Sequence record: NC_052660.1
Reading direction: 5' to 3' (one strand)
Length of the DNA stretch: 64,000 nucleotides
Source: Escherichia phage tuntematon
Shown: positions 1-64,000 of the stretch, piece by piece
Layout: every line of letters begins with the position of its first letter
Position numbering within the stretch: position 1 is the first letter of the stretch
Program-made: the position numbers and the translations under genes
Notes under the pieces: generated by a model
Told to the model about the DNA's origin: nothing
Databases searched by the model: none
The model's input: only the letters and a program-made list of their open reading frames with translations

Positions 1-90
1 CCCTGCCGCGAAAAGAACAACATCCCAAAGCCATGCCGCGAAAAGAACAACCACCCAAAGCCATGCCGCGAAAAGAACAACAATAACAAT
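1..90. repeat. 30-bp tandem direct repeat, 3 copies, array cut by window start
   Basis: ccatgccgcgaaaagaacaacNNcccaaag at 1-30, 31-60, 61-90; + frame 1 stays open to TGA 139-141 (PCREKNNxPK repeats), so could be a CDS 3' end. Confidence 0.8.
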
Positions 91-107
91 TACCAAGAAA
101 CTAAACA

Positions 108-422
108 CTATTGGCATTGCACATCCTCCTGTGTAGCATGATCTTTTACCCATTTTATACGGGCAGCATTCAAATGTAGCAGCCCGTTTCTTTGTGCAAA
201 ATCATATTTAAACCAGTCTCCGTCATCAAACGGGTATTCTTCAGACAATCCTGCCTCACGAAATTGCATTTGCATTTCATAATTTAGATCATCGTAACCA
301 CCAGTCCAAAGGTAGAGGCAACTACATAATCCTTTATCATGCCAGAAAGGATTATTATCTGGAGCACCAGCTAACAGCCAGTTATGATATGCCTGATAAA
401 ATTCTTTAAGTTCTTCTGACAT
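108..422 (-). CDS. hypothetical protein (paralog of 3914..4291)
   Basis: ORF-track ORF in tightly packed leftward operon; shares FxxAGLSxxxPFxD...GxLxWVKD pattern with 3914..4291. Confidence 0.6.
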   Translation of the reverse strand: MSEELKEFYQAYHNWLLAGAPDNNPFWHDKGLCSCLYLWTGGYDDLNYEMQMQFREAGLSEEYPFDDGDWFKYDFAQRNGLLHLNAARIKWVKDHATQEDVQCQ

Positions 423-620
423 TTAACCTCCTGTGTACAGTGTTGAAAGATACGCAGCAAAAGCATTCTCCGCTGTTTTCACCTCCTCTTCAAGATCTTC
501 ACGCTCTGCTGGCGTTAATGCATTCCGCACAGCAGCGTCTGCTTCTCGGATTTTTCTTACTAAACGTGAAACATCTTTCAGTTGTTGAAAAGTAGCCATA
601 GTCTTTCTCCTTTTAGTCAA
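423..620 (-). CDS. hypothetical protein
   Basis: ORF abutting neighbours in same operon; RBS upstream. Confidence 0.55.
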   Translation of the reverse strand: MTKRRKTMATFQQLKDVSRLVRKIREADAAVRNALTPAEREDLEEEVKTAENAFAAYLSTLYTGG

Positions 621-864
621 ACCAGTTGTATTCAGAAGGGTAACGAGCGTAGTTTGGCTTGTACCCCAGCCTTTTCATCTTAACAGACATACGAGTGAAG
701 CCAAAAGTTGTTTTGCCCTTAGACATAAACTTCTTCCCACTCTTCATTGGCTTCTTAGGGTCTTTGATCGTCTGGTGTAACGCTCGCGCAAGCCACAAAG
801 TGTATGCGCTAGGCACTTGATTAACTTTCATCTTGTTACCTTTCATCATTTCACCTCGGACCAA
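613..864 (-). CDS. hypothetical basic protein
   Basis: ORF with 8-nt overlap to upstream gene; Lys/Arg-rich. Confidence 0.5.
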   Translation of the reverse strand: MVRGEMMKGNKMKVNQVPSAYTLWLARALHQTIKDPKKPMKSGKKFMSKGKTTFGFTRMSVKMKRLGYKPNYARYPSEYNWFD

Positions 865-1145
865 TCAATAGTGATCCACTCATATGCCCCGTTCAGATCC
901 ATTTCTTTATAAACAATAAGCCCACGCTCACGAAGAATTGCTACTGCTTCATCCATCCACTTCACCTGATTGTAGATCTGCTCTGGGTGGGTGGGAGAAT
1001 TATTCAGACCAAAATCAGATGGCGTGAAATTTCTTGAAGAGTTTCCCGCTCGTGCTTCAGCAAAACATGTCTCGATCACTTCTTCAACAGGGAAGTTGAA
1101 GGAAGCTTCTTTTGCAATACGGCGTAACTGTTCGGTCAGATTCAT
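846..1145 (-). CDS. hypothetical protein
   Basis: ORF in operon; no motif recognised. Confidence 0.55.
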   Translation of the reverse strand: MNLTEQLRRIAKEASFNFPVEEVIETCFAEARAGNSSRNFTPSDFGLNNSPTHPEQIYNQVKWMDEAVAILRERGLIVYKEMDLNGAYEWITIDWSEVK

Positions 1146-1172
1146 CTTATTCTCCTTTCGTTGTGCGAAACA

Positions 1173-1610
1173 TTATAGTAGATCTAATGCTTTCAATTCT
1201 TCTTTCAATGATTCAGGCAGGTCACATTCAACGTCAATCAGAGATAACAAGTGACCAACAATGCCTTCCAGATGTTGATACTCACTATAACTTATAAATT
1301 CAGAATTGTAAACAGAAACATCCTTAGTTTCTTTCACAACTTCCTCCGCAGACACGCACATAAAAAAGTTACGCTCTCCGCGAGCTAACAATATCCCCCA
1401 ACTTCTGAACGGATACTGTCCAGCTTCAATAATATCCCCGCTGTCCAATAAAGTCAATGAGCAAACAGAGCCTGATTCACTAACATCTTCGACGCGGAAA
1501 CAAGACCCTTCAATCAAAGCTGCCATTTTGAAATTTTCATCAGAGATCATAGAGAAAGCTTCACGGGCAGCTTTAGTTTTGAAACAGTAAACAGCATTAA
1601 CTTTAAACAT
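1173..1610 (-). CDS. hypothetical protein, MFK-family paralog 1
   Basis: Starts MFKVNAVY; similar N-terminus and length to 1623..2081 and 2087..2542. Confidence 0.6.
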   Translation of the reverse strand: MFKVNAVYCFKTKAAREAFSMISDENFKMAALIEGSCFRVEDVSESGSVCSLTLLDSGDIIEAGQYPFRSWGILLARGERNFFMCVSAEEVVKETKDVSVYNSEFISYSEYQHLEGIVGHLLSLIDVECDLPESLKEELKALDLL

Positions 1611-1622
1611 AACATTCCCCTC

Positions 1623-2081
1623 TTAAACAAAAGGTACGCCGATGGTAGCAACAACCAAACGTTTATAAACTTCAACCTCTTCTGTAGGATTAGCCATTTT
1701 ATGCTCTGCTGCTTCTTTCAAAGCTTCTTCATAACTTTCAAATCCAGAAATACAGGTGTCATCAGTCATTACAACATACCACTCTTCTTTTGTTGTATCA
1801 ACAGGTTCTTCTTGGGGTTTTCCACGACCACCACGAACACCACCGTCAACAAAATAATCTATATGAGCAGAATTGATTATGTAACGATCCCCATCACCAG
1901 CAGTGATAATACCGTCTCTCATACCTATTACAACCATTGACAAGATATTACCATTTGCATCAGTGCTCAACACCTCGAAAAAATTCTCTCCAATGATAGT
2001 AGCAATACTGTTATCAAAGGTAGAATATAGTCGCATATAATCTTCATCCTGGAAACGGTAGACATGACCTTCTTTGAACAT
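1623..2081 (-). CDS. hypothetical protein, MFK-family paralog 2
   Basis: Starts MFKEGHVY; C-terminal half aligns with 2087..2542 (WYVVMTDD.../WHVVIVGS...). Confidence 0.6.
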   Translation of the reverse strand: MFKEGHVYRFQDEDYMRLYSTFDNSIATIIGENFFEVLSTDANGNILSMVVIGMRDGIITAGDGDRYIINSAHIDYFVDGGVRGGRGKPQEEPVDTTKEEWYVVMTDDTCISGFESYEEALKEAAEHKMANPTEEVEVYKRLVVATIGVPFV

Positions 2082-2086
2082 TGGTT

Positions 2087-2542
2087 TTACTCCTTATCAA
2101 TAGTGATTGTGGCGTTTGCTACTGCAACACGAGCGTAAATCTCAACCGTCTTCGACGGATAATCCTTCTTAGCTTTTGTAGCGACTTCAGAAGCTTTTTC
2201 AAAACTAGAACAAACATCTACACACTCTGATCCTACGATCACAACATGCCATTGTGGTCCTGCTTTACCCATTGTTTCCTCCTTTACTTCTTCAAAATAT
2301 TTAAATTCTTCGTTATCAATCAAATAAGTATACGAATTAAATCCTGCGGTAACACCTGCTGTATAGAGGGTACCATTGATATAAAACTCAAGAACATGAC
2401 CATACTTATCATCTGTATTCATAACTTTGAAAACTTCGTTTCCAATCACTTGGCAAACAGCAATATTTGCTTTGTCATGTGTTGCCATATCTCCTTGGTC
2501 AGCAACGCTTTTGAATTTATAAGTAAGCCCTACTTTAAACAT
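2087..2542 (-). CDS. hypothetical protein, MFK-family paralog 3
   Basis: Start moved to internal ATG (MFKVGLTYKF) 27 codons into ORF-track ORF 2087..2623; ATGTTTAAA overlap with stop of upstream gene. Confidence 0.55.
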   Translation of the reverse strand: MFKVGLTYKFKSVADQGDMATHDKANIAVCQVIGNEVFKVMNTDDKYGHVLEFYINGTLYTAGVTAGFNSYTYLIDNEEFKYFEEVKEETMGKAGPQWHVVIVGSECVDVCSSFEKASEVATKAKKDYPSKTVEIYARVAVANATITIDKE

Positions 2543-2729
2543 GATGTGTTCCTTCTTGTTCAAGAGTAAAAGGAATGATTTCACCGTAGCTGTATCGCAT
2601 AGCATCAACTTCTGCTTCTGCACGTTGTGCTAATTCCAGTGTTGCACAGATTTTATATGGAGTTGTTGTGCACTGACTCCAACCTGGGGTGTTCTTAGTC
2701 ACTAAATATACAGTAGTTCCTTTATTCAT
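2535..2729 (-). CDS. hypothetical protein
   Basis: ORF in operon, stop overlaps next start. Confidence 0.45.
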   Translation of the reverse strand: MNKGTTVYLVTKNTPGWSQCTTTPYKICATLELAQRAEAEVDAMRYSYGEIIPFTLEQEGTHHV

Positions 2730-3183
2730 AACTTTCTCCTCCTAGTTCATCATACCATTTCAAAGCGTCTTTTGGAAGCATACCAAAATCTTCTTTTAGT
2801 TCTTTTTCAATCTCTTCTTTCAGTTCATTCAACACTTGTAGTTGGCGTATTTTCTTCCGTAACAAAGCTTCCTGCTCACTGTTGTTTGGCGTTACTTCGT
2901 TTGCTGTTACCATTACATATCCTGTCGGAGAGCAAGGAAGATAATCATCAATATTTTCTAAAGCATAACGATAATTGGAGTCCAGGAAGTTTACATGCAC
3001 TCGATCACATCCAAACAACGTGGCACGAAATACTTCATAACGAGTTTCAGATAAGATATGTTGCACACAGACAATACCTACATCGTTTTGCACTGCACAG
3101 GTTACATTCAACAAACTTGAGTGTTCTTTGACATAATCTACAACACATTGCACATGCGCTTCTAGTATAGATAGTTGTCTCAT
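2722..3183 (-). CDS. hypothetical protein
   Basis: ORF in operon; C-terminal coiled-coil-like KEEIEKELKE. Confidence 0.55.
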   Translation of the reverse strand: MRQLSILEAHVQCVVDYVKEHSSLLNVTCAVQNDVGIVCVQHILSETRYEVFRATLFGCDRVHVNFLDSNYRYALENIDDYLPCSPTGYVMVTANEVTPNNSEQEALLRKKIRQLQVLNELKEEIEKELKEDFGMLPKDALKWYDELGGESYE

Positions 3184-3419
3184 TTTCTACCTCCCCATAA
3201 TGCTAACATTTTATTGAAAATGGAAACGCGTCGTGCGCGAGATGCCATATCATAATTCATTCTTTCCGTCTCTGCAAGAAATTGATCTACTGTAATCAAC
3301 GCTTTTGTCTTCTCTTTCAGAGTTTGCATATTCATCCATTCACATTCAGAATACCAATTATCGAAATACAAACTATCAAGAAGATCCATTGCTGCTTCAT
3401 TCTGTTGTGGTGTGATCAT
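3180..3419 (-). CDS. hypothetical protein
   Basis: ORF, ATGA-type overlap with neighbour. Confidence 0.5.
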   Translation of the reverse strand: MITPQQNEAAMDLLDSLYFDNWYSECEWMNMQTLKEKTKALITVDQFLAETERMNYDMASRARRVSIFNKMLALWGGRK

Positions 3420-3431
3420 TGCACACAGCCC

Positions 3432-3662
3432 TTAATAAACAATTTCATATTCATGAGGAAAGAAAACATAATCTTCCCCTTCTCGTGCATCTATCTCGTC
3501 CCAAAACCATTCCTGCACTTCCATCATCTTCGAGAATCGCACATGAGCAAGCCCACTGTATTCCACCGTGGCTTCCAACACAAGTGGAAATTTTGCATGT
3601 GCTAATCCTTTATAACCACCATCATTCTCAATACGAATTTTCATGCGTTTCATGTTATGCAT
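3432..3662 (-). CDS. hypothetical protein
   Basis: ORF in operon. Confidence 0.5.
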   Translation of the reverse strand: MHNMKRMKIRIENDGGYKGLAHAKFPLVLEATVEYSGLAHVRFSKMMEVQEWFWDEIDAREGEDYVFFPHEYEIVY

Positions 3663-3864
3663 CCTTCAGACCCTTAATAAAGTAACGACTAACCGGATTC
3701 CCTCGGAAGTATTCGTTAATGAAATCGATAACACACGTTTCACTGCCTGTCACAACGGACGGCTTAAAGTTTTGGAATTCTACAGCTACACGGCTGGCTT
3801 TAGCCAGTGCTTGCACACGTGTAGGATCAGTCAAGAACATTGTGACAGTTTTCAAATTCTTCAT
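3655..3864 (-). CDS. hypothetical protein
   Basis: ORF in operon. Confidence 0.5.
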   Translation of the reverse strand: MKNLKTVTMFLTDPTRVQALAKASRVAVEFQNFKPSVVTGSETCVIDFINEYFRGNPVSRYFIKGLKDA

Positions 3865-3913
3865 TTCATCTCCTCATTAGCTATCTGTTATGTCATCCAC
3901 TATACAGACATTT

Positions 3914-4291
3914 TTATTCAATGCAAGCATTATTTGCATCTTCGATTCTGTCTTTCACCCACTGCAATCTCCCTGGGTTGGTATGACAAGAATGTTTCTT
4001 ACCTTCATCTTCATAACGCAGAAGATCATCATTAAAGGGCAGGAAGGATGATAGCCCAGCACACGTGAATTGCAATTTCATCTCTTCCAGCGTTTTGCTA
4101 CGAACCATTTTGAAATGTTCTATATCTTCTTGCGTAGGCTTTTTCTTTAACATAGTGGTTGCGAGATAATCCATAAGGCAAATACACAAACCAACATTCT
4201 CACGATGCATTGAGGAATGATCTTCCATCCATGCTTTATAGAAGCGAATCAATTCTGCACTGCTCAACGGAACATTTTTACTCTTTTGCAT
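3914..4291 (-). CDS. hypothetical protein (paralog of 108..422), first gene of leftward operon
   Basis: RBS GAGGAGA before ATG at 4291; paralogous to 108..422. Confidence 0.6.
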   Translation of the reverse strand: MQKSKNVPLSSAELIRFYKAWMEDHSSMHRENVGLCICLMDYLATTMLKKKPTQEDIEHFKMVRSKTLEEMKLQFTCAGLSSFLPFNDDLLRYEDEGKKHSCHTNPGRLQWVKDRIEDANNACIE

Positions 4292-4898
4292 GACAATCTC
4301 CTCTCATCGTTAGCCATCTTTCATGGCAATCATCAATCACCAACATCATACGATCAATCTTAGGGAATTACAATCGAATTATCATAGGGGATTCCTATCA
4401 ATTATCCCATATATACCGATTATTTTTGACACCCCACTCTTGTATAAAAAGTAACCCAAAATATCTACGGGGAGAGATTATTTCGACACACCCTGTTTCA
4501 TGGCAATCATGGCAAGAATATCTAATAGAATCAATATCATATGGCAAAAATCATGGCGCATACGTAAGAAGTGCTTAACGCGAATTTTCGGGCCGTCAGG
4601 TCCACGCAGCGACAATTCCCAAATATCATGCGAATGAGAATAATTATCATTCGTATTCAATGACTTATGCAAGGCTTATGCCAACATAGCGACAAGGTGG
4701 GCCACTTGATTATAAATCACACAAACACTTATTTATCAATAGGTTGGCAACTTCATCATATGACGGAACATTGTCAACTAATCCCGCTCATGACAGACGG
4801 ACTATTATTCATATGAGAATGATTATTATTTAAACGTTTATTAACATAAAAACTAAAATAAATCAAGAATTTTCTGATTTTATTTACGTTTAAGAGAA

Positions 4899-5016
4899 GA
4901 TGCTCAACATATCGCTACGCGATAGTATTCGCCCCCGTGATATTTGCTCTTCTCTTAGTGCTCAACATTCCCGCCTGTGGCGGTAACATTTCGCCCCCAA
5001 AATTATTGCTTTTTAT
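4899..5016. repeat. 58-bp tandem direct repeat (2 copies) with internal palindromes
   Basis: tgctcaacat at 4901 and 4959; palindromes tatcgctacgcgata (4910-4924) and ccgcctgtggcgg (4971-4983); ttcgccccc at 4928 and 4990. Confidence 0.7.
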
Positions 5017-5379
5017 TCTATTATGTGCATAGTGTGCAATGTATCGGAATGATGATAATCATCCTCCCATTGCCCCCATAATTATTGCCATGCTAATGAT
5101 TTCATCTTGTAATTACCACAATGATTATTGTTATTGCGCTAATGTTATGATCTTGGTAATTACATATAATGCTAATAATAAGCCAGCGCAATAAGTGTAA
5201 GCGTCATTACGCTTGCAATTATTGCAAGCTACGCAGTAACAAGAAATAACCATCACCGATGGTTATGATTGTTGGGGTGTAGTTGGCTTATTATTAGCTC
5301 GCTATGTGTCCGGCATAGCGTGCTAATGATGATCCTGTGAATGATTCGTTTTGTAATGATTTCATTCAGGCACTATTTT

Positions 5380-5575
5380 GCTAATAGTTGTTATTTTAAT
5401 GGTTTCGTTTGTTATTGTTCGTTAGTTGGTTGTTTTGTCGTGTTATCGTTATCTTGCTTAGTATTCATCATGGTTTGATTGTTTGTCGTTATCAATCATC
5501 TTGCTATTATTCCTTTGATTATGATTAGTTTGCTTATTGTTTTAGGTTGTTGGTTAGTTAGTTGTTGCGAACTAT
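5380..5575. other. strongly strand-skewed GT-rich tract (CA-rich on minus strand)
   Basis: About 200 bp almost devoid of A and C on + strand, with short repeats gttattgtt, cgttatc, ttgctta; no ORF. Confidence 0.7.
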
Positions 5576-5664
5576 TATCAACATTATAGTTATGCACTTA
5601 TATTGCATAGATAAACATGGATAGATGATAATGGTTATCATTGCACTAGAAAGGAGGTAAAAGG

Positions 5665-5763
5665 GTGTTTTTGATGGTTTGTTGTTGGTTGTTGATCGAT
5701 TTTAACCGCTCTAAATGGCTCTCTAACAGCCTGTTACCCTGGGAGGTATGGTTATTCGTTTAA
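5665..5763 (+). CDS. candidate 32-aa Trp-rich small peptide
   Basis: Near-perfect SD AAGGAGGT 5651-5658, GTG 5665 (ATG 5674 in frame), stop 5761-5763; not in ORF track (under 60 aa). Confidence 0.3.
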   Translation: MFLMVCCWLLIDFNRSKWLSNSLLPWEVWLFV

Positions 5764-5847
5764 TGGTTGATTAGCTCGATACCGCGATCTATTCAGTTTT
5801 GTTCTGTGTCGGTTTTTCATAGGCGGAATCTATCAACATTATTCAGG

Positions 5848-5876
5848 CAAAAAGAAAGGGCGCTTAGTGCGCCCCT
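5848..5876 (-). terminator. intrinsic terminator after gene 5891..6310
   Basis: Hairpin gggcgc-ttagt-gcgccc 5858-5874 followed on minus strand by TTTCTTTTT. Confidence 0.7.
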
Positions 5877-5890
5877 TGTTTTGTTGTCAA

Positions 5891-6310
5891 TTATAACGCT
5901 TCATAGATTGAGTAGATCCGGTTCGCCAGGTCATTACGAAAGCGGAATTTTTCATCACGTTTAATCATCAGATCCTTAAAACCGCATTCTTTCAAGGCTT
6001 CATTAACTTTATGGCGGCAAACGTTCATATTATCTTGCGCGTCACCAATAAACTTATTACTGTGATGCATTGCTTTGATCTCTTCCTCTAATACCAGGGC
6101 AACTACACGGATCGGATCAAGCTGATATGCGGTAACATCCATGCGGCATTGTAAACGGCTTTTAACATCGTTTACCGGATATACTGCAACCTCTTCCCCG
6201 TCAACGTTCACGATAACCAATTTACCATCGATTTCGAAGCCTTTGGCGGCGCTACCGTGACAAAAAGCGTTATCGAAGGAGTAAGCTGGATTATTTGATT
6301 TAATGTTCAT
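5891..6310 (-). CDS. hypothetical early protein
   Basis: ORF with RBS AAAGGA; promoter 6356-6384 upstream. Confidence 0.6.
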   Translation of the reverse strand: MNIKSNNPAYSFDNAFCHGSAAKGFEIDGKLVIVNVDGEEVAVYPVNDVKSRLQCRMDVTAYQLDPIRVVALVLEEEIKAMHHSNKFIGDAQDNMNVCRHKVNEALKECGFKDLMIKRDEKFRFRNDLANRIYSIYEAL

Positions 6311-6355
6311 GGTGTTGTCCTTTGTTTCGTTTCGTTGTTTGCTGCCAGTGAGTTA

Positions 6356-6384
6356 AATATAATATAACGCCGATCCCCTGTCAA
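6356..6384 (-). promoter_or_regulatory. sigma70-like early promoter (no leader hairpin)
   Basis: -35 TTGACA (rc 6379-6384) inside inverted repeat atcccct/aggggat, 17-nt spacer, -10 TATATT (rc 6356-6361). Confidence 0.55.
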
Positions 6385-6422
6385 TAGGGGATAGCGCATT
6401 ATTTACATTTCTTTACGTTAAA

Positions 6423-6439
6423 GGGCGCTTGGTGCGCCC
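6423..6439 (-). terminator. terminator-like hairpin after gene 6451..6819
   Basis: gggcgc-ttggt-gcgccc, same hairpin family as 5858 and 12054; weak T-run. Confidence 0.45.
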
Positions 6440-6450
6440 CTTGTATAATC

Positions 6451-6819
6451 TTACTTTGTGCGGTTGTGAACGTTATCGCGTTCAACCATCAGGGCAAGGC
6501 GGATCAGTTGATCAGTTGTATCGCGTAAATTGTCGGGCCATGTTTTACTGTTCCAGCTATCCATGTTTGATTGTATATAGGTTTCAATGGCTTGATCCAT
6601 ATTATCAAACAAGTTTTCCTCCAGGCTCTCGGCTGTTTCACACTGGAAAGCATTAGCGACACTATTAATCAATAAGCAAGCCAGTAAATCAGCATTACGC
6701 CAATTTTTACGGATAGTTTCATCTGTCAGATAACCAACGAGATTAACCTTTGCGCCAGTGGTTGACGTTGCGATCACTTCTTGCGCTTTTTCAAGTGCTT
6801 TAATTGCTGATTTGCTCAT
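6451..6819 (-). CDS. hypothetical early protein
   Basis: ORF-track ORF; RBS AGAGGAAAATAAA. Confidence 0.6.
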   Translation of the reverse strand: MSKSAIKALEKAQEVIATSTTGAKVNLVGYLTDETIRKNWRNADLLACLLINSVANAFQCETAESLEENLFDNMDQAIETYIQSNMDSWNSKTWPDNLRDTTDQLIRLALMVERDNVHNRTK

Positions 6820-6840
6820 TTTATTTTCCTCTTTGTGGGC

Positions 6841-6896
6841 TTGCTGTATTGCTCGCCCTACGCAATAACTATAAGTTAACAGGAGCTATAAAGCAA
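6841..6896 (-). promoter_or_regulatory. PeSL-like promoter + imperfect leader hairpin
   Basis: -35 TTGCTT (rc 6891-6896), -10 TATAGT (rc 6868-6873), conserved cgtaggg then GC-rich segment 6841-6862. Confidence 0.5.
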
Positions 6897-6897
6897 G

Positions 6898-7131
6898 TTA
6901 TTTTTTATAAAATTTTTCTGCTGTGATATTCTTCCCAGTAGGCTTAACCACTTGCAAGATCTTATCATGTGCCGAACGTCCAAAAGAGTAAGATCCGTAC
7001 ACGGTAAACCAATAATCCCCGTTCGGTTGAACGGTTACGGCGGCGTACGGTGTACCTCTTTCATTATCCCCGATAAAGTGAGAAACATTACCGTTAACAT
7101 TTGGTTTAGTGCTTTTAATTTGTTCGATCAT
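6898..7131 (-). CDS. hypothetical early protein
   Basis: ORF; RBS TAGGAG. Confidence 0.55.
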   Translation of the reverse strand: MIEQIKSTKPNVNGNVSHFIGDNERGTPYAAVTVQPNGDYWFTVYGSYSFGRSAHDKILQVVKPTGKNITAEKFYKK

Positions 7132-7149
7132 GATATGACTCCTAAATCA

Positions 7150-7208
7150 GGCGGGAAACATTCCCGCCCTACGTGATAAATAGTAATGTAAGCGTGATCC
7201 GGTGTCAA
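7150..7208 (-). promoter_or_regulatory. PeSL-like promoter + leader stem-loop
   Basis: -35 TTGACA (rc 7203-7208), -10 TACTAT (rc 7180-7185), hairpin ggcgggaa-aca-ttcccgcc 7150-7168. Confidence 0.6.
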
Positions 7209-7345
7209 TAGGTAGAATTGTAAAGATTTGATAGTTTATTCCTTTGATGTTTTGTTGTTTGATAGGCGTTAGTTATCAATATATAGCGGGGTCTTCCAGT
7301 GATTATCTTCCCCGTTGCCAGTGCCGCCCGTTCAATAAGCATAAC

Positions 7346-7375
7346 AAAAAACAGGACAAAAACAAGCCCTGTTTT
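7346..7375 (-). terminator. terminator-like hairpin after gene 7383..7574
   Basis: acagg...cctgt stem followed by TTTTTTG on minus strand. Confidence 0.4.
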
Positions 7376-7382
7376 GTAAAGA

Positions 7383-7574
7383 TTAGATCTCGTCACCTAT
7401 ATAATCAGATCTGTTCTTCTCTGTCATACGCTTAAACAATTCTTGCATATGGCTTATAGCTTGCAAGGTGTCTTCTTCCAGGCTTGAATCAACATAATCA
7501 GGATCATTCTTCACCTTGCTATGGTTGTGATAGCGCAACGCTGCTAATACCTTTCTAACTTGTTCTGTATTCAT
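7383..7574 (-). CDS. hypothetical early protein
   Basis: ORF-track ORF; RBS AGGAATAA. Confidence 0.5.
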   Translation of the reverse strand: MNTEQVRKVLAALRYHNHSKVKNDPDYVDSSLEEDTLQAISHMQELFKRMTEKNRSDYIGDEI

Positions 7575-7585
7575 TTTATTATTCC

Positions 7586-7720
7586 TTAAAACCAGGTGCC
7601 AACCGTTTCCAATAGGTCACTGACTACCAGGACAACATTGATCAGCACATATTCAACCATGAAAGGGATAAGCGCCAGTGTCGCTACTATGATCCCCATT
7701 GTGATGATTACCTTTCTCAT
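7586..7720 (-). CDS. candidate 44-aa small membrane protein
   Basis: Hand-translated MRKVIITMGIIVATLALIPFMVEYVLINVVLVVSDLLETVGTWF; start 2 nt after stop of 7723..8007; not in ORF track. Confidence 0.35.
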   Translation of the reverse strand: MRKVIITMGIIVATLALIPFMVEYVLINVVLVVSDLLETVGTWF

Positions 7721-7722
7721 GG

Positions 7723-8007
7723 TTAGCGGTTTACGTGGGCTTTACCGTTTACGGTCATCGGTATGGCCTCAAGGTCTGGATCTTCCTTAAGGTCGCGCGA
7801 AAGCTCACCGCAGCGGATACCCTCGAATCCGTAGTACTCTGTTGTGCCGTCCTGGAAAGTTTTAGCGGCAAGGCATAGGCGATAATTAACACCGATCCGG
7901 TTTACCGCGTTGATATCGGTTAACGTGATGGATTTAGGCAACTCCTTAGCCATTACAGGCGTGTTAATACCAACAACCAGGGCAACTACTGCGATCATCT
8001 TTTTCAT
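7723..8007 (-). CDS. secreted or periplasmic protein (signal peptide)
   Basis: N-terminus MKKMIAVVALVVGINTPVMA looks like a Sec signal peptide. Confidence 0.6.
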   Translation of the reverse strand: MKKMIAVVALVVGINTPVMAKELPKSITLTDINAVNRIGVNYRLCLAAKTFQDGTTEYYGFEGIRCGELSRDLKEDPDLEAIPMTVNGKAHVNR

Positions 8008-8035
8008 GTGTCTATCCTCTTCCTATTGCGTTTAA

Positions 8036-8051
8036 TAGGGCGTTACCGCCC
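8036..8051 (-). other. intercistronic GC stem-loop (no promoter)
   Basis: agggcg-ttac-cgccct between genes 8062..8298 and 7723..8007; no T-run. Confidence 0.4.
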
Positions 8052-8061
8052 TGCTTAAAGT

Positions 8062-8298
8062 TTATTGATTGATGTTATAATGAAAGTTATTTTCTTCAAT
8101 AGCTTTTAAAATAAAAGCTGTGATCGCTTTCGTGTCTACTTGTTCGAACGTATCAGAATAGCACCAATAATAATCATCCCCTACTTTCGGCGGGTAAACC
8201 TGGACAAGGAGATCGCCACCTGGTTGATCTATAAGCTCAACATGCAAGCCGGATGATTCAGCGGTTTTAACGGCGGTTAATACTGTTGCAATACTCAT
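8062..8298 (-). CDS. hypothetical early protein
   Basis: ORF-track ORF. Confidence 0.55.
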   Translation of the reverse strand: MSIATVLTAVKTAESSGLHVELIDQPGGDLLVQVYPPKVGDDYYWCYSDTFEQVDTKAITAFILKAIEENNFHYNINQ

Positions 8299-8318
8299 AA
8301 TCTTTTCCTTTCTGATGT

Positions 8319-8334
8319 GGGGCGTTGCCGCCCC
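8319..8334 (-). other. intercistronic GC stem-loop (no promoter)
   Basis: ggggcg-ttgc-cgcccc between 8343..8642 and 8062..8298. Confidence 0.4.
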
Positions 8335-8342
8335 TTTGTTGA

Positions 8343-8642
8343 TTAGATCGCTGTTTCCAGTAGTTCGGCTAACGTCTTACCGCCTGATAGTTGGTCTAAC
8401 GTTTGCTCTTCTGGCAAGAAATTAGCTGATATTAATCCGACTTGATTCCCTTTGTGCCAATTAGCTTGACGGATGATTCCATCCTTTAAGGATTTTACCG
8501 CCATTGTGCAACCGTCGCCAAATGATTCATTTTTATGATCCATCACTTCATAAGCGCCCAGTTTGCTGCTGTTAGGCACCATTAACGCGAATACATCACC
8601 AACAACCAGTTTTTCTACGGTAACAATAGCGATAGTTTCCAT
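8343..8642 (-). CDS. hypothetical early protein
   Basis: ORF-track ORF; RBS GAGGAAAAC. Confidence 0.6.
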   Translation of the reverse strand: METIAIVTVEKLVVGDVFALMVPNSSKLGAYEVMDHKNESFGDGCTMAVKSLKDGIIRQANWHKGNQVGLISANFLPEEQTLDQLSGGKTLAELLETAI

Positions 8643-8660
8643 TTTGTTTTCCTCATTATC

Positions 8661-8717
8661 GGCGGCACCATTGCCGCCCTACGTGGTAAATAATACCATA
8701 TTGGGGATCGGTGTCAA
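8661..8717 (-). promoter_or_regulatory. PeSL-like promoter + leader stem-loop
   Basis: -35 TTGACA (rc 8712-8717), -10 TATTAT (rc 8690-8695), hairpin ggcggca-ccat-tgccgcc 8661-8678; near-identical copies at 15840 and 17370. Confidence 0.65.
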
Positions 8718-8723
8718 TACTTT

Positions 8724-9110
8724 TTATTCAATATAAATCAAATTATCTTCACCGATGTAAGCCGACACGTTCGGCATAAACTTAGCTGCATTGGTTAGGC
8801 GGTTGGCGGTGTTAGTGGTGTATATTTCAGTGCGATCCCAAAAGCCTACGCCGTGACCGTTACGGGTAAAATGTAAATCATTCCCGATCTGGTTGGCTGT
8901 AGCGCCGTCGCTCATCGCCTCAGAGATAGCGGCATCATTGGCATCACAAAACGCCGCAACGTCACGAATGATCCGTTGATGGGCTTGATCTGAAAATTCA
9001 TAATCAGTCATGTCATCTATAAAATTACCTTCATGATCCCTGGCTGATTCAGCAAAAATAAAGGCTTCTTTATAACCGTTGATGATTTCAATAATGATTT
9101 CTGTTTTCAT
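8724..9110 (-). CDS. hypothetical early protein
   Basis: ORF-track ORF; ATGA overlap with upstream gene. Confidence 0.6.
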   Translation of the reverse strand: MKTEIIIEIINGYKEAFIFAESARDHEGNFIDDMTDYEFSDQAHQRIIRDVAAFCDANDAAISEAMSDGATANQIGNDLHFTRNGHGVGFWDRTEIYTTNTANRLTNAAKFMPNVSAYIGEDNLIYIE

Positions 9111-9322
9111 GCTGTACGCTCGACAATAATAATAGTTTGCGGGATCTCGTTTTCTACTACTAACAAGGCTTTTTTCTGTGTAATAGATATTTTAACACGT
9201 TGTAAAGTAGCGGTGAAATCTTTCATTTCATTATGCGCGGACTTCGTGCAATGCCAGATCTCAGGCTTACCAACTTGTAAGCCGCGTAAAAATTCCGTTT
9301 TGCCTGTTTTGTTCGTGATCAT
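9107..9322 (-). CDS. hypothetical early protein
   Basis: Start moved to ATG (MITNKTGK) with RBS AAGGTGA; ORF track used upstream TTG at 9340. Confidence 0.5.
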   Translation of the reverse strand: MITNKTGKTEFLRGLQVGKPEIWHCTKSAHNEMKDFTATLQRVKISITQKKALLVVENEIPQTIIIVERTA

Positions 9323-9332
9323 TTGTTTCACC

Positions 9333-9437
9333 TTATCCAATACCGTGGGAAGATAGGATCATGTTAGCCATAGTTGCAATCACTCCAACCGATAACGCCA
9401 GGCCAACCACTGCAACCGTGAAAATTTTCTCTAACAT
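9333..9437 (-). CDS. 34-aa hydrophobic peptide
   Basis: ORF-track ORF 9333..9536 reads through the PeSL hairpin; real start taken as ATG 33 codons in (MLEKIFTVAVVGLALSV...). Confidence 0.4.
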   Translation of the reverse strand: MLEKIFTVAVVGLALSVGVIATMANMILSSHGIG

Positions 9438-9456
9438 GATTCTACCCTCATTAGTA

Positions 9457-9517
9457 GGCGTTGCACCATTGCCCCGCCCTACGTAATACACTTTACTAGA
9501 TAACAAATTATTGTCAA
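9457..9517 (-). promoter_or_regulatory. PeSL-like promoter + degenerate leader hairpin
   Basis: -35 TTGACA (rc 9512-9517), -10 TAAAGT (rc 9490-9495), degenerate hairpin 9457-9478. Confidence 0.5.
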
Positions 9518-9520
9518 GCT

Positions 9521-9658
9521 TTATTTTACTTCCCAAACGGAAAATTCGCTGCCTGTTGGGATCATCTTTTTAATCTTGTTTGCTGCCGCTACCAGGTCAA
9601 CGGCTTGCACTGTAATAATATAACCAATTGTCGAGGCTGTTGCGTTGAAAGTTTTCAT
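9521..9658 (-). CDS. candidate 45-aa protein
   Basis: Hand-translated MKTFNATASTIGYIITVQAVDLVAAANKIKKMIPTGSEFSVWEVK; RBS AAAGGGTAA; not in ORF track. Confidence 0.4.
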   Translation of the reverse strand: MKTFNATASTIGYIITVQAVDLVAAANKIKKMIPTGSEFSVWEVK

Positions 9659-9678
9659 TATATTACCCTTTAATACAG

Positions 9679-9696
9679 GCGGGATTAATCCCGCCT
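9679..9696 (-). other. intercistronic GC stem-loop
   Basis: ggcggga-ttaa-tcccgcc between 9703.. and 9521..9658. Confidence 0.4.
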
Positions 9697-9702
9697 TGTT
9701 GA

Positions 9703-9873
9703 TTACTCTTCATCGTCGCCGTTATAGTATTCAATGCCGTTTTCATCGGTTACGGTGATGTTAACGCCACCGATAGCAACACGATCACGGGCAAACGTCA
9801 TAGCTTCATTTAAATCTTCAGACCAAAAAATATTGTGACCTTTGCGCGATACATAAAACATAGTCGGGATCAT
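9703..9873 (-). CDS. hypothetical early protein (57 aa)
   Basis: ORF-track ORF 9703..9957 translates the PeSL hairpin; start moved to ATG 28 codons in (MIPTMFYV...). Confidence 0.5.
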   Translation of the reverse strand: MIPTMFYVSRKGHNIFWSEDLNEAMTFARDRVAIGGVNITVTDENGIEYYNGDDEE

Positions 9874-9894
9874 GATTTGTTTCTCTTCTGTTGT

Positions 9895-9957
9895 GAGCGG
9901 TGGACCATTCCGCCGCTCTATGTAATAAACTTTACTACGTTGTTTGCCTACTGTCAA
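9895..9957 (-). promoter_or_regulatory. PeSL-like promoter + leader stem-loop
   Basis: -35 TTGACA (rc 9952-9957), 17-nt spacer, -10 TAAAGT (rc 9929-9934), hairpin 9895-9918. Confidence 0.6.
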
Positions 9958-9958
9958 A

Positions 9959-10243
9959 TTATTTTTTAATGTTTTGCCCTACAAAATTGATCACTTCCTT
10001 AAGCTGTTTCTCAGTCATGATCGTGCCTGGTAGTTCCTCTTTGATTTCTTCCGGTAAATAGATATTACCGCGCCAGGTTAACAAACAACCGTTTTGATCT
10101 TCGCAGATAGAATAAGAAAACATCCACTCGCAATCATTTTCAAGCTCCCAAAAACACAAAAAGTCTTCTTTCCCTAAGTTTTCAACGGTTAAACATAATC
10201 CGCGACGTGCTGCATAATTAGTTAGGCTTTTTGTTATTTTCAT
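9959..10243 (-). CDS. hypothetical early protein (94 aa)
   Basis: Start moved 17 codons in (MKITKSLTNY); the ORF-track N-terminus is hairpin-encoded. Confidence 0.55.
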   Translation of the reverse strand: MKITKSLTNYAARRGLCLTVENLGKEDFLCFWELENDCEWMFSYSICEDQNGCLLTWRGNIYLPEEIKEELPGTIMTEKQLKEVINFVGQNIKK

Positions 10244-10262
10244 GATTTTTCTCTCTTCTTGT

Positions 10263-10320
10263 GAGCGGCACCATTGCCGCCCTACAAGATACATATTATC
10301 AGACTAGGCGGACTTGTCAA
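10263..10320 (-). promoter_or_regulatory. PeSL-like promoter + leader stem-loop
   Basis: -35 TTGACA (rc 10315-10320), -10 TAATAT (rc 10293-10298), hairpin gcggca-ccat-tgccgc 10265-10280. Confidence 0.65.
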
Positions 10321-10321
10321 A

Positions 10322-10432
10322 CTATTTTTTCTTTTTCTTTGCTTCCAACCGTCTAAGGTTACGGCTTGACTTATTGCGCAAGGCGCTTAGATCGTCGTAC
10401 CCTTTCCATGCTTGCATATCTTTCGGATTCAT
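10322..10432 (-). CDS. 36-aa Lys-rich small protein
   Basis: Internal ATG (MNPKDMQAWKGY...KKKKK) with RBS AAGGGGGA; the upstream part of ORF-track ORF 10322..10594 overlaps gene 10443..10721. Confidence 0.4.
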   Translation of the reverse strand: MNPKDMQAWKGYDDLSALRNKSSRNLRRLEAKKKKK

Positions 10433-10442
10433 GTTATCCCCC

Positions 10443-10721
10443 TTAACGGTTATAAACATTATGGATGGCTTCAAAGGCAAGATGACCATAAGCCGCCAAA
10501 TCGGGATTGATCCAAGCGTTATCCAACATCGTTTCAAGGACTGTGGAATCATCGTATAAAGCATCATAGAAATCTGCACGGATGATCGTTTCAATGTCGT
10601 CCGGTGTTAGTTTGTCGTTCAACTTGCACACTGTTTCAACGTCAACACCAATTTTCCAATTTTGTAAATTAGTGGTTAACATTGTTTTCATTTCTTCGGT
10701 TGTTAATTTAACGATGGTCAT
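10443..10721 (-). CDS. hypothetical early protein
   Basis: ORF-track ORF starting right after PeSL unit. Confidence 0.6.
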   Translation of the reverse strand: MTIVKLTTEEMKTMLTTNLQNWKIGVDVETVCKLNDKLTPDDIETIIRADFYDALYDDSTVLETMLDNAWINPDLAAYGHLAFEAIHNVYNR

Positions 10722-10742
10722 GATTTTTTCTCTCTTCTGTTA

Positions 10743-10800
10743 GGCGGGGCGCTTGTCGCCCCTATGTGATACATCTTATCAGGTTGATTCAGCTTGTCAA
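10743..10800 (-). promoter_or_regulatory. PeSL-like promoter + leader stem-loop
   Basis: -35 TTGACA (rc 10795-10800), -10 TAAGAT (rc 10773-10778), hairpin ggggcg-cttgt-cgcccc 10743-10762; flanks near-identical to unit at 10263. Confidence 0.6.
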
Positions 10801-10801
10801 A

Positions 10802-10963
10802 CTATTTGTTAGCCGGATTATATGCCAGGACCGCGCCACTTGCTTTCACGCTTTCCGCTTCATAGTTGCGCAGATCGTTTTCTGTAAGATTGAGCGCGAT
10901 CACTTCCTCGATCTCAACGTCAGCGGCAAGGGCGATCTCTTTGATAATATCTGTTGTTTTCAT
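10802..10963 (-). CDS. hypothetical early protein (53 aa)
   Basis: Start moved to ATG 13 codons in (MKTTDIIKEI) with RBS AAGGTG. Confidence 0.5.
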   Translation of the reverse strand: MKTTDIIKEIALAADVEIEEVIALNLTENDLRNYEAESVKASGAVLAYNPANK

Positions 10964-10973
10964 GGTGTGCACC

Positions 10974-11093
10974 TTATAAGATGATTGATAAGATAGTGAC
11001 AACGAAAGCGATTATACTGATGGCAAATGTCATCTTTTTACCTTCGGATACTGCCGGATTCTCTACCGTGTATTCTACTGTGTACTTGCTCAT
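10974..11093 (-). CDS. candidate 39-aa membrane-anchored peptide
   Basis: Hand-translated MSKYTVEYTVENPAVSEGKKMTFAISIIAFVVTILSIIL; RBS GAGAGGA; not in ORF track. Confidence 0.4.
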   Translation of the reverse strand: MSKYTVEYTVENPAVSEGKKMTFAISIIAFVVTILSIIL

Positions 11094-11115
11094 CGTGTAA
11101 TCCTCTCGTTTGCTT

Positions 11116-11172
11116 TGGGAACTATTCCCGCCGCCCTATGAATTAAATATACACTATCTCAAAATGATTGCA
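11116..11172 (-). promoter_or_regulatory. PeSL-like promoter + leader stem-loop
   Basis: -35 TTGCAA (11167-11172), -10 TATATT (rc 11145-11150), hairpin gggaa-cta-ttccc 11116-11128. Confidence 0.55.
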
Positions 11173-11190
11173 AGCCTTTTTCTAAATTAT

Positions 11191-11475
11191 TTATGCAGTA
11201 AACAAACCATCATTTACAACGGCGGCGATGATCTCCCGTGCCATTGATTCAGGGAAAGGGGCGCTATAGTCCTGGCTTGTCTCGTCGGTATCAGTGATCC
11301 AATGATAAGCTAACGAGTAAAAGCCTTTACTAACTGTTTTCAGTGAGATGATGATCACTCGGTCAAGCTTATTGGTGAATGTTGCCGTTAATGTGTTACC
11401 CTCCTGCGTCATGTTGGACAAGTAAGCGGGATCATTAATCAGGGAAAACATTAGTACGGTGTTAGCTTTACTCAT
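11191..11475 (-). CDS. hypothetical early protein (94 aa)
   Basis: Start moved 10 codons in (MSKANTVLMF). Confidence 0.55.
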   Translation of the reverse strand: MSKANTVLMFSLINDPAYLSNMTQEGNTLTATFTNKLDRVIIISLKTVSKGFYSLAYHWITDTDETSQDYSAPFPESMAREIIAAVVNDGLFTA

Positions 11476-11495
11476 GATTGCATCCTCAAAGGGGC

Positions 11496-11550
11496 GCGGC
11501 ACCATTGCCGCCCTACACGATAACTATAACACAATGTAAAACAGGATCAA
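11496..11550 (-). promoter_or_regulatory. PeSL-like promoter + leader stem-loop
   Basis: -35 TTGATC (rc 11545-11550), -10 TATAGT (rc 11523-11528), hairpin gcggca-ccat-tgccgc 11496-11511. Confidence 0.6.
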
Positions 11551-11753
11551 CCTTTATTTTTCCACGGTGTCAGCTTGTTAATCATTGGTGATAAATAACG
11601 TTTACCAACGTAAAACAGCACGCCAACTGATGCAACGGCGGCGATCTCATGTAAGGAGGAAGGACGCGCGGTGTCATAGTAGGTACCGATAATAGCAATA
11701 GCGGCTACGGCTGCAACGTCGATAATGATTTTTTCTTGTTTTGCGGTGATCAT
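11547..11753 (-). CDS. small membrane protein
   Basis: Hydrophobic stretches AAVAAIAIIGTYY and AAVASVGVLFYVG. Confidence 0.55.
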   Translation of the reverse strand: MITAKQEKIIIDVAAVAAIAIIGTYYDTARPSSLHEIAAVASVGVLFYVGKRYLSPMINKLTPWKNKG

Positions 11754-11772
11754 AATATTTACCTTTTTGTAT

Positions 11773-11831
11773 GGTGGGAACTATTCCCCGCCTGATGTAA
11801 TACAGTTTAACAGGTCCGGTTATGGTGTCAA
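11773..11831 (-). promoter_or_regulatory. PeSL-like promoter + leader stem-loop
   Basis: -35 TTGACA (rc 11826-11831), -10 TAAACT (rc 11804-11809), hairpin 11773-11792. Confidence 0.55.
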
Positions 11832-11837
11832 CCACTT

Positions 11838-12023
11838 TTAAAGATATTTTATACTGATAACGTTTTCCGGTTTAACCTTGTTGTGATGTGCATCAACATA
11901 GATCAAACCATCGTCAGAAAAGCCCAGGATCACGCCCTGCGCAATAAAACCGTATTCGTCACGGTAACGCACGGCTATTTTTAATGTTGCGTTATAGGCT
12001 GTTTTAAGCTCGTTTAAAGTCAT
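11838..12023 (-). CDS. hypothetical early protein
   Basis: ORF-track ORF; RBS GAGGATAAACAAAA. Confidence 0.55.
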   Translation of the reverse strand: MTLNELKTAYNATLKIAVRYRDEYGFIAQGVILGFSDDGLIYVDAHHNKVKPENVISIKYL

Positions 12024-12053
12024 TTTTGTTTATCCTCTACATGTAAAAAGAAA

Positions 12054-12070
12054 GGGCGCTTGGTGCGCCC
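12054..12070 (-). terminator. intrinsic terminator or leader hairpin
   Basis: gggcgc-ttggt-gcgccc followed on minus strand by TTTCTTTTT. Confidence 0.55.
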
Positions 12071-12078
12071 TTGTTATG

Positions 12079-12225
12079 TTAATCCTCTAAATCCATCCAA
12101 TTATATTTGTCACTCTTCCCGCGCTTTGTTTTATTGCGCTTGTCGCCTTTGCGGATCACTTCCTCATTCCAGGCCTTGCGGATCTTGGAAGATTGAATTT
12201 TTTCTGCGCGATTAGATGTGTTCAT
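12079..12225 (-). CDS. candidate 48-aa basic protein
   Basis: Hand-translated MNTSNRAEKIQSSKIRKAWNEEVIRKGDKRNKTKRGKSDKYNWMDLED; RBS AAAGAGGAAAC; not in ORF track. Confidence 0.4.
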   Translation of the reverse strand: MNTSNRAEKIQSSKIRKAWNEEVIRKGDKRNKTKRGKSDKYNWMDLED

Positions 12226-12245
12226 TTTGTTTCCTCTTTATATGA

Positions 12246-12298
12246 GCGGCACCATTGCCGCTATATTGTTAATTTAAACTGTTTTGTAAAATTGTCAA
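12246..12298 (-). promoter_or_regulatory. PeSL-like promoter (weak -10) + leader stem-loop
   Basis: -35 TTGACA (rc 12293-12298), hairpin gcggca-ccat-tgccgc 12246-12261. Confidence 0.5.
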
Positions 12299-12304
12299 GG
12301 TTTA

Positions 12305-12658
12305 TCATTCATAAGAGCAAGCAAGGATCACGCCTGCAATATAAAGCCAATAATTTTCCCTTTCTCGTTGGATTTTATCATCGCTGCTATTCTCTTTAAT
12401 GTATCCCCAGGATGTTAACAAGCGATCAATTTCCCAATATTCGAAAGCGATATTAATGTCTGATGGCAAACCTTGTAACCATGATGCAAGTGCTTTAACA
12501 ATACTATAATTAAAACGTGATTGGTTATCAGGGTACCAGTACTCGGAATTAAAACGGCGCATCAATTCCGCGATCTTCTCTTTTTCGGTTGTAATACCAT
12601 AATCATTAAAATCGATAGCGGCAAGGATGTACTCTTTAATTGCATTTTGTGCTTTCAT
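12305..12658 (-). CDS. hypothetical early protein
   Basis: ORF-track ORF. Confidence 0.6.
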   Translation of the reverse strand: MKAQNAIKEYILAAIDFNDYGITTEKEKIAELMRRFNSEYWYPDNQSRFNYSIVKALASWLQGLPSDINIAFEYWEIDRLLTSWGYIKENSSDDKIQRERENYWLYIAGVILACSYE

Positions 12659-12676
12659 GGTCTTTCTCTCTTTTTA

Positions 12677-12733
12677 GCGGGAACTATTCCCGCCCTATGT
12701 GTAACAGTTTACTGAAAATTAAATCTGTGTCAA
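12677..12733 (-). promoter_or_regulatory. PeSL-like promoter + leader stem-loop
   Basis: -35 TTGACA (rc 12728-12733), -10 TAAACT (rc 12706-12711), hairpin gcgggaa-ctat-tcccgcc 12677-12694. Confidence 0.6.
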
Positions 12734-12736
12734 GTT

Positions 12737-12958
12737 TTATTTTGTTACTACCATTTGGTACCCTGTTTCAATGTTGCTAAACACTGTTATCCCGTCCTGG
12801 CGTTCACTCATTAGCATACAAGGCGCTAACATCCTTTCTACTGCCTTGCACTCGTTGTAAACGGCGGTTATATCTCCTGCTGCCTTGTCTTCTGTAGTAA
12901 ATGTCTCATTTACGTAAACTTGACCAGCGACAACGGTGACAATAGCGAAAGTGATCAT
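12737..12958 (-). CDS. hypothetical early protein
   Basis: ORF-track ORF. Confidence 0.55.
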   Translation of the reverse strand: MITFAIVTVVAGQVYVNETFTTEDKAAGDITAVYNECKAVERMLAPCMLMSERQDGITVFSNIETGYQMVVTK

Positions 12959-13031
12959 GATGTTTTTCTCTTTATGTGTTTCGATTAGTTGATATTACAG
13001 CAATTCGCAGATTAGTTTTTAGCAATTCGTG

Positions 13032-13250
13032 CTATTTACTCATAACAGTATCGAAAACAAATTTTTCTTTGTTGTCAAAGCTCACGTATCCGATTCGACC
13101 ACGCAAGCCGCGAGTAGTGCCGTATTCGTAACCGTCAAGACCTTTAACCTTCCAATCCACGCCCATTAAAACCGCATTATATTTCTGACCAACTACAAAC
13201 GCGCCACCAGTTGATTCAATGCAAACAACTTTAATTTTACGGATTGCCAT
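13032..13250 (-). CDS. hypothetical early protein
   Basis: ORF-track ORF; RBS AGAGAGAAAGAAAA. Confidence 0.55.
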   Translation of the reverse strand: MAIRKIKVVCIESTGGAFVVGQKYNAVLMGVDWKVKGLDGYEYGTTRGLRGRIGYVSFDNKEKFVFDTVMSK

Positions 13251-13288
13251 TTTCTTTCTCTCTTTCTGGTGATTGGTTTCTCTTCTCT

Positions 13289-13312
13289 ATAGCGCCCATT
13301 ATAAGGCGCTAT
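13289..13312 (-). other. intercistronic stem-loop
   Basis: atagcgcc-cattataa-ggcgctat, 8-bp stem. Confidence 0.4.
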
Positions 13313-13328
13313 AACGAAAAGTCAACGA

Positions 13329-13496
13329 TTATTTTTTAAGGCTTAAAGTACCTAACTTGTCAGCGTGACGCAGACCAGGGAAGATCCATTTGCCTGATTC
13401 ATCTTTTACAGGGGCTTTAAGTGTAGCGCCCAGGTTGGCGGCGTTAACTTTACGTGCAACGTTGCGAGCGGCTTCACGGGTAGTAAAAGTAATCAT
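13329..13496 (-). CDS. candidate 55-aa protein
   Basis: Hand-translated MITFTTREAARNVARKVNAANLGATLKAPVKDESGKWIFPGLRHADKLGTLSLKK; not in ORF track. Confidence 0.4.
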   Translation of the reverse strand: MITFTTREAARNVARKVNAANLGATLKAPVKDESGKWIFPGLRHADKLGTLSLKK

Positions 13497-13520
13497 GATG
13501 TTTTCCTCTTCTCTTTGTTA

Positions 13521-13581
13521 GGCGGTGGACCATTCCCCGCCTTGATGTAATACAGTTTACTTTATTTTTGCAGTATTGCAA
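13521..13581 (-). promoter_or_regulatory. PeSL-like promoter + leader stem-loop
   Basis: -35 TTGCAA (13576-13581), -10 TAAACT (rc 13554-13559), hairpin 13521-13541. Confidence 0.55.
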
Positions 13582-13586
13582 GCGTT

Positions 13587-13799
13587 TTATGAAATAATCG
13601 TCAAAGTAAAATTGTAATCACCTGATTGATACAATACCTTGTCACCGAACGTTCCAACACGTTTAACATTGCAATATATACCCATAACACTTTTTACATC
13701 TTTGATATTCTTCACGCCTGTAATATCTTTATTAAAATGATCGTGATCAGAAAATAAAACTTGTTTTGCATTTTTTAACAGTGTGCGGATATTAGCCAT
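13587..13799 (-). CDS. hypothetical early protein
   Basis: ORF-track ORF. Confidence 0.55.
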   Translation of the reverse strand: MANIRTLLKNAKQVLFSDHDHFNKDITGVKNIKDVKSVMGIYCNVKRVGTFGDKVLYQSGDYNFTLTIIS

Positions 13800-13822
13800 C
13801 GTGATAATCTCTCTTCTGTTGT

Positions 13823-13880
13823 GAGCGGCACCATTGCCGCCCTACGTAATATAGTTTACTCTTTTTCTTTCCCGTGTCAA
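13823..13880 (-). promoter_or_regulatory. PeSL-like promoter + leader stem-loop
   Basis: -35 TTGACA (rc 13875-13880), -10 TAAACT (rc 13853-13858), hairpin gcggca-ccat-tgccgc 13825-13840. Confidence 0.65.
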
Positions 13881-13889
13881 CAATCTTTT

Positions 13890-14117
13890 TCAGATTAATT
13901 CATCCAGGCATAACAGGCGATCAACGTTGAGATCGGTTAGGCTGATGGTTGGCACCTGGTAGGATTCGATGTACTCGACGCTTGCATATTCCCCAAAATT
14001 AGCAATAGCCCACTTATTCAAGATCTCACATACATCATTAATCTTTTTGTTTGTTACAACTGCAATAACCTGGGAAGTGCCAACGGTGCCGGATACGCGA
14101 ACAATATTGATAGCCAT
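13890..14117 (-). CDS. hypothetical early protein
   Basis: ORF-track ORF. Confidence 0.55.
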   Translation of the reverse strand: MAINIVRVSGTVGTSQVIAVVTNKKINDVCEILNKWAIANFGEYASVEYIESYQVPTISLTDLNVDRLLCLDELI

Positions 14118-14139
14118 AATCTTTAATCTCTCTGTTGTT

Positions 14140-14199
14140 GGCGGGAAACCACTTCCCGCCCTATGTGATACATCTTACACTAATTTTAAACGTTGTCAA
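14140..14199 (-). promoter_or_regulatory. PeSL-like promoter + leader stem-loop
   Basis: -35 TTGACA (rc 14194-14199), -10 TAAGAT (rc 14172-14177), hairpin ggcgggaa-accac-ttcccgcc 14140-14160. Confidence 0.65.
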
Positions 14200-14208
14200 C
14201 TGTTTTTA

Positions 14209-14448
14209 TTACATTCCAACCATCGCGGCGCGGATCGCAGTAGTGCTATATTTGAAACCGTCTGGCGTTTTATCTTGTCCAGTTTGTTCCAGAAAAAGCA
14301 TCATATCCCGCGCAGCATCATTACGATTAGTATTAGCGGCGATAAATTCTTTCGCCAACCGATATAATGATTCATCGTTATTAATCCAAAGGCTTACATT
14401 CCAATGAGTTTTGTTTTTGTGACCTAAGAACATTTTTGATTTAGCCAT
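14209..14448 (-). CDS. hypothetical early protein
   Basis: ORF-track ORF. Confidence 0.55.
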   Translation of the reverse strand: MAKSKMFLGHKNKTHWNVSLWINNDESLYRLAKEFIAANTNRNDAARDMMLFLEQTGQDKTPDGFKYSTTAIRAAMVGM

Positions 14449-14472
14449 GATATTAATCTCTTTTTCAGTGAG

Positions 14473-14531
14473 GCGGGAACTATTCCCGCTCTCTATGTAA
14501 TACAGTTTACTCTTTTTATTCGTGCTGTCAA
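14473..14531 (-). promoter_or_regulatory. PeSL-like promoter + leader stem-loop
   Basis: -35 TTGACA (rc 14526-14531), -10 TAAACT (rc 14504-14509), hairpin gcgggaa-cta-ttcccgc 14473-14489. Confidence 0.6.
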
Positions 14532-14537
14532 TGCTTT

Positions 14538-14903
14538 TTATAAATCTTTTTTACGTTTAACATCGCTTGCATGACTGTATACAGCGATCCCATTATCACG
14601 GCAAAAACGGGAAAGGTAGGCATAATTTGAAAACTCTTTACCTTCCAGGTTGATAACCTTGCTAAACTCTTCTAGGGCAACGGTATCAAAATGATCCCCA
14701 TAGCCATATTGAAACGGAACGTTAACTACTTCGATCAGTTTACCGCCGATCTCAACGTCAACCATCAAAGAGAAATAAGTATTACCATAAGACTTTTGAA
14801 ACCAGCGACGGGCGCTAATATGTACCGCTTCAATGCTGGATAGTTCAATTTTAGCAGTGTTAGCCAGGGTAGCATAAGCAGAAACATTGATATTTTTAGC
14901 CAT
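14538..14903 (-). CDS. hypothetical early protein
   Basis: ORF-track ORF. Confidence 0.6.
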   Translation of the reverse strand: MAKNINVSAYATLANTAKIELSSIEAVHISARRWFQKSYGNTYFSLMVDVEIGGKLIEVVNVPFQYGYGDHFDTVALEEFSKVINLEGKEFSNYAYLSRFCRDNGIAVYSHASDVKRKKDL

Positions 14904-14950
14904 AGTCTTTAATCTCTTTTGATTAGTTAGGAGTATTCCCGATAAAAGTT

Positions 14951-14988
14951 ATTATGCTTATACTATCACTCATTGTCAATAGTATAAG
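14951..14988 (-). promoter_or_regulatory. early promoter overlapped by 10-bp inverted repeat (operator candidate)
   Basis: -35 TTGACA (rc 14974-14979), -10 CATAAT (rc 14951-14956); inverted repeat cttatactat 14957-14966 / atagtataag 14979-14988. Confidence 0.5.
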
Positions 14989-14998
14989 ACTAAAACTT

Positions 14999-15178
14999 TT
15001 AACGATAATCGTTATAGGCTTTATTGACCTGGCGAATGTAACATTCGAAAGCAAGATCAATGTATTCGTATTCACGCACATAATCACCATAGGTCACTAC
15101 ATACATTTTTAAAGTTTCCTCATAAGCCAGGAGGATCGAATCTAAACCTATAATCTCAGTTTTTGCAATGATAGCCAT
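14999..15178 (-). CDS. candidate 59-aa protein
   Basis: Hand-translated MAIIAKTEIIGLDSILLAYEETLKMYVVTYGDYVREYEYIDLAFECYIRQVNKAYNDYR; not in ORF track. Confidence 0.4.
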   Translation of the reverse strand: MAIIAKTEIIGLDSILLAYEETLKMYVVTYGDYVREYEYIDLAFECYIRQVNKAYNDYR

Positions 15179-15198
15179 GATGTTAACCTTTTATTGTT

Positions 15199-15255
15199 GG
15201 CGGCACCATTGCCGCCCTACGTGATAAACTATACCAGAATTTTAAACAGTGTCAA
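15199..15255 (-). promoter_or_regulatory. PeSL-like promoter + leader stem-loop
   Basis: -35 TTGACA (rc 15250-15255), -10 TATAGT (rc 15228-15233), hairpin ggcggca-ccat-tgccgcc 15199-15216. Confidence 0.65.
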
Positions 15256-15261
15256 CCGTTT

Positions 15262-15624
15262 TTATTCGTAAATTTTACCGCTCTCGGCCCATACCATAAC
15301 GCGGCGCATACTATCCCAAGTGTTCTGATCCAAGTTTAAGCCGTGCAACTCTTCGGTACTTCCCAGACCAGGTACCGCCTTGTTGTAAGTAGCATATAAG
15401 CGCCCTTGATACTCATACGCCAGAGTAAGATCCGTTTGAATCATCTTTTTAAGCATAGCATTAAGCATCATATTAGCGGCATGTTGATCACGTTTTAGCG
15501 GTAACATATCAATAAGGGCGCGATAAGCTGAAACATGAATATCAACCGTTTCACGTGGTAAATTTTTCATATCATCGCGGAAAGATACCAGATTAAACAT
15601 GATAGTATTGATTTGCTTGCTCAT
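15262..15624 (-). CDS. hypothetical early protein (120 aa)
   Basis: Start moved 19 codons in (MSKQINTIMFN); ORF-track N-terminus is hairpin-encoded. Confidence 0.55.
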   Translation of the reverse strand: MSKQINTIMFNLVSFRDDMKNLPRETVDIHVSAYRALIDMLPLKRDQHAANMMLNAMLKKMIQTDLTLAYEYQGRLYATYNKAVPGLGSTEELHGLNLDQNTWDSMRRVMVWAESGKIYE

Positions 15625-15646
15625 TGTGTTACCCTTTTTTTGTTTT

Positions 15647-15707
15647 GGCGGGGAAGTATTCCGCCGCCCTATGTGATACATCTTATCAGATTAAAAAACG
15701 TTGTCAA
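15647..15707 (-). promoter_or_regulatory. PeSL-like promoter + leader stem-loop
   Basis: -35 TTGACA (rc 15702-15707), -10 TAAGAT (rc 15680-15685), hairpin 15647-15668. Confidence 0.55.
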
Positions 15708-15716
15708 GAATATTTT

Positions 15717-15812
15717 TTAGAAAATAATAGCCGCTACTACAACCCAAAATGGAACGGCGAAAATGATAGCATTAATCGTTCCAACCGTCAAGCTATTTTC
15801 TTTATTAATCAT
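15717..15812 (-). CDS. candidate 31-aa hydrophobic peptide
   Basis: Hand-translated MINKENSLTVGTINAIIFAVPFWVVVAAIIF; RBS AAGAGG; not in ORF track. Confidence 0.35.
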   Translation of the reverse strand: MINKENSLTVGTINAIIFAVPFWVVVAAIIF

Positions 15813-15839
15813 TGTAAACCTCTTGCATAATTTCACTAT

Positions 15840-15898
15840 GAGCGGCACCATTGCCGCCCTACGTGGTAAATATTATGCCAGTGGCGGCGATATGTCAA
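15840..15898 (-). promoter_or_regulatory. PeSL-like promoter + leader stem-loop
   Basis: -35 TTGACA (rc 15893-15898), 17-nt spacer, -10 TAATAT (rc 15870-15875), hairpin gcggca-ccat-tgccgc 15842-15857. Confidence 0.65.
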
Positions 15899-16461
15899 AG
15901 ACTATTTTCAAAGTTTTCTAGTGCGATCCTTTTTTCTTCCTCTGTCGGCTGATAATCAGGAAAAGCATCAACACACAACAACGGCGGGATCTCTTCGTAC
16001 TCTTCCTCTTCCGTTGTCTCCTCGTCTTCCTCCTGGGCTATGGCTGCAATTTTGGCTAATTTTCTTTCAGCTTGAATCAATTTACCATCAAGTACGTTTT
16101 TTGCCATGTTGTAAGCGGTCCAGGTGATGCGCTTACTTTCCAATGCTTCATCAAGCGCCGCTATCTTGCTGGGGTATTCATCCAGGACACGAAAAGCCGG
16201 ATCAACTTTGTATAAAGGATTATCTTTCGCGCCATCGCTCGCATCTTCCGCACTGGATAAATCAGCGTTACCATTTGCCAGCCAACCAGGGCGCACATAA
16301 CGCGCTTTTACGTTGCCGTTACTACGTGCTAATCTGTTACCTATTTGCTCACCGCTATATCCCGTGGATTCATCGATAAGATGATCGGGAATGATGCGCG
16401 GATCATCTGCTTCATGTTTTACCCAAGACTGGATCACATATTCGCGGCCCATATTAACCAC
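15895..16461 (-). CDS. hypothetical acidic early protein
   Basis: ORF-track ORF; acidic tract EEDEETTEEEEYEEIPP. Confidence 0.6.
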   Translation of the reverse strand: MVNMGREYVIQSWVKHEADDPRIIPDHLIDESTGYSGEQIGNRLARSNGNVKARYVRPGWLANGNADLSSAEDASDGAKDNPLYKVDPAFRVLDEYPSKIAALDEALESKRITWTAYNMAKNVLDGKLIQAERKLAKIAAIAQEEDEETTEEEEYEEIPPLLCVDAFPDYQPTEEEKRIALENFENSL

Positions 16462-16711
16462 CTTTTTTCAACAATTGACATACTTTAAAAAGACTTGCTG
16501 AATCCTTGCAAGGGTAGAAAGATGTACGATAATCACGTACGCCAACCTTGCGGATCTCGATGTTTTCGCATGTTGTTTGATCAAAGATATTTATTTCATC
16601 ACGCCCCCTTATATAAACATAGTGGGGATGTATTAACGCATATTTTGCTAATCTGTAAAAAGCGTTATCTTTGAACGCGATCACGTGACCTTTTAATTTG
16701 ATGTAAAACAT
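16454..16711 (-). CDS. hypothetical early protein
   Basis: ORF-track ORF; 8-nt overlap with downstream gene. Confidence 0.55.
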   Translation of the reverse strand: MFYIKLKGHVIAFKDNAFYRLAKYALIHPHYVYIRGRDEINIFDQTTCENIEIRKVGVRDYRTSFYPCKDSASLFKVCQLLKKGG

Positions 16712-16728
16712 TCTACCACCTTACAAAT

Positions 16729-16784
16729 AGCGGGAACTATTCCCGCTTTATGTAACATATTAACAAATTATTCGTTAATGTCAA
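16729..16784 (-). promoter_or_regulatory. PeSL-like promoter + leader stem-loop
   Basis: -35 TTGACA (rc 16779-16784), -10 TAATAT (rc 16757-16762), hairpin 16729-16747. Confidence 0.6.
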
Positions 16785-16787
16785 GCC

Positions 16788-17060
16788 TTAAAGCAAAAAC
16801 GCTACATCTTGCGCTTTTAGTGTAGTATCAACCATTTTCGGGCTTTTATAATCAACAAAGCGCGCGGTTTTTTCAATAGCGAAACCGAGATAATCTTGTT
16901 TGTTGAAATTACATTCTTTCTTAAATGTTTCCCGTGCAATGGCAATCGCTGCGTCCAGGGATAAACGCCCGTCAATATTGATATTAGCGAAAGATCCGCC
17001 ACCGCTCATAGGTTTACCAGTTGTGCCAGCTACGATCATTGTTGCGCTATATGATGCCAT
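16788..17060 (-). CDS. hypothetical early protein
   Basis: ORF-track ORF; the overlapping 16817..17002 frame is rejected. Confidence 0.55.
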   Translation of the reverse strand: MASYSATMIVAGTTGKPMSGGGSFANINIDGRLSLDAAIAIARETFKKECNFNKQDYLGFAIEKTARFVDYKSPKMVDTTLKAQDVAFLL

Positions 17061-17083
17061 GATGATAATCTCTCTTCTGTTAC

Positions 17084-17144
17084 GAGCGGGAAACCACTTC
17101 CCGCCCTATGTGATACATCTTATCAGGTTGTTGTTTGTTGTCAA
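17084..17144 (-). promoter_or_regulatory. PeSL-like promoter + leader stem-loop
   Basis: -35 TTGACA (rc 17139-17144), -10 TAAGAT (rc 17117-17122), hairpin 17086-17104. Confidence 0.6.
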
Positions 17145-17150
17145 TACTTT

Positions 17151-17348
17151 TTATTCTATCCCTGCAATTTGATTAACGCGCTTGCATTTTGTAGCGTGCT
17201 GGTCTTCTGTAATGACTCCCATTTCTAACAGGGAATCAATGAAAGATAAAACCGTTTCATGATCATCCTGGGGATGACTGAACTCAGTAAAACCGTTTAC
17301 TATTACGTTGATTTGTCCAGCTTTCGCCACAATGTGCAATGTTGCCAT
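17151..17348 (-). CDS. hypothetical early protein (65 aa)
   Basis: Start moved 30 codons in (MATLHIVAKAGQ); ORF-track N-terminus is hairpin-encoded. Confidence 0.5.
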   Translation of the reverse strand: MATLHIVAKAGQINVIVNGFTEFSHPQDDHETVLSFIDSLLEMGVITEDQHATKCKRVNQIAGIE

Positions 17349-17369
17349 GATCTTAACTCCAAATAGTGA

Positions 17370-17426
17370 GCGGCACCATTGCCGCGCTACGTGGTAAATA
17401 TTATGCCGCCACCTGGCGAACGTCAA
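17370..17426 (-). promoter_or_regulatory. PeSL-like promoter + leader stem-loop (first of array)
   Basis: -35 TTGACG (rc 17421-17426), -10 TAATAT (rc 17398-17403), hairpin 17370-17385. Confidence 0.6.
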
Positions 17427-17535
17427 CCACTTTTTCAATCTTTTTTATTTTCTTTTTGCTTGCTATATATAAAGGAAAGGGCTATCATCTTTCTACCGCG
17501 CCAACCAGGGCGCACAACAAAGAAAGGGCGACACC

Positions 17536-17802
17536 ATGACAACTACTACATTACACCTTATGCACTCATTGGGCTGGCAAGGCGGCACGGTGCACCAGGT
17601 AGCAAGCGCAACGGGCTTAAAGGTTGAAACCGTTCTCAACCTGGGCGATCATAAAGTGGAAGAGATAGAACATTTTGATCCGTTCGCTGATGGTTATTTA
17701 TGGGCTTGTAATGGCGGCGGGGAAAGCAAGATACCGCCAGGGGCGCGGGGCGATATGTATTTTTGGTTAGGTGTCCTATCCTGGCAAGAAAACAAAAAAT
17801 AA
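17536..17802 (+). CDS. hypothetical protein, divergent from early array
   Basis: ORF-track ORF; candidate promoter TTGCTA-17-TATCAT near 17457-17485. Confidence 0.45.
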   Translation: MTTTTLHLMHSLGWQGGTVHQVASATGLKVETVLNLGDHKVEEIEHFDPFADGYLWACNGGGESKIPPGARGDMYFWLGVLSWQENKK

Positions 17803-17804
17803 TC

Positions 17805-17833
17805 TTGACAAGCCCAGGGATCGGGCTTATACT
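17805..17833 (+). promoter_or_regulatory. orphan sigma70-like promoter facing ORF-free region
   Basis: TTGACA 17805-17810, 17-nt spacer, TATACT 17828-17833; no ORF of 60 aa or more in the 0.8 kb downstream. Confidence 0.55.
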
Positions 17834-18091
17834 GTTTTACATACAGAAGAGGAAGCGCCACCCCACGGCGTAAAGGCGGGGCTAACATACCAGGGGCACT
17901 GGTTGGAAGGTTGATCGCCGGTAGCTCGTCTAAAATAAATTTGTAAAGAAATGTAAAGATAAAAATAATCGCTTGCTTTTGTTGTTGGTTATGTTATTCT
18001 TATTGTATGGCGAGGGGACACGGGAGCGCGAGACAAACACCGCCCCTGCGCGTCATTCTCTAAATGAGATTGATTCTTATTTAATAAAGTA

Positions 18092-18139
18092 AATGATAAT
18101 CATTCTCATTTATAAACTTAAATGCGAATCATTATCATT
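18092..18139. promoter_or_regulatory. two Fur-box-like palindromes
   Basis: aatgataatcatt (18092-18104) equals the 13-bp core of the Fur box consensus GATAATGATAATCATTATC; gaatcattatcatt (18126-18139) is close. Confidence 0.35.
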
Positions 18140-18190
18140 TGCATTTCCATATGAGAACCCTTCTCATTCTCACCTGCATAAAAATTTTTG

Positions 18191-18368
18191 TAAACTTTAA
18201 ATTTTGCTTTTGTACTTTCATTTTTGTAAAAGCAAAAAAACTTTAAATACTGTGGGCGCGCAAAATTTTTAAAATTTTCCTTGACTTTTGAGTTTTGTTT
18301 TGTATCTAACATTTTAAGATAATTTTCCTAAACTTTAAATTTTGGTTTTCAACTTTCACTTTTGTAAA
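18191..18368. repeat. 40-bp direct repeat, 2 copies about 138 bp apart
   Basis: taaactttaaattttgcttttgtactttcatttttgtaaa (18191-18230) vs taaactttaaattttggttttcaactttcacttttgtaaa (18329-18368), about 35/40 identical. Confidence 0.6.
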
Positions 18369-18610
18369 TTCTTAAAAAGTTTAAATAATTTGAGGAATTT
18401 TTGAGATAACAAGTAGTGGTAATTTGAGATAACCTTTAATCTTATTGGCAGACCTTCAGGAACCCACCTAGATCGAATCCTAATGATGCAAACTGAAAAA
18501 GATAAGTGTTTGTATAGGACAAAATAATAGGCTCTCTACGGTGCTGTAGGAGCCTTATTTCTGTGCTACAAAGTGACACCTTTGTTCTAAAAATGAAAAA
18601 AGTTAAAATA

Positions 18611-19153
18611 TCACAAATATCGTCTTTGCGGTATTTTGTCTGGGAAAAGTATTTCGATCAGTTTGTTATGATATTTGCCTAAAAGATTCTGCCCTTTCCA
18701 GGTGGCAGGGTTTAGCACCCCTGGTTCATACATCCCCATTCCAATTCCGTAAACCTTATCGTAGGGGCTTGCTTCAACAAACGTTTTGTATTGGTAAAGG
18801 TGTAAGTCTGCATACAAATCTGGATTCTGTACATATTTCAAGCATAAACCTCGCATAACAATACGCTCACGGTTCTCTTCCCATACGTTGTTATCAAAAT
18901 CCGACACTGCCCTACCCATACGTTTGTAATAAGCTTGGATCTTCTCATCTTTCCGTATCAAACTATGAGTCAGAATAGCCTGTGCAGTGTTGTGGTCATT
19001 AAAAAGCAAAGCTTTACGCCACATCATGTATTGTTCGACACAATTAAATGTCTGATTGTAACCTGGTTCGGTTTCTGTAAAGGGTGCAATATACCAATTA
19101 CTAAAAACATCTTTATGTGAAAAGAAGAATACATATTCGTCAGTTATTCTCAT
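18611..19153 (-). CDS. NADAR-family (YbiA-like) protein
   Basis: FFFSHKDVFSNW, CVEQYMMWRKA and WKGQNLLGKYHNKLIE match NADAR/DUF1768 hallmarks (E. coli YbiA: FYSTSDDYGDFSNF, SEHYFQAQKF, GKGKNRLGYLLMELR). Confidence 0.75.
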   Translation of the reverse strand: MRITDEYVFFFSHKDVFSNWYIAPFTETEPGYNQTFNCVEQYMMWRKALLFNDHNTAQAILTHSLIRKDEKIQAYYKRMGRAVSDFDNNVWEENRERIVMRGLCLKYVQNPDLYADLHLYQYKTFVEASPYDKVYGIGMGMYEPGVLNPATWKGQNLLGKYHNKLIEILFPDKIPQRRYL

Positions 19154-19365
19154 TTTTTCATACCTTCTAAGACTTTAGCTTGCCCGTCTTGAAAAGCTTT
19201 CATCAGAACTATCTTAAGATTGACTTCCAAACGTTCTTCATCCTCTTTATAACAATCCAACACTGCTTTAAGTTCATCATAGTGGTTCAGAATAGGTTTA
19301 AAGATTTCATGATCTGCTAAACGTGCCATAGTTTCTCCTTTGTTAATCCATCCACCAGTAGCCAT
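19150..19365 (-). CDS. hypothetical protein
   Basis: ORF, ATGA overlap with NADAR gene. Confidence 0.55.
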   Translation of the reverse strand: MATGGWINKGETMARLADHEIFKPILNHYDELKAVLDCYKEDEERLEVNLKIVLMKAFQDGQAKVLEGMKK

Positions 19366-19708
19366 AAACCGCGTCTGCGTCGATGAGTTTGTGTTTGTTG
19401 TTCCGCATGTAGTCTAAGATAAGTAGACGTTTATTGTATCTGGAGAGATTATGACCCTCTTTTCCGCCATAGTCAAAATATTTTGCAAGATCTTTACACT
19501 CAAACAAAATCAATTCGGGAGTTTCTTCATACTGGTCTGTCTGGTACACTTGACGAATGATCATGTATACATCATCGTCTTCCGCTAAATGCTCTACTGG
19601 TCCACATCCAGCAGGAACAAATTCATAGTCCCATCGAATCAGATGTTTCTCTACTGCTTCAAAGAAGTCCATTCTTTCGTTGCGCATAATTTGAACGTCA
19701 ACTAACAT
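19343..19708 (-). CDS. hypothetical protein
   Basis: ORF-track ORF in operon. Confidence 0.55.
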   Translation of the reverse strand: MLVDVQIMRNERMDFFEAVEKHLIRWDYEFVPAGCGPVEHLAEDDDVYMIIRQVYQTDQYEETPELILFECKDLAKYFDYGGKEGHNLSRYNKRLLILDYMRNNKHKLIDADAVYGYWWMD

Positions 19709-20700
19709 GTTTCCTCCTGTAATGTTCCACCATAAAGTTTATAAATGTTTTGTATTGAAGCCAGACAAGATAGCTCCACTGTTTCTGTGTAGCCATCTGG
19801 CATAGAATATTTGCTCACTGCTTCCGTGTGAAGGACACGCTTACAACGCTTTTCTGCATCTTTGCATTGCTTCACAGTAGGGAAGTGCCACACTTGGCTC
19901 TGTTTCATAGTAAACACATTATGACTATTTTGTTCTTTGATACGGCGATCACTACTATTGGCAATACCAAACTTCAAAGCACAGAGAAGATTTTGTTCAT
20001 CATAGATATAGTTGATGTATGCCTGTTGTTGTGTATGCCCTTTACACTGCGGACAACCACGCCCCTTATGTAATAAGTGGTCAGCATTCCCTATTTGCTC
20101 CCCGTGATCCTTACATCCATATTTAAACTCTCCTGTTGAGGAAGGTTTACTAATCCACTCTATCCAGATATATCCTTTACTTTCTAAACCTTTTCTCGCC
20201 TTGTAAGTGATCTGATCTTTTGTATAACGGTAAACTCTAGTACAACGACAAGGGATAATCCCTTTTTTAAGATCGTTCCCTGCAATGTAAAATTTACCAT
20301 CACACACTCCTGCTTGTACGTATTCATCATGAGAACAAACAGGACATTCAACCATCCAGAGAATATGACTCCCTTTACGTTTGCCTGTATTGGTGAAAAT
20401 GGTACCAGGTTTAAACTTTCCTGTGTTAATGAAATCTTTTATGTGCTGATCGTCTGTCTTACCTCCTTTCCCAACTCCTTTCCCAATTGCACAGACAGGA
20501 CAACCAGCACGACCAGTTTTAAAGTTTTTAAATGTTGTAGTGTTCCATTCATGAGCATACTGACAACGATTGATCATTTTCGTGTGTTGTCCTGTAAACG
20601 GCTCAACAATTCCAATAATCTCAATACCTTTAGCAGCAGCAATAGGTTGACACTCTTCAATATATTGTTCAATACTCTTCTTTACTGGCATATCTAACAA
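19702..20700 (-). CDS. Cys-rich zinc-ribbon protein, function unknown
   Basis: Repeated CPVC/CPQC/CxC pairs (CPVCAIGK, ECPVCSHDEY, CPQCKGH); no catalytic motif recognised. Confidence 0.6.
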   Translation of the reverse strand: MLDMPVKKSIEQYIEECQPIAAAKGIEIIGIVEPFTGQHTKMINRCQYAHEWNTTTFKNFKTGRAGCPVCAIGKGVGKGGKTDDQHIKDFINTGKFKPGTIFTNTGKRKGSHILWMVECPVCSHDEYVQAGVCDGKFYIAGNDLKKGIIPCRCTRVYRYTKDQITYKARKGLESKGYIWIEWISKPSSTGEFKYGCKDHGEQIGNADHLLHKGRGCPQCKGHTQQQAYINYIYDEQNLLCALKFGIANSSDRRIKEQNSHNVFTMKQSQVWHFPTVKQCKDAEKRCKRVLHTEAVSKYSMPDGYTETVELSCLASIQNIYKLYGGTLQEETC

Positions 20701-20726
20701 TTATCTCCCTATTAAACTGAAATCAA

Positions 20727-20753
20727 TATAACAAAACCCGCCGAAGCGGGTTT
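20727..20753 (-). terminator. intrinsic terminator after ATPase gene
   Basis: aacccgc-cgaa-gcgggtt followed on minus strand by TTTTGTT. Confidence 0.65.
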
Positions 20754-20769
20754 AGCTATTTGTGCTGTA

Positions 20770-21909
20770 TCAGAATACGCTACCCAGGGTAGTGGAACGT
20801 TGTGTTACAGGTTCCAGCACCACTCGCAGAGTGTTTCCTGGTGTAGTGCTCATAACCAGAATCTTACCACCTTCAATCAGATCACAAGTTAGACCATCAG
20901 CCGTTGCACATAGATCAATATGTGGATCACCATCTTCATCCAGGATAACATAACTGTTGGTTTCCATTGCTTCCACTTCATCATCTTTCAAACTTTGTAG
21001 ATAGATGTTCAGGGAACAAGCACCCGACAAAAACTTAGTAGGGGTGAAGTCGTGCCAGTTATTGATCCAATTCACCTTCAAGGTTTTGCCATTAGCTACG
21101 ATAGAAGCCACATTCCATTTAGCATCGTTGCCTAAAGAAATACCCATCATTTCAAGACATTCTTTAAAAGTCATTTTTGGATAGAAATTCAATTCTTCTA
21201 CAATGCCTTGAATAACATCGAAAGACAACTCTGTGCTAACATCCCATAAACGTTGGAAGTTATCTACGTGCTTTTTATTTACCAAGTTCTTATCCAAGTA
21301 ATCTAACATAGTTTCACTAGACAGTTTATCGTAATTGAAACTGTAGTAGATACGACTAGGACGGTTTACAAAATATTCCGAGATATAACCACTATTTTTA
21401 GTGAGGATGTAAAGTTTATTCCCACTTCCTGTTCCATCCAACAAGGTCAACAGTGCTTCCTGATCTTCTTTCTTAGCGTACACTTTATCAAATTCGTCAA
21501 ATAAAACAACAGCACGATCTGTAATTTTACTCATAAATTCTAAGAAGCCAGCATCTGTGTAAGGCTGTGTAACCAAAATGGTTGGAATACCTAAACCTTC
21601 TGTGGACATTAGGGACATGCTAATTAGTTTAGCTAACATCGTCTTACCACTGCCTTTTGTGCCTGTCAGTAACACCCCAGTATTTTTACCTTCTTTACTA
21701 CGACGAGCAAATGTTTTAATAACATGTGCGGCGCGGTCTTTAGTTTCCCCATAAAGAGTGTTCGGAAGAGAGAAACTTTCGCCACGCACTAAAGAGTAGT
21801 TACCGTGCGGATCGCAGTTGACAACCCAAACTCCAGCAGGAAGTTTATTAGCTTCAACGCCATATTCCTTATTTACAACAGCTACATCTCCAAAAATAGT
21901 GTATTTCAT
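20770..21909 (-). CDS. P-loop NTPase (AAA-type ATPase)
   Basis: Walker A GTKGSGKT and Walker B VVLFDEFD. Confidence 0.65.
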   Translation of the reverse strand: MKYTIFGDVAVVNKEYGVEANKLPAGVWVVNCDPHGNYSLVRGESFSLPNTLYGETKDRAAHVIKTFARRSKEGKNTGVLLTGTKGSGKTMLAKLISMSLMSTEGLGIPTILVTQPYTDAGFLEFMSKITDRAVVLFDEFDKVYAKKEDQEALLTLLDGTGSGNKLYILTKNSGYISEYFVNRPSRIYYSFNYDKLSSETMLDYLDKNLVNKKHVDNFQRLWDVSTELSFDVIQGIVEELNFYPKMTFKECLEMMGISLGNDAKWNVASIVANGKTLKVNWINNWHDFTPTKFLSGACSLNIYLQSLKDDEVEAMETNSYVILDEDGDPHIDLCATADGLTCDLIEGGKILVMSTTPGNTLRVVLEPVTQRSTTLGSVF

Positions 21910-22265
21910 TAGAACGTTTCTCCTTTTAAAATAATTACTGTAAACTTTGCAGTTTTTTCACTCTTAATATTCTTGACTAATAAGTACTCTCCTCCAGGGG
22001 CATCTTTGTATTGTTTAATAGCTACTATTTCATTTTTGCAAGTAGCTATAATCGAATAAAAAGGACGTTCCGTGTTATCTTCTTTTCCTGTATATGCCTC
22101 AACATCTTGGCACTCTTCCAGAACACCATTTCCAGGTGTATAGTAAAATTTGTTGCCTGTGATTACAACATCTTTACCAATATCCGTTTTAACTGCTACA
22201 AATTTTTGAGCGTAAGTGGTGAAGCTTACGGTAGCCAGCAATGTGGCTAAGATTAATTTTTTCAT
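21909..22265 (-). CDS. secreted protein (signal peptide)
   Basis: Start moved 10 codons in to MKKLILATLLATVSFTTYAQ (RBS GGAGGGAAG); signal-peptide-like. Confidence 0.55.
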   Translation of the reverse strand: MKKLILATLLATVSFTTYAQKFVAVKTDIGKDVVITGNKFYYTPGNGVLEECQDVEAYTGKEDNTERPFYSIIATCKNEIVAIKQYKDAPGGEYLLVKNIKSEKTAKFTVIILKGETF

Positions 22266-22276
22266 AAACTTCCCTC

Positions 22277-22441
22277 CTATTCCCACAACATACAAATCGC
22301 AGCGACAAACATATTAACAATAGCCGCACCAAGAACTATAAACATCGCCAGTTCTGAACAATATTCACCAACCAGAGGGGATATTATTGCACAAAGTAGT
22401 CCCAATGTCAAACACAAATTGATGATGAAGTTTAAAATCAT
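22277..22441 (-). CDS. candidate 54-aa membrane protein
   Basis: Hand-translated MILNFIINLCLTLGLLCAIISPLVGEYCSELAMFIVLGAAIVNMFVAAICMLWE; RBS AAGGAGAGAA; not in ORF track. Confidence 0.4.
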   Translation of the reverse strand: MILNFIINLCLTLGLLCAIISPLVGEYCSELAMFIVLGAAIVNMFVAAICMLWE

Positions 22442-22450
22442 ATTCTCTCC

Positions 22451-22615
22451 TTACAACCAACCCTTTGCCTGGTAGCCTTTAGAAAATCCATCTTCCCATT
22501 CTTCGAATTCCTTTTTGTGTGTCATTGGACAGTATGGATTTACTTTATTAAACATACCAAACTTGAACCCTGCGGTATACCCTTTCTTAAAAGCTATTGA
22601 TTCTAAAGAGATCAT
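22451..22615 (-). CDS. hypothetical protein (54 aa)
   Basis: Start moved 9 codons in (MISLESIAFKKGY) with RBS AAGAGGAGAAAG. Confidence 0.45.
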   Translation of the reverse strand: MISLESIAFKKGYTAGFKFGMFNKVNPYCPMTHKKEFEEWEDGFSKGYQAKGWL

Positions 22616-22628
22616 ATTCTTTCTCCTC

Positions 22629-22880
22629 TTAGAACTCGACAATGATTTTGTCTAAGTGTTCTGCTTCAACTTGGGATAATGTTAACACCTGCACCAAACC
22701 TCTGTCAATGCCTAATTTGATCACTTGCAAATAATCACCGAAAAGATCAGAGATTTCGATCTGGTGTTCAGTAACCACCACGACCTCGTTACCCTTGGTA
22801 TACTCTCTCCAGATTCGTCCACACTTGTAAATGAAATCTTTCTGGTCTTCACTGATCATCTTAGGCTTAACGCTTAACAT
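22629..22880 (-). CDS. hypothetical protein
   Basis: ORF-track ORF. Confidence 0.55.
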   Translation of the reverse strand: MLSVKPKMISEDQKDFIYKCGRIWREYTKGNEVVVVTEHQIEISDLFGDYLQVIKLGIDRGLVQVLTLSQVEAEHLDKIIVEF

Positions 22881-23236
22881 TACATACTCCCGTATTCTGG
22901 TTCAATATTATGTTTACGACAAATGGTATCCCAACGTTCATTACCAAAACTTCTTCCATGTAGAGCGTTAAATGCGAAATGCTCTGCCAACCACAATACT
23001 ACATCATCAGGATCTGTGTCAAGAGGAATTCTAAACTCTCGATCATAACGCATACGCAGAATAAAATCCTTATCATCTTCAAGGAGATACATGTGACTTT
23101 TAGCCCGTGATGCCAAATCAAAGAAAGGAGGCTCATCTTTCCAAACGTGACGCTCAACTTCAACACCATGATCAACTACCAGAGTAGCGATCACCTCTCT
23201 CATTTCTTTACTAAACATATTACCTCCATTAACCAA
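22880..23236 (-). CDS. hypothetical protein
   Basis: ORF-track ORF. Confidence 0.55.
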   Translation of the reverse strand: MVNGGNMFSKEMREVIATLVVDHGVEVERHVWKDEPPFFDLASRAKSHMYLLEDDKDFILRMRYDREFRIPLDTDPDDVVLWLAEHFAFNALHGRSFGNERWDTICRKHNIEPEYGSM

Positions 23237-23417
23237 TTAGTTCAACCGATTTGCAAATGTAAATCCAAACTGGAGTGAGCATAAGAGCTATACCGAATAC
23301 ACAATTCCACTTAATTCCCATTTCCTCTATTAGAGACATGATTAAGCCAACAGCACTAATAATCAGATAGATCCCTAAGAAAGCCATTGTGAAGAATTCA
23401 GACATATTTAGCTCCAA
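23229..23417 (-). CDS. small membrane protein
   Basis: Two hydrophobic segments (FLGIYLIISAVGLIM, VFGIALMLTPVWIYI). Confidence 0.5.
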   Translation of the reverse strand: MELNMSEFFTMAFLGIYLIISAVGLIMSLIEEMGIKWNCVFGIALMLTPVWIYICKSVELIG

Positions 23418-23764
23418 AGATTATCAAAATAACTAGCAAATAAAAGACGGCCCTCTAATCGTGCCTTCCTTTGATCTTCAGCATACACGATTTCTGGATT
23501 ACCACTATCAATAAAAGCATTCTCCATCTTTTCTAAAATATTTAACCACTCTCTTCTACCTGTCTCCTCTTCTTCATCTGTATACGGCGCACTTCTATTT
23601 GGATACAAAACACGCATCAGTTTAGTGGGGATCATGACAAACGTGCTATTGTTTGCCTTCTCACGGAAGGCTTTAATTCCTGCATAGATTACCTTCCCCA
23701 AAGCTGCATCCAAATCCATCAGGTCACTTTCTTCTATTTGAATTTCATCGTGTACAATTTTCAT
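23408..23764 (-). CDS. hypothetical protein
   Basis: ORF-track ORF. Confidence 0.55.
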   Translation of the reverse strand: MKIVHDEIQIEESDLMDLDAALGKVIYAGIKAFREKANNSTFVMIPTKLMRVLYPNRSAPYTDEEEETGRREWLNILEKMENAFIDSGNPEIVYAEDQRKARLEGRLLFASYFDNLWS

Positions 23765-24048
23765 CGTGCATTCTCCCGATCTGCATCTAATTTCGACAAG
23801 AAAGCTGTATACTCTTCAGAACCTTGGTGTAAAAACATGCGATAAGAGCTTACCAGTTTCTTGGTCGTTGTATAACGTTCCATTTCCCCAACAACACCTC
23901 CACCTAGTGTGTAGAGCACAATACCTTCAACTCCAACATGGGTTACTACTTCAACCAAGTCTGTGTTATCCCAATGGTAGTTAGGTGACACAATAAGATC
24001 GCCCACTGCCAGTTTAATGTTTGCTACTTCATTTTGTGAATAATACAT
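23761..24048 (-). CDS. hypothetical protein (95 aa)
   Basis: Start moved 33 codons in (MYYSQNEV) with strong RBS AGAGGAGAA. Confidence 0.5.
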   Translation of the reverse strand: MYYSQNEVANIKLAVGDLIVSPNYHWDNTDLVEVVTHVGVEGIVLYTLGGGVVGEMERYTTTKKLVSSYRMFLHQGSEEYTAFLSKLDADRENAR

Positions 24049-24085
24049 TTGGTTCTCCTCTCTTAATTGATGGAAATAGTATACC

Positions 24086-24577
24086 TCACCACATAATCTC
24101 GCGCAACTCTTTTTCTTCTTTAAAATTACGCAAGTCTTCCAGTGCACGGTTTAGGTCTTCTTCCGTCTCTGCTTTCTGGACTTTTTCCATCATTTTCGCA
24201 ACAATATTTTTCTTAACTTGCAAATCTGGAACAGGCATACGTTTTTCCATTTCATAAACTTCTCGTTTATGGCGTTCCTCCATCTCTGCTTTTTCTTTTA
24301 CCCAATCCGCCTCGTCCATTGCACCTTTGCAGACACAAGTGTAACCTTTAATAGTATAATCACCATGTTCAATACCAGGTTGAAGAGCTAAGGCTTCATT
24401 ACCACAATACGCGCACAACGGACGACCTGGCATTTTCAAAGTTTTGGTAGCCTTAGCGCCACATTGACTATCCCAGCTTGTTTTATAACTGGAACCGTTG
24501 TCTCCGTGAGAACGACCAACCAAGAAGTTACGGAAGAAACCCATAGCACGTTCGTCAATGTAATCAGGGTAAGCCAT
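24086..24577 (-). CDS. hypothetical Cys-rich protein
   Basis: ORF-track ORF; CAYCG...CVCKG pairs. Confidence 0.55.
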   Translation of the reverse strand: MAYPDYIDERAMGFFRNFLVGRSHGDNGSSYKTSWDSQCGAKATKTLKMPGRPLCAYCGNEALALQPGIEHGDYTIKGYTCVCKGAMDEADWVKEKAEMEERHKREVYEMEKRMPVPDLQVKKNIVAKMMEKVQKAETEEDLNRALEDLRNFKEEKELREIMW

Positions 24578-24589
24578 TATATTCTCCTT

Positions 24590-24883
24590 TCACATTAAGA
24601 CACGTTTTGTGTCGATGGGTGCATTATCAAACATGTTAAGAACATTGTCAAGCAGTTTTACTAATTCGTTTGTAATTTGTTCCTTTGAACGGGAGGAAGT
24701 GAGCACTTTGCTTTCACCAACAATATGCATAACTTTTATAGGAGCGTCTAAAATGATGTTGTGCTGACGATCCTCTTCAAAAGAAGCCAACCATTTCTCA
24801 TTGTTACCGTGCAAGGCTACAATCACACCAAAACCGTTAATTGTTTCAGAAATATTCTTAGTTGCTAAAGTAATGTTCATCAT
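24590..24883 (-). CDS. hypothetical protein, first gene of leftward operon
   Basis: ORF-track ORF adjacent to divergent promoter region. Confidence 0.55.
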   Translation of the reverse strand: MMNITLATKNISETINGFGVIVALHGNNEKWLASFEEDRQHNIILDAPIKVMHIVGESKVLTSSRSKEQITNELVKLLDNVLNMFDNAPIDTKRVLM

Positions 24884-24915
24884 CTACCTCTCTTGTTAAT
24901 GTTCATACATGATAC

Positions 24916-24931
24916 CTGAAAATAATTTCAG
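24916..24931. promoter_or_regulatory. inverted repeat between divergent operons (operator candidate)
   Basis: ctgaaa-ataa-tttcag palindrome. Confidence 0.35.
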
Positions 24932-24939
24932 ATCAAGTG

Positions 24940-24967
24940 TTGACATGCTTTTTAGTCCTGTTAAGAT
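24940..24967 (+). promoter_or_regulatory. sigma70-like promoter of rightward block
   Basis: TTGACA 24940-24945, 16-nt spacer, TAAGAT 24962-24967; RBS GAGAGGAG, ATG 24998. Confidence 0.6.
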
Positions 24968-24997
24968 CAACTCATACAAAACGAGAGGAGAAAACAA

Positions 24998-25426
24998 ATG
25001 CAAAACATGACTTGGACCGAAGCTAAAGAAGCGATGCAGAATGGCAAACGTGTGAAGCACGAATACTTCTGTAGTGATGAGTGGTTTGAGATGCAATACG
25101 GTGTTATTCTGGATGAGCATGGCTACAATATGTCAAACTGGTTCCGAGGGGAAGCTTGGCAAGAACAGGGTTGGTTTGTAATTGAAAAAGAAGACAGTAA
25201 GGAAGAAGGCGTGTTGTCTAATGTAGAACGCGAGATGAGGGAAACAAAGATACCTGCTTTGGATTTTGTATACCTGGAAGAACTTGTGGCAGCATCTTTT
25301 GTAGCAGGAAACCTTTGGAATACACCTGTTAGCCGACTGGAGAACCAAAATAACCCGTCTGCTCGTAATCACAAGCTTTATAAGGGTAAAGGTCACAACA
25401 AATTAAAGAAAGGAAAGAAGAAATGA
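24998..25426 (+). CDS. DUF2829-like protein (Tad2-like candidate) with basic C-terminal tail
   Basis: N-terminus MTWTEAKEAMQNGKRVKHEYF resembles the xFxEALEALKxGKKVRRxGW signature I associate with DUF2829; tail KLYKGKGHNKLKKGKKK. Confidence 0.5.
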   Translation: MQNMTWTEAKEAMQNGKRVKHEYFCSDEWFEMQYGVILDEHGYNMSNWFRGEAWQEQGWFVIEKEDSKEEGVLSNVEREMRETKIPALDFVYLEELVAASFVAGNLWNTPVSRLENQNNPSARNHKLYKGKGHNKLKKGKKK

Positions 25427-25572
25427 TCTACAAAAACAAGTTCACTGGTTGTCTCCGTAAATTTATCGATAAGAAAGGGTTTGTTTCTCTTGACAAGGGT
25501 GTTACGTGGGTGCAAAATGGCACTTCAGAACAACTGATCAAGGCTTTACCTTACTATGAGGAGGTTTTATGA
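25423..25572 (+). CDS. candidate 49-aa protein
   Basis: Hand-translated MIYKNKFTGCLRKFIDKKGFVSLDKGVTWVQNGTSEQLIKALPYYEEVL; ATGA overlaps on both sides; not in ORF track. Confidence 0.4.
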   Translation: MIYKNKFTGCLRKFIDKKGFVSLDKGVTWVQNGTSEQLIKALPYYEEVL

Positions 25573-25829
25573 CACTTTATCACGTAACTACAGAAGGCGA
25601 CTGTGAAGGCCGCACTACAAAAGATTTGGGGTATGTTGAAGCAGATTCACCTGAACATGCTATCAAATACCTGCATTCCATCGGGAAGTATGCGGGTTAT
25701 GAGTATACTATCTACGAGGTTGAAATTATTAACCTTATACAAGTGGCAACTCCTATGGCAGAGTTGAAACATCTTAAGGCAAAAGTAAGACCTGGTGTAG
25801 TGTCCGATTACAAAGGGGAAGTAAAGTGA
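25569..25829 (+). CDS. hypothetical protein
   Basis: ORF-track ORF; RBS GAGGAGG. Confidence 0.55.
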   Translation: MTLYHVTTEGDCEGRTTKDLGYVEADSPEHAIKYLHSIGKYAGYEYTIYEVEIINLIQVATPMAELKHLKAKVRPGVVSDYKGEVK

Positions 25830-26038
25830 GTGGATGGATTAAAGTATCTGGTACCGAGAATGTTCCTATCGGAGAGTGGCTTGTAATCATGGCAAACGGC
25901 AAGAAGGGATTCTGTGAAGTTAACAAAACACGCAATGGCACGATAGCTGTTATCAATGGTCATTTTTATTTTGACTTGGCACCTGTGATCGCATACCATG
26001 CACTACCAACATATGAAGAGGAGATTAACAATGGCTAA
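25826..26038 (+). CDS. hypothetical protein
   Basis: ORF-track ORF, GTG start overlapping previous stop. Confidence 0.5.
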   Translation: MSGWIKVSGTENVPIGEWLVIMANGKKGFCEVNKTRNGTIAVINGHFYFDLAPVIAYHALPTYEEEINNG

Positions 26039-26354
26039 CAAAGAACCACACGTATATACTGCACTGGTAAAGCACTTGAACAAAGAACGTAACAGGATCA
26101 TTGCAGATTATCGTAAATTTAAACGTAGTAGTCTAAATCGTAAATACATGCCACATGCAGCTTTTGACGCTACACGTGCAGTATTTCGTGCAAAGATTGC
26201 GGAAATGGATAATCTGCTTAAGCTTGCACGATTATCTATTCAGGCATCCAAAGTAACAGGGGTCACTCACTTCTTTGACTTCGATACTAAAGCACTATAT
26301 GCACCAGAAGCAGGTGAACAATTGATTTATCTACTTACCAAAAATAAGTGTTGA
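26031..26354 (+). CDS. hypothetical protein (107 aa)
   Basis: Start moved to ATG 26031 (MANKEPHV) behind RBS GAGGAG. Confidence 0.5.
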   Translation: MANKEPHVYTALVKHLNKERNRIIADYRKFKRSSLNRKYMPHAAFDATRAVFRAKIAEMDNLLKLARLSIQASKVTGVTHFFDFDTKALYAPEAGEQLIYLLTKNKC

Positions 26355-26523
26355 CTTTTTTCAAAAAATATGCTACCCTAACCCCGAAGGGTCGAGCGAT
26401 AGCGAGTATAGATTATGTAATAGATTAATCTCTATCGTTAGATGTTCGAAGAATAGAGATTTAAGTACTTGTTCTTATCGGTAGATGATCGTAAGATCAA
26501 GAACAATAATAGGAGAGTATGTT
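26355..26523 (+). promoter_or_regulatory. structured intergenic region with repeats and hairpins
   Basis: Hairpin acccgaagggt; 8-bp inverted repeats atctctat/atagagat and ttgttctt/aagaacaa; direct repeats tagatta x2. Confidence 0.35.
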
Positions 26524-26721
26524 ATGTTAGTCAGTGAAATACTACCTGACTCTAATGGTAATCAGATCACTGTTGATTGGTTTCCTGGTACTGGTACACT
26601 AGATCTAACTGCTGAATGGTCTGGTGATATTTATGGAGAAGGTGTATTATCATTGTCTACAGAACAAATGATCATCCTTCGTGACTTCTTAATTAGTTTA
26701 GATCTAGGAGAAAACAAATGA
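26524..26721 (+). CDS. hypothetical protein (65 aa)
   Basis: Start moved to ATG 26524 (MLVSEIL) behind RBS AGGAGAG. Confidence 0.5.
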   Translation: MLVSEILPDSNGNQITVDWFPGTGTLDLTAEWSGDIYGEGVLSLSTEQMIILRDFLISLDLGENK

Positions 26722-26987
26722 GTAATACTTCTGTTGAGTTTATCGAGAAATCCCCTGTTCCAAAGTTATACCGTTTATCTGAAATTGAACCTATGTCTGT
26801 TTTCTACTACTACGATTCAGAAGTAAGTGAACAAGAACGGGACTACTACTTAGCTACAGATACAGGTGCAGTGTGCTTAACAGGTTCTCGTGCAGGAGAA
26901 TACATTGTGACTAGTCGTTTTAATGAAGCAGATTACTGTTGGGCTAAGGTTGAAACTAAGATTGTCATCAACATCACTAATCATTAA
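26718..26987 (+). CDS. hypothetical protein
   Basis: ORF-track ORF, ATGA overlap. Confidence 0.55.
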   Translation: MSNTSVEFIEKSPVPKLYRLSEIEPMSVFYYYDSEVSEQERDYYLATDTGAVCLTGSRAGEYIVTSRFNEADYCWAKVETKIVINITNH

Positions 26988-27009
26988 GACTAATCTGACA
27001 AAGAGTTAC

Positions 27010-27039
27010 TTGACATGTGCAAAGCTCTTTGTGTAGAAT
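27010..27039 (+). promoter_or_regulatory. sigma70-like promoter flanked by inverted repeat
   Basis: TTGACA 27010-27015, 18-nt spacer, TAGAAT 27034-27039; inverted repeat caaagag (about 26998) / ctctttg (27025-27031) brackets the -35. Confidence 0.5.
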
Positions 27040-27069
27040 AAAGATTCACTTACTAAGGAGATTTTATAA

Positions 27070-27267
27070 ATGGCTACAAAGAAACAGAAAATGAAATGTC
27101 TTACTCTCACTGAACTGGGTCAAGCTTCCAACTGCGTTACTGTTGGTAAGATTTATTCTACAGTTCTTGATAAAGACAACAACAGTTTTACTTTCAAAGA
27201 TGATAACGGAAACCCTCAAGTTGGAATCTACCCTTCCTGTGCTTTTGGTACTTGGGAAAAAGTGTAA
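27070..27267 (+). CDS. hypothetical protein
   Basis: ORF-track ORF; RBS AAGGAG. Confidence 0.55.
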   Translation: MATKKQKMKCLTLTELGQASNCVTVGKIYSTVLDKDNNSFTFKDDNGNPQVGIYPSCAFGTWEKV

Positions 27268-27310
27268 CTAATTAGAGGGTATACTTGTAAACAAGATTAA
27301 GGAGGCATTT

Positions 27311-27484
27311 ATGGGAGATAAACAAAGTAACATCCGTTACGCGCTTTATGGAAGAATGGGTGCAGATTGTGAATGGATGCTTCTGTCGCAACGTATACCC
27401 TCTTACAAAGAGGCTCTTGAAAAAAGAGACTATTACAAACAAACATGGCGTTTTGTCATTTGTAAACACTATTTGGAGGCGTGA
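27311..27484 (+). CDS. candidate 57-aa protein
   Basis: Hand-translated MGDKQSNIRYALYGRMGADCEWMLLSQRIPSYKEALEKRDYYKQTWRFVICKHYLEA; RBS AAGGAGGC; not in ORF track. Confidence 0.4.
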   Translation: MGDKQSNIRYALYGRMGADCEWMLLSQRIPSYKEALEKRDYYKQTWRFVICKHYLEA

Positions 27485-27792
27485 TGAGTACATTATCATT
27501 AGCAGTTATGGTACATCAACAGTATGAAGAAGCTGTGAAAGATTCAGAAAACCCTTCTACATTGGTGTTTGAAGATCGGACTGGTCTTAAATGGGTAGAA
27601 TCTGGGGATGAACTCTACTTTTGGTATCCACAAGGTTGCACAAGTAATTCTAATTTGTATAGTTATGAATTGGAGTATCGTGCGCCTGTAGACGAAGATG
27701 ATAATTACATCATGTATTATGTTAATAATGGTTGCGGTGAAACGTTTAATGTAGTATTCTCTAAAGCCTTGAAGTCCGACGAGGAGATGTAA
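27484..27792 (+). CDS. hypothetical protein, tandem paralog 1
   Basis: TLSLAV...AVKD...YRAPV.EDD.YIMYYVNNGCGE aligns with 27792..28097. Confidence 0.55.
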   Translation: MSTLSLAVMVHQQYEEAVKDSENPSTLVFEDRTGLKWVESGDELYFWYPQGCTSNSNLYSYELEYRAPVDEDDNYIMYYVNNGCGETFNVVFSKALKSDEEM

Positions 27793-28097
27793 TGCGGCAC
27801 AATACGACTTTAAGTTTGGCAGTTGCAGCCCACATGCTGTACAATGATTCTGTGAAGGATGAGTTGTCGCCTGTGAGTTTAGCTTTCTATCTGATAGATA
27901 GGGATTGGATGTTCTCTGGTGAGGATGAAATCTACTACGTAAATTCACGCGGTTTTATTGAAAGTTTTGAACTTGAACATCGCGCACCAACAGCAGAAGA
28001 TGATCGTTTTATTATGTTCTGTGTAAATGATGGTTACGGAGAGGTATATGACGTAGTATTCTTCAAAAACCGACAGAAGACTGAAGAGGAATTCTAA
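27792..28097 (+). CDS. hypothetical protein, tandem paralog 2
   Basis: TLSLAV...SVKD...HRAPTAEDDRFIMFCVNDGYGE aligns with 27484..27792. Confidence 0.55.
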   Translation: MRHNTTLSLAVAAHMLYNDSVKDELSPVSLAFYLIDRDWMFSGEDEIYYVNSRGFIESFELEHRAPTAEDDRFIMFCVNDGYGEVYDVVFFKNRQKTEEEF

Positions 28098-28460
28098 ATG
28101 AAAAGGCTACTTTGTGTCCTGATGTTGATGATTGCGACCAATGCTACAGCCGCCCGTGATGGTTTCAAGATTGGGGTGGAAGGTAGCCAATTCTTCACTT
28201 GGTATGGTGGTGAAGCTGTCTACCAGGTGGATGATAAAAAGTATAACTGTAAGTTTGATCGTATAGATCGTGGAGTGGATAATTGGGGTGACGCTTACAA
28301 AGCCACAGGTTTCTATTGCACAAAAGATTTATATATTACAGTCAAAGAACCACAAGACAACAGAAAGGTGTTGTTCATTGTGCTAAACCCTGCTAAATTT
28401 GAAGAACGTAAAGCTTACTATGCAGATATGTTCATTGAATACAAAAAGGAGGAAAAATGA
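28098..28460 (+). CDS. secreted protein (signal peptide)
   Basis: MKRLLCVLMLMIATNATAARD looks like a signal peptide. Confidence 0.6.
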   Translation: MKRLLCVLMLMIATNATAARDGFKIGVEGSQFFTWYGGEAVYQVDDKKYNCKFDRIDRGVDNWGDAYKATGFYCTKDLYITVKEPQDNRKVLFIVLNPAKFEERKAYYADMFIEYKKEEK

Positions 28461-28819
28461 GAGAAACAATCGTAGATGTTGTTATTAATGGTCAACGTTA
28501 TGTGCCTGTTGTAGAGAAAGCTGAACCAGATGCTTTAGATGTTGTTTTTGAAGACGATGATCTTGGCACTGTTACTGTGCGTGAATATTTCAGACGACTG
28601 CTCTCTACGCTTTGGGAAGAAGAAGATAGCTTCAGTGGAAAACGCCCTTTCGGTAACTCTTGCTGGCAGTTCGATTTGATTATTGGTTTGATCGATGCTG
28701 GGTACCTGGAAGGTAAAGTTTATCGTGACGAAGATGGTGGTATAGAAGATACCGACTATGATCGCGAAGAAGCAGATAAACTCATCCAGGGTCTGATCGC
28801 ACGTATGTGTTTAGGTTAA
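28457..28819 (+). CDS. hypothetical acidic protein
   Basis: ORF-track ORF. Confidence 0.55.
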   Translation: MRETIVDVVINGQRYVPVVEKAEPDALDVVFEDDDLGTVTVREYFRRLLSTLWEEEDSFSGKRPFGNSCWQFDLIIGLIDAGYLEGKVYRDEDGGIEDTDYDREEADKLIQGLIARMCLG

Positions 28820-28820
28820 T

Positions 28821-29189
28821 ATGAAGGTATTAAACTTTTACCATTTAGGCAAAACAATCCCAGAGGGTGCTGTTTATATTGGTAGAGCAATGCCACATAT
28901 GGGACTAAAAGCCTCTAAGTTTGCAAATCCTTTTAAGTTAAAAGATGATGAACCACGAGGATCAACCATACAAAGGTATAAAGAGTGGTTGTGGGAGCAA
29001 ATTCGTTGTGGTAAGATCACTCTTGAAGATTTATTAGAGTTAGAAGGGAAAGATTTAGTTTGCTTCTGCTCACCTCAACCTTGTCATGGAGATGTATTGG
29101 TAGCAGCCGTAGCTTGGGCTAGAAAAGAGTGGGACAAAAGGCATCCTACTTATGTAGACAATTATTGGATTTGGGAGGAGAATTTTTGA
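28821..29189 (+). CDS. hypothetical protein with conserved Cys/His motif
   Basis: Motif FANPF...CFCSPQPCHGDVL; family not assigned. Confidence 0.55.
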   Translation: MKVLNFYHLGKTIPEGAVYIGRAMPHMGLKASKFANPFKLKDDEPRGSTIQRYKEWLWEQIRCGKITLEDLLELEGKDLVCFCSPQPCHGDVLVAAVAWARKEWDKRHPTYVDNYWIWEENF

Positions 29190-29539
29190 AAAATATTATT
29201 GATGTAGATGTGTTTGGTATCACAACACTACAAGACAAACAAGCAACATTGTATTATCATAAAAAAGAGGACCAAGCTTACATCTACATCGGGGCAGAAA
29301 AGTTTGGTGTCGGAGATATGGTTTTAAATGTTGAAGGAGATCTTCCTTTAGAACAAAAGTTGAAAGTTTTTCGTTTCACAGGAGATGTTAAACTAGACGG
29401 CGTTATCGCAATCCTACAAGAAGACCATTATTATATGGTAACTTTCGTTACTCCTGCTTTCTCTGGCCTTAATGGAGAAGAAGCTCTTAATGATGTTATT
29501 ATCTTAAAGATTGGTAATGCTCTAAACGATGTAAACTAA
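29186..29539 (+). CDS. hypothetical protein (117 aa)
   Basis: Start moved to TTG 29186 behind RBS GGAGGAG; ORF-track start at 29129 overlaps previous gene. Confidence 0.45.
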   Translation: MKNIIDVDVFGITTLQDKQATLYYHKKEDQAYIYIGAEKFGVGDMVLNVEGDLPLEQKLKVFRFTGDVKLDGVIAILQEDHYYMVTFVTPAFSGLNGEEALNDVIILKIGNALNDVN

Positions 29540-29546
29540 AGGGGGA

Positions 29547-30062
29547 GTGAGTATGTTCTTTGATGCAAATTCTCTTTTTGTATCTACAGCAGGGCAATCT
29601 GCTGTTAATGCAGAATTTGAGGAAAGAGAAGAATGGATTGATAATCACAACTACGATCCAAGTAATTTAAACTGGTGCAGTTTGGATGTTGGTAATCTTA
29701 GTAGAGATAATGCACTTAGAGCATACTACTCTGTATATACTGTTGACAATCTTTATCAATACTACGTGTTTCGTAGTCTTATTGTTAATCTTAATTTAGC
29801 TGGACGTTTAAAGAACAATAAGGCATTCACATTGGGACATTATATTCCCTTCCGTAAAGGTGGTGTGCATTTTCCATGCAATTGGATTATTCAAACACGA
29901 AAAGAAAACAGTTTAGCAGGAGACACCATGCCAAGATTTAAAGATAAGTGGACATGGGAAAAACAAATGGGGTACATTAATGCACATTTGCCACCTAATC
30001 TAAAAGAACCTTATGCCAGCAGAGCTAAGGAAATGATGAGGATTGTCAAGAGTTTTTATTAA
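29547..30062 (+). CDS. hypothetical protein
   Basis: ORF-track ORF; RBS AAGGGGGAG. Confidence 0.55.
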   Translation: MSMFFDANSLFVSTAGQSAVNAEFEEREEWIDNHNYDPSNLNWCSLDVGNLSRDNALRAYYSVYTVDNLYQYYVFRSLIVNLNLAGRLKNNKAFTLGHYIPFRKGGVHFPCNWIIQTRKENSLAGDTMPRFKDKWTWEKQMGYINAHLPPNLKEPYASRAKEMMRIVKSFY

Positions 30063-30076
30063 GAGAGGAGAAATAC

Positions 30077-31669
30077 GTGTCTACACAATTGAGTTTTACA
30101 CCTACCGAGGAACAATACGCTATTGAAAGCGGGTATAAAGAAAATCGTTTCGTTACAATTCAAGCTAAATCTGGATCAGGTAAAACGTCAACACTATATA
30201 TGTTGGCTAATGGCACAAATGATAGTATTCTATACTTGGCGTTTAACAAAAGTATGGCAGAGGAAGCTCGGCGTAAAATGCCGCCTAACGTTATGTGCCG
30301 AACGCTACATTCAATCTGTTACCAGCGTCTTCCACAAAACCTTCGACACAAATTATCTCGTCCAGAAGGTCAATATGTTAACGTAGCTGGAACTGGTAGT
30401 GAGATTGCCAAAAAATTCAAGATTCAGAACTTGATTGATAAGAATGGTAAAGTGCTACTGACTCGTGCAATGATCGGGTTAATGGTAAAACAAACTTTAG
30501 CTAAATATGAGTTTTCTGACGATGAACATATTGGACATAAACATTTTCCTAAAGTGCATATGTCAGATCTTAAACGTAAGAACATCAACGAACAAAAACT
30601 TATTAACGAAGTTGTTAAATATGCGAAGCAACTTTGGCGTGAGCGTATCGATCCTAAATCAGAAACCATTATGACTCATGACACCTATGTGAAACTCTTT
30701 GAATTGAGCAAAGAAGACTTAGGATACGATATTATTTTTGGAGATGAATTCCAGGATGTTAACCCTGCATTCCTGTCTATCCTTCGCAATGCTAAATCGG
30801 CTAAACGTATTGTTGTTGTGGGTGATGAATTTCAGAGTATTTATCAGTTCCGTGGAAGCCAGAACATGATGAAGCAAACGGCTACATATGGGGTTGAGTT
30901 GCCTCTGACAGCTTGTTTTCGCTTTGGTCCTAAAGTTGCGGACATTGCTAATGCGATCCTTTCTGATCGTTCACCTCTGAAGCATCCGCTGGTAGGCAAA
31001 GGTTATGATACTGTCACTGGAAGTTTTCATTCTGATGTGGTAGATTATAGTAAACCTTACACCATTATTTTCCGTAAGAATTTGACTCTGTTGCTCGAAG
31101 CTATGGACCGAATTGCTAACGGAGAAGAGATTATTATTAACGTAGATACCAAAGATTTCATTTCTATGGTTGATAGTGTTAATGCTTTACGTAGAGGCGA
31201 TTTGGACAAAGTTAAGCATGAGACAGTTCTCCCTTACACCTCTTGGGAAGAATTTGTAGAGTGTGCAGAATCAGATCCTGATGCAAAACGACTTTTAAAC
31301 ATTGTTGTTTCTGGTAAAGCTAATAATATTGCATACACTTTACGTATGCACCGTAACTCTCCAACGGCTAAAGTTACTTTAACTACAGCCCACAAATCAA
31401 AAGGTTTGGAGTGGGATCAGGTTATTGTTGCAAATGACTTCCCTTCCAATTATGATAAGAAGGGTGAGTGGGTAGGTCTTGAAGAATCAGAACGAAATCT
31501 TCTGTATGTTGCACATACACGTTGTATTAAATGTCTGCAATGGAACCGGACTGTTCAAGAGATTTTAGACATGCATCGTTTAGGTAAGAGCACGGCTCCT
31601 GTATCCGAAGAAGATAAGCTTATAGCTGCCCTTGCTCGTAAGATTAATCAAATCAGAGAGGATCGTTAA
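30077..31669 (+). CDS. SF1 DNA helicase, UvrD/Rep/PcrA family
   Basis: Walker A AKSGSGKT, motif II FGDEFQDVNP, motif III VVVGDEFQSIYQFRGS, motif V/VI TTAHKSKGLEWDQVIV. Confidence 0.85.
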   Translation: MSTQLSFTPTEEQYAIESGYKENRFVTIQAKSGSGKTSTLYMLANGTNDSILYLAFNKSMAEEARRKMPPNVMCRTLHSICYQRLPQNLRHKLSRPEGQYVNVAGTGSEIAKKFKIQNLIDKNGKVLLTRAMIGLMVKQTLAKYEFSDDEHIGHKHFPKVHMSDLKRKNINEQKLINEVVKYAKQLWRERIDPKSETIMTHDTYVKLFELSKEDLGYDIIFGDEFQDVNPAFLSILRNAKSAKRIVVVGDEFQSIYQFRGSQNMMKQTATYGVELPLTACFRFGPKVADIANAILSDRSPLKHPLVGKGYDTVTGSFHSDVVDYSKPYTIIFRKNLTLLLEAMDRIANGEEIIINVDTKDFISMVDSVNALRRGDLDKVKHETVLPYTSWEEFVECAESDPDAKRLLNIVVSGKANNIAYTLRMHRNSPTAKVTLTTAHKSKGLEWDQVIVANDFPSNYDKKGEWVGLEESERNLLYVAHTRCIKCLQWNRTVQEILDMHRLGKSTAPVSEEDKLIAALARKINQIREDR

Positions 31670-31921
31670 ATGGCGGGGTATCACATAACAGACATTAAGA
31701 AACAACCTTATGGCAGCATAGAAAAGATTAAAGAGGAAGTAGAAGAACTTTTTGATGCTGTTGAGCAGGATTGCAAAATAATGCAACTTGTTGAATTGTC
31801 AGATATTATAGGTGCTGTCGAGGGAGTTTTAGAACAACAGTTCCCAGATATGACTTTACAAGATTTGATCATTATGTCAAACATTACTAAACGTGCGTTT
31901 CGCACAGGAGGAAGGTCATGA
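31670..31921 (+). CDS. small acidic protein, possibly MazG-like NTP pyrophosphohydrolase
   Basis: 83 aa with EEVEELFDAVEQD...ELSDIIGAV; weak pattern match only. Confidence 0.35.
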   Translation: MAGYHITDIKKQPYGSIEKIKEEVEELFDAVEQDCKIMQLVELSDIIGAVEGVLEQQFPDMTLQDLIIMSNITKRAFRTGGRS

Positions 31922-32475
31922 ACACAGGTGTGATTGCCGAAGCCATCCAGAGTTATGGACGCTTTGCTGAAATGTTAGATGTTCCTTATTTAGTGGATGC
32001 AGATATTTTGGCATTCACACTGCCACCTGGCAAAGAAGATGCTCCTTTGGGGCATCCTAATGGGAAGTTTTATGTTGCCAGTGCCGAGCAATCATTCTTG
32101 CAAATGGAAAAGGATGGCTACGAGTTTATCGCTGGTCATCCCTACATGGCCCTGACACCATGTTACCGCACAGAGGAAGTGTTGGATGATTCTCACTTCA
32201 ACATCTTCTTGAAGCTGGAGTTGATTGAGTTCTATCCCAGCTTTGGTGAAGTGAAAGAGTATGCCGAAGAAATGCGATACTTCTTCTGGACCTACTACAA
32301 AGTCCAAACAAGAATTGTAGAAACAGAAATAGGGCTTGACGTGGAAGACATGAATGGTTTAGAATTAGGGTCATTCGGAACAAGATTGTCCCCACAAGGT
32401 CATCCATATATTTATGCAACAGCCATAGCCGAACCTCGTGCATCTATGGCAATTAACAGGAGGAATCATGATTAA
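31918..32475 (+). CDS. hypothetical protein
   Basis: ORF-track ORF. Confidence 0.55.
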   Translation: MNTGVIAEAIQSYGRFAEMLDVPYLVDADILAFTLPPGKEDAPLGHPNGKFYVASAEQSFLQMEKDGYEFIAGHPYMALTPCYRTEEVLDDSHFNIFLKLELIEFYPSFGEVKEYAEEMRYFFWTYYKVQTRIVETEIGLDVEDMNGLELGSFGTRLSPQGHPYIYATAIAEPRASMAINRRNHD

Positions 32476-33856
32476 TAAATTTGCCCGTAAACAGGAAGTT
32501 GCTGAAGCAGCACGTCGCGCTGGTGTGTATGACAAATTGTGTGAAGGTATTGTGAAGGTGTATGGCTGGGAGGGAGAAGATGATCCAACCTGTTCAGGTG
32601 ATTTTGCAATGAACGATATGACCTTCCCATATATTTCCTACAATGCCTCCACTGGTGAAATAAACGGTGTAACCAGCACCAGTGTTGATCGTTATCCAGA
32701 CGCAGAACAAACCACAGGAGGTTACATGTTAGATCTGATTCTTAAGAAATCAGGGTTATTGGGAATCGAAGACGTTTTCGTAGATGCAGATAGTTTATCA
32801 TTAGGAGATGTTGTTAAACTACTGGTAGACTTTAGATTTGCAACAGGTAAAAGCTTCTGGAAGCCAGAAGATGCTGAACGTTTGAAGACAATCGACCCAA
32901 GTATGTATGAACTGCCACAATATAAAGATAAACAATTCCGCAAGGTTATCTTCTTTGATCGTCAAGCAGGTTTAGATGCAATGCATATTGAAGTTGGGGA
33001 TTTACCACGCCCACACTCTGCTGCTACTGGTGATCGCAGCCTTGTAGAAGTCACGGCCCAAGAATTTAAAAATATGTTTGCTGCGAAATACGATGAAGCT
33101 GCGCCTGTGCCAAGTATTGAGGAGCAAGAGGAAGAACAGTTTGTAGCGGAAGATACTGCATTTGAATATCTGCCGAACACAGGTGTTATGCCTTCAGAAG
33201 ATTTCGTGCAGGTTCGCTTCAACAATGGTCAAACAGATGTTGCTAAGGGAACAGTATTCACTTGGAATATCGACAATCTGGAAGAGTGGGCGATTAAAGA
33301 ATACTTCATTCTCCCGCGCACGGCAAAATACAACTATAATAATGGTGGACACCGCCCTTGTGGTGGTCACGTAGAAGTTCTCTTTCGTGACGGAACTACG
33401 GATAGTGGATCGGCTACGCATTTCACTTGGGGTCATGTTGGATATGATCGGGATATTGTTGGTTGGCTTCCAACTAACAACCCTAAACCACGTTACCGTA
33501 AGCCTCGTAAGAAGCCGCCAGTAGGTAAGAAGAGTGTTGTTCGTGTCCTTTACACTACACAGCAGACATACACATTTAAAAATGTGGTAGACGTGCAAGT
33601 GACCGAGGAGCGAGTTTATATCCAATATGATCGTGAAGTTACAGAGGGTATTAAAGAATCGGTTACTACCGAAATTGAAAATAAGCTTGTTATGGCAATC
33701 ATTGTTGAAGAAAGTAAAGTAGAGAACGGTAAAGCCTACACTGTTCGTGATAGCTTCTTGCGTAACATTGATGGAACTTGGGATTATAATGGACACGATG
33801 GGACCGCTGTAAAGAACGGTAAGATCATGGGAAGACAATTCCTCTCCAAACGATAA
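32468..33856 (+). CDS. hypothetical protein (462 aa)
   Basis: Start moved to ATG 32468 behind RBS AGGAGG; basic segment PRYRKPRKKPPVGKK. Confidence 0.55.
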   Translation: MINKFARKQEVAEAARRAGVYDKLCEGIVKVYGWEGEDDPTCSGDFAMNDMTFPYISYNASTGEINGVTSTSVDRYPDAEQTTGGYMLDLILKKSGLLGIEDVFVDADSLSLGDVVKLLVDFRFATGKSFWKPEDAERLKTIDPSMYELPQYKDKQFRKVIFFDRQAGLDAMHIEVGDLPRPHSAATGDRSLVEVTAQEFKNMFAAKYDEAAPVPSIEEQEEEQFVAEDTAFEYLPNTGVMPSEDFVQVRFNNGQTDVAKGTVFTWNIDNLEEWAIKEYFILPRTAKYNYNNGGHRPCGGHVEVLFRDGTTDSGSATHFTWGHVGYDRDIVGWLPTNNPKPRYRKPRKKPPVGKKSVVRVLYTTQQTYTFKNVVDVQVTEERVYIQYDREVTEGIKESVTTEIENKLVMAIIVEESKVENGKAYTVRDSFLRNIDGTWDYNGHDGTAVKNGKIMGRQFLSKR

Positions 33857-33863
33857 AACTTAA

Positions 33864-33886
33864 AGGCGCACTTTGCGCCTTTTTTG
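33864..33886 (+). terminator. rho-independent terminator
   Basis: aggcgca-ctt-tgcgcct then TTTTTT. Confidence 0.8.
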
Positions 33887-33956
33887 ATTTTCCTCAAAGC
33901 TTTTTTCGGTTAGAAGAGGTAGAATAATAGTTCTACTCACAAAATAAGGATTAATA

Positions 33957-35771
33957 ATGAAAGATTTGTACCAAGATGTTTTTTCTTTTTTAGATCGCAC
34001 TTCAGAAACATACACTAGAGAGAATGCAAACAAACCTTCCCACCTCGTTAACACGCATAGGGATCTCTTGGCGGGGATTTTAAGCAAACATATGGCAATG
34101 ATACAGATACTGCCAAAAAACTTGTCAGAATGGCATACAGAAGGTTTTGGACATATTCACGACTTGGATTATCTGCTCTCTCCTCTTACAAACTGTTGTC
34201 TTGTTAATTATCAAGATATGTTAGAAAATGGTTTTAAGATCGGTGCTGCACAGATAGAAAAACCAAAATCTATTGGAGTAGCTACCACAGTGCTAACTCA
34301 AATCATCCAAGCTGTTGCCTCCAGTCAGTATGGAGGTCAAACGTGTGCACACATTGATAAAGGGCTTAGTCCTTATGTTGAAGCTAGTTTCCTTAAAAAC
34401 ATGGAGATAACCAAACGTCGCTACGGTTGTTATGCAAGGAAAGAAGCCCTAGAAATGACAGAACAAGATGTATATGATGCTATGCAAACTCTCTTGTATC
34501 AGGTTAATACTTTAATGAGTGTTAATGGACAATCTCCTTTTATTACAATCAGTATGGGTCTGGATACCTCTGTTTTTGGCAGAATGATCACAGCCAACTA
34601 TCTTAAAGTGCATAGTAACGGTCTAGGCAAAGATCATGTAACGCCTGTATTCCCTAAAGTTATTTTCTTTTTACAAGAAGGTGTTAACATGAAACCTAGT
34701 GATCCTAACTATGACCTTAAGCAACAAGCTTTGGCATGTTGTGCTGATCGTATTTATCCAGATTTTATTTCTGTTCCTTTGAACAAAGAAGTTACGGGAT
34801 CAGCAGATGGTACTGTTACGAGTATGGGTTGTCGTTCCTTTTTGTCGTACTATGCCACCGAACAAGGAGAAAAATATGATGGACGATTCAACCTTGGAGT
34901 AGTTTCTATCAACTTGCCTCTGATTGCTGCGGAAGCGAGAAGTAAAGGAGAATCTTTCACCTACCTCCTTAATAAACATATGGAGATAGCCTACGATGCT
35001 CACATGCTACGTGTAAACCGTATTAGACATACCAAAGCATCTGAAAACCCTATTCTTTTCATGGAAGGGGCTTTAGCGCGTTTAAATGCCAATGATGAAA
35101 TTGGTGTTTTGTTTGAAGATGGTTATGCTTCTATTAGTATTGGTTATGTAGGTCTTGCCGAAGCTTTGGAAATCCTTTATCCAGAAGAAAAAGATAAAAA
35201 GGAACTTGGTAAAAGCATTCTGCAACATATGAAAGATGTGTGTGCTGTGTTTAAAGAACGATCTAAGCTGGCGTTTAGTCTCTATGGAACTCCAGCAGAA
35301 TCCTTGTGCTATAAGTTTGCAACAGCTTTAAATAAAAAATACCCAGGTTTGGTAGAAAGAGACTATCTTACTAACTCTTTTCATCAACCTGTATGGTTGG
35401 TAACAAATCCTTTTGAAAAATGGGATTATGAAGCAGGTTTTGCACAGATTAGTAATGGTGGTAACATAAGTTATGTCGAAACACCAAACTTAAAGAATAA
35501 CTTAGAAGCTTTGGAGACTTTAGTAGACTACGCTTATGAACATATTCACTATTTTGGTATTAATCAGCCCGTGGATCAATGCTTTAAGTGTGGTTTTCAT
35601 GGAGAATTTAAGGCAACGGCTAAAGGGTTTGAGTGTCCTGATTGTGGCAACCATGAAGAAGAAACTATTTCTGTAGTTAGACGTGTATCAGGGTATCTTT
35701 CTGCCCCTAATTCACGGCCTTACAACAAAGGTAAAATGCAGGAAGTTTTGCAAAGGGAGAAACATCTTTGA
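33957..35771 (+). CDS. nrdD: anaerobic ribonucleoside-triphosphate reductase (class III)
   Basis: C-terminal glycyl-radical motif RVSGYL preceded by Zn-ribbon CFKCGFHG...CPDCG; 604 aa. Confidence 0.9.
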   Translation: MKDLYQDVFSFLDRTSETYTRENANKPSHLVNTHRDLLAGILSKHMAMIQILPKNLSEWHTEGFGHIHDLDYLLSPLTNCCLVNYQDMLENGFKIGAAQIEKPKSIGVATTVLTQIIQAVASSQYGGQTCAHIDKGLSPYVEASFLKNMEITKRRYGCYARKEALEMTEQDVYDAMQTLLYQVNTLMSVNGQSPFITISMGLDTSVFGRMITANYLKVHSNGLGKDHVTPVFPKVIFFLQEGVNMKPSDPNYDLKQQALACCADRIYPDFISVPLNKEVTGSADGTVTSMGCRSFLSYYATEQGEKYDGRFNLGVVSINLPLIAAEARSKGESFTYLLNKHMEIAYDAHMLRVNRIRHTKASENPILFMEGALARLNANDEIGVLFEDGYASISIGYVGLAEALEILYPEEKDKKELGKSILQHMKDVCAVFKERSKLAFSLYGTPAESLCYKFATALNKKYPGLVERDYLTNSFHQPVWLVTNPFEKWDYEAGFAQISNGGNISYVETPNLKNNLEALETLVDYAYEHIHYFGINQPVDQCFKCGFHGEFKATAKGFECPDCGNHEEETISVVRRVSGYLSAPNSRPYNKGKMQEVLQREKHL

Positions 35772-36238
35772 ATTTTGCAGGATATGAACCTGTAGATCTT
35801 ATTAATGGTGAGGGAGTTAGGTGCTCCCTCTGGGTTAGTGGTTGTAGCCACGGTTGTCGTGGCTGTTTTAACCAAAAAGCCTGGTCTTATTCTTATGGGA
35901 AACCGTTCACTCACGAAAATGTAGAGCAAGTTTTAAAAGATTTGTCAAGACCGTTTGTAAAAGGTTTAACAATTTTAGGAGGAGAGCCATTAGATCCACA
36001 GAATATTTACAATGTTAAAAACCTTATAGAAAAGGTTAGAGACGTTTATGGGTCAAGCAAAGATATAATGGTGTATACAGGGTATACTTTTGAGGAAGTG
36101 CCTTTGTATATTAAAAATCTTGTTGACATTATTGTAGACGGAAAGTATGAAATAAACAATCCAACTACAAAACCTTTCAGAGGGTCAGATAATCAAAGAT
36201 TATGGACCAAAACGGCAAGTGGTTGGCAATCAGATTAA
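35768..36238 (+). CDS. nrdG: anaerobic RNR activating enzyme (radical SAM)
   Basis: CSHGCRGC (CxxxCxxC) near N-terminus; immediately after nrdD; TTG start. Confidence 0.8.
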   Translation: MNFAGYEPVDLINGEGVRCSLWVSGCSHGCRGCFNQKAWSYSYGKPFTHENVEQVLKDLSRPFVKGLTILGGEPLDPQNIYNVKNLIEKVRDVYGSSKDIMVYTGYTFEEVPLYIKNLVDIIVDGKYEINNPTTKPFRGSDNQRLWTKTASGWQSD

Positions 36239-36251
36239 CTTAGGAGGTTTC

Positions 36252-36443
36252 ATGGTTACATATTTTGCTGTAGGAGATAGAGTAGGGACGGCAGGAGAAC
36301 TTTTGAAGAACAGTGATCGGGACGTTAAGGACATTCTTGCAACCCTTGTGGATATTTTACAAAGAAAAGAGTTGCTTTCTGATCGAGATGTTGCTAAATT
36401 ACTTGATATCGGAGGAGATGAACTTCAAAGACTTCCATTTTAA
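36252..36443 (+). CDS. hypothetical protein (63 aa)
   Basis: Start moved to ATG 36252 behind RBS TAGGAGG. Confidence 0.45.
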   Translation: MVTYFAVGDRVGTAGELLKNSDRDVKDILATLVDILQRKELLSDRDVAKLLDIGGDELQRLPF

Positions 36444-36458
36444 GTGAGGAGATAAGTA

Positions 36459-37064
36459 ATGCAACATAGTGTAGTAGTCAACATGCCGAATAGTGGGGAT
36501 AAATCTTTTGGTGTTCCTGCTAAAAAAGTGTGGAAAGCCCATTTTCATCTTACTTTATCTAACGTTAGTTCTGAAGAGTTGATGAAAGCAGCTAAGATTA
36601 TTGGTGCCAAATGCACAACAATTGATTTACATCGGGATACAAAGTCTCAACGTGATCGTATGTTAACAAAGTATCAAAGCGATCTCGACACTACTTTAAT
36701 GTTGCAGTGTGTAGAAAAACTTGAGAATGCAGGTTTCAATGTTGTTCGTTACAAACTGGAACGAATGTTTAAACATGTTGCCTGTGTTCTTTTCATGGAT
36801 CTAAGTAAAGAAAATTACGGAGAAGTTCACATTAAGACTTCAGCAAGTGATCCCGAAGTAGAAACAAACTTCTTCCGTATTTCTTCTAATGCTGAAGAAA
36901 TTGATTACCGATTTTATAATGCTCGCTTATATTCCGCAGAAGATAAGTTGCGTTTCAATGAAGCGTATGATATGCTCTTGAACAGTGGGATACAGATAAA
37001 AGGCTACCACATAGAACAAGTGGTAGTGGACAGTAATCTTAACTTAGACGCATGGTGGGCTTAA
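36459..37064 (+). CDS. hypothetical protein
   Basis: ORF-track ORF; one HxTx motif (HFHLTL) but no confident family. Confidence 0.55.
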   Translation: MQHSVVVNMPNSGDKSFGVPAKKVWKAHFHLTLSNVSSEELMKAAKIIGAKCTTIDLHRDTKSQRDRMLTKYQSDLDTTLMLQCVEKLENAGFNVVRYKLERMFKHVACVLFMDLSKENYGEVHIKTSASDPEVETNFFRISSNAEEIDYRFYNARLYSAEDKLRFNEAYDMLLNSGIQIKGYHIEQVVVDSNLNLDAWWA

Positions 37065-37065
37065 T

Positions 37066-37722
37066 ATGACTATTAAACATATCTCTTTTGATGTATGGAA
37101 CACACTGATCACAGCAAACTCCAATTACGCAGACATGCGAGCCTGGACTATCGCAAAATATGGAGATATTACGGAAGTTGAAGCAAGAGCAGCTTATAAA
37201 AAAATCAAAAAGGAACTGGATAATGCAGCACTTCAAGGCAAAGCCGAGTGTGCAGCATACGCCTGGGAAAGACTCGGTTCTGAACTTGGGATAACGCCTT
37301 GGAAGTCTGCAAAGCTTCGTTTCGAGTGTGAACAGTGGTTCCTTAAGTTTCCACCACACGTAGCCGTAGATCTGCCGATGTACTTGCTGTATCTTTCTGG
37401 GCGTTATGATTTGAGTATTAAGAGCAATACCAACTTCATATCAGGGGATATTCTGCGTCGTGCTTGTAAGTTTGATAGTTGGAATTGTTTTGAGTTCACC
37501 CATTTCTCGGATGAAGCTTTACTTTGTAAACCAGATCCGCGATTCTTTGCTCGCACGCTCACGTATTCTCCGATCCCTCTGTTAGGGCACGAAGTATTGC
37601 ACGTAGGCGATAGTGAAGAATATGATGGAAAATGTGTTGACTTAGGATTTAACTTCTGTCATATTAAGAACCCTAACGACTTACTAGAGAAACTTAAAAG
37701 AGGAGAAATTGTAAATGCGTAA
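37066..37722 (+). CDS. HAD-superfamily hydrolase
   Basis: Motif I FDVWNTL (dehalogenase-like DxYxTL type) and motif IV VGDSEEYD. Confidence 0.55.
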   Translation: MTIKHISFDVWNTLITANSNYADMRAWTIAKYGDITEVEARAAYKKIKKELDNAALQGKAECAAYAWERLGSELGITPWKSAKLRFECEQWFLKFPPHVAVDLPMYLLYLSGRYDLSIKSNTNFISGDILRRACKFDSWNCFEFTHFSDEALLCKPDPRFFARTLTYSPIPLLGHEVLHVGDSEEYDGKCVDLGFNFCHIKNPNDLLEKLKRGEIVNA

Positions 37723-38542
37723 TCAAACTCAAATTTTTGCAAATAAATTTGATGACCTGGAAACTGCTACTTTTGATATCCAAGATTATTCAAAATTGAA
37801 ATTTGGTAGTAACCAAGCCGCGCGTCGTATGGGTAAAGAATTGGCACTTCAGTTTTTTGCTCAAGTGGCAATGAAACATATTGGGGAACAATTTGTTATC
37901 ATTCCTTCTCCTTACAACCATGTGCATAATGCTGCAACAATGATGACAGATCATTTTATTAATTACTTTAATATGTTGCAAGCACAATATGATCAAGGTC
38001 GTTCAGCAGAACTGGACATTATTCATCGTAAAGTTAGCTATATCAACGATTATGGTTTCTTGGATAAAGCTAGTCGTAAGAAACTTATTGATGGGGATAC
38101 ATTCTACTGTAACAAAGAATTCTGGGGGGATAAGAAGCTTGTATTCATTGATGATGTAAATATCACTGGAACGCATGAAGACAAACTGATTGAGATCCTT
38201 AATGAAAATCAAGTTAAAAATGATGTTTACTTCCTGTATTTTGCAAAATATGAAGGTAATCAAGCAGATACCGAAGCTAAACTGAATTTTAACTACATTA
38301 ATACACCGGAAGCGTTTGTTAAAATGATTAATGAAGAACGTGATGCACAGTGTCTTGTTCGTCCTATTAAGTATCTTATGGGCCAAAATCATGAAGACTT
38401 CAAAATCATTCTTAGCCAATTGCCACATTACTATGTAGAGCAACTTTTCTTTGGATGCTTGGGAGAAGGTTACAACCGAATTTCAAAGTATGCTGAAAAC
38501 TTTGAATTCTTGGATCGTTACACAAAACAACACATTCTGTAA
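37715..38542 (+). CDS. type I phosphoribosyltransferase-fold protein
   Basis: PRPP-binding loop KLVFIDDVNITGTHEDK. Confidence 0.65.
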   Translation: MRNQTQIFANKFDDLETATFDIQDYSKLKFGSNQAARRMGKELALQFFAQVAMKHIGEQFVIIPSPYNHVHNAATMMTDHFINYFNMLQAQYDQGRSAELDIIHRKVSYINDYGFLDKASRKKLIDGDTFYCNKEFWGDKKLVFIDDVNITGTHEDKLIEILNENQVKNDVYFLYFAKYEGNQADTEAKLNFNYINTPEAFVKMINEERDAQCLVRPIKYLMGQNHEDFKIILSQLPHYYVEQLFFGCLGEGYNRISKYAENFEFLDRYTKQHIL

Positions 38543-38555
38543 TAAGGAGCTAAAA

Positions 38556-39029
38556 ATGCTTAAAATGAAAACAGGTAATCTTATTGATGCCGCTAAAGCA
38601 GGTGAAGTAACTGTTATTGCTCATTGTTGCAACTGTATGTGTAATATGGGGGCAGGTATTGCCCCACAAATCAAACGAGCATTTCCTTACGCATATGCAG
38701 CAGACTTAGACACAATGGCTGGTGATCAAAGTAAACTAGGTTGTTTTAGTTTAGGGGTGCCAGACGAACAATCAGACCCTTTGGTATATAATCTATACGG
38801 GCAATACCGTTACGGATACAATGCTAAAGGTCGTCAGTTGGACTATGATGCACTTTACGATGCACTAATAGCTATGGCTAACGATTTGCTTCTCCGTGAC
38901 CAAAAATGTAAGATCGGCTTACCTATGATTGGCGCTGGACATGCTGGAGGTAATTGGGCTATCATCCAAGTGATGATTGAAGAAACTTTAGTAAAAACAG
39001 GTCACGATGTGACTATTTATAAACTTTAA
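38556..39029 (+). CDS. macrodomain protein (ADP-ribose binding/hydrolase)
   Basis: VTVIAHCCNCMCNMGAGIAPQIKRAFP and IGLPMIGAGHAGG match macrodomain signature blocks; start moved to ATG 38556 behind AAGGAG. Confidence 0.7.
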   Translation: MLKMKTGNLIDAAKAGEVTVIAHCCNCMCNMGAGIAPQIKRAFPYAYAADLDTMAGDQSKLGCFSLGVPDEQSDPLVYNLYGQYRYGYNAKGRQLDYDALYDALIAMANDLLLRDQKCKIGLPMIGAGHAGGNWAIIQVMIEETLVKTGHDVTIYKL

Positions 39030-39041
39030 GAGGAGATTAGT

Positions 39042-39263
39042 ATGGGTGTTTTTGCAGGTATTGTTGCAGTGGTAAGCTTTTTTGTTATTGCTTTTATGCT
39101 TAGTTTGATTCCAGCTTGGTTACTGTTGCTGGCTTACAACTATGTTGCTGAAGTTATGGGTCATGCAGATATCACTGTCCCAGTAACCTTCTGGACCGTG
39201 GTTTGTGTTTCGTTTATTCTGGCTGTATTACGAGGAATCTTTTCCTCTCATTCAACAAAATAA
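39042..39263 (+). CDS. small membrane protein
   Basis: Two hydrophobic helices. Confidence 0.5.
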   Translation: MGVFAGIVAVVSFFVIAFMLSLIPAWLLLLAYNYVAEVMGHADITVPVTFWTVVCVSFILAVLRGIFSSHSTK

Positions 39264-39342
39264 GTGTTGACATAGTTCTTAAAAAGAGTAAGATATATCA
39301 CATGAAGCGGGGAATAGTTCCCCGCAAAGAGAGGAGAAAAGA

Positions 39343-40317
39343 ATGCAACTTGGTTTCCCAATTATTGATGTAGTTGTTTTAGTTGGTATTTTAGCATTGT
39401 CTATTGGTATTGATTTCTTTGGTCACAAAGAAAATAAAGAAATTTCATTCAAATCCGCAGTTGGTTGGTCGATCTTTTGGATTGGTGTATCATTAGCTTA
39501 TTATGGTTTTGTATACTTCCAACATGGTGCCGATTTTGCTAACTTGTTTTTAAGTGGATATGTGTTGGAAAAATCTTTGTCGGTAGATAACTTGGTAGTA
39601 TTTGTAGCAGTATTCGCAAGTTTTGGTATTAAAAGCACACACTTGCAGCACAAGATTCTACTTTGGGGTATTGCAGGTGCGATTGTCTTCCGAGGTGTGT
39701 TTGTAGCAGTAGGCACTTACTTGTTAAGTTTGGGCTGGTATGTTAATATCTTCTTCGGTGCGGTCATCCTTTTCTGTGCAGCTAAAATGGTATTTGCTGG
39801 AGATAATGACGCAGAAGTTGATTACTCTAAACACTGGGCTACCCGTATTGTTCGTAAACTGTTCCCTGTATCTAATAAAATGGATGGGGAGAAGTTCTTC
39901 ACAATCGAAAATGGTGTTCGTGTAGCAACTCCAGCTTTGGTTTGCGTATTCGTGATGGAAATGGTGGATGTAATCTTTGCAGTAGATTCGGTTCCAGCGG
40001 TGATCGCAGTGACACAAGAACCCCTGCTTGTATTCTCTTCGATGTTATGTGCAATCTTAGGTCTACGTGCTCTGTTCTTTGTTCTTAGTGTCGCACTGAA
40101 GTATCTGGTTCACTTGGAGAAAGCAGTTATTGTGGTTCTGGTGTTTGTAGGCGTTAAACTGATGTATCACCCGTTTGCAGAAACATTGCATGAGAAAATC
40201 AGTTTCCTGCCAGCACATATTGATCCAACTGTTAGTATGTATATCGTGCTTGGTACTTTGGCCCTTGGTGTTATTGCAAGCTTTATCTTCCCTGAAAAAG
40301 AAGAAGCTACTGTTTAA
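39343..40317 (+). CDS. TerC-family integral membrane protein
   Basis: Polytopic membrane protein with LEKSLSVDNLVVFVAVF motif typical of TerC. Confidence 0.6.
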   Translation: MQLGFPIIDVVVLVGILALSIGIDFFGHKENKEISFKSAVGWSIFWIGVSLAYYGFVYFQHGADFANLFLSGYVLEKSLSVDNLVVFVAVFASFGIKSTHLQHKILLWGIAGAIVFRGVFVAVGTYLLSLGWYVNIFFGAVILFCAAKMVFAGDNDAEVDYSKHWATRIVRKLFPVSNKMDGEKFFTIENGVRVATPALVCVFVMEMVDVIFAVDSVPAVIAVTQEPLLVFSSMLCAILGLRALFFVLSVALKYLVHLEKAVIVVLVFVGVKLMYHPFAETLHEKISFLPAHIDPTVSMYIVLGTLALGVIASFIFPEKEEATV

Positions 40318-40323
40318 TAAATG

Positions 40324-40348
40324 AGCCTCCTTCGGGAGGCTATTTTAT
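40324..40348 (+). terminator. rho-independent terminator
   Basis: agcctcc-ttcg-ggaggct then ATTTTAT. Confidence 0.75.
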
Positions 40349-40359
40349 AGGAGAGACTT

Positions 40360-40710
40360 ATGAGTAATTTTGATGAAATTCAAGAACTTGTTTGGGATTT
40401 ATCTGGTGATGTGGATTACATTTCAGATTATCTTTCAAAAGTTTACCCTGGGGTAAGCGTTATGATTGTGACCAAAGATCCAATTAATTTGCCTCCTAAT
40501 GTTGTAGCTTGTTGTGGAAGTGGTTCAGGAGAAGTAGAGCCTGTATCTCGTTGGGAATTAACTAAAGCTGTTTCAAAACGAAACGGTGAAGTTTTGAATA
40601 TTGATATTGAGCAAATATGGACTTCTCCAGCAGCCAAATGGAATGATCCAAATGGTTGGGATTTGTTCTTCTGGGATAATGAGACTGATGATGAGGTGTT
40701 TTTAAAATGA
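40360..40710 (+). CDS. hypothetical protein
   Basis: ORF-track ORF; RBS AGGAGAG. Confidence 0.55.
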   Translation: MSNFDEIQELVWDLSGDVDYISDYLSKVYPGVSVMIVTKDPINLPPNVVACCGSGSGEVEPVSRWELTKAVSKRNGEVLNIDIEQIWTSPAAKWNDPNGWDLFFWDNETDDEVFLK

Positions 40711-40893
40711 AATACTTGTTGGTTGTGTTTGAAAATATCTGTTTTGCAATAGGGTTGTTTGTTGTAATTTTTGTATTGACAAGCGTAATCAACGGCAGTA
40801 AAGTGAGTTTATACCGAGATGGAGAGCAACTTTATTGCTTCTCTGGAGATTTCAAACACAGATGTATTAATAGCCAAAACGAGGAAAGCAAAT

Positions 40894-41331
40894 ATGAAAA
40901 AACTAGCCCTGATTTTAATTGGTTGTATCTTTTTAACAGCTTGCGAGGATGAAACAAATCCTGCACAATACCAACAACCTCCTCAACAATACGCTCAACA
41001 AGGATCTGACGGAGATACAACTATTATCAACAATGGTGGCGGTTCTAGTAGTAGCGGTGTTGGTGAGTTTGCTACAGGTATGTTGTTAGGGCATATGATG
41101 AGTGGCGGTAGTAATCGTAACAGTGGGGATTATAACGATAACAGAACGATTATTAATAAGCATTATAATACACCTAAACCGAAAACTAATTTTTATGGTA
41201 AGCCTAAACAAGAGATAAAAACTTATGAAAAGCCGAGACAAACTTTTAAAACAAATAGTAGCTATACAACTCGTAAATCTTACAATAGCCCTTTAAGTAA
41301 AAAGAGTTCATCTCGTAGCAAGCGACGTTAA
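40894..41331 (+). CDS. lipoprotein, low-complexity Q/P/S/G/N-rich
   Basis: Start moved to ATG 40894 (MKKLALILIGCIFLTAC lipobox) behind RBS GAGGAAAG. Confidence 0.5.
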   Translation: MKKLALILIGCIFLTACEDETNPAQYQQPPQQYAQQGSDGDTTIINNGGGSSSSGVGEFATGMLLGHMMSGGSNRNSGDYNDNRTIINKHYNTPKPKTNFYGKPKQEIKTYEKPRQTFKTNSSYTTRKSYNSPLSKKSSSRSKRR

Positions 41332-41345
41332 TAAGGAGAAAAACA

Positions 41346-41939
41346 ATGACAATTTCTATTCGTACTTCCATCGTAGGTGTTAAAAGGTTGCCTAATGCTT
41401 TGCAAATCACACGCGCTTTGAGGGATACATTCTCTGCTGTGGACGAGCATAAGATGCTTGATAATCTTTCAAATTGGCCCTATTTCCATTATTTTAAAAA
41501 TGAAGATGACGAGTTTATAGACGCTGTTTCTTATGGTTATGATTTCGGTAAGGAGGTTTCTGCTGAAGAATTTGTAGCTATGGTGTTCCCAAACGGTTTG
41601 CCTACTCGCAGTAAACGTAAAAAAGGACCAAAAAACAAGAAACGTGCTACTAATAAAGCTACCATTTTCTTTACTGATGGCACACAATATACGATTAAAG
41701 ATTTTGAAGAGGTATCTTATACAGCAGGTGGGAATCTTTCTTTCTACACCATCAAAAAACAAAACTCTACGTTCAGCCATGTTTCTAACATGATTGAAAT
41801 GTTAGTAGAAGATATTGAAAGCGTAGCTGTGTTAGGTATGCATAAAAGCTTTTTAATTACAAATATTTCAGATTTCAGTGCAAGTTTATCTGGCCCTGAT
41901 TTTGAAGCCACGACCACACATTTCGCTTTTAAGGTGTAA
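41346..41939 (+). CDS. hypothetical protein
   Basis: ORF-track ORF. Confidence 0.55.
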   Translation: MTISIRTSIVGVKRLPNALQITRALRDTFSAVDEHKMLDNLSNWPYFHYFKNEDDEFIDAVSYGYDFGKEVSAEEFVAMVFPNGLPTRSKRKKGPKNKKRATNKATIFFTDGTQYTIKDFEEVSYTAGGNLSFYTIKKQNSTFSHVSNMIEMLVEDIESVAVLGMHKSFLITNISDFSASLSGPDFEATTTHFAFKV

Positions 41940-41942
41940 GTT

Positions 41943-42533
41943 ATGCATACCGAGAGAGACTTGCAACTCTTGTGGTGGGAAGTGATGCAGGAAATAAAAG
42001 AAGATTTTCCTGTTTACTACAACATGTTACGTGAAGCAGGATATAAAGCTTGTGTTAGAAACAAAGTGAATAACTCTTTCGGTTGGTGCAACTACCGAGA
42101 TAAAATTGTTGTTGTAAATTGGCACTTGCATAAGAACTCCACAAGAGATATGATCGTGGATACAATGAAGCACGAAATTGCTCATGCTATTGATGGTTGT
42201 ATGGGTAAGTTTAGTAGGCACGGTGCTCATTGGCAAAAACTGGCAGCAGAATTAGGGGCTAATCCTAAAGCCACTTCCAAAGAGCCGTTGAACCACGAAT
42301 ATAAATATGTTCTTGTTCTGGTAGATAGGTTTGCGACAAGATGTGTTAGAGGTTATAATCGTAAACCTAATCGCATGTACCCAGGTAAGCAACCTAATAT
42401 GTGGTTGAAATCAGATAAAGAAGGGACCGAAGGAAAATTATGGTTGTATAAATGGGACGATTGGGTTAAAGTAGCTAAAGAGTACGGTGTTTCACCATAT
42501 ATAAGAGATGCAGAAGAGGAGAATGAAGAATGA
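41943..42533 (+). CDS. SprT-like zinc metallopeptidase
   Basis: HExxH motif MKHEIAHAIDG with downstream His; SprT-like length. Confidence 0.55.
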   Translation: MHTERDLQLLWWEVMQEIKEDFPVYYNMLREAGYKACVRNKVNNSFGWCNYRDKIVVVNWHLHKNSTRDMIVDTMKHEIAHAIDGCMGKFSRHGAHWQKLAAELGANPKATSKEPLNHEYKYVLVLVDRFATRCVRGYNRKPNRMYPGKQPNMWLKSDKEGTEGKLWLYKWDDWVKVAKEYGVSPYIRDAEEENEE

Positions 42534-43642
42534 CAAGTCCATTTTTAAAAGCAGCTACTGGTGGTCAGAAGAAGCCTGAAATGAGCGTATTTGCTGCAAC
42601 AACAGATGCAAGTAAATCTGTATTCGCTCCAAGCGTGTTAGATGCCAGTCCTGTTTATGCACCAGCGGCACCGCAAGAAGTTCCAGTTTTGCCTTCTATG
42701 ACCCGACAAGAGATCGAAGAGATTGGGGCAGAGGCAGGAACAACCTTGCGTTCCTTGAATGCCGAGGTATTAAAACATCAACGTAGTAATCAAGGCGATC
42801 AGATGAGTGAACGACTCACAGCTTTGATTAAACAGGCAAAACAACTTGATCCAAACTCTATTAAACAAAGCAAGGGTATTACTAAACTCATTAAAAAAGT
42901 TATGGGTATGAAAGAAGACCTGTTTGGGGAGTTTGATAATGTTAATAACCGTATTGAAGAGTTGGTAAAGAACCTTCAAATGGATATTCGCAAAGAAGAA
43001 GATTCCTTGGTATATCTTGAAAAGCTACATCAAGCTATTGGACAGTATGCTGCAAGTTTGAACCGAGATATGCAGCTTCTAACAGCAACCTATGAAAAAG
43101 AAGAACAAGCTTTGGCTGCTCTTCCAGAAGATGCAGTAGAACAGCGACAAGTGATCCGAGATACTTTGGATCTTCTGGAGATTCGTATTGCAGATTTAAA
43201 AGCATTGCGCCTACTGTGTGTCCAAATGGGACCGCGTGTACAAGGTATGCAAAAAGTTTCTGCAAGCTTAATGCGATCTGCGCGTAACATAGTAAATAAT
43301 GTTATTCCTGCTTACTCTGCTAACTTCTCAATGTATATCGAGAGCTTACGTCAAATGAAAGCAGCAGAGACGCAGAATAACGTTCTTGATGAATTTAACC
43401 TGGCAATTAAACTGGGTAGCGATCTTGCCACACAGAATCAGATCGAAGCAGCAGCACTGGCTAACCGTCAAGTGTTGGATATTGAAACTCTGCGTCACGA
43501 TCAGGAAAACTTGGTTAAGATGTTGGAAGAAACTAACCGCATCAATACGGAAGCCCGTGCTGCTCGTGTTGATTATATTAATGAAGTTCAATCTCTGGAA
43601 GACGGGATGGTAGCTGCTGTGAAACGAGGGCTTGGTAAATGA
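42530..43642 (+). CDS. TelA-like (toxic anion resistance family) coiled-coil protein
   Basis: 370-aa mostly helical protein of TelA-like size, sitting between TerC and TerD genes; family call is tentative. Confidence 0.45.
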   Translation: MTSPFLKAATGGQKKPEMSVFAATTDASKSVFAPSVLDASPVYAPAAPQEVPVLPSMTRQEIEEIGAEAGTTLRSLNAEVLKHQRSNQGDQMSERLTALIKQAKQLDPNSIKQSKGITKLIKKVMGMKEDLFGEFDNVNNRIEELVKNLQMDIRKEEDSLVYLEKLHQAIGQYAASLNRDMQLLTATYEKEEQALAALPEDAVEQRQVIRDTLDLLEIRIADLKALRLLCVQMGPRVQGMQKVSASLMRSARNIVNNVIPAYSANFSMYIESLRQMKAAETQNNVLDEFNLAIKLGSDLATQNQIEAAALANRQVLDIETLRHDQENLVKMLEETNRINTEARAARVDYINEVQSLEDGMVAAVKRGLGK

Positions 43643-43833
43643 GAATCCGTATCTATATAATTGATGAAGACATTGGTGTCCGTTATGATGACGAAAAACG
43701 ATTCGCACCGATGGGAGGTATATATCCCCCAAGTGTTCTAGCAGTTTGTCGTGATTGTTATATTTATGAAGGTTGTCGTAACTTCCGTAAATTCGAACTC
43801 CTTGCAGATATTGACTTCAATGAGGAGGAGTAA
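43639..43833 (+). CDS. hypothetical Cys-containing protein
   Basis: ORF-track ORF, ATGA overlap. Confidence 0.5.
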   Translation: MRIRIYIIDEDIGVRYDDEKRFAPMGGIYPPSVLAVCRDCYIYEGCRNFRKFELLADIDFNEEE

Positions 43834-44006
43834 TGAAAATATTACGAGTGAATATTGAAACTGCTTGGTGTGGATGCAATGAGGTTGTGGATATCGAAAT
43901 TGAAGATGATATGTCTCAAGAGGATATAGAAGATCTTGCACACGAAACCTTTCAGGATTATTGTAATTACGGGTTCCATATTTTAGAGGAGGAAGAAGAT
44001 GTATAA
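43833..44006 (+). CDS. candidate 57-aa acidic protein
   Basis: Hand-translated MKILRVNIETAWCGCNEVVDIEIEDDMSQEDIEDLAHETFQDYCNYGFHILEEEEDV; TAATG overlap; not in ORF track. Confidence 0.4.
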   Translation: MKILRVNIETAWCGCNEVVDIEIEDDMSQEDIEDLAHETFQDYCNYGFHILEEEEDV

Positions 44007-44397
44007 TCCAACAGGTATTCTTTTAAAACTTACAGTAACAGACCCTACTCTTTTCACCAAGTTAGCAAGTGGTGAAGTTTATGAAGTAATGAAAGATGAT
44101 GACGGTTGGTGTTATCTTTGTGGCTACTTCCTCTGTGATGCAGAAGAGTTAGAATCCATTGTAACTAAAGGTTTTTATGAAGAACCAGGGTTCCGTGTGG
44201 AAACTACGCAGAAACCTGATACCATTACGTTGACTCGACAGGAACTGATCACAATCATTGAAGATGCTTTTATTGATGGCTGGAATACACAAGATAATGA
44301 CTGGGGTGGACCCGAAGCTTTTCTGGAACATCATAAAGCTTATGGAGAATTTTGTGAAACCACTGTAGCTCTTGATAATCTGAAGGAGGGTTTGTAA
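43999..44397 (+). CDS. hypothetical protein
   Basis: ORF-track ORF. Confidence 0.55.
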   Translation: MYNPTGILLKLTVTDPTLFTKLASGEVYEVMKDDDGWCYLCGYFLCDAEELESIVTKGFYEEPGFRVETTQKPDTITLTRQELITIIEDAFIDGWNTQDNDWGGPEAFLEHHKAYGEFCETTVALDNLKEGL

Positions 44398-44960
44398 TGG
44401 GTTGTTTTAGTTTTTTGTGCAAAGAATCGGGCAAAGCTGCCCTTTCTACTTCTTTCGACGGATCGCCTTGCTACCTCTTTCTTTTGAAGGACGGTGTTGT
44501 TATTGAAGAGATGTATGGCAACTATGATAGTTATGGTTGTGTTTTCTCTGGAAAGGAGGATGAAAATGGTGTTCGTGAACGATTTGAATGGGCTATGGAT
44601 TGGAGTAAGGTTTGTGATTTGATGCATTCCTCAAATCCAAGGGACGGTATCGCTATGGTGCTGGAAGAGTACTTTACAGGTGAAATCCCTACAGAACAAT
44701 CTGACGGAGATCCTAACCAAGGTTGGGGTGATGGTGAAGAAGATCCAGATTGTTTTTTCAGCACAGAAAAGAATAAGTTTAAACGTGTTGACAACCCTTA
44801 TCACAAAGTGCATAATACTCTCATTGAAACAGAAGATGACAAGATGGAAATTGAAGAAGATGATCCTCTTGTAACACTTCCTATAAGTGAGTTACAAAAG
44901 ATCACTAAGGAAGCTTACGATTTGGGCTTCAAAATTGGTAGAGGAGGTATGCGTGTTTAG
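44397..44960 (+). CDS. hypothetical protein
   Basis: ORF-track ORF. Confidence 0.55.
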   Translation: MGCFSFLCKESGKAALSTSFDGSPCYLFLLKDGVVIEEMYGNYDSYGCVFSGKEDENGVRERFEWAMDWSKVCDLMHSSNPRDGIAMVLEEYFTGEIPTEQSDGDPNQGWGDGEEDPDCFFSTEKNKFKRVDNPYHKVHNTLIETEDDKMEIEEDDPLVTLPISELQKITKEAYDLGFKIGRGGMRV

Positions 44961-45231
44961 ATTCAATATTCAAGAAGAAAAAAGTCAGGATTTACCTATT
45001 GCTTTCGAAGATCTTGACGTAGGGGCCACATTCATGTATTATGATGCCTATGAAGACGCAGGGTTGGATACCTACCGTAACTTGGTGTTCATTAAAAATT
45101 CCACAAACAGTGCGATCTGTATTAATGGATCACTAGCACAACGAGGCTATACTCATTGCATCCCACCAGATACAAATATGGTGGAAGTAGATTTAGAAGT
45201 TACCAATATTACACTTAAGAAGGAGAAATAA
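44953..45231 (+). CDS. hypothetical protein (paralog of 46253..46522)
   Basis: Start moved to GTG 44953 behind GGAGGT; FRFNIQEEK...DLDVGATF aligns with LNFEIDEQK...DLDVGDTF. Confidence 0.45.
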   Translation: MFRFNIQEEKSQDLPIAFEDLDVGATFMYYDAYEDAGLDTYRNLVFIKNSTNSAICINGSLAQRGYTHCIPPDTNMVEVDLEVTNITLKKEK

Positions 45232-45232
45232 T

Positions 45233-46027
45233 ATGTCCGAGAAAATCAGCCTGAAAAAACGTCAAGAAAACCTTGCTTTCTCTCTGAAAAAGAATAAGAA
45301 CCTGAATGAAGGTAAGATTGTTCTTCGTGTAGCATGTGCTCTAGATATTTCTGGTAGTATGCATGGTCTATATTCTAGTGGGGTAGTGAGTGATTTTGTA
45401 GGTAAACTGCTTCCTTTTGGTATGCTGTTCGACGATAATCAACAAATTGATATGTGGGCCTTCAATACGAGTTCCCAAGAGCTTACTCCAGCAACAGCAG
45501 ATGTTTACGATGACTATGTTGGTAAATGTATGCGTAATGTTCGTATCGGAGGTGGAACAAATTACGCCCCTGTAATGGCAGATATCTACGATGAGTATTT
45601 TGGCACTGTTACCAAATATATTACCACTAAACAAGTGGTACAAGAGGAGGCTCCAAAGAAAGGCTTCTTTAATCGTCTGCTTGGTAAAACTGAAACAGTA
45701 TCTGTAGAGCGTGAAAAGGTTGTAGCTGTATCTGAACCAGGTGCTGACGTTACCCCTGGTGTTGTATTCTTCCAGACAGACGGTGAGAATGGTGATCCTA
45801 GTGCTGTTCGTCGTCTTATTGAAGAGAATAAGAATAAACCTATTTATTGGTTCATGGTTGGCGTTGGTAATGAGAAGTTTGGCTTCCTGAAAGAACTGGC
45901 AAATGCTTATGATAATGTTGGTTTTATTGGCATTAAAGATTTAGACTTGACAGATTCAGAGCTTTATGACAAACTCTTATCTGAAGAGTTCGGAGAGTGG
46001 GTTGTTAAAGTAGGTGCTAAAAAATGA
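45233..46027 (+). CDS. von Willebrand factor A domain protein (TerY-like)
   Basis: MIDAS motif DISGSM near N-terminus of a Rossmann-like region. Confidence 0.6.
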   Translation: MSEKISLKKRQENLAFSLKKNKNLNEGKIVLRVACALDISGSMHGLYSSGVVSDFVGKLLPFGMLFDDNQQIDMWAFNTSSQELTPATADVYDDYVGKCMRNVRIGGGTNYAPVMADIYDEYFGTVTKYITTKQVVQEEAPKKGFFNRLLGKTETVSVEREKVVAVSEPGADVTPGVVFFQTDGENGDPSAVRRLIEENKNKPIYWFMVGVGNEKFGFLKELANAYDNVGFIGIKDLDLTDSELYDKLLSEEFGEWVVKVGAKK

Positions 46028-46272
46028 TCGACGAGCTTGCCTCTCAAGTCATAGAAAATTATTGGCGCGAGAGAGAAGCTTTCATTATGCGCAGTCTCAA
46101 AGAGTATTTCATTGGGACTGTGCGAATGGAAGATATTGTAAGTAGAGTAGAGATTCATGTATGGCCCGATTATGAAGAATGGGTTGACAAAGAAAATGAA
46201 AATGCTATAATTCTTCGTATATACAAACCGGAGATAACATTAGGAGGAAGAAGTGTTAAACTTCGAAATTGA
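46024..46272 (+). CDS. hypothetical protein
   Basis: ORF-track ORF, ATGA overlap. Confidence 0.5.
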   Translation: MIDELASQVIENYWREREAFIMRSLKEYFIGTVRMEDIVSRVEIHVWPDYEEWVDKENENAIILRIYKPEITLGGRSVKLRN

Positions 46273-46522
46273 TGAGCAAAAAGTAAATAAACGATGCCTT
46301 ACCATTAAAGATTTGGATGTAGGAGATACTTTCGTCTATGAAAATGCATTTGACGAAAATGGTTTAGACCTTAGTGAAATCATTGTTTATTTAAAAGTAG
46401 ATGATGGGGAAAATGATTATTCTGCTGTAGAACTAAACCATCATGCACAATTAGTATCAATCCAAAACACATCTAAGCTTTTGGAAGTAGAATTGACTGT
46501 AACTGGTATTACACTTAAATAA
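46253..46522 (+). CDS. hypothetical protein (paralog of 44953..45231)
   Basis: GTG start; shared DLDVG.TF and LEV.LTVT.ITLK blocks. Confidence 0.5.
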   Translation: MLNFEIDEQKVNKRCLTIKDLDVGDTFVYENAFDENGLDLSEIIVYLKVDDGENDYSAVELNHHAQLVSIQNTSKLLEVELTVTGITLK

Positions 46523-46537
46523 TAGAGGAGACAAAAG

Positions 46538-47140
46538 ATGACTGATAAAATTTCCCTGAAAAAAGGCTCTAGCGAAAAAATTTCCCTGAAGAAGGTTGCT
46601 CCGGCTCTGAAAGAACTGCGCCTGGAATTCTCTTGGAAGTCTGATTCTAAACTGGATCTGGATGTAAGTGCACTGGTTTGTCGTCACAATGCCGCTGGCA
46701 ATCCTGAAATGCTGTCTGCACGTCATCTTGTTTGCTATGCTAACAAGTTTGATCCTGAACGTTCTACCTTCGCTGGTGACGATGTTCGTGATGGCACTGG
46801 CAGCATGGAGCAGATTGATATTACTCTGGCTAAAATCTCTCCTGATGCACAAGAGATTGCCTTTGTTCTGACCATTGATGATGATACAGGTCTGAAACGT
46901 TTTGGTCATGCTTCTGAAGGTATGCTTAAAATCTTCGACTCCGAGCGCAATGTGGAAATTCTGGATTTTGACTTCCTGGCTCCTGAAGTAGCTGGTAACA
47001 CAATCTGCCACGTGGCTTCCTTGGTTCGTGAAGATGGAGAATGGAAGCTGAAAGCATATGGTGTAGGTAAAGCTGGTCTGGATATTTGTGATGTGGTGAT
47101 GGCCTTCGGTGGTAAAAAAGAATGGTATGAATGTCCGTAA
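46538..47140 (+). CDS. TerD-domain protein
   Basis: 200 aa; LDLDVSALV and GDDVRDGTGSMEQIDITL match the TerD signature (GDNxTGEGDGDDEQI). Confidence 0.7.
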   Translation: MTDKISLKKGSSEKISLKKVAPALKELRLEFSWKSDSKLDLDVSALVCRHNAAGNPEMLSARHLVCYANKFDPERSTFAGDDVRDGTGSMEQIDITLAKISPDAQEIAFVLTIDDDTGLKRFGHASEGMLKIFDSERNVEILDFDFLAPEVAGNTICHVASLVREDGEWKLKAYGVGKAGLDICDVVMAFGGKKEWYECP

Positions 47141-47158
47141 TAATTAACAAATGATTTT

Positions 47159-47180
47159 GAGGGGGAGAAATCCCCCTCTT
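47159..47180 (+). terminator. terminator-like hairpin
   Basis: gaggggga-gaaa-tccccctc then TT. Confidence 0.5.
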
Positions 47181-47207
47181 GCAATAAAGCCTCTATCGTG
47201 TTATACT
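47179..47207 (+). promoter_or_regulatory. sigma70-like promoter
   Basis: TTGCAA 47179-47184, 17-nt spacer, TATACT 47202-47207. Confidence 0.55.
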
Positions 47208-47239
47208 AGAAATTCGTTAACTTAAAAAGGAGGCAAAAT

Positions 47240-47761
47240 TTGCTGATAAAAAACTTTGTAACAGTTGCGTTACTATCCTTAACTGCTTTTACATTTACAC
47301 CTGTTGTGGCGAAAGCCGAAGCTGCAAACGTAAAAACCGCTAAAGTAGTTCACAAATGTACAAAGCAATATAATGATAAAATTCTATTAGCTTGTGCAAT
47401 TTACGCAGAAGGTCGCGGTCTGGGTAAAAAAGGAATGAATGCCGTTGGGAATGTGGTAATCAACAGAAGAAATGATACCTACTTCCCTAACACAGTCAGA
47501 GGAGTCTTGTTCCAGAAAGGGCAATTCTCATATGCGAAAACTTTTAACGTAACAGAGAAAGATAAGTGGCAGGAAGCAAAAGCAATAGCGGAGCGTTTAC
47601 TTTATTTAGAGAAACATTTTCCTGAATTGCGGTCTGTTTTAGATGTTACTAAAGGTGCTCTATACTTCAAGAAACGGAATATAAGAACACACTGGGAACG
47701 TGATATGCGTCTTGTTTATCGAGATAAAGTGCATGGTTTCTATCTACCAAAGGGGAGTTAA
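47240..47761 (+). CDS. SleB/CwlJ-type cell wall hydrolase with signal peptide
   Basis: Signal-peptide-like N-terminus; LLACAIYAEGRG, MNAVGNVVINRR and GQFSYAKTF match hydrolase_2 family blocks; TTG start. Confidence 0.7.
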   Translation: MLIKNFVTVALLSLTAFTFTPVVAKAEAANVKTAKVVHKCTKQYNDKILLACAIYAEGRGLGKKGMNAVGNVVINRRNDTYFPNTVRGVLFQKGQFSYAKTFNVTEKDKWQEAKAIAERLLYLEKHFPELRSVLDVTKGALYFKKRNIRTHWERDMRLVYRDKVHGFYLPKGS

Positions 47762-47762
47762 A

Positions 47763-48047
47763 ATGCAAGAAGATAATACTGTTGTTGTAGCAAGTTACCT
47801 GGTTGTCGGTCTTACTGAAGAGGATGTATACTACACCCGTAAGCATTTAGAAGCATACGCTACTTTGTTTATGGAAGATGAAAAGGATGTAGATAAATAT
47901 AGCATTGACATGATCAACGACAGTATTTATCCTTGTATGGTTCTTAAAGTAGATGCTGTGTTGTGGGAGCGTTTTGCAAGGACTCATGATGCTGTAGAAT
48001 GCTCCGCAGTAATGTCTCAAAACAACATTTTAGGGGAGATTCACTGA
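47763..48047 (+). CDS. hypothetical protein (94 aa)
   Basis: Start moved to ATG 47763 (MQEDNTVVV) behind RBS GGGGAG. Confidence 0.5.
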   Translation: MQEDNTVVVASYLVVGLTEEDVYYTRKHLEAYATLFMEDEKDVDKYSIDMINDSIYPCMVLKVDAVLWERFARTHDAVECSAVMSQNNILGEIH

Positions 48048-48277
48048 TGGGAGAAGTCATTGAAGTCAATTTTCGCACTAAACAGAAAGTGCAAAAATAT
48101 GTCGTTATTAAAAACATTTGCGTTGTCTGCTTCAATACAGTAATATACGACTCACGACGCGGAGAAAACGAAAATGAACCTTACATTGAAATTTCTAAGA
48201 ACAAAGGTCAATGTATTTGTAAGAACTGTGCAGTAGCTATTAAGGAGGTTGTAAATGAAAACGCTTGGGACCAATGA
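48047..48277 (+). CDS. Cys-rich zinc-ribbon protein (76 aa)
   Basis: Start moved to ATG 48047; CVVC...CKNC pairs. Confidence 0.45.
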   Translation: MGEVIEVNFRTKQKVQKYVVIKNICVVCFNTVIYDSRRGENENEPYIEISKNKGQCICKNCAVAIKEVVNENAWDQ

Positions 48278-48446
48278 AACTGGCGAGATCTCTCTTCAAG
48301 AAGTGACAAACGACAAACTGATTAAACTACGGGACGTAGCCCGTGACCATCTCCAAGAATCTTTTAAAGAATATATGGAAGCACGAGATCGTGTGATCCA
48401 AATCCAACAAGAAATGATTAAACGTGGGATTGTAGCCGACAGTTAA
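48255..48446 (+). CDS. hypothetical protein
   Basis: ORF-track ORF; RBS AAGGAGG. Confidence 0.5.
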   Translation: MKTLGTNETGEISLQEVTNDKLIKLRDVARDHLQESFKEYMEARDRVIQIQQEMIKRGIVADS

Positions 48447-48462
48447 TATAACGGAGGGGAGA

Positions 48463-49026
48463 ATGATTTATTATATTACTCCCTATCTGACAGGAAATAT
48501 CGGCAAGGCTATCAATGAAGCCATTGCCGTTCTTCCAGATGATAGTTGGGTGTGTTTAAGAGATACCGATACAATGTTCCTCCTACCTGATCAACCATCT
48601 ATGCTTGAAGAGCTTGTTATGTCAAACCCGCCTTTTGATGTAATAGGTGCAACTTGTAACAGGTTAGGCAGTGGTTATCAGCTTTTCTCTAACCAAATTA
48701 ACGATGATCCAGATATTCTAAACCATATAGAATATGCTAAGATTGCAAGAGAATATCATAAAGTAAATGTTGAAGAAGTTCCTTTCGGAACACCTCTGGC
48801 AGGTTTCTTTTTGCTTTTTAGAAAATCATTGTGGAATGAAATTCCTTTTGAAGAAAAATCTATCCAATTCGACTTAATTTTCTCTCGCACTTTACATGAA
48901 AAAGGAAAGAGGTTAGGATTGATGCGGGGAATGTATCTGTTTCACATTTACAGATTAGGTCAAACAAATCCTCAACGGTCTATACATCATTTATTACACT
49001 GTCATGATCACAGTAAAACTATTTAG
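48463..49026 (+). CDS. putative glycosyltransferase-like protein
   Basis: DxD-type acidic motif CLRDTDTMF; weak call. Confidence 0.4.
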   Translation: MIYYITPYLTGNIGKAINEAIAVLPDDSWVCLRDTDTMFLLPDQPSMLEELVMSNPPFDVIGATCNRLGSGYQLFSNQINDDPDILNHIEYAKIAREYHKVNVEEVPFGTPLAGFFLLFRKSLWNEIPFEEKSIQFDLIFSRTLHEKGKRLGLMRGMYLFHIYRLGQTNPQRSIHHLLHCHDHSKTI

Positions 49027-49034
49027 GAGAGAAA

Positions 49035-49718
49035 ATGGAAAATATTAAAATCGGAGTGGGTGTTATCACTGTAGGTGTCCGTCCACTTAAAGACTACCTT
49101 GTAACAGATCCACGTGCAGATTTTCGAGTATTCAACGATCCAGATCGTAAAGGTGTAGCTTATGCCAGGAATGAACTTATGCACCAGTTTTATGAAGAAG
49201 GTTATGATTATTGGTTTATTTTTGACGACGATTGCTACCCAGTCATGGAGGGATGGGAAACATATTTTGTAGATCAAGCTGTCTCTGGAGGATGGGATTT
49301 CTTTGGTATGCCGGAGTACTTCAAAGATAAAGTTGTTGGAAGCAAAGGAGAAGTTATTCTCTGGGAACTTGCAATGTGTCAATTTGCAATGTATTCTCGT
49401 GCTGTTGTTGAGAAGATGGGTTATTTCCGTCCTTACACTCACGGTTATGGTTTTGAAGATGCTGAATGGGGACACCGTTTGCAAGCTGCTGGTTTGAATC
49501 ATGGTATTCAGGCAACACCTTGTCCACTTCGTATCATGGCTTATATCCACCCAGACGATGTTTTTGGAAACAATCCTATGCCTTTTGCTAACCTGACAAA
49601 AGAAGAGAAAGAGGCTGCTATTGGGATTAACTGGGAAGAATATAAAGCATCTTTAGAGGATATTAAAAATGGGAAAATCCGAATTTCCTATGAGGAGGCA
49701 CTAGCACATGTCAAATAA
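49035..49718 (+). CDS. glycosyltransferase, GT-A fold (family 2-like)
   Basis: FIFDDDCYP and YGFEDAEWGHR resemble GT2 signature blocks. Confidence 0.6.
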   Translation: MENIKIGVGVITVGVRPLKDYLVTDPRADFRVFNDPDRKGVAYARNELMHQFYEEGYDYWFIFDDDCYPVMEGWETYFVDQAVSGGWDFFGMPEYFKDKVVGSKGEVILWELAMCQFAMYSRAVVEKMGYFRPYTHGYGFEDAEWGHRLQAAGLNHGIQATPCPLRIMAYIHPDDVFGNNPMPFANLTKEEKEAAIGINWEEYKASLEDIKNGKIRISYEEALAHVK

Positions 49719-50655
49719 AAAATGGTCTAAACTAAAAATTGATGCAAAACCTCACAGCGGTTGTGACTATCATCGTATTGTTATACCATTTAACAACAAT
49801 AATATTCAACCTAAGAAAGATGTTGTTGTGTTTAACCGTATCCACTCTAAAGGTGCAGAATACGTTTTATCTTTGAAACGTCAAGGTGTTAAGGTTGTTG
49901 TAGACTTAGATGATTTTTACCAACTTAATCCAGAACATTATTTAGCAAGCCTATACGAGTCAAACACTCATGCTATTGTAGCTATGGTTAAGCTTGCTGA
50001 TGTGGTTATTGTGACTACGGAATATTTGGCATATAAGATCCGTCACTTAAATAGGAATGTTGTTGTGATCCGAAATGCACTTCCTTTTGATAGCGGACAA
50101 TTCACTTTGTCAAATGATCGTTCATCCGGTACCCCTGTTGTATGGGCTGGCGGTGCTAGTCACGAACCAGACTTACGACTAGTCTCTAATACTTTCGATG
50201 ATGAACTTCTTACTATTGCGGGATATGAAGCATCACAAAGCATCACGGGACAAGAGTGGATTAAGATTCGCAGAAATTTACCAAATGCCAAATATAAAGC
50301 CGCTGTAAAAGATTTAGATAATTACATGAGTGTTTACGAAAGTCATGCTATTGCTATAGCTCCTTTGGTAGATAATGATTTTAATAATTGTAAAAGTAAT
50401 CTCAAAATCCTGGAAGCTGGAGCAAAAGGTATTCCAATTGTTTGTTCTAAGGTATTACCTTATTTTAACCCTGTAGATGCTCGCGCTGTTGCTTACGCAG
50501 AGAATAAAGCAGAATGGCATTACGAAATTGTTAAGCTTCTTCGCAATCCAAACTATCGGGAAGATCGTGGCTTGTTCTTGGCTGAACATGTTCGAACACA
50601 TTATAATCTGGCAGATGCAAACGAGTTGCGACGCCAGGTTATTGAAAGTTTGTAG
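49708..50655 (+). CDS. glycosyltransferase, GT-B fold, paralog 1
   Basis: C-terminal SNLKILEAGAKGIPIVCS resembles GT-B nucleotide-sugar site; paralog of 50663..51607. Confidence 0.5.
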   Translation: MSNKKWSKLKIDAKPHSGCDYHRIVIPFNNNNIQPKKDVVVFNRIHSKGAEYVLSLKRQGVKVVVDLDDFYQLNPEHYLASLYESNTHAIVAMVKLADVVIVTTEYLAYKIRHLNRNVVVIRNALPFDSGQFTLSNDRSSGTPVVWAGGASHEPDLRLVSNTFDDELLTIAGYEASQSITGQEWIKIRRNLPNAKYKAAVKDLDNYMSVYESHAIAIAPLVDNDFNNCKSNLKILEAGAKGIPIVCSKVLPYFNPVDARAVAYAENKAEWHYEIVKLLRNPNYREDRGLFLAEHVRTHYNLADANELRRQVIESL

Positions 50656-50662
50656 GTGAAGT

Positions 50663-51607
50663 ATGGGACAAATAATTCTTGACAATCGTAACGGAATCAA
50701 TTATAGTGTCTGCGATTTCCATAGGGTAGTGCTGCCTTACTCAAGGCAGTTCTCTTCACAACCTAAACACAACGTTTTCGTTTTTAACGGAGTGCCAACA
50801 AAAGGTAAAGAGGGCTTTTTAGCCCTTAAAAACCTAGGCTTTAAAATGGTTATGGATTTGGATGACTCTTTAGTTATTCCAAAAGGACACATGTTAGAAG
50901 GTATTTTTGAATCAGGTATTCGTGAACATTTAAAATGGTTTTTAGAGCACAGCGATCTTGTTACAACTACGACACCTGCTTTGCAAGTTGAACTTTCACA
51001 ATACAATGATAATGTGCACATAATCCCTAATGGTCTTCCTTACGATGAAGGTCAATTTGTGTTGACCCGTGATCGCTACTCCAAAACTCCATTAGTCTGG
51101 GCTGGAAGTGAAACACATAAACAAGATTTGGCTATCTTGCCCGATTTTGGTAAAAATCTTACAATATGTGGTTTTCGTAGGGATTCTGAAGTTTTAAGTA
51201 GTCGTGAATGGTCTGTGATCAGAGAAAATGTAGCACCAACTTGTGTTTATGAAGGTGTAAGACCATATGCCAACTACATGGAATCTTACGATGGTCATCA
51301 AATCAGTCTTGCGCCATTGCTTGATAACGTGTTTAATAATGCAAAAAGCAATCTTAAAATTCTTGAGGCAGGTGCTAAGGGTTTACCTTTGATCTGTTCT
51401 CCTCGTGAGAATTATCATACACAAGAGTTTAAAGATTTGTTATTCTTTGCTGAAACACCTTCCGAGTGGAAAGATATTACGGAATACTTATTAAGTGCTC
51501 CCGATGTTTGCATGGAGAAAGGATTAGCATTAGCTAAGTATGTCAGGACTCATTATCACATTGATGTGTTGAATGAGCGTCGTAGACTTTTATTTGAGGA
51601 GCTATAA
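50663..51607 (+). CDS. glycosyltransferase, GT-B fold, paralog 2
   Basis: SNLKILEAGAKGLPLICS; collinear similarity to 49708..50655. Confidence 0.5.
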   Translation: MGQIILDNRNGINYSVCDFHRVVLPYSRQFSSQPKHNVFVFNGVPTKGKEGFLALKNLGFKMVMDLDDSLVIPKGHMLEGIFESGIREHLKWFLEHSDLVTTTTPALQVELSQYNDNVHIIPNGLPYDEGQFVLTRDRYSKTPLVWAGSETHKQDLAILPDFGKNLTICGFRRDSEVLSSREWSVIRENVAPTCVYEGVRPYANYMESYDGHQISLAPLLDNVFNNAKSNLKILEAGAKGLPLICSPRENYHTQEFKDLLFFAETPSEWKDITEYLLSAPDVCMEKGLALAKYVRTHYHIDVLNERRRLLFEEL

Positions 51608-51885
51608 TGATTAACACTTTTGATTTTGAATACACCACTCGTAACGGGAAAGCCTTAGTCGTGGAGGTGGATTACTATTATGAAGAGCCTAACCCGCTTT
51701 CTCGTGAAAGTGATTGGGATTACCACGGAGGGCTTTTAATCGACGGTATTCGTTTTTATGAAGGCTCTACAGAAGTTTTTGAAAAAGATTTAAATGTAAC
51801 TGTAGCAGAAATTGCTTTCCAATTTAGAAAGCACATGGAAGAACTAGAAGCAGAATATATGATGGAGACTAACGAACCATTTTAA
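51607..51885 (+). CDS. hypothetical protein
   Basis: ORF-track ORF, ATGA overlap. Confidence 0.5.
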   Translation: MINTFDFEYTTRNGKALVVEVDYYYEEPNPLSRESDWDYHGGLLIDGIRFYEGSTEVFEKDLNVTVAEIAFQFRKHMEELEAEYMMETNEPF

Positions 51886-51897
51886 CAGGAGAACAAA

Positions 51898-53676
51898 GTG
51901 TCGCACATTATAACTAAATATGGATTTGATGTTGATCTTAGCAAGGAAGGGCATACAGGTTGTCCGCGCTGCATGAAAAATGGCAAGGATCGCTCTCGTA
52001 ATAACCTGATGGTTTATGGATTAGATTCTAATGGAGAGCATAAAGGTGCTAAGTGCTTTGCGTGTGAATACACTATTCCTAGCGTAGAATGGTTACGAGA
52101 AAATGGTGAAGTTTTAGAAGAAGAGGAGGAGATTGTGGGTTCGGAATTTAATAAACAGATTCATCGTAAAATTGTTCAAGAAACATCAACCAACCCACGT
52201 GGTTATCGAGGCATTAAAGAAAAAGTTTCATCTTTCTATGGTGTTCGTTATGAATACCGTCAGGAAGGGGATCAGATGGTAGTAGAAAGTTGTTTATATC
52301 CAACTACTATCGGTAAAGAGTTGGTTGGTTTTAAGCGTCGTATTCATCCTAAAGATTTCAGTAAACCTATTGGTCAAGTAGGTAAAGATGTAGATCTTTT
52401 TGGACAAATTCGTTTTGCAGACCGTTCTCATACTGTGGTAATTACAGGTGGTGAACACGATGCTCTGGCAGCTTATCAAATGCTGTCTGAAAACTTGGAC
52501 AACAAATATGAACTTCCAGCAGTAGTTAGTGGCACAACTGGTGAAACCAGTATGTATAAACAAGTTCAGGCACAATATCCTTTCTTTGAAAAATTTAAGA
52601 AGATTATTGTTTGCATGGATAATGACAAAGCTGGTAATGAGGCATTTGAAAATATTGTTAAGGTGCTGCCTCGTAACAAAGTCTACCGTATGCAGATGGA
52701 TCTTAAGGATGCCAATCAGTATCTGGAAGAAGGTCGTGCAAAAGATTTCGTAAAAGCTTTTTGGAGTGCTCGTCTATACACCCCAGCAGGTGTTTATGCT
52801 TCTAATGTCTTGTATGAAGCTGCATTAGAATGCTTGGAATCCAAGATGATTACCTTGCCTCCTTTTATGCGTGTTGCTGCAAATATGCTGGGTGGTGGTT
52901 TAGTAGAGGAAGAGATTACAGTTATCCTGGCAAAGACCAGTATCGGTAAAACTTTGATGGTGAACGAGATCACCAAACATATTATTGTTGCGCACCCAGA
53001 ACATACCCTAGGTATTCTGTCCTTGGAAGCAACTTATAAGAAATATTCTCGTAACCTGTTGTCCTCGTTCCTGCATATTCCTCTACACAGGAAAACACCG
53101 GAAGAGAAATTTCAAATCTTGGAAGAGAATAAAGAAAAAATCCTAGATTTTTACGAAAGAGAAGATGGATCACCACGTTTTTATGTGTGTGATGATCGTG
53201 GAGCAGATGTGGAGTCTATCAAAGAAAAAGTTTTGGAGATGATCATCTATTTTGGAGTAACAATTCTTGTTATCGACCCTTATTCTGATTTGCTTTCTGG
53301 TATGGATGTTCAAGCCCAGGAAGAGTTAGCAACATGGTTGAAGCGCATCATGAAAGAGTATGCTATAACCATTATCGTCATCTCACACGTTAAGAAGTCG
53401 GCTAATGGTGGCAATGAACACTTAACAGAGGACGATGCAATGGGTAGTAGTTTCTTGGCTAAAGGTGCTGGTATTACCTTGGCTTTGGAACGAGATAAAG
53501 CCGCTGAAGACCCTGTAGAACGCAATACGACTCATTGCTTTATCCTAAAAAACCGTGAGTTCTCGGAAACTGGTCCGGCAGGGCAGTTTTACTATGACAT
53601 TAGAACTGCAACTCTGCATGACAAAGAGCAGTATTTCAACAATCCTGCTAATTTGCCTACGGATAGCAACTATTAA
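51898..53676 (+). CDS. T7 gp4-type DNA primase-helicase
   Basis: Zn ribbon CPRC...CFAC, TOPRIM block VVITGGEHDALA...CMDNDKAGNEAF...DLKDANQY (compare T7 gp4), Walker A KTSIGKT; GTG start. Confidence 0.85.
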   Translation: MSHIITKYGFDVDLSKEGHTGCPRCMKNGKDRSRNNLMVYGLDSNGEHKGAKCFACEYTIPSVEWLRENGEVLEEEEEIVGSEFNKQIHRKIVQETSTNPRGYRGIKEKVSSFYGVRYEYRQEGDQMVVESCLYPTTIGKELVGFKRRIHPKDFSKPIGQVGKDVDLFGQIRFADRSHTVVITGGEHDALAAYQMLSENLDNKYELPAVVSGTTGETSMYKQVQAQYPFFEKFKKIIVCMDNDKAGNEAFENIVKVLPRNKVYRMQMDLKDANQYLEEGRAKDFVKAFWSARLYTPAGVYASNVLYEAALECLESKMITLPPFMRVAANMLGGGLVEEEITVILAKTSIGKTLMVNEITKHIIVAHPEHTLGILSLEATYKKYSRNLLSSFLHIPLHRKTPEEKFQILEENKEKILDFYEREDGSPRFYVCDDRGADVESIKEKVLEMIIYFGVTILVIDPYSDLLSGMDVQAQEELATWLKRIMKEYAITIIVISHVKKSANGGNEHLTEDDAMGSSFLAKGAGITLALERDKAAEDPVERNTTHCFILKNREFSETGPAGQFYYDIRTATLHDKEQYFNNPANLPTDSNY

Positions 53677-53695
53677 GGGCTTCGGCCCTTTTATT
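53676..53695 (+). terminator. rho-independent terminator
   Basis: gggc-ttcg-gccc then TTTTATT. Confidence 0.75.
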
Positions 53696-53705
53696 AAAAA
53701 TACCT

Positions 53706-53734
53706 GTTGACAACTTTACGGAAGGGACTTATAC
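53706..53734 (+). promoter_or_regulatory. sigma70-like promoter
   Basis: TTGACA 53706-53711, 17-nt spacer, TATACT 53729-53734. Confidence 0.6.
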
Positions 53735-53768
53735 TTGTCTCATCAACCAAACAAGAGGAGAAGTAAAA

Positions 53769-54200
53769 ATGCGTATGACAATCGATCTGAATGCAAAAGT
53801 TAAAGCTGCTGGTGCTCTGGGTGCTGGTGTTATTAAACACAAACAAGCGTTGGCATTTGCCATCCCACATATGATTGTTGAGGATCATCCTGAAGAGTTT
53901 GCTGTAAAAGTTGTTGAGAACAATGTCTCTGTTATTGAACATCTTCCAACTGGACGTTCTTACCGTGTTGTTTCTTCTAAAGGTTTCCGTTTCGATGTAA
54001 GCCCTTCTTTCACAAAAGGTGCTGGTCGTAGTAAAGTGGGTATTCTTTCTTACAAATATTATATCGATAAAGTTGCAGATGGTGTCGCATTCTGTCGTGT
54101 AAGTGAAGGTAAAGTAGATATCATCTTTAAAAATACCAAAAACATGGTTATTTCTGACGATGGTAAAGTTGACCTCACTATTGAGTTCGCTAACAACTAA
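53769..54200 (+). CDS. hypothetical protein
   Basis: ORF-track ORF; RBS AAGAGGAG. Confidence 0.55.
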   Translation: MRMTIDLNAKVKAAGALGAGVIKHKQALAFAIPHMIVEDHPEEFAVKVVENNVSVIEHLPTGRSYRVVSSKGFRFDVSPSFTKGAGRSKVGILSYKYYIDKVADGVAFCRVSEGKVDIIFKNTKNMVISDDGKVDLTIEFANN

Positions 54201-54209
54201 GGAGGACTA

Positions 54210-55004
54210 TTGAGCAAGTTGAATACACTTGATCAATATTACACTAACCCCGCTTATGCGGGGTTCTTATGTGATAAGATCAAAGAAATTTTTGGAGAGG
54301 AAGCTAACTACGTAGAACCATCTGCGGGAGAAGGAGCTTTCTCTTTTTGTTTTAAAAACATAACTTCTTTTGATATTGACCCTAAGTTTGAAGATTGTAT
54401 TGAGGCAGATTTTTTAGCTCAATCTGTTGAGTCTGTTGGCAGTGTAACTGCTTTTGTCGGTAATCCTCCGTTTGGAAAAAATGCCAGTCTTGCCATTAAG
54501 TTCTTTAACCATTGTGCTGAAATGTTGGATAACGAAGGTGGTATTTGTTTTATCTTGCCTCGCACATTTCAAAAAATCTTTTTTGCACACAAACTAAATC
54601 CCCACATGCATCTTCTTTACGAAGAAGAATGTCCAAAAGGATCTTTTATTCTTCATGGAGAACCTTGGGATGTTCCTTGTGTATTCCAGATATGGATTAA
54701 ACGCAACGAGAAGCGTTCTCCCGTTGTTTTAGGAGAGAATCGACTGTTCGTATTAGGTAACAGTAAAGACTACGATATAGCCGTTAGGAGAGCGGGAGCA
54801 AGTGCAGGTAAAGTGTTATCAGAAGAAGATTCTTTATCTGAAGCATCTACCTACTTTTTAAAAGCCTTGACTTCTGATCTTAAAACACGTATCATTGAGG
54901 CTTACCCGTTACTTAAAGCTGAAGCTAGTAAAACTGCGGGAGTAAGAAGTTTAAGTTTAAAAGAACTTCAGTGGGTTCTGGAGAACATTAGAAAGGAGGA
55001 ATAG
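54210..55004 (+). CDS. N6-adenine DNA methyltransferase (orphan)
   Basis: QYYTNP motif, SAM-binding EPSAGEGAF, catalytic GNPPFGK; TTG start behind GGAGGA. Confidence 0.7.
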   Translation: MSKLNTLDQYYTNPAYAGFLCDKIKEIFGEEANYVEPSAGEGAFSFCFKNITSFDIDPKFEDCIEADFLAQSVESVGSVTAFVGNPPFGKNASLAIKFFNHCAEMLDNEGGICFILPRTFQKIFFAHKLNPHMHLLYEEECPKGSFILHGEPWDVPCVFQIWIKRNEKRSPVVLGENRLFVLGNSKDYDIAVRRAGASAGKVLSEEDSLSEASTYFLKALTSDLKTRIIEAYPLLKAEASKTAGVRSLSLKELQWVLENIRKEE

Positions 55005-57601
55005 TGAGTAAGTTTACATGGGATATTGAAGCAAACGGATTGTTGAATAATGACACTATTGATTATTTAGCTAGTCCTTATCGTCTCAAAGACACATTTC
55101 AAATGCACTGTATTGTCTTAGAGAACCATGAAACAGGAGAAATAGTAGCTTTCCACGATGGCCCTAAATACATCTTTGATGGGCGTCCTTATGAAGAGTC
55201 AGATGGTAAATACACATATGTTCTTAAAGAGTATGTGGCGCAAGATTACACACATTTTCAACTAAAAGATTTCCCAGATTTTATTAATCATGAAGGTTAT
55301 TTTAAAGACAAGCCTGAATATCTGGTTGAAATGGCTGTGGCTCACAACGGTATCAACTACGACTGGTTGGCTACAAAACTGTTTTATGGATTAGATTACA
55401 GTGTTAAATATAATACGTGGGGCAAAAATAAGGTAAAACTTATTGACTCCTTGATTTTGAGTAAAGTGTTAAACCCAGATCGAAAGATTGAGGGCAAATC
55501 AGGACATAGCTTGGCAGCACTTTCTCGAAAAGCAGGTGGTGATGTAAAAATAGATTTCCGTAAAGAGATTCCAGAAGAAGATCGATTTAAGACTTTTGCT
55601 GCGGATATGCTTTATTACTGTATCTATGACAACAAAGCCAATACGAGCGTATATAATTACCTTATGGAAGAATGGGGTGATTATGATAAATGGGAAGGTC
55701 CATTTGAACTTGAACAACGTGTAGCAGACATTATTACACGTCAGGAACACCGTGGATTTGCTTTTAACATGAAACAAGCAGAAGAGAACCTTGCTTTTTT
55801 GGATGCAGAAATGGAGCGTCTTCGTTTACTCGTTGAGCCTATTTTGCCACCTAAACCAGCAACAAAAGGTTATCTTAAGGCTTTTATTCCACCTAAGTTG
55901 CAAATTAAAAAGAACTTAGAGCCAACTAACCATATGATCAATTTTGCTAAGAAACATGATGGTCATTTGGAAGAGAGGGATGGCGATTGGTGGTTAGTTA
56001 TGTTGGGGAAAGAGTGGAAACTGCCAGTTGCAGCAGATGAACCTCTATGTGATCCTAACATTCCTGCAACATTGAACGATACAACCCATATTAAAAACTG
56101 GCTTGTAGGATTAGGTTGGGTACCATCTGAATATAAAGATAAAGACTTGACTCTTAAATCTGGCACCAAGATTAAAAAGAGCGAGGAAGAACTTCAGAAA
56201 GGTATTCGAGCTTACGTTGAGCAAACTCTATCTTCTAATTTTTGTCAGGATCGTTGTGATCATCTGGAGTGCACACCGGAAACCCTGGAAAGGAAGATTC
56301 AAGAGCGTATAGCAAAAGGTAAAGGTCGCGGTCTTAAAGTATTGACTAACCCATGTTTTACCAAAGGTCAGGAAAAAGAAATTTGTCCTAACCTGCAAGC
56401 TTTGGGTGAGAAGTTTCCTTATGCTACACAGATTGTAGAATACTTAACGTATAAGCATCGTAGGAACTCTATTTTAGGTGGCGGTGCTGATTGGGAAGAA
56501 GATGAAGAAGATCAAGAATACGATAAAGGTTTCTTAGCCGCAGTAAGGGCGGATGGGCGTATTCCTACCCCAGCCGCTACATGTGATGCTGCAACCTCTC
56601 GTATGAAGCATAGATCTGTAGCTAATATTCCTCGTGTCACATCTTTGTTTGGATGGGAGATGCGTAACTTGTTTGGTGTAGAGGTTCCTAAATACTTCCA
56701 GATCGGCTACGATTTCGACTCTTTGGAAGCAAAAATTGAATCACACTACTGTTGGCGGTACGAGCCGGAGCCACACGAATATTGTAACGCTCTGTTGTTA
56801 GAGAAACCTAACGATGTTCACACAATGATGGCAAAACGTATCACTGAAACTATTGGACGTAAATTTGAACGTAGTCCTGCTAAATCTGTTAAGTATGGTA
56901 TTACCTATGGTGCACAAGCCGACAAGGTTGCTAAAACAATTGGTAGCGATAAGTTTACAGGTCAATTGGTGTTTGATGCTTTCTGGGAAGCTGCATTCCC
57001 ATTGGCGCGTCTTAAAGAACGTTTAAACGATTTCTGGGTTAAGACTGGTAAACAATATGTTTTGGGTATTGACGGTCGTAAGGTTCCTACTCGTTCTGCT
57101 CACGCGATTCTTAACTCTCTATTCCAAAGCGGCGGGGTTATCTGTGCTAAACGTGCAATGGTTATTTATGACGACATGATCGAAGAAGAAGGGCTAAGTG
57201 TTGACTTCTTTAAAGATGACTGGAAGAATAAAGACTTCGTGCAACAAATGATCGCATATCACGATGAAGCCCAGCTTGAAGTTTCTCGTAACCTTGTAGA
57301 ATTTAAATGGTTTTCACCTGAATCATTAGGTTGGAAGAAAGTAGACGATCCTGAAGAACAAAAGAAAATTGATAAAGAATGCCTTGCTAAAGTTGAAGAA
57401 TGGAAGCATAATAAGGAAAAAGAGACGGGACAAATTTGGGCTAACATTCATGAATCTCCCAAAGGTGGATGGTTTACAGCCTATAGTCGGGCAGGTGAAC
57501 TTGCTGCTTTAGCTGTTACTAAGGCTGGAGAATTTTACAATCTTAATGTTCAGCTTACTGCCGGATATGATGTGGGTAACTCCTGGGCGTCCTGTCACTA
57601 G
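55004..57601 (+). CDS. family A DNA polymerase with 3'-5' exonuclease domain (T7 gp5-like)
   Basis: N-terminus FTWDIEANGLL...FHDGPKYIFDG parallels T7 gp5 IVSDIEANALL...FHNGHKYDVPA; 865 aa; GTG start overlapping MTase stop. Confidence 0.9.
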   Translation: MSKFTWDIEANGLLNNDTIDYLASPYRLKDTFQMHCIVLENHETGEIVAFHDGPKYIFDGRPYEESDGKYTYVLKEYVAQDYTHFQLKDFPDFINHEGYFKDKPEYLVEMAVAHNGINYDWLATKLFYGLDYSVKYNTWGKNKVKLIDSLILSKVLNPDRKIEGKSGHSLAALSRKAGGDVKIDFRKEIPEEDRFKTFAADMLYYCIYDNKANTSVYNYLMEEWGDYDKWEGPFELEQRVADIITRQEHRGFAFNMKQAEENLAFLDAEMERLRLLVEPILPPKPATKGYLKAFIPPKLQIKKNLEPTNHMINFAKKHDGHLEERDGDWWLVMLGKEWKLPVAADEPLCDPNIPATLNDTTHIKNWLVGLGWVPSEYKDKDLTLKSGTKIKKSEEELQKGIRAYVEQTLSSNFCQDRCDHLECTPETLERKIQERIAKGKGRGLKVLTNPCFTKGQEKEICPNLQALGEKFPYATQIVEYLTYKHRRNSILGGGADWEEDEEDQEYDKGFLAAVRADGRIPTPAATCDAATSRMKHRSVANIPRVTSLFGWEMRNLFGVEVPKYFQIGYDFDSLEAKIESHYCWRYEPEPHEYCNALLLEKPNDVHTMMAKRITETIGRKFERSPAKSVKYGITYGAQADKVAKTIGSDKFTGQLVFDAFWEAAFPLARLKERLNDFWVKTGKQYVLGIDGRKVPTRSAHAILNSLFQSGGVICAKRAMVIYDDMIEEEGLSVDFFKDDWKNKDFVQQMIAYHDEAQLEVSRNLVEFKWFSPESLGWKKVDDPEEQKKIDKECLAKVEEWKHNKEKETGQIWANIHESPKGGWFTAYSRAGELAALAVTKAGEFYNLNVQLTAGYDVGNSWASCH

Positions 57602-57618
57602 TTAACTCATTGTTTTAT

Positions 57619-57640
57619 AAGGGGCTTCTGCCCCTTTATA
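57619..57640 (+). terminator. rho-independent terminator
   Basis: aaggggc-ttct-gcccctt then TATA. Confidence 0.7.
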
Positions 57641-57649
57641 GGAGGAGAT

Positions 57650-57841
57650 ATGCATTACGATTTAGATTGTCTTGGTATGCCTTACCTACCAGATGAATTT
57701 GAAGGTGAAGAAGAACGTGAATGGGACGATGGGGATATCCGTTGTTGGTCTTGTGGTAAAGATATGTCTTATGAACAACATATGCACAATGATGGTTTCT
57801 GCATACATTGTTATAATGAAATTGATCTGGAGGAAGATTAA
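57650..57841 (+). CDS. small zinc-ribbon protein
   Basis: CWSCG...CIHCYN; RBS GGAGGAG. Confidence 0.5.
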   Translation: MHYDLDCLGMPYLPDEFEGEEEREWDDGDIRCWSCGKDMSYEQHMHNDGFCIHCYNEIDLEED

Positions 57842-58008
57842 TGGGAAATGGTATCATGATTTGCTATAAAATTGTGCGTATTGTCGGAGACGAAGTTACC
57901 ACTCGGTATTTTATGATAGAGTCTCAAGCCGATGAGGTTTACAATGACTGGCTTGAAAAAGGTGGATACGATTTTGTATCTAAAGAAACTTTCCGTTTAG
58001 AGGTATAA
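57841..58008 (+). CDS. candidate 55-aa protein
   Basis: Hand-translated MGNGIMICYKIVRIVGDEVTTRYFMIESQADEVYNDWLEKGGYDFVSKETFRLEV; TAATG overlap; not in ORF track. Confidence 0.4.
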   Translation: MGNGIMICYKIVRIVGDEVTTRYFMIESQADEVYNDWLEKGGYDFVSKETFRLEV

Positions 58009-58018
58009 GGAGAAAACA

Positions 58019-58237
58019 ATGCGTAAACTAGTGAGCTTTAATGTTTCAATTCTTATTGATGAACAAAATGAAGATGTTATTAAAGGTCTTGCAAATAAGA
58101 TTGCAGGTGGAATGACGGAAGCTGAAGTGTGGGAAGAATGTGCTCGACTTTATGAGGAAGGTGTTATTGAGGTCTTGGGGGATGAGATTAATATGGACGA
58201 TGTTGTAAAAGTAACTGTGGAGCGTATCAATGACTAA
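58019..58237 (+). CDS. hypothetical protein
   Basis: ORF-track ORF; RBS TAAGGAG. Confidence 0.5.
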   Translation: MRKLVSFNVSILIDEQNEDVIKGLANKIAGGMTEAEVWEECARLYEEGVIEVLGDEINMDDVVKVTVERIND

Positions 58238-58823
58238 ATCAAAACAAATCAATATTGCCAAAGAAATTCTTACCGTATTAAAGATCGCTGATCCTAATTC
58301 TGTCTTGGCTGGCGGTGCTGTTCGTGATTGGCGTATTCTTGATATTGCTGGACGTGATCTGGATTTCTATACATCCCTTCCTGCACATCGGACTGAAGAA
58401 CAAATACAAGGATTAATTGCATCTGCTTTAATGGGAACCAATATTCGTAAACTAGGAAACAAAGAGGCTTCTGACAATTATGAAGGTGTTACTGGTCTTA
58501 AACACGTTTTTGAGTTTGAACGTGATGGTCAGCTTTGCAACCTTATGATTATGGAACCAAGCGTAATGACAACCTTTCTAAATGAGTTCGATCTGTCCAT
58601 CTGCCAGGCTGCATTTGATGGGAAGGACTGTTATTATTCTAAAGATTTTGAAACAACCTTGGAAACAGGGATCTGCTTCTTGCACAAAGATGTTAGAGAA
58701 GATGCCAAACACGTTATTAAAATTGCTACACGTTTCCCATATCTTCGTTTTGTGAAAGAGGTTAAGGTTCCACGTCCACCTCAAGTAGATACCAGATTGG
58801 AAGAAGATGATATTCCTTGGTAA
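58230..58823 (+). CDS. Pol-beta-superfamily nucleotidyltransferase (CCA-adding-enzyme head-like) with SSB-like acidic tail
   Basis: AGGAVRDWRILDIAGRDLDFY matches GGxVRD...DxD nucleotidyltransferase motif; C-terminus EEDDIPW. Confidence 0.55.
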   Translation: MTKSKQINIAKEILTVLKIADPNSVLAGGAVRDWRILDIAGRDLDFYTSLPAHRTEEQIQGLIASALMGTNIRKLGNKEASDNYEGVTGLKHVFEFERDGQLCNLMIMEPSVMTTFLNEFDLSICQAAFDGKDCYYSKDFETTLETGICFLHKDVREDAKHVIKIATRFPYLRFVKEVKVPRPPQVDTRLEEDDIPW

Positions 58824-58830
58824 TTAAAGC

Positions 58831-58860
58831 TTGACAATATTAAACATTTTATGATAGGAT
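58831..58860 (+). promoter_or_regulatory. sigma70-like promoter
   Basis: TTGACA 58831-58836, 18-nt spacer, TAGGAT 58855-58860. Confidence 0.5.
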
Positions 58861-58868
58861 AGCATTCA

Positions 58869-59261
58869 ATGACTGAACGTTCTAAGATAGCTGTTGAAAC
58901 TGTTTATGGAAACTATACCAGTTTGACACTAGTTGAGAAAAATGTTGTAGGTCTTGACAACTCTTTTTATTTTCAAATTTTGGTTATTCAAGGTGGAAAC
59001 AAGAAGCTAACTGCTCGTGTTGAAACATCTGAAATAATTGAAACCACTGTTACAAACAAAGAATTCATTTCACTGCAAGATACAATCCGAAACGTTATAG
59101 ACGAAGAAGGCAAAGCTGCCACAATTAAACTCGGAGGTTTCCCAGTGCAAATAGTTCATTTTCCTAATGGTGAAATTGGAGTTGGAATAGGTAAAGGTAA
59201 ATACCTGTTAGAGCAAGATGATATGGAAAGACTCCGCTCTTTCTGTGCAAAATTAATGTAA
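58869..59261 (+). CDS. hypothetical protein
   Basis: ORF-track ORF. Confidence 0.55.
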   Translation: MTERSKIAVETVYGNYTSLTLVEKNVVGLDNSFYFQILVIQGGNKKLTARVETSEIIETTVTNKEFISLQDTIRNVIDEEGKAATIKLGGFPVQIVHFPNGEIGVGIGKGKYLLEQDDMERLRSFCAKLM

Positions 59262-59277
59262 TGTAGAGGAGATAATA

Positions 59278-60165
59278 ATGTCCGTAATTAATACTGAAAC
59301 TGATCGTAAAGGCAAAACTGTAACTTATGCAACTGGTATCGTAGACTACGTTAAACTGGATAAATTCGCTGAACCTAAAACTTTTCATTGGGAAGGAAAA
59401 ACGATTGTTTCAACTCACCGAGCTTCTCTTGTTCTGAAAGAGAAAGGTGCTAAACCAGATGAGAAAGGTGTTTGGATTTCTCTTGGTGACATTGAACTGA
59501 AAGAAGGTTATGAAAACCTACAAGTCAAAGAAGGTGATAACTGGATCACTATTGAAAAAGGTGTAGAAGTAAGTATTGATATTGATCGCGTTGATAATAA
59601 AGGCGGTAAAACTTACTACAATACTAAAAAATCTCGTATTACAGTATTGTCTACCGATGGTGTTCAGAAGTCTAACAAATCTTCTGGCAATAAGGGGTCC
59701 AACGATGCGGCTCCTAAACAATCCTATAAAAAACGTGATACTGTAGGTCTGGAAACTGGTCACGCAGTAAATGGTGCACTGGAACTGATTCGTAATGGTG
59801 TTAAAGGTGATGCTTTCGATATCGCTGGGGTTGTTCAATCTGCAACTGTCACACTGAAATCGGAAATTGCTGAATCTCGTGGCGTTGATATTAATGATTA
59901 TGATCTTGGGGCATCTGTTGGTCACGCTATCCTCAATGCTTGTAAAGACCATACCATTAAGACTGTATCTGTAGAAGATCTGATTGATTCTGCTCGTAAA
60001 GTTCTGGCTCTGTCTGATAAAGTTGCTGCTGCCATTCGTGGTTCCGCAGAACAACCTAAGAAAGAAGAGAAGAAAGAAGTTAAGAAACCTGAACCACAAC
60101 CAGAACCAACTCCAAGTAATCAAGAAGAACCTCCAATGGACTTCGACGATGATATTCCATTCTGA
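59278..60165 (+). CDS. ssb: single-stranded DNA-binding protein
   Basis: C-terminus MDFDDDIPF is identical to the E. coli SSB C-terminal tip as I recall it; acidic/Pro-rich linker; next to replication genes. Confidence 0.6.
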   Translation: MSVINTETDRKGKTVTYATGIVDYVKLDKFAEPKTFHWEGKTIVSTHRASLVLKEKGAKPDEKGVWISLGDIELKEGYENLQVKEGDNWITIEKGVEVSIDIDRVDNKGGKTYYNTKKSRITVLSTDGVQKSNKSSGNKGSNDAAPKQSYKKRDTVGLETGHAVNGALELIRNGVKGDAFDIAGVVQSATVTLKSEIAESRGVDINDYDLGASVGHAILNACKDHTIKTVSVEDLIDSARKVLALSDKVAAAIRGSAEQPKKEEKKEVKKPEPQPEPTPSNQEEPPMDFDDDIPF

Positions 60166-60193
60166 TCTTATTGATTTATAAAGAGTTTTTATA

Positions 60194-60224
60194 AAAGAAA
60201 GGAGCCATTTGGCTCCTTTTCTTA
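60194..60224. terminator. bidirectional rho-independent terminator between convergent genes
   Basis: ggagcc-attt-ggctcc flanked by A-run (left) and T-run (right). Confidence 0.75.
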
Positions 60225-62894
60225 TTTATAATTGGAAGGAATGTTGTTATAATCTGAAAGTTTTGTGCAATACCTGAATAGGTAACTATTAGCTACTCCG
60301 CCTAATGTATTTGTTAATGTTGTTCCTGTTCCTGTAAGATTTGTGCATCCACTAAAGAAAGAAGATAATGCTCCACGTTTACCACAAACAGTTAACCCTG
60401 GGTTGTCATTAAAGATTTTATTAAAATCTGTAAGTGCTAAACAACCTTGGAATGTAGCTGTTAAAGAGGTCACTTTCGTTGGAATATTATCAAACATTCC
60501 TGCTGGAACTTCTGCAAGAGAGGTGCAATCTTTAAAGGTGTAAGAATATCTTGTAACTTTTGATAGATTCTTAAATAAATCTGAAGGAATAGATGTTAAA
60601 GATGTACAACCTTCAAACGTGCTTGACATTGTTGTCAGCGAAGGAAATAAAGCATCACTGAATAATCCTTCAGGGATAGCTGTCAAACTTGTACAGCCAG
60701 AGAAGATACCACTTATAGATGTTCCGGTGTAAGATGTGTTACTAAAACAATCAGAAGTTATTCGTCTTAAGTTAGCACAACCTTTTAAGAATTGTGAGGC
60801 TGGGCTTGTAGAATAACCAATTCTGTTGCCGCCCCATAATTCTAAAAGATTTGGATTTGCTTCCATAGACACATCAACACTATTCACTACTGAAGCACTT
60901 GCAAATTCAATAGCCAGTCTATATTCTCCTGTTGGATAACTATCCACTGTAGAGAAAGCTTTATTTCTAAATATTACTTTATTTGAAGGTATTACAACGT
61001 CATCCACCTTAACTACAAAGTTAGCTGGTGTGACAGTACCCGATAAAATTGGGAACGTAATTGCCCCATCTGCCGAGTGGTTGAAATATCCGTTTAGAAC
61101 CGTTAAGCTACTACTAGGAGATGGAGCTAACTCCTTTCCCGCAACAGCATTCACCGTTAAATAAGAACTATCAGAAGCGGTAACAACACCTTGATACGTA
61201 GCTGTGCAACCAATCCTACAACCACCATCACCAACACCAGTTATTACACCAGTTGTAGGATCTACTGTAGCAACATTAGGATCTGTAGTTGTATACTCAA
61301 CAACCATACCAGGTAAGCTTGCTGCCCCTGTTGGCGTTATTTCTGCTACCATTGTTTGTGTTGTTCCTACATCCATTGCAGATAAGCTAGGGGTGTAAAC
61401 GCTCAATGTTGAAGCATATCCTCCAGAGGTATCTGATAAAGTTGTTCCTTCAGCGTTTAAGGCTGTCATACCTGCATCAAAACCACCTTCTGCATGGAAA
61501 GTCATTAAACCAGTAGATGATATTGTCATGTTTGCAGGGGCAGAAGAAGTGTATTTAATATCGAAAAGTTTACCTCCTTCTGGGCTAACAGAATGTGTCA
61601 ACTGTTTAGTTCCACCTACAATACAAATTCCTAAAGAATCTGTAGTTAAGCCAGTTGCCAGAATATCACCCGTAATCACGGAGCTTGCTATTGGTGTGAA
61701 TTTATTATAGTTTAGACCACTATTGAACAGATACGAGGCTTTCCCATCTTTCCAAATACCGGAATAATACATATCTCCATTATAAACGAAAAAGGTTCCT
61801 TGATAACCTAATTGGTTAGTAACATCCATATTCAGCGTATGAACGCTTGTGAGCTTGTTTATATCCCAAGAACCCACTCCTTCAGGTTTAACTGGTTTCC
61901 CCACTTGGAGTGGATCTCCGCTCGCAGAATCATACCCCAAACCTAAGTTTGCAGTGTAGTTCTTACCAATAGCCCACAAGGAATTATTGATCCCAACGAA
62001 AAAAGAGTGGCGGCTTGGTGGAAACTTCCATGTTGAGAAACCTGCTGCAAAGGTATCCAGTTTAGTGTAGGTTGTTTCTGTATTAGATCTAACATATAAG
62101 TAGTTTACTGTACCCGTGCCACCGGAGGTATCTCCTACAACTATTGTCTGGGAAACTGTATTGATGTAATCTTTGACATACACTGTTTCAGTAGCGGATA
62201 TCTTGGCATTGACAAAAGCTGTTGTTGTGTTATTATTACCTGCTAAACCTTTACTAGCTCCACAAACACGCAAGGTTCCCACATTGTTGACATAAGAGCA
62301 TTGGTTGTAACCTGCATCAAAAGCAACTGCTGCACTTGTTATCTGACGAGGAGTAGAAACTTCGTTAGTAGTACTTGCACCTAAACTACCTACTGTGTTT
62401 TGACCTGATCCATAAAGAACACCACTATTCATTAACCAGAGAGTGTTATTATATCCTCCCTTAACCTCTTTAAGATTAGCTAAAGAGATAGTCCCTGTTA
62501 TTACAGATGGAAAGCTGGTCCAAGTAGTTACACATGCGTCCGTACCACCTGCTGCTATAGATCCTACCAATCCTGCTGTCAATCCTGAATATTGCCATCC
62601 ACCACTGTTAGTTTTAATAACAAAACAACGATCTGCGGTAAACACATCCGCTACTACAGTAGAAGCTAAGTGGAAATTATTGAATCGTGCACTACGAGTT
62701 CCATCTGCAATCTCACCAAAGAGGTTTGCGCCTTGAGTAAACAATCTACCATCATTAAGCAAAATTGCTAAACTGCTGTTAGAATTACCAGCATTATCTG
62801 GGTAATCTAAAGCGATTACTTTTTTAACAATACCTGCTGGCAGAGGAACGACACCAGTGCTGGTCATAATAGTAAATATTGGAATTGGAAACAT
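60222..62894 (-). CDS. tail fibre / receptor-binding protein with C-terminal LRR-like repeats
   Basis: 890 aa; C-terminal repeats GCTSLTAIPEGLF, EGCTSLTSIPSDLF, KDCTSLAEVPAGMF, QGCLALTDF resemble BspA-type leucine-rich repeats; Gly/Thr/Ser-rich body. Confidence 0.65.
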   Translation of the reverse strand: MFPIPIFTIMTSTGVVPLPAGIVKKVIALDYPDNAGNSNSSLAILLNDGRLFTQGANLFGEIADGTRSARFNNFHLASTVVADVFTADRCFVIKTNSGGWQYSGLTAGLVGSIAAGGTDACVTTWTSFPSVITGTISLANLKEVKGGYNNTLWLMNSGVLYGSGQNTVGSLGASTTNEVSTPRQITSAAVAFDAGYNQCSYVNNVGTLRVCGASKGLAGNNNTTTAFVNAKISATETVYVKDYINTVSQTIVVGDTSGGTGTVNYLYVRSNTETTYTKLDTFAAGFSTWKFPPSRHSFFVGINNSLWAIGKNYTANLGLGYDSASGDPLQVGKPVKPEGVGSWDINKLTSVHTLNMDVTNQLGYQGTFFVYNGDMYYSGIWKDGKASYLFNSGLNYNKFTPIASSVITGDILATGLTTDSLGICIVGGTKQLTHSVSPEGGKLFDIKYTSSAPANMTISSTGLMTFHAEGGFDAGMTALNAEGTTLSDTSGGYASTLSVYTPSLSAMDVGTTQTMVAEITPTGAASLPGMVVEYTTTDPNVATVDPTTGVITGVGDGGCRIGCTATYQGVVTASDSSYLTVNAVAGKELAPSPSSSLTVLNGYFNHSADGAITFPILSGTVTPANFVVKVDDVVIPSNKVIFRNKAFSTVDSYPTGEYRLAIEFASASVVNSVDVSMEANPNLLELWGGNRIGYSTSPASQFLKGCANLRRITSDCFSNTSYTGTSISGIFSGCTSLTAIPEGLFSDALFPSLTTMSSTFEGCTSLTSIPSDLFKNLSKVTRYSYTFKDCTSLAEVPAGMFDNIPTKVTSLTATFQGCLALTDFNKIFNDNPGLTVCGKRGALSSFFSGCTNLTGTGTTLTNTLGGVANSYLFRYCTKLSDYNNIPSNYK

Positions 62895-62905
62895 TTAAAC
62901 CCTCC

Positions 62906-62931
62906 ATAAAAAGAAAGCCCCTTTCGGGGCT
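62906..62931 (-). terminator. terminator or attenuator between tail-fibre genes
   Basis: gcccc-tttc-ggggc followed on minus strand by TTTCTTTTTAT, then RBS GGAGGG. Confidence 0.6.
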
Positions 62932-62935
62932 TCTG

Positions 62936-64000
62936 TTATCGTGTTACAACAACCATGTCCACGATATCACCCACACCAGGATACGTTAATTGCAAAATTG
63001 TTACTGCGTTAGCAGTAGTTGCTATTTCTGTATCATTTAGTGCTCCATAAGACGCATCTAGTGTAACCGTGTGTCCCGTTGTATCTTGAATCAAATAAAT
63101 CATTGCTGAAAACGCTTTAGGTTTTGTAGAGCCAGTGACACCAGGCCATGCTCCAACTGTCAGAGCGTCAGTTACTGTAACAACATACATATTGGAAGTT
63201 CCAGAAGGAGTCCAAGATGCTCCAGAGTTGGCAGTAGTTGTTTCAAGTTCCATGAAACCTGCTGTAACTTTAGTTGGTGTTATAGCTTCCGTAGGATCTG
63301 ATCCTGATATTTCGATCCAGTTTCCATCAGAACGACCATACGTCAAGCCGTCTTGAGGGGCTTCTGGTATACTAGGAAGAGTTCCTATAAGTGTCCACGT
63401 AGAAGAATCTGTTTTCTTAAACACTGCTCCAGTGGTAGTATTGAAGGCGTAATCATTGATAACACCGTCTCCTGCGACTGGATTAGTTGTTGCTACAAAC
63501 CATTGTGCGCCGTCCTTACCGTTGGTCCCATTAGTACCATTGGTTCCGTTTGCTCCTGGATCACCTTTCTCACCTTTATCTCCCTTCTCGCCTTTGTCAC
63601 CTTTAATACTCCCCATGTCAACAAAAGATGCGGAATTGGTGTCTTGATCATAAGTATAGATGTAAAGATTACTGGTGTCTTCAGTTAAATAAGCATCGCC
63701 ATAGTTATTATAAACGGGGAGAGCTTCTCCATTTGCAACATGACCTTTAGCTGTAATAGATCTACCACCCAAACTACCCACATTGAGCCACGTTTGATTG
63801 TCGTCGATCCACACGTAAAGGTCATTTTTTACAATGTAGGCATCACCAACCTCCGCTACAGACGGTAGTTCTGAAACATCTGACAATTCGCCATTTACAG
63901 AAAGACCTGCACCAACCGGACCTTGGATACCTTGAACACCCTGTTCACCTTGTGGACCAGGATCTCCCTTATCTCCTTTGTCCCCCTTCTCTCCTTTTAA
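62936..64000 (-). CDS. collagen-like tail-fibre protein, 5' end beyond window
   Basis: Gly-X-Y repeats GDKGEKGDKGEKGDPGANGTNGTNGTNGKDG; frame stays open through 63887-64000 (KGEKGDKGDKGDPGPQGEQGVQGIQGPVGAG), so ORF-track start at 63886 (a TTG) is not the true start. Confidence 0.75.
   Translation of the reverse strand, partial: LKGEKGDKGDKGDPGPQGEQGVQGIQGPVGAGLSVNGELSDVSELPSVAEVGDAYIVKNDLYVWIDDNQTWLNVGSLGGRSITAKGHVANGEALPVYNNYGDAYLTEDTSNLYIYTYDQDTNSASFVDMGSIKGDKGEKGDKGEKGDPGANGTNGTNGTNGKDGAQWFVATTNPVAGDGVINDYAFNTTTGAVFKKTDSSTWTLIGTLPSIPEAPQDGLTYGRSDGNWIEISGSDPTEAITPTKVTAGFMELETTTANSGASWTPSGTSNMYVVTVTDALTVGAWPGVTGSTKPKAFSAMIYLIQDTTGHTVTLDASYGALNDTEIATTANAVTILQLTYPGVGDIVDMVVVTR

Follow-up and report, generated by a model that had tools for sequence, protein, structure and literature searches.

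Plasmid-borne "tellurite resistance" (Ter) systems are known for membrane upkeep and for the exclusion of superinfecting phages and pore-forming colicins. Phage Ter systems equipped with phosphoribosyltransferase (PRTase) and HAD enzymes have already been described by Iyer et al. 2021 (PMC7824862), who read them as superinfection-exclusion devices in which the PRTase/HAD enzymes form the signal-synthesis arm. Their summary of Ter neighbourhood logic resembles the arrangement on a Hymenobacter plasmid, where a HAD-PRTase_3 pair adjoins three TerD genes, two VWA genes, and PP2C, kinase and DUF475 genes. TerC-family proteins have been implicated in Mn export and in the metalation of exported enzymes (PMC10550928, PMC13274385). 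A search of the literature on phage Ter clusters returned no experimental data on any such cluster.

Here, we analysed a 64,000-nucleotide stretch of DNA ("the window") from Escherichia phage tuntematon (NC_052660.1), a Phapecoctavirus (phAPEC8-like) genome to which phage SKA64 is 99% identical. Phages of the phAPEC8 group are virulent and have E. coli as host. Judged by sequence comparison, the window appears to carry a stripped-down phage version of the bacterial Ter membrane stress system, joined to a two-enzyme unit (HAD and PRTase_3) whose product is probably a small ribose-containing molecule. Both genuine and conserved, the cluster has a core of six genes (HAD, PRTase_3, TerC, TelA, vWA-TerF-like and TerD); in contrast to the classical Ter operon, it lacks TerB. 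A first-pass annotation had proposed a Ter-type module following bacterial neighbourhood logic, which the Hymenobacter plasmid and Iyer et al. 2021 bear out. It had not recognised the arrangement as characterised, which holds for experiments only: the cluster belongs to a kind of phage Ter system already described in 2021, and GenBank record OM362897 names every one of its domains. All domain calls of that annotation were reproduced at its coordinates on the + strand (Pfam, NCBIfam, structure profiles), with strong profile matches for TerD, TerC and TelA. Its module start, 36459, belongs to a 201-aa open reading frame (ORF) that lies outside the module and that it did not mention. The features are as follows.

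36459..37064, +, 201-aa ORF outside the conserved module
37066..37722, +, HAD-superfamily hydrolase, partner of PRTase_3 (PF00702, E 4e-4, under the gathering score)
37715..38542, +, ComF-like type I phosphoribosyltransferase PRTase_3 (PF15610, E 4.5e-42, full length)
38556..39029, +, macrodomain protein of the T4 Tk.4 family, SCO6735/BT1257-like (Pfam Macro 1.3e-4, equal to the gathering score); relatives are annotated as starting at 38556, in an ORF open from 38451
39042..39263, +, 73-aa small hydrophobic membrane protein (from the translation; phrog_16065; phi92 counterpart 60% identical)
39267..39294, +, sigma-70-like promoter of the TerC cassette (TTGACA-16-TAAGAT)
39343..40317, +, TerC/Alx-type integral membrane metal-homeostasis protein (PF03741, 1e-38)
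40324..40341, +, intrinsic terminator closing the TerC unit (7-pair stem, 5 GC pairs, then ATTTTAT)
40360..41939, +, four ORFs (116-aa; 81-aa with an N-terminal transmembrane segment; lipoprotein; 197-aa) in phage-only PHROGs
41943..42533, +, SprT-like zinc metallopeptidase, HEIAH (PF10263, 4e-9)
42530..43642, +, TelA-family protein (PF05816, 3.2e-33, profile positions 13-327 of 332)
43639..44397, +, three small ORFs (64 aa; 57 aa, weak DUF7167 match; 132 aa) that differ between genera
44397..44960, +, 187-aa protein whose N-terminal ~135 aa are a conserved phage domain
44953..45231, +, phrog_11278 paralogue a, directly upstream of vWA
45233..46027, +, vWA-TerF-like protein (PF10138, 1.6e-37)
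46184..46211, +, perfect consensus sigma-70 promoter before paralogue b and TerD (TTGACA-16-TG-TATAAT, 12/12, extended -10)
46253..46522, +, phrog_11278 paralogue b, directly upstream of TerD
46538..47140, +, TerD-domain protein (PF02342, 3.2e-28)
47159..47178, +, GC-rich hairpin ending the block (read from the sequence; no T-run)
47240..47761, +, SleB-type endolysin (phrog_938, 1e-18)

The motifs for PRPP binding and the HAD nucleophile are intact, as are the MIDAS and the TerC signature. PRTase_3 retains its PRPP loop (VFIDDVNITGT), with D146, D147, T151 and G152 invariant. A five-sequence HAD profile matched PDB 2om6 (1.3e-13); HAD motifs I-IV are conserved, and D9, S120, K155, D182 and D187 are invariant in the alignment. 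Motif I (FDVWNTL) carries a tryptophan at Asp+2 (W11, invariant in five phages and also seen on two bacterial plasmids), leaving the enzyme without the Asp+2 general acid expected in a nucleotide phosphatase. The HAD gene, an obligate partner of PRTase_3, lies immediately 5' of it at 18 of the 19 loci examined. TelA is 79% identical to phi92 gp178, the vWA MIDAS motif reads DISGS...T...D, and the two phrog_11278 paralogues share 34% identity (E 2e-14). TerD matches Klebsiella TerD (2KXT, 1.5e-15), with a degenerate Ca2+ signature (GDNRTGEGDGDDE aligned to GDD-VRDGTGSME, 5/13 identical).

Of 50,697 phage records, 155 contain PRTase_3, 147 this type of TerD and 175 TerC, and the three organism lists are nearly identical apart from 11 Rhizobium phages. 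The genes are syntenic rather than scattered in related phages: within the Stephanstirmvirinae, 62 records cover at least 80% of the region. Across this subfamily and unrelated 123- and 211-kb phage contigs, the six core genes cluster in four gene orders. KP13-16 and L019 share the order TerC-vWA-TerD-TerD-TelA-HAD-PRTase (contiguous in L019), the 211-kb contig L020 has TerC-TelA-TerD-x-vWA-HAD-YopX-PRTase, and in the 123-kb contig L009 TerC and TerD are convergent with HAD-PRTase; a fifth lineage (L018, 195-kb contig) has ATP-grasp and TerB genes directly upstream of the pair. PRTase_3 proteins of the lineages with rearranged clusters are just 34-50% identical to that of tuntematon. Because PRTase_3, TerD and TerC are found in nearly the same organisms, and because the genes regroup, reordered, in independent lineages, their clustering exceeds chance. 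HAD-PRTase_3 is also found away from Ter genes: Rhizobium and Sinorhizobium plasmids, Rhizobium phages and L021 all carry the pair with none in its vicinity, and it can therefore function without Ter proteins. In jumbo phages of Caulobacter and Brevundimonas, 28-40 kb separate the pair from TerD.

The stretch had been presented as a single co-directional block bounded by terminators at 33864, 40324 and 47159. The first two of these were called by a terminator scan (33862-33882 and 40324-40341) and the third, the hairpin, was not. Rather than one unit, we found at least three transcription units, broken up by unrelated genes; a further sigma-70-like site (11/12) lies at 44788-44816. TerC, which exceeds the cut-off of the NCBIfam TerC/Alx model (TIGR03718, 2.9e-95), is a self-contained promoter-gene-terminator cassette exchanged between genera independently of its neighbours: it is 95% identical to TerC of phi92 and only 73% identical to those of phAPEC8 and EF1-1, the flanks showing the opposite pattern. 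The phAPEC8 record JX561091 lists its promoter site as host-dependent, and TerC occurs alone in other phages of 73-92 kb infecting Proteus, Cronobacter, Vibrio and Pectobacterium. The endolysin, whose translation, inspected by eye, starts with a hydrophobic segment resembling a signal peptide, is a conserved downstream neighbour (beside or within the cluster in phi92, KP13-16 and L019) and adjoins it in four arrangements; four glycosyltransferase genes follow, ~1.3 kb downstream.

The macrodomain, the SprT-like gene and the 201-aa and 187-aa ORFs are separate passengers of the same accessory region, outside the core. The macrodomain had been taken as an addition to the module; it is instead a neighbour gene generic in phages. 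Its T4 Tk.4 family spans 2,913 phage records, and the clusters of KP13-16, L019, L020, L009 and L018 do not contain it. The SprT-like gene, also counted in the module at first, is a lineage-specific insert, absent from phi92-type and KP13-16-type clusters and present in L015 and L016. The N-terminal domain of the 187-aa protein (MGCFSFLC...DPNQGWG...PYHKV) is widespread and strongly conserved in phages and is not Ter-specific. A Pfam scan of the 116-aa ORF, the lipoprotein (start Met 40894; its lipobox, LTAC, was read in the translation) and the 197-aa ORF gave no match; the ORFs at 40360..41939 are conserved in part in phi92 and KP13-16.

The best explanation, to which we give a somewhat better than even chance, is a streamlined phage-borne Ter system with a six-gene core that alters envelope state and divalent-cation handling. 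Domain matches, synteny, rearranged clusters, co-occurrence, the Hymenobacter plasmid, promoters and terminators, and PMC7824862 speak for it; the multiple transcription units, interleaved unrelated genes, occurrence of HAD-PRTase_3 away from Ter genes, missing general acid, degenerate TerD signature and absence of TerB speak against it. Several transcription units, an internal terminator, the four interleaved passengers, the independent swapping of TerC and the self-sufficiency of HAD-PRTase_3 would suit a hypervariable region of independent genes forming no functional unit, its Ter appearance reflecting shared ancestry in one subfamily. We consider this quite improbable, as the six families regroup, reordered, in divergent lineages and on a Bacteroidota plasmid, and co-occur almost completely across genomes. 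Unlikely, though deserving more weight, is a role mainly in metal homeostasis, in which TerC/Alx would export Mn2+ or other divalent cations, or metalate Sec-exported proteins such as the signal-peptide endolysin, with TerD, vWA and TelA as cation-binding accessories, and would serve phage metabolism or lysis rather than exclusion of rivals. The subfamily assignment of TerC, its cassette-like exchange with its own promoter and terminator, its solitary occurrence elsewhere, the reported activities of TerC proteins, the intact MIDAS and the adjoining endolysin all point this way, but the recurrent linkage with HAD-PRTase_3 and TelA is left unexplained, an Rfam search upstream of TerC found neither an Mn riboswitch nor any other element, and the TerD Ca2+ signature is degenerate. 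Also counting against it, SleB-type lysins are not known to be metalloenzymes.

The suggestion that the locus counters nucleotide-depleting or ADP-ribosylating immunity found no specific support. A HAD-PRTase_3 metabolite would here oppose nucleotide- or NAD-depleting defences while the macrodomain reversed ADP-ribosylation. The macrodomain does resemble de-ADP-ribosylating enzymes (SCO6735, PDB 5e3b, 1.9e-12; DarG, 1.2e-6; TARG1, 5e-6; PADLOC DarG model, 2.7e-10), and HAD-PRTase_3 adjoins NAD-salvage-type genes in three other lineages (cytidylyltransferase-like and NAMPT genes in L020, NUDIX in L021 and Rhizobium phage TM30). However, the macrodomain is generic, is missing from most lineages' clusters and has GQY where DarG and TARG1 carry their catalytic Lys; no core protein matched a PADLOC model, no NAMPT or NMNAT homologue was found in the window, the PRTase_3 profile had no significant match among solved PRTase structures (best E 0.13), and TerC, TelA, TerD and vWA are left without a role, making this very improbable. 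Least probable in our estimate is that HAD-PRTase_3, instead of producing a free nucleoside, acts as a two-step ribosyl transferase whose target is a lipid or a macromolecule (an envelope glycan, for example), on the model of a bacterial glycan phosphoribosyltransferase and HAD phosphoribose-phosphatase, possibly with the downstream glycosyltransferases. Biochemical work has established that polysaccharides receive ribofuranose in this way, by a PRPP-dependent transfer and a subsequent HAD dephosphorylation (PMC11127046). The HAD profile gives a weak match (E 0.0025) to the HAD portion of 7shg, a ribofuranosyl transferase, and a Sinorhizobium plasmid carries glycosyltransferase and epimerase/dehydratase genes at most 7 kb from the pair; yet 7shg was not among the PRTase_3 matches, the two proteins are separate and unfused, and no glycan genes accompany the pair on pRL10, where it lies beside repA, or in the L019 and L020 Ter clusters.

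In the streamlined Ter system that we favour, host RNA polymerase would transcribe the cluster genes early in infection, PRTase_3 would join PRPP to an acceptor, and HAD would process the resulting phosphoribosyl compound into a small molecule resembling a riboside. As ligand and cation binders, TerD and vWA may work with TelA beneath the inner membrane, with the putative cation transporter TerC as their partner in that membrane, and together the four would alter envelope state and divalent-cation handling during infection. A membrane kept intact and energised through the latent period would be a likely benefit, as, we assume, would the shutting out of superinfecting phages and pore-forming colicins. 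The likeliest role of the cluster would be to guard envelope and ion balance in the infected cell and to exclude rivals.

All domains named in the first-pass annotation of this stretch were recovered in Pfam, PDB and profile searches, the HAD hydrolase alone falling below the Pfam threshold, and the profile matches for TerD, TerC and TelA are all strong; the Ter feature is real, conserved and correctly identified. The start assigned to the module, 36459, belongs instead to a 201-aa ORF that the annotation had passed over. Of the three terminators said to bound the stretch, those at 33862-33882 and 40324-40341 were confirmed, while the element at 47159 is a GC hairpin that lacks a T-run.

Domains recovered in the Ter region (coordinates, strand, assignment, supporting matches)
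37066-37722, +, HAD hydrolase: Pfam 4e-4, below threshold; five-sequence profile against HAD structure 2om6, 1.3e-13; motifs I-IV kept
37715-38542, +, PRTase_3 phosphoribosyltransferase: Pfam 4.5e-42
38556-39029, +, macrodomain: Pfam 1.3e-4, at threshold; PDB 5e3b, 1.9e-12
39343-40317, +, TerC: PF03741 1e-38; TIGR03718 319 bits (cut-off 246)
41943-42533, +, SprT-like metallopeptidase: PF10263 4.2e-9; HExxH zinc site (HEIAH in translation) within the SprT domain
42530-43642, +, TelA: PF05816 3.2e-33, nearly full length
45233-46027, +, vWA protein, TerF-like: PF10138 1.6e-37; MIDAS DISGS with downstream Thr and Asp
46538-47140, +, TerD: PF02342 3.2e-28, positions 3-177 of the 187 in the profile; Klebsiella TerD 2KXT, 1.5e-15

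In canonical HAD phosphatases, Asp+2 of motif I (DxDx(T/V)) acts as the general acid/base. The phage HAD departs from this pattern: its motif I, FDVWNTL, has Trp at Asp+2, a residue found there in each of the eight sequences compared (five phage, two plasmid and PDB 2om6, an uncharacterised archaeal structure with the same motif I). Trp occupies this position at 37066-37722 and in the comparison loci L003, L004, L005, L006, L012 and L025, and it makes the label ‘nucleotide phosphatase’ unsafe for this protein. The nucleophile Asp, the motif II Ser, the motif III Lys and the motif IV GDxxxxD are retained. PRTase_3 has its PRPP loop (VFIDDVNITGT, with D146, D147, T151 and G152 invariant), and TerC keeps the signature segments EKSLSVDN and FAVDSVPA. 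The Ca2+ signature of TerD, reportedly given as GDN(R/L)TG(E/A)GDGDDE in the structure paper on the Klebsiella protein, is degenerate in the phage, aligning to GDD-VRDGTGSME; identity is limited to 5 of 13 positions, and three acidic residues are lost. TerB, which is not universal in Ter systems, matched none of the 20 ORFs scanned in the region and was found only in a related contig, L018.

The Ter block consists of several transcription units and is not a single operon. TerC is preceded by a sigma-70-type promoter-like site (39267-39294), annotated as host-dependent in phage phAPEC8, and a terminator directly follows the gene. TerC itself is 95% identical to its counterpart in the Justusliebigvirus phage phi92 and 73% to those of phAPEC8 and most other Phapecoctavirus, its flanks being 97-100% identical to phAPEC8 and only 36-81% to phi92; this promoter-gene-terminator cassette (39267-40341) has been swapped between genera by recombination. 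Control of TerC by a Mn riboswitch or another upstream RNA element was ruled out, as an Rfam scan of the whole window returned no riboswitch and no other Rfam family; the window also has no tRNAs. A consensus-perfect promoter match with an extended -10 (46184-46211) lies before a small ORF and TerD, and an 11/12 match (44788-44816) before a paralogous small ORF and the vWA gene. These two phrog_11278 ORFs (44953-45231 and 46253-46522; 34% identical, E 2e-14) immediately precede vWA and TerD, respectively, so that each adjoins a Ter gene. The named sites were picked by match quality and position only, promoter-like matches across the region showing no excess (51, against 45.6 expected in shuffled sequence).

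The block sits within a run of + strand genes extending from ~24 kb to ~60 kb, with anaerobic ribonucleotide reductase genes upstream, and a SleB-type endolysin and four glycosyltransferase genes downstream; minus-strand ORFs of the region fall within + strand genes and lack support. The 10.7-kb stretch is 99% identical to that of Escherichia phage SKA64 and matches 133 phage records, the match spanning 80% or more of it in 62; nearly all come from Phapecoctavirus or Justusliebigvirus (subfamily Stephanstirmvirinae). The six-gene version (HAD, PRTase_3, TerC, TelA, vWA and TerD) is kept in over 100 sequenced E. coli phages able to grow on K-12, among them PaulScherrer and EmilieFrey, which were deposited with the BASEL accession series and belong to that collection. 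In the phage database, PRTase_3 occurs in 155 records, TerD of this type in 147 and TerC in 175, with almost identical organism lists, the exception being 11 Rhizobium phages that carry HAD and PRTase_3 (hereafter ‘the pair’) alone.

That the stretch was recently captured from the host, or is shared with a prophage or plasmid, was ruled out by a megablast search of 37066-47140 against 5,426 complete E. coli genomes, which returned no match. A peptide-pattern scan of 100,044 species genomes, run with patterns that were too strict, matched solely a phage fragment in a MAG bin, and the bacterial context of the pair was taken from plasmid tblastn. One 13-kb contig (L024, JAEZZU010000022.1) from a MAG labelled ‘Proteobacteria bacterium’ has a PRTase_3 sharing 99% identity with that of the window and is probably a mis-binned Phapecoctavirus fragment. 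Six records (MG065650, MG065639, MG065656, MG065689, OP562383 and OR584014) whose labels give Campylobacter, Acinetobacter or Pseudomonas as the host differ little from E. coli phage genomes of Phapecoctavirus or Justusliebigvirus; mislabelling of the host, or sample contamination, is the probable cause.

Gene order was compared gene by gene in phages phi92, KP13-16, phAPEC8 and EF1-1, eleven IMG/VR loci and one Logan contig. Of the 19 loci examined, 18 have HAD immediately 5' of PRTase_3, a YopX-like ORF intervening in the exception, L020, and the pair is flanked by Ter genes in five phage arrangements and on one bacterial plasmid.

Phage arrangements in which Ter genes flank the pair
Arrangement 1: the phAPEC8/phi92 order
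Arrangement 2 (KP13-16 and locus L019): TerC-vWA-TerD-TerD-TelA-HAD-PRTase, contiguous in L019
Arrangement 3 (L020, 211-kb contig): TerC-TelA-TerD-x-vWA-HAD-YopX-PRTase
Arrangement 4 (L009, 123-kb contig): HAD-PRTase convergent with TerC and TerD
Arrangement 5 (L018, 195-kb contig): ATP-grasp and TerB protein directly upstream of HAD-PRTase

On the Hymenobacter monticola plasmid NZ_CP094537 the pair is divergent from three TerD genes, two VWA genes and genes encoding PP2C, a kinase and DUF475, which backs the bacterial neighbourhood logic put forward in the first-pass annotation. The pair also occurs without Ter neighbours, on Rhizobium plasmid pRL10 (beside repA), on a Sinorhizobium plasmid, in Rhizobium phage TM30 and at L021. 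In three phage lineages it adjoins NAD-salvage-type genes, either cytidylyltransferase-like plus NAMPT or NUDIX plus metallophosphatase (L020 10835-15217, L021 5863-8628 and L004 2868-6867). Such a link was ruled out for the phage studied here, as the window contains no NAMPT or NMNAT homologue.

The remaining genes of the stretch have their own distributions. Natural variants of the phage version lack the macrodomain or SprT, or have reordered genes: the SprT-like gene and the 201-aa ORF (36459-37064, + strand) are both absent from phi92 and KP13-16, and the macrodomain is missing from the cluster in all arrangements other than phAPEC8/phi92. The macrodomain, which had been presented as an addition to the module, belongs to the generic T4 Tk.4 family, which has members in 2,913 phage records, and was dropped as a module-specific extra on this distribution. 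A 187-aa ORF was likewise rejected as a Ter component, since many phages that have no Ter genes carry members of its family. The SleB-type endolysin (47240-47761, + strand), with a signal-peptide-like start, MLIKNFVTVALLSLTAFTFTPVVAKA/EA, judged by eye, adjoins or sits inside the Ter cluster in all Stephanstirmvirinae arrangements, as seen in phi92, KP13-16 and L019. A lysis cassette beside the cluster was rejected: translations of the three ORFs that follow the endolysin show no membrane-spanning segment, so that no holin is adjacent.

The phage Ter feature belongs to an already known kind of system and does not constitute a new one. Described Ter systems include terZABCDEF of IncHI2 R478 and telA/klaA, with biosynthetic PRTase and HAD genes nearby (Anantharaman, Iyer & Aravind 2012, as relayed in PMC7824862). 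The phage TerD, TerC, TelA and vWA (TerF/TerY-type) proteins are of the same families as those of bacteria and plasmids, and are similarly linked to PRTase_3 and HAD. In contrast to the bacterial and plasmid systems, which have several TerD paralogues, this phage has one, with the degenerate Ca2+ signature; it lacks TerB, ATP-grasp and TIM-barrel enzymes and the PP2C/kinase pair, and the carrier is a virulent phage in which the genes are split into transcription units with phage-only ORFs between them.

The arrangement had not been recognised as characterised, which holds for experiments: the open-access literature searched yielded none on any phage Ter cluster, and no Phapecoctavirus transcriptome. 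It does not hold for description, since phage Ter clusters have been published, in the Acinetobacter jumbo phage vB_AbaM_ME3 (also described with PRTase and HAD enzymes) and Caulobacter jumbo phages (PMC7824862), Klebsiella phage phiKp34 (PMC8386662) and Pseudomonas phage phiPsa374 (PMC9796965), and GenBank records already name each domain. For the phAPEC8/phi92 group, the open-access papers searched did no more than mention a ‘tellurite resistance’ gene in passing, and none combined phAPEC8 with TerD. The published clusters are likewise from virulent phages with TerC, TerD, TerF-vWA and TelA; in contrast to the jumbo phages, the carriers here are ~150-kb non-jumbo E. coli phages (Phapecoctavirus, Justusliebigvirus), and whereas 28-40 kb separate the pair from TerD in Caulobacter and Brevundimonas jumbo phages, all six core genes of the window lie inside 10 kb.

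For a phage Ter system with the gene content, motif integrity, promoter-like sites and recurrent clustering shown here, we favor, at slightly better than even confidence, a role in which a riboside-making pair works with membrane Ter proteins. Host RNA polymerase would transcribe the Ter genes early; PRTase_3 would move phosphoribose from PRPP onto an acceptor, the product being processed by HAD; and TerD, vWA, TelA and TerC would work at the inner membrane, influencing how cations are handled and the state of the envelope. The infected cell would be protected, and rival phages and colicins shut out, which matches reported plasmid Ter phenotypes and the proposal that phage Ter serves in competition with superinfecting phages (Iyer et al. 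2021, PMC7824862).

Four rival readings are considered less likely. Metal homeostasis or metalation centred on TerC/Alx has precedent in exporters and metalation factors of that family (E. coli Alx, B. subtilis MeeF/MeeY, Vibrio TerC), and phage TerC scores above the subfamily cut-off; unlike those genes, it has no Mn riboswitch leader, carries a short sigma-70-type promoter and is set among Ter partners. In a counter-defence reading, the pair would make or restore a nucleotide-like metabolite and the macrodomain would reverse ADP-ribosylation. The macrodomain shares its fold and ADP-ribose-binding glycine-rich segments with T4 Tk.4, SCO6735, TARG1 and DarG; in contrast to TARG1/DarG, whose catalytic Lys lies in a T-K-K segment, it has G-Q-Y at the aligned positions, as do its closest solved relatives, SCO6735 and BT1257. 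It reaches 36 bits against NCBIfam DarG (cut-off 250), and the gene is ubiquitous and independent of Ter. Apart from these readings, the 201-aa ORF might be an antitoxin of a defence system copied into the phage: it is matched at 5e-13, over nearly its full length, by two PADLOC models labelled AbiEi, and it has invariant motifs (HFHLT, EVHIKT, QRDRMLTKY, RFYNAR) and a predicted tandem ferredoxin-like fold. It matches no Pfam AbiEi family, fold search was uninformative, and no AbiEii-like gene lies beside it.

Ribosylation of a macromolecule by HAD and PRTase_3 would follow the gPRT/PRP model of glycan ribofuranosyl transferases, with the same two-step logic of PRPP-dependent phosphoribosyl transfer and a subsequent HAD step (PMC11127046); the phage proteins are separate, not fused, and the PRTase side has no detectable similarity. 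No sequence relationship to the gPRT and PRP domains emerged, the PRTase_3 profile having no significant match in the PDB and the HAD profile matching the ribofuranosyl transferase 7shg at E 0.0025 only. The genes may also form no functional unit at all, a reading that the division into transcription units favors and the recurrence of the pair among Ter genes in rearranged orders opposes.

The favored role, cell protection and rival exclusion by a riboside-making pair and membrane Ter proteins, can be taken further, in a form that we consider improbable. HAD, with its Trp at Asp+2, and PRTase_3 might make a hitherto undescribed riboside signal, read by TerD and vWA and converted into TerC cation flux and TelA-dependent membrane support; the result would be a phage timer and shield, keeping the inner membrane energised so that Sec-exported endolysin is not freed early, and keeping rival phages and colicins out. 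If this were true, the compact six-gene phage version would be a minimal working Ter system, showing what Ter does.

In phage therapy, it would be a mistake to treat the cluster as a heavy-metal resistance determinant prone to spread, because nothing similar was found in 5,426 complete E. coli genomes. Resistance to phages, colicins and tellurite has been tied to Ter systems from the 1990s onward, and the mechanism by which Ter proteins function in bacteria was still being called unresolved in the literature as late as 2026. The phage version is a compact, genetically tractable form of this long-unexplained system and, being small, conserved and provided with natural variants, is practical for deletion genetics, metabolomics of the product of the PRTase and HAD enzymes, and tests of superinfection exclusion.

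Follow-up and report, generated by a model that had tools for sequence, protein, structure and literature searches.

Escherichia phage tuntematon, a Phapecoctavirus (phAPEC8-like), encodes a stand-alone macrodomain protein that, by sequence comparison, is a member of the TARG1/DarG (ALC1-like) class, in the Gln-type branch that also holds Streptomyces SCO6735, Bacteroides Bt_1257, and T4 Tk.4/AdfM. This protein probably frees the thymidine of phage DNA from ADP-ribose and so defeats the host defense system DarTG2, acting independently of its Ter-like neighbors and complemented by a separate NADAR protein. The gene is real and well conserved. The concept that such phage proteins counter DarTG2 was published in 2025-2026; the assignment is correct but not novel, and the gene opens no new biological question. 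In the following, the window refers to the whole 64-kb stretch of phage DNA that was analyzed.

Gene and start codon

The macrodomain gene is a 474-nucleotide open reading frame on the + strand (38556 to 39029) that encodes 157 amino acids plus a stop codon. A mechanical start at TTG 38451 would create a 92-nucleotide overlap, in another frame, with the PRTase gene on the 5' side, which ends at the TAA codon at 38540 to 38542. A Shine-Dalgarno sequence read from the DNA, AAGGAG (38544 to 38549, + strand), is located 6 nucleotides before ATG 38556. M1 coincides with the first residue of all 39 aligned homologs, and an identical 474-nucleotide coding sequence is annotated in GenBank record SKA64. 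These lines of evidence agree that ATG 38556 behind AAGGAG is the correct start, and that 38451 is too far upstream, as the original prediction had stated. Comparison with a 90%-identical homolog yielded a dN/dS of 0.077 (dS 0.92), indicating purifying selection on the gene. GenBank entries for related phages already label it as a macro domain protein or a putative phosphatase.

Macrodomain fold and family

The Pfam Macro profile (PF01661) matched the protein at 22.9 bits (E 8.9e-5), barely over the gathering cutoff of 22 and marginal taken alone. The best PHROG match was PHROG 335 (1e-54). Searches of the PDB with phmmer recovered SCO6735 (1.9e-12), Bt_1257 (1.9e-8), Thermus aquaticus DarG (1.2e-6), and TARG1 (4.9e-6), and the PADLOC DarG model matched over its positions 1 to 144 of 329 (2.7e-10). 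The AlphaFold2 model had a mean pLDDT of 94.3 and a pTM of 0.90 and displayed the three-layer alpha/beta/alpha macro fold. When the model was compared with the PDB by Foldseek, TARG1, Bt_1257, and DarG ranked on top (E 1e-11 to 1e-9, TM 0.74 to 0.88), and 49 of the 50 matches listed were macrodomains. Structural matches in BFVD included 'tk.4 [Acinetobacter phage 133]' (E 7.8e-15). The profile search and structure prediction thus bear out the original description of a stand-alone macrodomain of about 157 amino acids, and the two strings then quoted as its signature, GEVTVIAHCCNCMCNMGAGIAPQIKRAFP and KIGLPMIGAGHAGGNW, are both present in the translation.

The loops NMGAGIA (residues 30 to 36) and IGAGHAGG (residues 125 to 132) are conserved among 40 homologs and in alignments coincide with the loops that bind the ligand in TARG1, DarG, and SCO6735. 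With these glycine-rich loops and the catalytic motifs intact by alignment, the ADP-ribose-binding residues expected of a macrodomain are in place.

Catalytic residues and their counterparts in SCO6735

The candidate active site is assembled from three short segments, all encoded on the + strand. H23-C24-C25-N26 (codons at 38622 to 38633) includes H23 and N26, which align with His24 and Asn27 of SCO6735. Q83 (38802 to 38804) aligns with Gln85 of SCO6735, at the position occupied by Lys84 in TARG1, Lys80 in DarG, and Gln in Tk.4. The diphosphate-binding loop G126-A127-G128 (38931 to 38939) supplies G126 and G128, the counterparts of Gly126 and Gly128 in SCO6735. Across the alignment of 40 homologs there is no variation at H23, N26, Q83, or G126, and almost none at G128. 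The protein thus has, in Q83 and N26, the combination of Gln at the TARG1/DarG lysine position and Asn that marks the Gln type.

Studies on SCO6735 provide a functional frame for these residues (PMC9411070). Its Asn27 locks the catalytic Gln, and hydrolysis of dT-ADPr is lost or lowered in the mutants Q85A, N27S, and G128E; Q85A abolishes activity and G128E decreases it. SCO6735 hydrolyzes dT-ADPr but not dG-ADPr and rescues cells from DarT (PMC9411070); it acts much better on DNA-ADPr than on protein-ADPr and is inactive on ADPr linked to a 5'-phosphate or a 2'-OH. Enzymes of this type also clear uracil-ADPr in RNA and, weakly, Glu/Asp-ADPr in proteins (PMC9411070, PMC13036486). These side activities mean that DNA thymidine need not be the sole or main substrate of the tuntematon protein.

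Pairwise and multiple alignments revealed a mobile loop in which TARG1 has a 5-residue gap relative to the tuntematon protein and SCO6735 has none. The lysines that position DNA in SCO6735, Lys34 and Lys89, are not conserved; the equivalent residues are A33 and G87. K91 and R93 sit in the loop of G87 and, judging from the alignment, might substitute for the SCO6735 lysines.

Proposed role against DarTG2 and the NADAR companion

In the proposed mechanism, thymidine in the single-stranded DNA of the infecting phage would be ADP-ribosylated by a DarT2-type host toxin. The G126-A127-G128 loop would grip the diphosphate of the ADP-ribose, and N26 would lock Q83 against the ring oxygen of the distal ribose. 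An activated water would then permit the macrodomain protein to hydrolyze the thymine-ribose bond, and replication would continue. The protein would thus serve as an orphan-antitoxin-like counter-defense, separate from the Ter-like genes around it, and the NADAR protein would complement it by taking off guanine-linked ADP-ribose, the product of DarT1. The amino acid identity to the validated proteins on which this analogy is built is low (36% for Tk.4 and about 28 to 31% for SCO6735).

The NADAR gene that the original prediction had placed at 18611 is indeed present, on the - strand (18611 to 19153; Pfam NADAR 7.7e-36), unlinked to the macrodomain gene at a distance of about 19 kb and on the opposite strand. 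Its product has about 59% amino acid identity to the NADAR of phi92-like phages, which is carried by the BASEL phages PaulScherrer, EmilieFrey (Bas61), and JohannJBalmer. The phi92-like NADARs neutralize DarT1 and counter DarTG1 but not DarTG2, and AdfN-Bas60 counters DarTG1 (PMC11825919). By analogy, the tuntematon NADAR is likely a companion eraser of guanine-linked ADP-ribose. The two genes are neighbors in other phages and in bacteria. In 20 of 80 viral loci NADAR lies directly 5' of a macrodomain homolog on the same strand, and its stop codon often overlaps the start codon of the macrodomain gene. In locus L128 both domains are found in one 342-amino-acid open reading frame. This association is limited to about three macrodomain lineages at 70% identity, and among bacterial loci NADAR adjoins a macrodomain homolog in 4 of 74. 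The suggestion that the phage may reverse a thymidine mark with the macrodomain and a second mark with NADAR is supported by later results on homologs.

Gene neighborhood and alternative explanations

The macrodomain gene is part of a co-oriented block that extends from nrdD to terC on the + strand. Genes for a HAD hydrolase (37066 to 37722) and a PRTase_3 protein (37715 to 38542) precede it, genes for a 73-amino-acid membrane protein (39042 to 39263) and TerC/Alx (39343 to 40317) follow it on the 3' side, and TelA, vWA-TerF, and TerD are encoded further downstream. Terminator-like hairpins 5' of nrdD (33862 to 33882, + strand) and 3' of terC (40324 to 40341, + strand), both pattern matches only, are the presumed boundaries of the block. 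No Rfam family scored at the gathering threshold anywhere in the 64-kb window, and so known RNAs, riboswitches included, are absent near the macrodomain gene and upstream of TerC/Alx. A scan for sigma-70 promoters gave 16 matches compared with 21.5 in shuffled sequence, and for this reason no promoter is claimed. A survey of viral NAD and ADP-ribose genes (PMC9503650) does not mention TerC, TelA, or phAPEC8. The fixed slot between PRTase_3 and TerC in this phage lineage could reflect a functional tie.

It might be proposed that the macrodomain protein is part of a Ter-like/HAD-PRTase_3 pathway and processes a phosphoribosylated or ADP-ribose-like small molecule rather than a nucleic acid. The tight packing of the co-oriented genes between the two hairpins, with the TelA, vWA-TerF, and TerD genes downstream, would fit such a pathway, as would the preservation of the order p201-HAD-PRTase_3-macrodomain-73-residue membrane protein-TerC at six loci from Phapecoctavirus, phi92-like phages, and two further relatives. 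However, the HAD-PRTase_3 pair is conserved in its own right. At three loci (L163, L164, and L165) it is located next to TerD and vWA-TerF with no macrodomain gene within 5 kb, and in one of these phages (loci L003 and L164) the macrodomain gene is about 10 kb from the pair. These counts come from Pfam matches and synteny; the scan of viral contigs for PRTase was redone with a 5-sequence alignment, the single-protein query having returned one close relative. Conversely, a PRTase or HAD gene was found near only 6 of 81 macrodomain loci, and most of the 2913 phage records with a macrodomain homolog belong to genera in which Ter genes were not seen. The macrodomain gene therefore does not co-occur obligately with the Ter-like core genes, and the validated homolog Tk.4 is encoded in a different setting altogether. 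The Ter-like location of the tuntematon gene seems to be a matter of synteny within its lineage, and a role in a Ter pathway is very unlikely. The original prediction of a macrodomain inside a Ter-like module was thus right about location, which does not by itself imply functional membership in the module. The place between PRTase and TerC is unusual in that most homologs are found elsewhere, but within this lineage the slot is fixed.

A function as a general eraser of ADP-ribose metabolites or protein ADP-ribosylation, for NAD+ economy or for reversal of protein modification, is unlikely. Candidate activities would be O-acetyl-ADP-ribose deacetylase, ADP-ribose-1''-phosphate phosphatase, or Glu/Asp-linked protein mono-ADP-ribosylhydrolase. 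The family labels in GenBank and PHROG ('phosphatase' and 'Macro_Poa1p_like') point in this direction, Poa1p is weakly similar in sequence (E 0.0036) and also similar in structure, and SCO6735 and TARG1 hydrolyze Glu/Asp-ADPr proteins as well (PMC9411070). In other phages, homologs reside in NAD/ADP-ribose islands with NAMPT (31 loci), SIR2 (25), HAD_SAK_2 (18), or NMNAT-Nudix (11). However, the 64-kb window contains no homolog of NAMPT, SIR2, NMNAT, SLOG, or HAD_SAK_2, and the NAD-island context of other phages is therefore inapplicable to tuntematon. Furthermore, the closest characterized relatives favor base-linked ADPr on nucleic acids, as the substrates of SCO6735 illustrate, and the DarTG2 phenotype of Tk.4 is specific (10.1101/2025.11.20.689424). 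We judged the 'putative phosphatase' or Poa1p-like label to be a transferred domain name rather than a function known from an assay. Removal of ADP-ribose from RNA or from another base such as uracil, placed there by a host ADP-ribosyltransferase defense other than DarT2, is quite unlikely as the main role. SCO6735, TARG1, and DarG do reverse uracil-ADPr on single-stranded RNA (PMC13036486), and the long SCO6735-type mobile loop, which is absent from Tk.4, together with the differences at both DNA-positioning lysines would allow a shifted substrate preference. Yet our literature search found no bacterial defense against phages with U-ADPr RNA as its product, and the adenine-ADPr mark that CmdT leaves on mRNA has so far been described as irreversible (PMC13036486). 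Because the same enzymes have both thymine and uracil activity, an RNA substrate would extend the proposed thymidine function rather than replace it. The long mobile loop, the loss of both DNA-positioning lysines, and the fixed HAD-PRTase_3/TerC/Alx slot in Stephanstirmvirinae form a combination unseen in characterized relatives. It is conceivable, but just as improbable as the RNA proposal, that the protein is a diverged eraser, for example of an RNA base mark or of a phosphoribosyl or ADP-ribosyl metabolite of a Ter-like nucleoside-type pathway. If so, ADP-ribose chemistry would be tied to the still-unexplained Ter modules of phages. Removal of the thymidine-linked mark made by DarT2 is the explanation that we prefer.

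Comparison with known systems

The antitoxin DarG of the type II toxin-antitoxin system DarTG2 (for example that of T. aquaticus, 5M31/5M3E) has a macrodomain of the same class (TM about 0.76 to 0.82) and would share the predicted reaction, removal of ADP-ribose from thymidine in single-stranded DNA. However, the catalytic Lys80 of T. aquaticus DarG is Q83 in the tuntematon protein, whose 157 residues leave out the C-terminal DarT-binding domain (NCBIfam antitoxin_DarG, 36.4 bits compared with a cutoff of 250). No darT gene is adjacent to the macrodomain gene, which is flanked by the PRTase_3 and 73-amino-acid membrane protein genes, and no recurrent toxin-like neighbor of macrodomain homologs emerged across 74 bacterial loci. 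The missing lysine, second domain, and darT neighbor rule out membership in DarG. Human TARG1/OARD1 (4J5S), the top Foldseek match (E 1.8e-11, TM up to 0.88), has the MGAGIA loop in common with the tuntematon protein and removes thymine- and uracil-linked ADPr (PMC13036486). Its Lys84 and Asp125 are replaced by Q83 and A130, its mobile loop is shorter, and unlike SCO6735 it acts on 5'-phosphate-linked ADPr.

AdfM of chimalliviruses (PhiKZ gp104) is a phage-nucleus-targeted, Lys-type, DarG2-like protein (N23/K78) that strips DarT2-made ADP-ribose from DNA and protects against DarTG2 (PMC13309987). With 15% identity to the tuntematon protein (BLASTP E 0.01), it appears from sequence to be a separate acquisition that bears the same name as T4 AdfM. 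AdfB of ICP1, which binds DarT as a mimic and is not a macrodomain, was rejected as a precedent.

SCO6735 of Streptomyces coelicolor (PDB 5E3B), the best PDB match in sequence, and Bt_1257 (2FG1) resemble the tuntematon protein more closely. All three are single-domain, stand-alone proteins without a darT neighbor, with Gln in place of the catalytic Lys, the conserved His, Asn, and Gly-x-Gly, and the long mobile loop; SCO6735 and Bt_1257 differ in being bacterial chromosomal genes.

The closest parallel is T4 Tk.4/AdfM, also a stand-alone phage macrodomain (about 155 amino acids) of PHROG 335. A T4-type Tk.4 (locus L156, 2944 to 3411), with PHROG 335 as its best match (1.3e-65), is 36% identical to the tuntematon protein over 124 amino acids (BLASTP E 1e-20), and the two have in common the H-x-x-N motif, the Gln of NLY[GT]Q, and the IGAG loop. 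Both phages infect E. coli and have a separate NADAR gene besides the macrodomain gene. The T4 protein differs in its mobile loop, which is 5 residues shorter, and in its gene position between vs and tk, outside any Ter-like region. Of the two proteins, Tk.4 is the one with a demonstrated DarTG2 phenotype: among the T4 genes only tk.4 was depleted on a host with DarTG2, and a clean knockout of it made T4 sensitive (10.1101/2025.11.20.689424). Of 50,697 deposited phage genomes, about 2900 contain homologs in the T4 AdfM family (PHROG 335), mostly labeled 'phosphatase' or 'hypothetical'. Recognition that this family, to judge from its residues, relies on Gln-type chemistry as SCO6735 does, and not on the Lys of DarG, should help re-annotation and the prediction of DarTG sensitivity. 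The phAPEC8-like and phi92-like coliphages are popular therapy candidates with a broad host range. If the proposed role is true, these phages are equipped with two enzymes that together cover both DarTG types, the macrodomain for thymidine-linked and NADAR for guanine-linked ADP-ribose, parallel to Tk.4/AdfM and 30.3/AdfN in T4.

Identification of the macrodomain gene

The macro gene of Escherichia phage tuntematon, a Phapecoctavirus of the subfamily Stephanstirmvirinae, lies at positions 38556 to 39029 on the plus strand (474 nt, 157 aa), in an open reading frame that holds both sequence strings quoted in the original prediction. The start codon proposed there, ATG 38556 rather than 38451, is the right one because an AAGGAG motif (38544 to 38549, plus strand) lies 6 nt upstream, M1 is the start position in 39 of 39 aligned homologues, the GenBank record SKA64 annotates an identical 474-nt coding sequence, and the mechanically called start, TTG 38451, gives an extension that overlaps, in another frame, the preceding gene (stop codon TAA at 38540 to 38542). 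Judged by comparison with one 90%-identical homologue (dS 0.92, dN 0.07, dN/dS 0.077), this is a real coding sequence clearly under purifying selection. The surrounding 4-kb stretch shares 98.4 to 99.4% identity with several Escherichia phages, vB_EcoM-P3322, SKA64, and Mt1B1_P17 among them; its identity to phAPEC8 is about 92%. In the records of these relatives the gene is labeled "macro domain protein," "putative phosphatase (Macro_Poa1p_like)," or "hypothetical protein."

The window protein is a macrodomain, and the claim that it is a stand-alone one was borne out. Pfam Macro was barely over its threshold (22.9 bits versus 22), and PHROG 335 matched at 1e-54. Searches of PDB sequences with phmmer recovered SCO6735 of Streptomyces coelicolor (5E3B; 1.9e-12), Bt_1257 of Bacteroides (1.9e-8), T. 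aquaticus DarG (1.2e-6), and TARG1 (4.9e-6), and the PADLOC DarG model matched at 2.7e-10 over positions 1 to 144 of 329. Structure prediction, which had been proposed as a check, gave the same answer. The AlphaFold2 model, built from 40 homologues, had a mean pLDDT of 94.3 and a pTM of 0.90, and its best Foldseek matches in the PDB were TARG1, Bt_1257, DarG of T. aquaticus and M. tuberculosis, and Poa1p (E values of 1e-11 to 1e-8). Its viral structural matches included "tk.4 [Acinetobacter phage 133]."

Subclass and predicted active site

The alignments place the window protein in the TARG1/DarG (ALC1-like) class, apart from the lysine enzymes of that class. The catalytic position is a lysine in TARG1 (Lys84), T. 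aquaticus DarG (Lys80), and PhiKZ gp104 (Lys78), whereas the window protein carries a glutamine there (Gln83), in common with SCO6735 (Gln85), Bt_1257, the phi92-like homologue, and Tk.4, the macrodomain of phage T4. TARG1 Asp125 is replaced by Ala130. H23, N26, Q83, G126, and G128 align with SCO6735 His24, Asn27, Gln85, Gly126, and Gly128; among 40 family members the first four are invariant and G128 is nearly so. In SCO6735, the Q85A mutant is inactive and the N27S and G128E mutants have almost lost or substantially lowered activity; a water-mediated mechanism has been proposed in which Gln85 places the distal ribose (PMC9411070).

A longer "mobile loop" is a hallmark of the SCO6735 subclass (PMC9411070). 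The window protein has the long form, with no gap relative to SCO6735 in contrast to a 5-residue gap in TARG1. The residues that position DNA in SCO6735, Lys34 and Lys89, are A33 and G87 in the window protein, and the loop residues K91 and R93 are possible stand-ins.

Relationship to the Ter-like region

The original prediction placed the macro gene inside a Ter-like module. Its physical location there stood: nrdD and nrdG come first, then two genes that are small or unknown, a HAD hydrolase gene, PRTase_3 (4.5e-42), and macro itself; beyond macro lie the genes for a 73-aa membrane protein and for TerC/Alx (NCBIfam, 2.9e-95), followed by SprT-like, TelA, vWA-TerF-like, and TerD genes. By pattern match only, terminator-like hairpins (33862 to 33882 and 40324 to 40341) flank the nrdD-to-terC block. 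This macro-containing order is retained in six compared loci (L001, L002, L005, L006, L009, and L015) from Phapecoctavirus, phi92-like phages, and two further relatives. These phages are related, and therefore the shared order can be plain synteny.

The decisive counts speak against membership of the macro gene in the module. Three more distant loci (L163, L164, and L165) have the HAD-PRTase_3 pair beside TerD/vWA-TerF, with no macro homologue within 5 kb of the pair; in the phage seen as both L003 and L164, macro lies about 10 kb away. HAD and PRTase genes were close to macro in only 6 of the 81 loci with a macro homologue (L001 to L081), and any Ter gene in only a few more. Because of these macro-less pairs and the 6/81 count, we infer that macro stands on its own, an accessory gene housed in the Ter-like region without being a component of it. 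Its recurrent neighbors within 3 kb in unrelated phages were a NAMPT-like PRTase (31 viral loci), SIR2 (25), NADAR (20), HAD_SAK_2 (18), NMNAT-Nudix (11), and SLOG/YspA (10). In uncultivated phages (L019 to L074 and other viral loci), the macro clade lies within an NAD/ADP-ribose gene island; no homologues of NAMPT, SIR2, HAD_SAK_2, NMNAT-Nudix, or SLOG/YspA were found in the window.

Several other features of the region were observed. The HAD hydrolase and PRTase_3 (ComF-like) genes (37066 to 38542, plus strand) form a conserved pair that recurs in viral contigs of 150 to 290 kb (L163 to L165) and looks like the real phage "Ter-type nucleoside pathway" unit. Just 5' of it, and kept in related phages, is a gene for a 201-aa protein (36459 to 37064, plus strand; phrog_22504) without a Pfam match that hit two PADLOC "AbiEi" models (4.7e-13 and 4.4e-12). 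A separate 472-aa ORF 5' of nrdD (32438 to 33856, plus strand), labeled "class III ribonucleotide reductase" in SKA64, is closed by the strong terminator-like hairpin at 33862 to 33882. The best NCBIfam model of TerC/Alx carries the name "R_switched_Alx." No Rfam family reached its gathering score within the 64-kb window, and a yybP-ykoY-type riboswitch 5' of TerC/Alx (39264 to 39342) was absent by that measure; a promoter-like site, TTGACA-16-TAAGAT, lies at 39267 to 39294. A 227-aa protein (49035 to 49718, plus strand) matched the Pfam TET-associated glycosyltransferase below threshold (E value of 1e-3; 19.5 bits versus a 27.5 cutoff), which may hint at DNA-modification genes 3' of the Ter-like region.

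The NADAR companion

The predicted NADAR gene at 18611 was confirmed (18611 to 19153, minus strand; Pfam NADAR, 7.7e-36). Its product shares about 59% identity with the NADAR of phi92-like phages, which in the BASEL collection are Bas60 to Bas62; that phi92-like NADAR gene recurs at 96.7 to 98.6% nucleotide identity in the BASEL phages PaulScherrer, EmilieFrey (Bas61), and JohannJBalmer. AdfN-Bas60 neutralizes DarT1 and restores plaquing on DarTG1, with no effect on DarTG2 (PMC11825919). Five GenBank "Campylobacter phage" records, A150, A145, B15, C3, and A110a (MG065639, MG065645, MG065650, MG065656, and MG065689), have a NADAR gene about 97 to 98% identical to those of E. coli phi92-like or phAPEC8-like phages; probably their host labels are wrong or the records are contaminated.

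In 20 of 80 viral loci (within L019 to L074, e.g., L031, 5513 to 6459), the macro homologue is immediately preceded, on its own strand, by a NADAR ORF, with overlapping stop and start codons in ten. The two genes also adjoin on the same strand in 4 of 74 bacterial loci (L095, L128, L134, and L144). The L128 ORF (4166 to 5191; 342 aa) has an N-terminal macro homologue and Pfam NADAR at residues 177 to 316, a fusion of both eraser types. The gene neighborhoods lend independent support to a functional tie between the macro clade and NADAR; the loci themselves are partly non-independent (13 macro clusters at 90% identity, 3 at 70%). In one viral locus (L030, 4761 to 5774), the 338-aa ORF just 5' of macro contains both NADAR (3.3e-50) and a nucleoside 2-deoxyribosyltransferase-like domain (8.4e-9).

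Probable function

The window protein is probably an orphan-antitoxin-like ADP-ribosylglycohydrolase that would remove DarT2-type ADP-ribose from thymidine of phage single-stranded DNA, with SCO6735-like chemistry involving Gln83, Asn26, and the Gly loop. SCO6735 clears thymidine-linked ADP-ribose from DNA without effect on the guanosine-linked form and saves E. coli and S. coelicolor from DarT (PMC9411070). It is unlikely that the protein is instead a general eraser of ADP-ribose metabolites or proteins, the reading that underlies the "phosphatase" label. SCO6735 does not act on ADP-ribose linked to a 5'-phosphate or to a 2'-OH, which narrows the plausible substrates to base-linked marks. Erasure of uracil-linked ADP-ribose from RNA, or of another base mark, is rated slightly lower still; SCO6735, TARG1, and DarG do reverse the RNA mark (PMC13036486). 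True membership in a PRTase/HAD/Ter pathway, to which the gene order might point, is the most doubtful reading.

Comparison with known phage macrodomains

Searching 50,697 phage records with the window protein (tblastn) found homologues in 2913, including Tequatrovirus T4, Felixounavirus, Pakpunavirus, Vequintavirus, and many jumbo phages. The T4-type match is a 155-aa gene flanked by vs and tk, i.e., tk.4. Over 124 aa, Tk.4 and the window protein are 36% identical (pairwise E value of 1e-20); they share the motifs IAH.CNC, NLY[GT]Q, and IGAG, and phrog_335 is the best match of both. The window protein belongs to the T4/PHROG-335 branch. In a transposon library on a DarTG2 host, tk.4 was the sole depleted T4 gene, and a clean knockout made T4 sensitive to DarTG2; the authors named the gene adfM (2025 preprint, 10.1101/2025.11.20.689424). 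The chimallivirus macrodomain PhiKZ gp104, also named AdfM, strips DarT2 marks off DNA (2026, PMC13309987). It is a Lys-type enzyme whose identity to the window protein is just 15% (L166, 12518 to 13003, versus 38556 to 39026; BLASTP E value of 0.01). The two published AdfM proteins, gp104 and the Gln-type Tk.4, belong to clearly different macrodomain branches. Among phages there thus appear to be at least two macrodomain solutions that look unrelated to each other.

The "macrodomain" label for the gene is already public. The T4 homologue now has an established function, and that of SCO6735 has been established biochemically. For the phage studied here, the idea that two erasers deal with two marks is well supported by analogy. 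This logic is not new; the pair has been realized experimentally in T4 with 30.3/AdfN and tk.4/AdfM. The additions are modest: assignment of the phAPEC8/phi92-type protein to the Gln-type, long-loop branch, documentation of NADAR-macro adjacency and fusion, and recognition of the whole of PHROG 335 as the T4 AdfM family.
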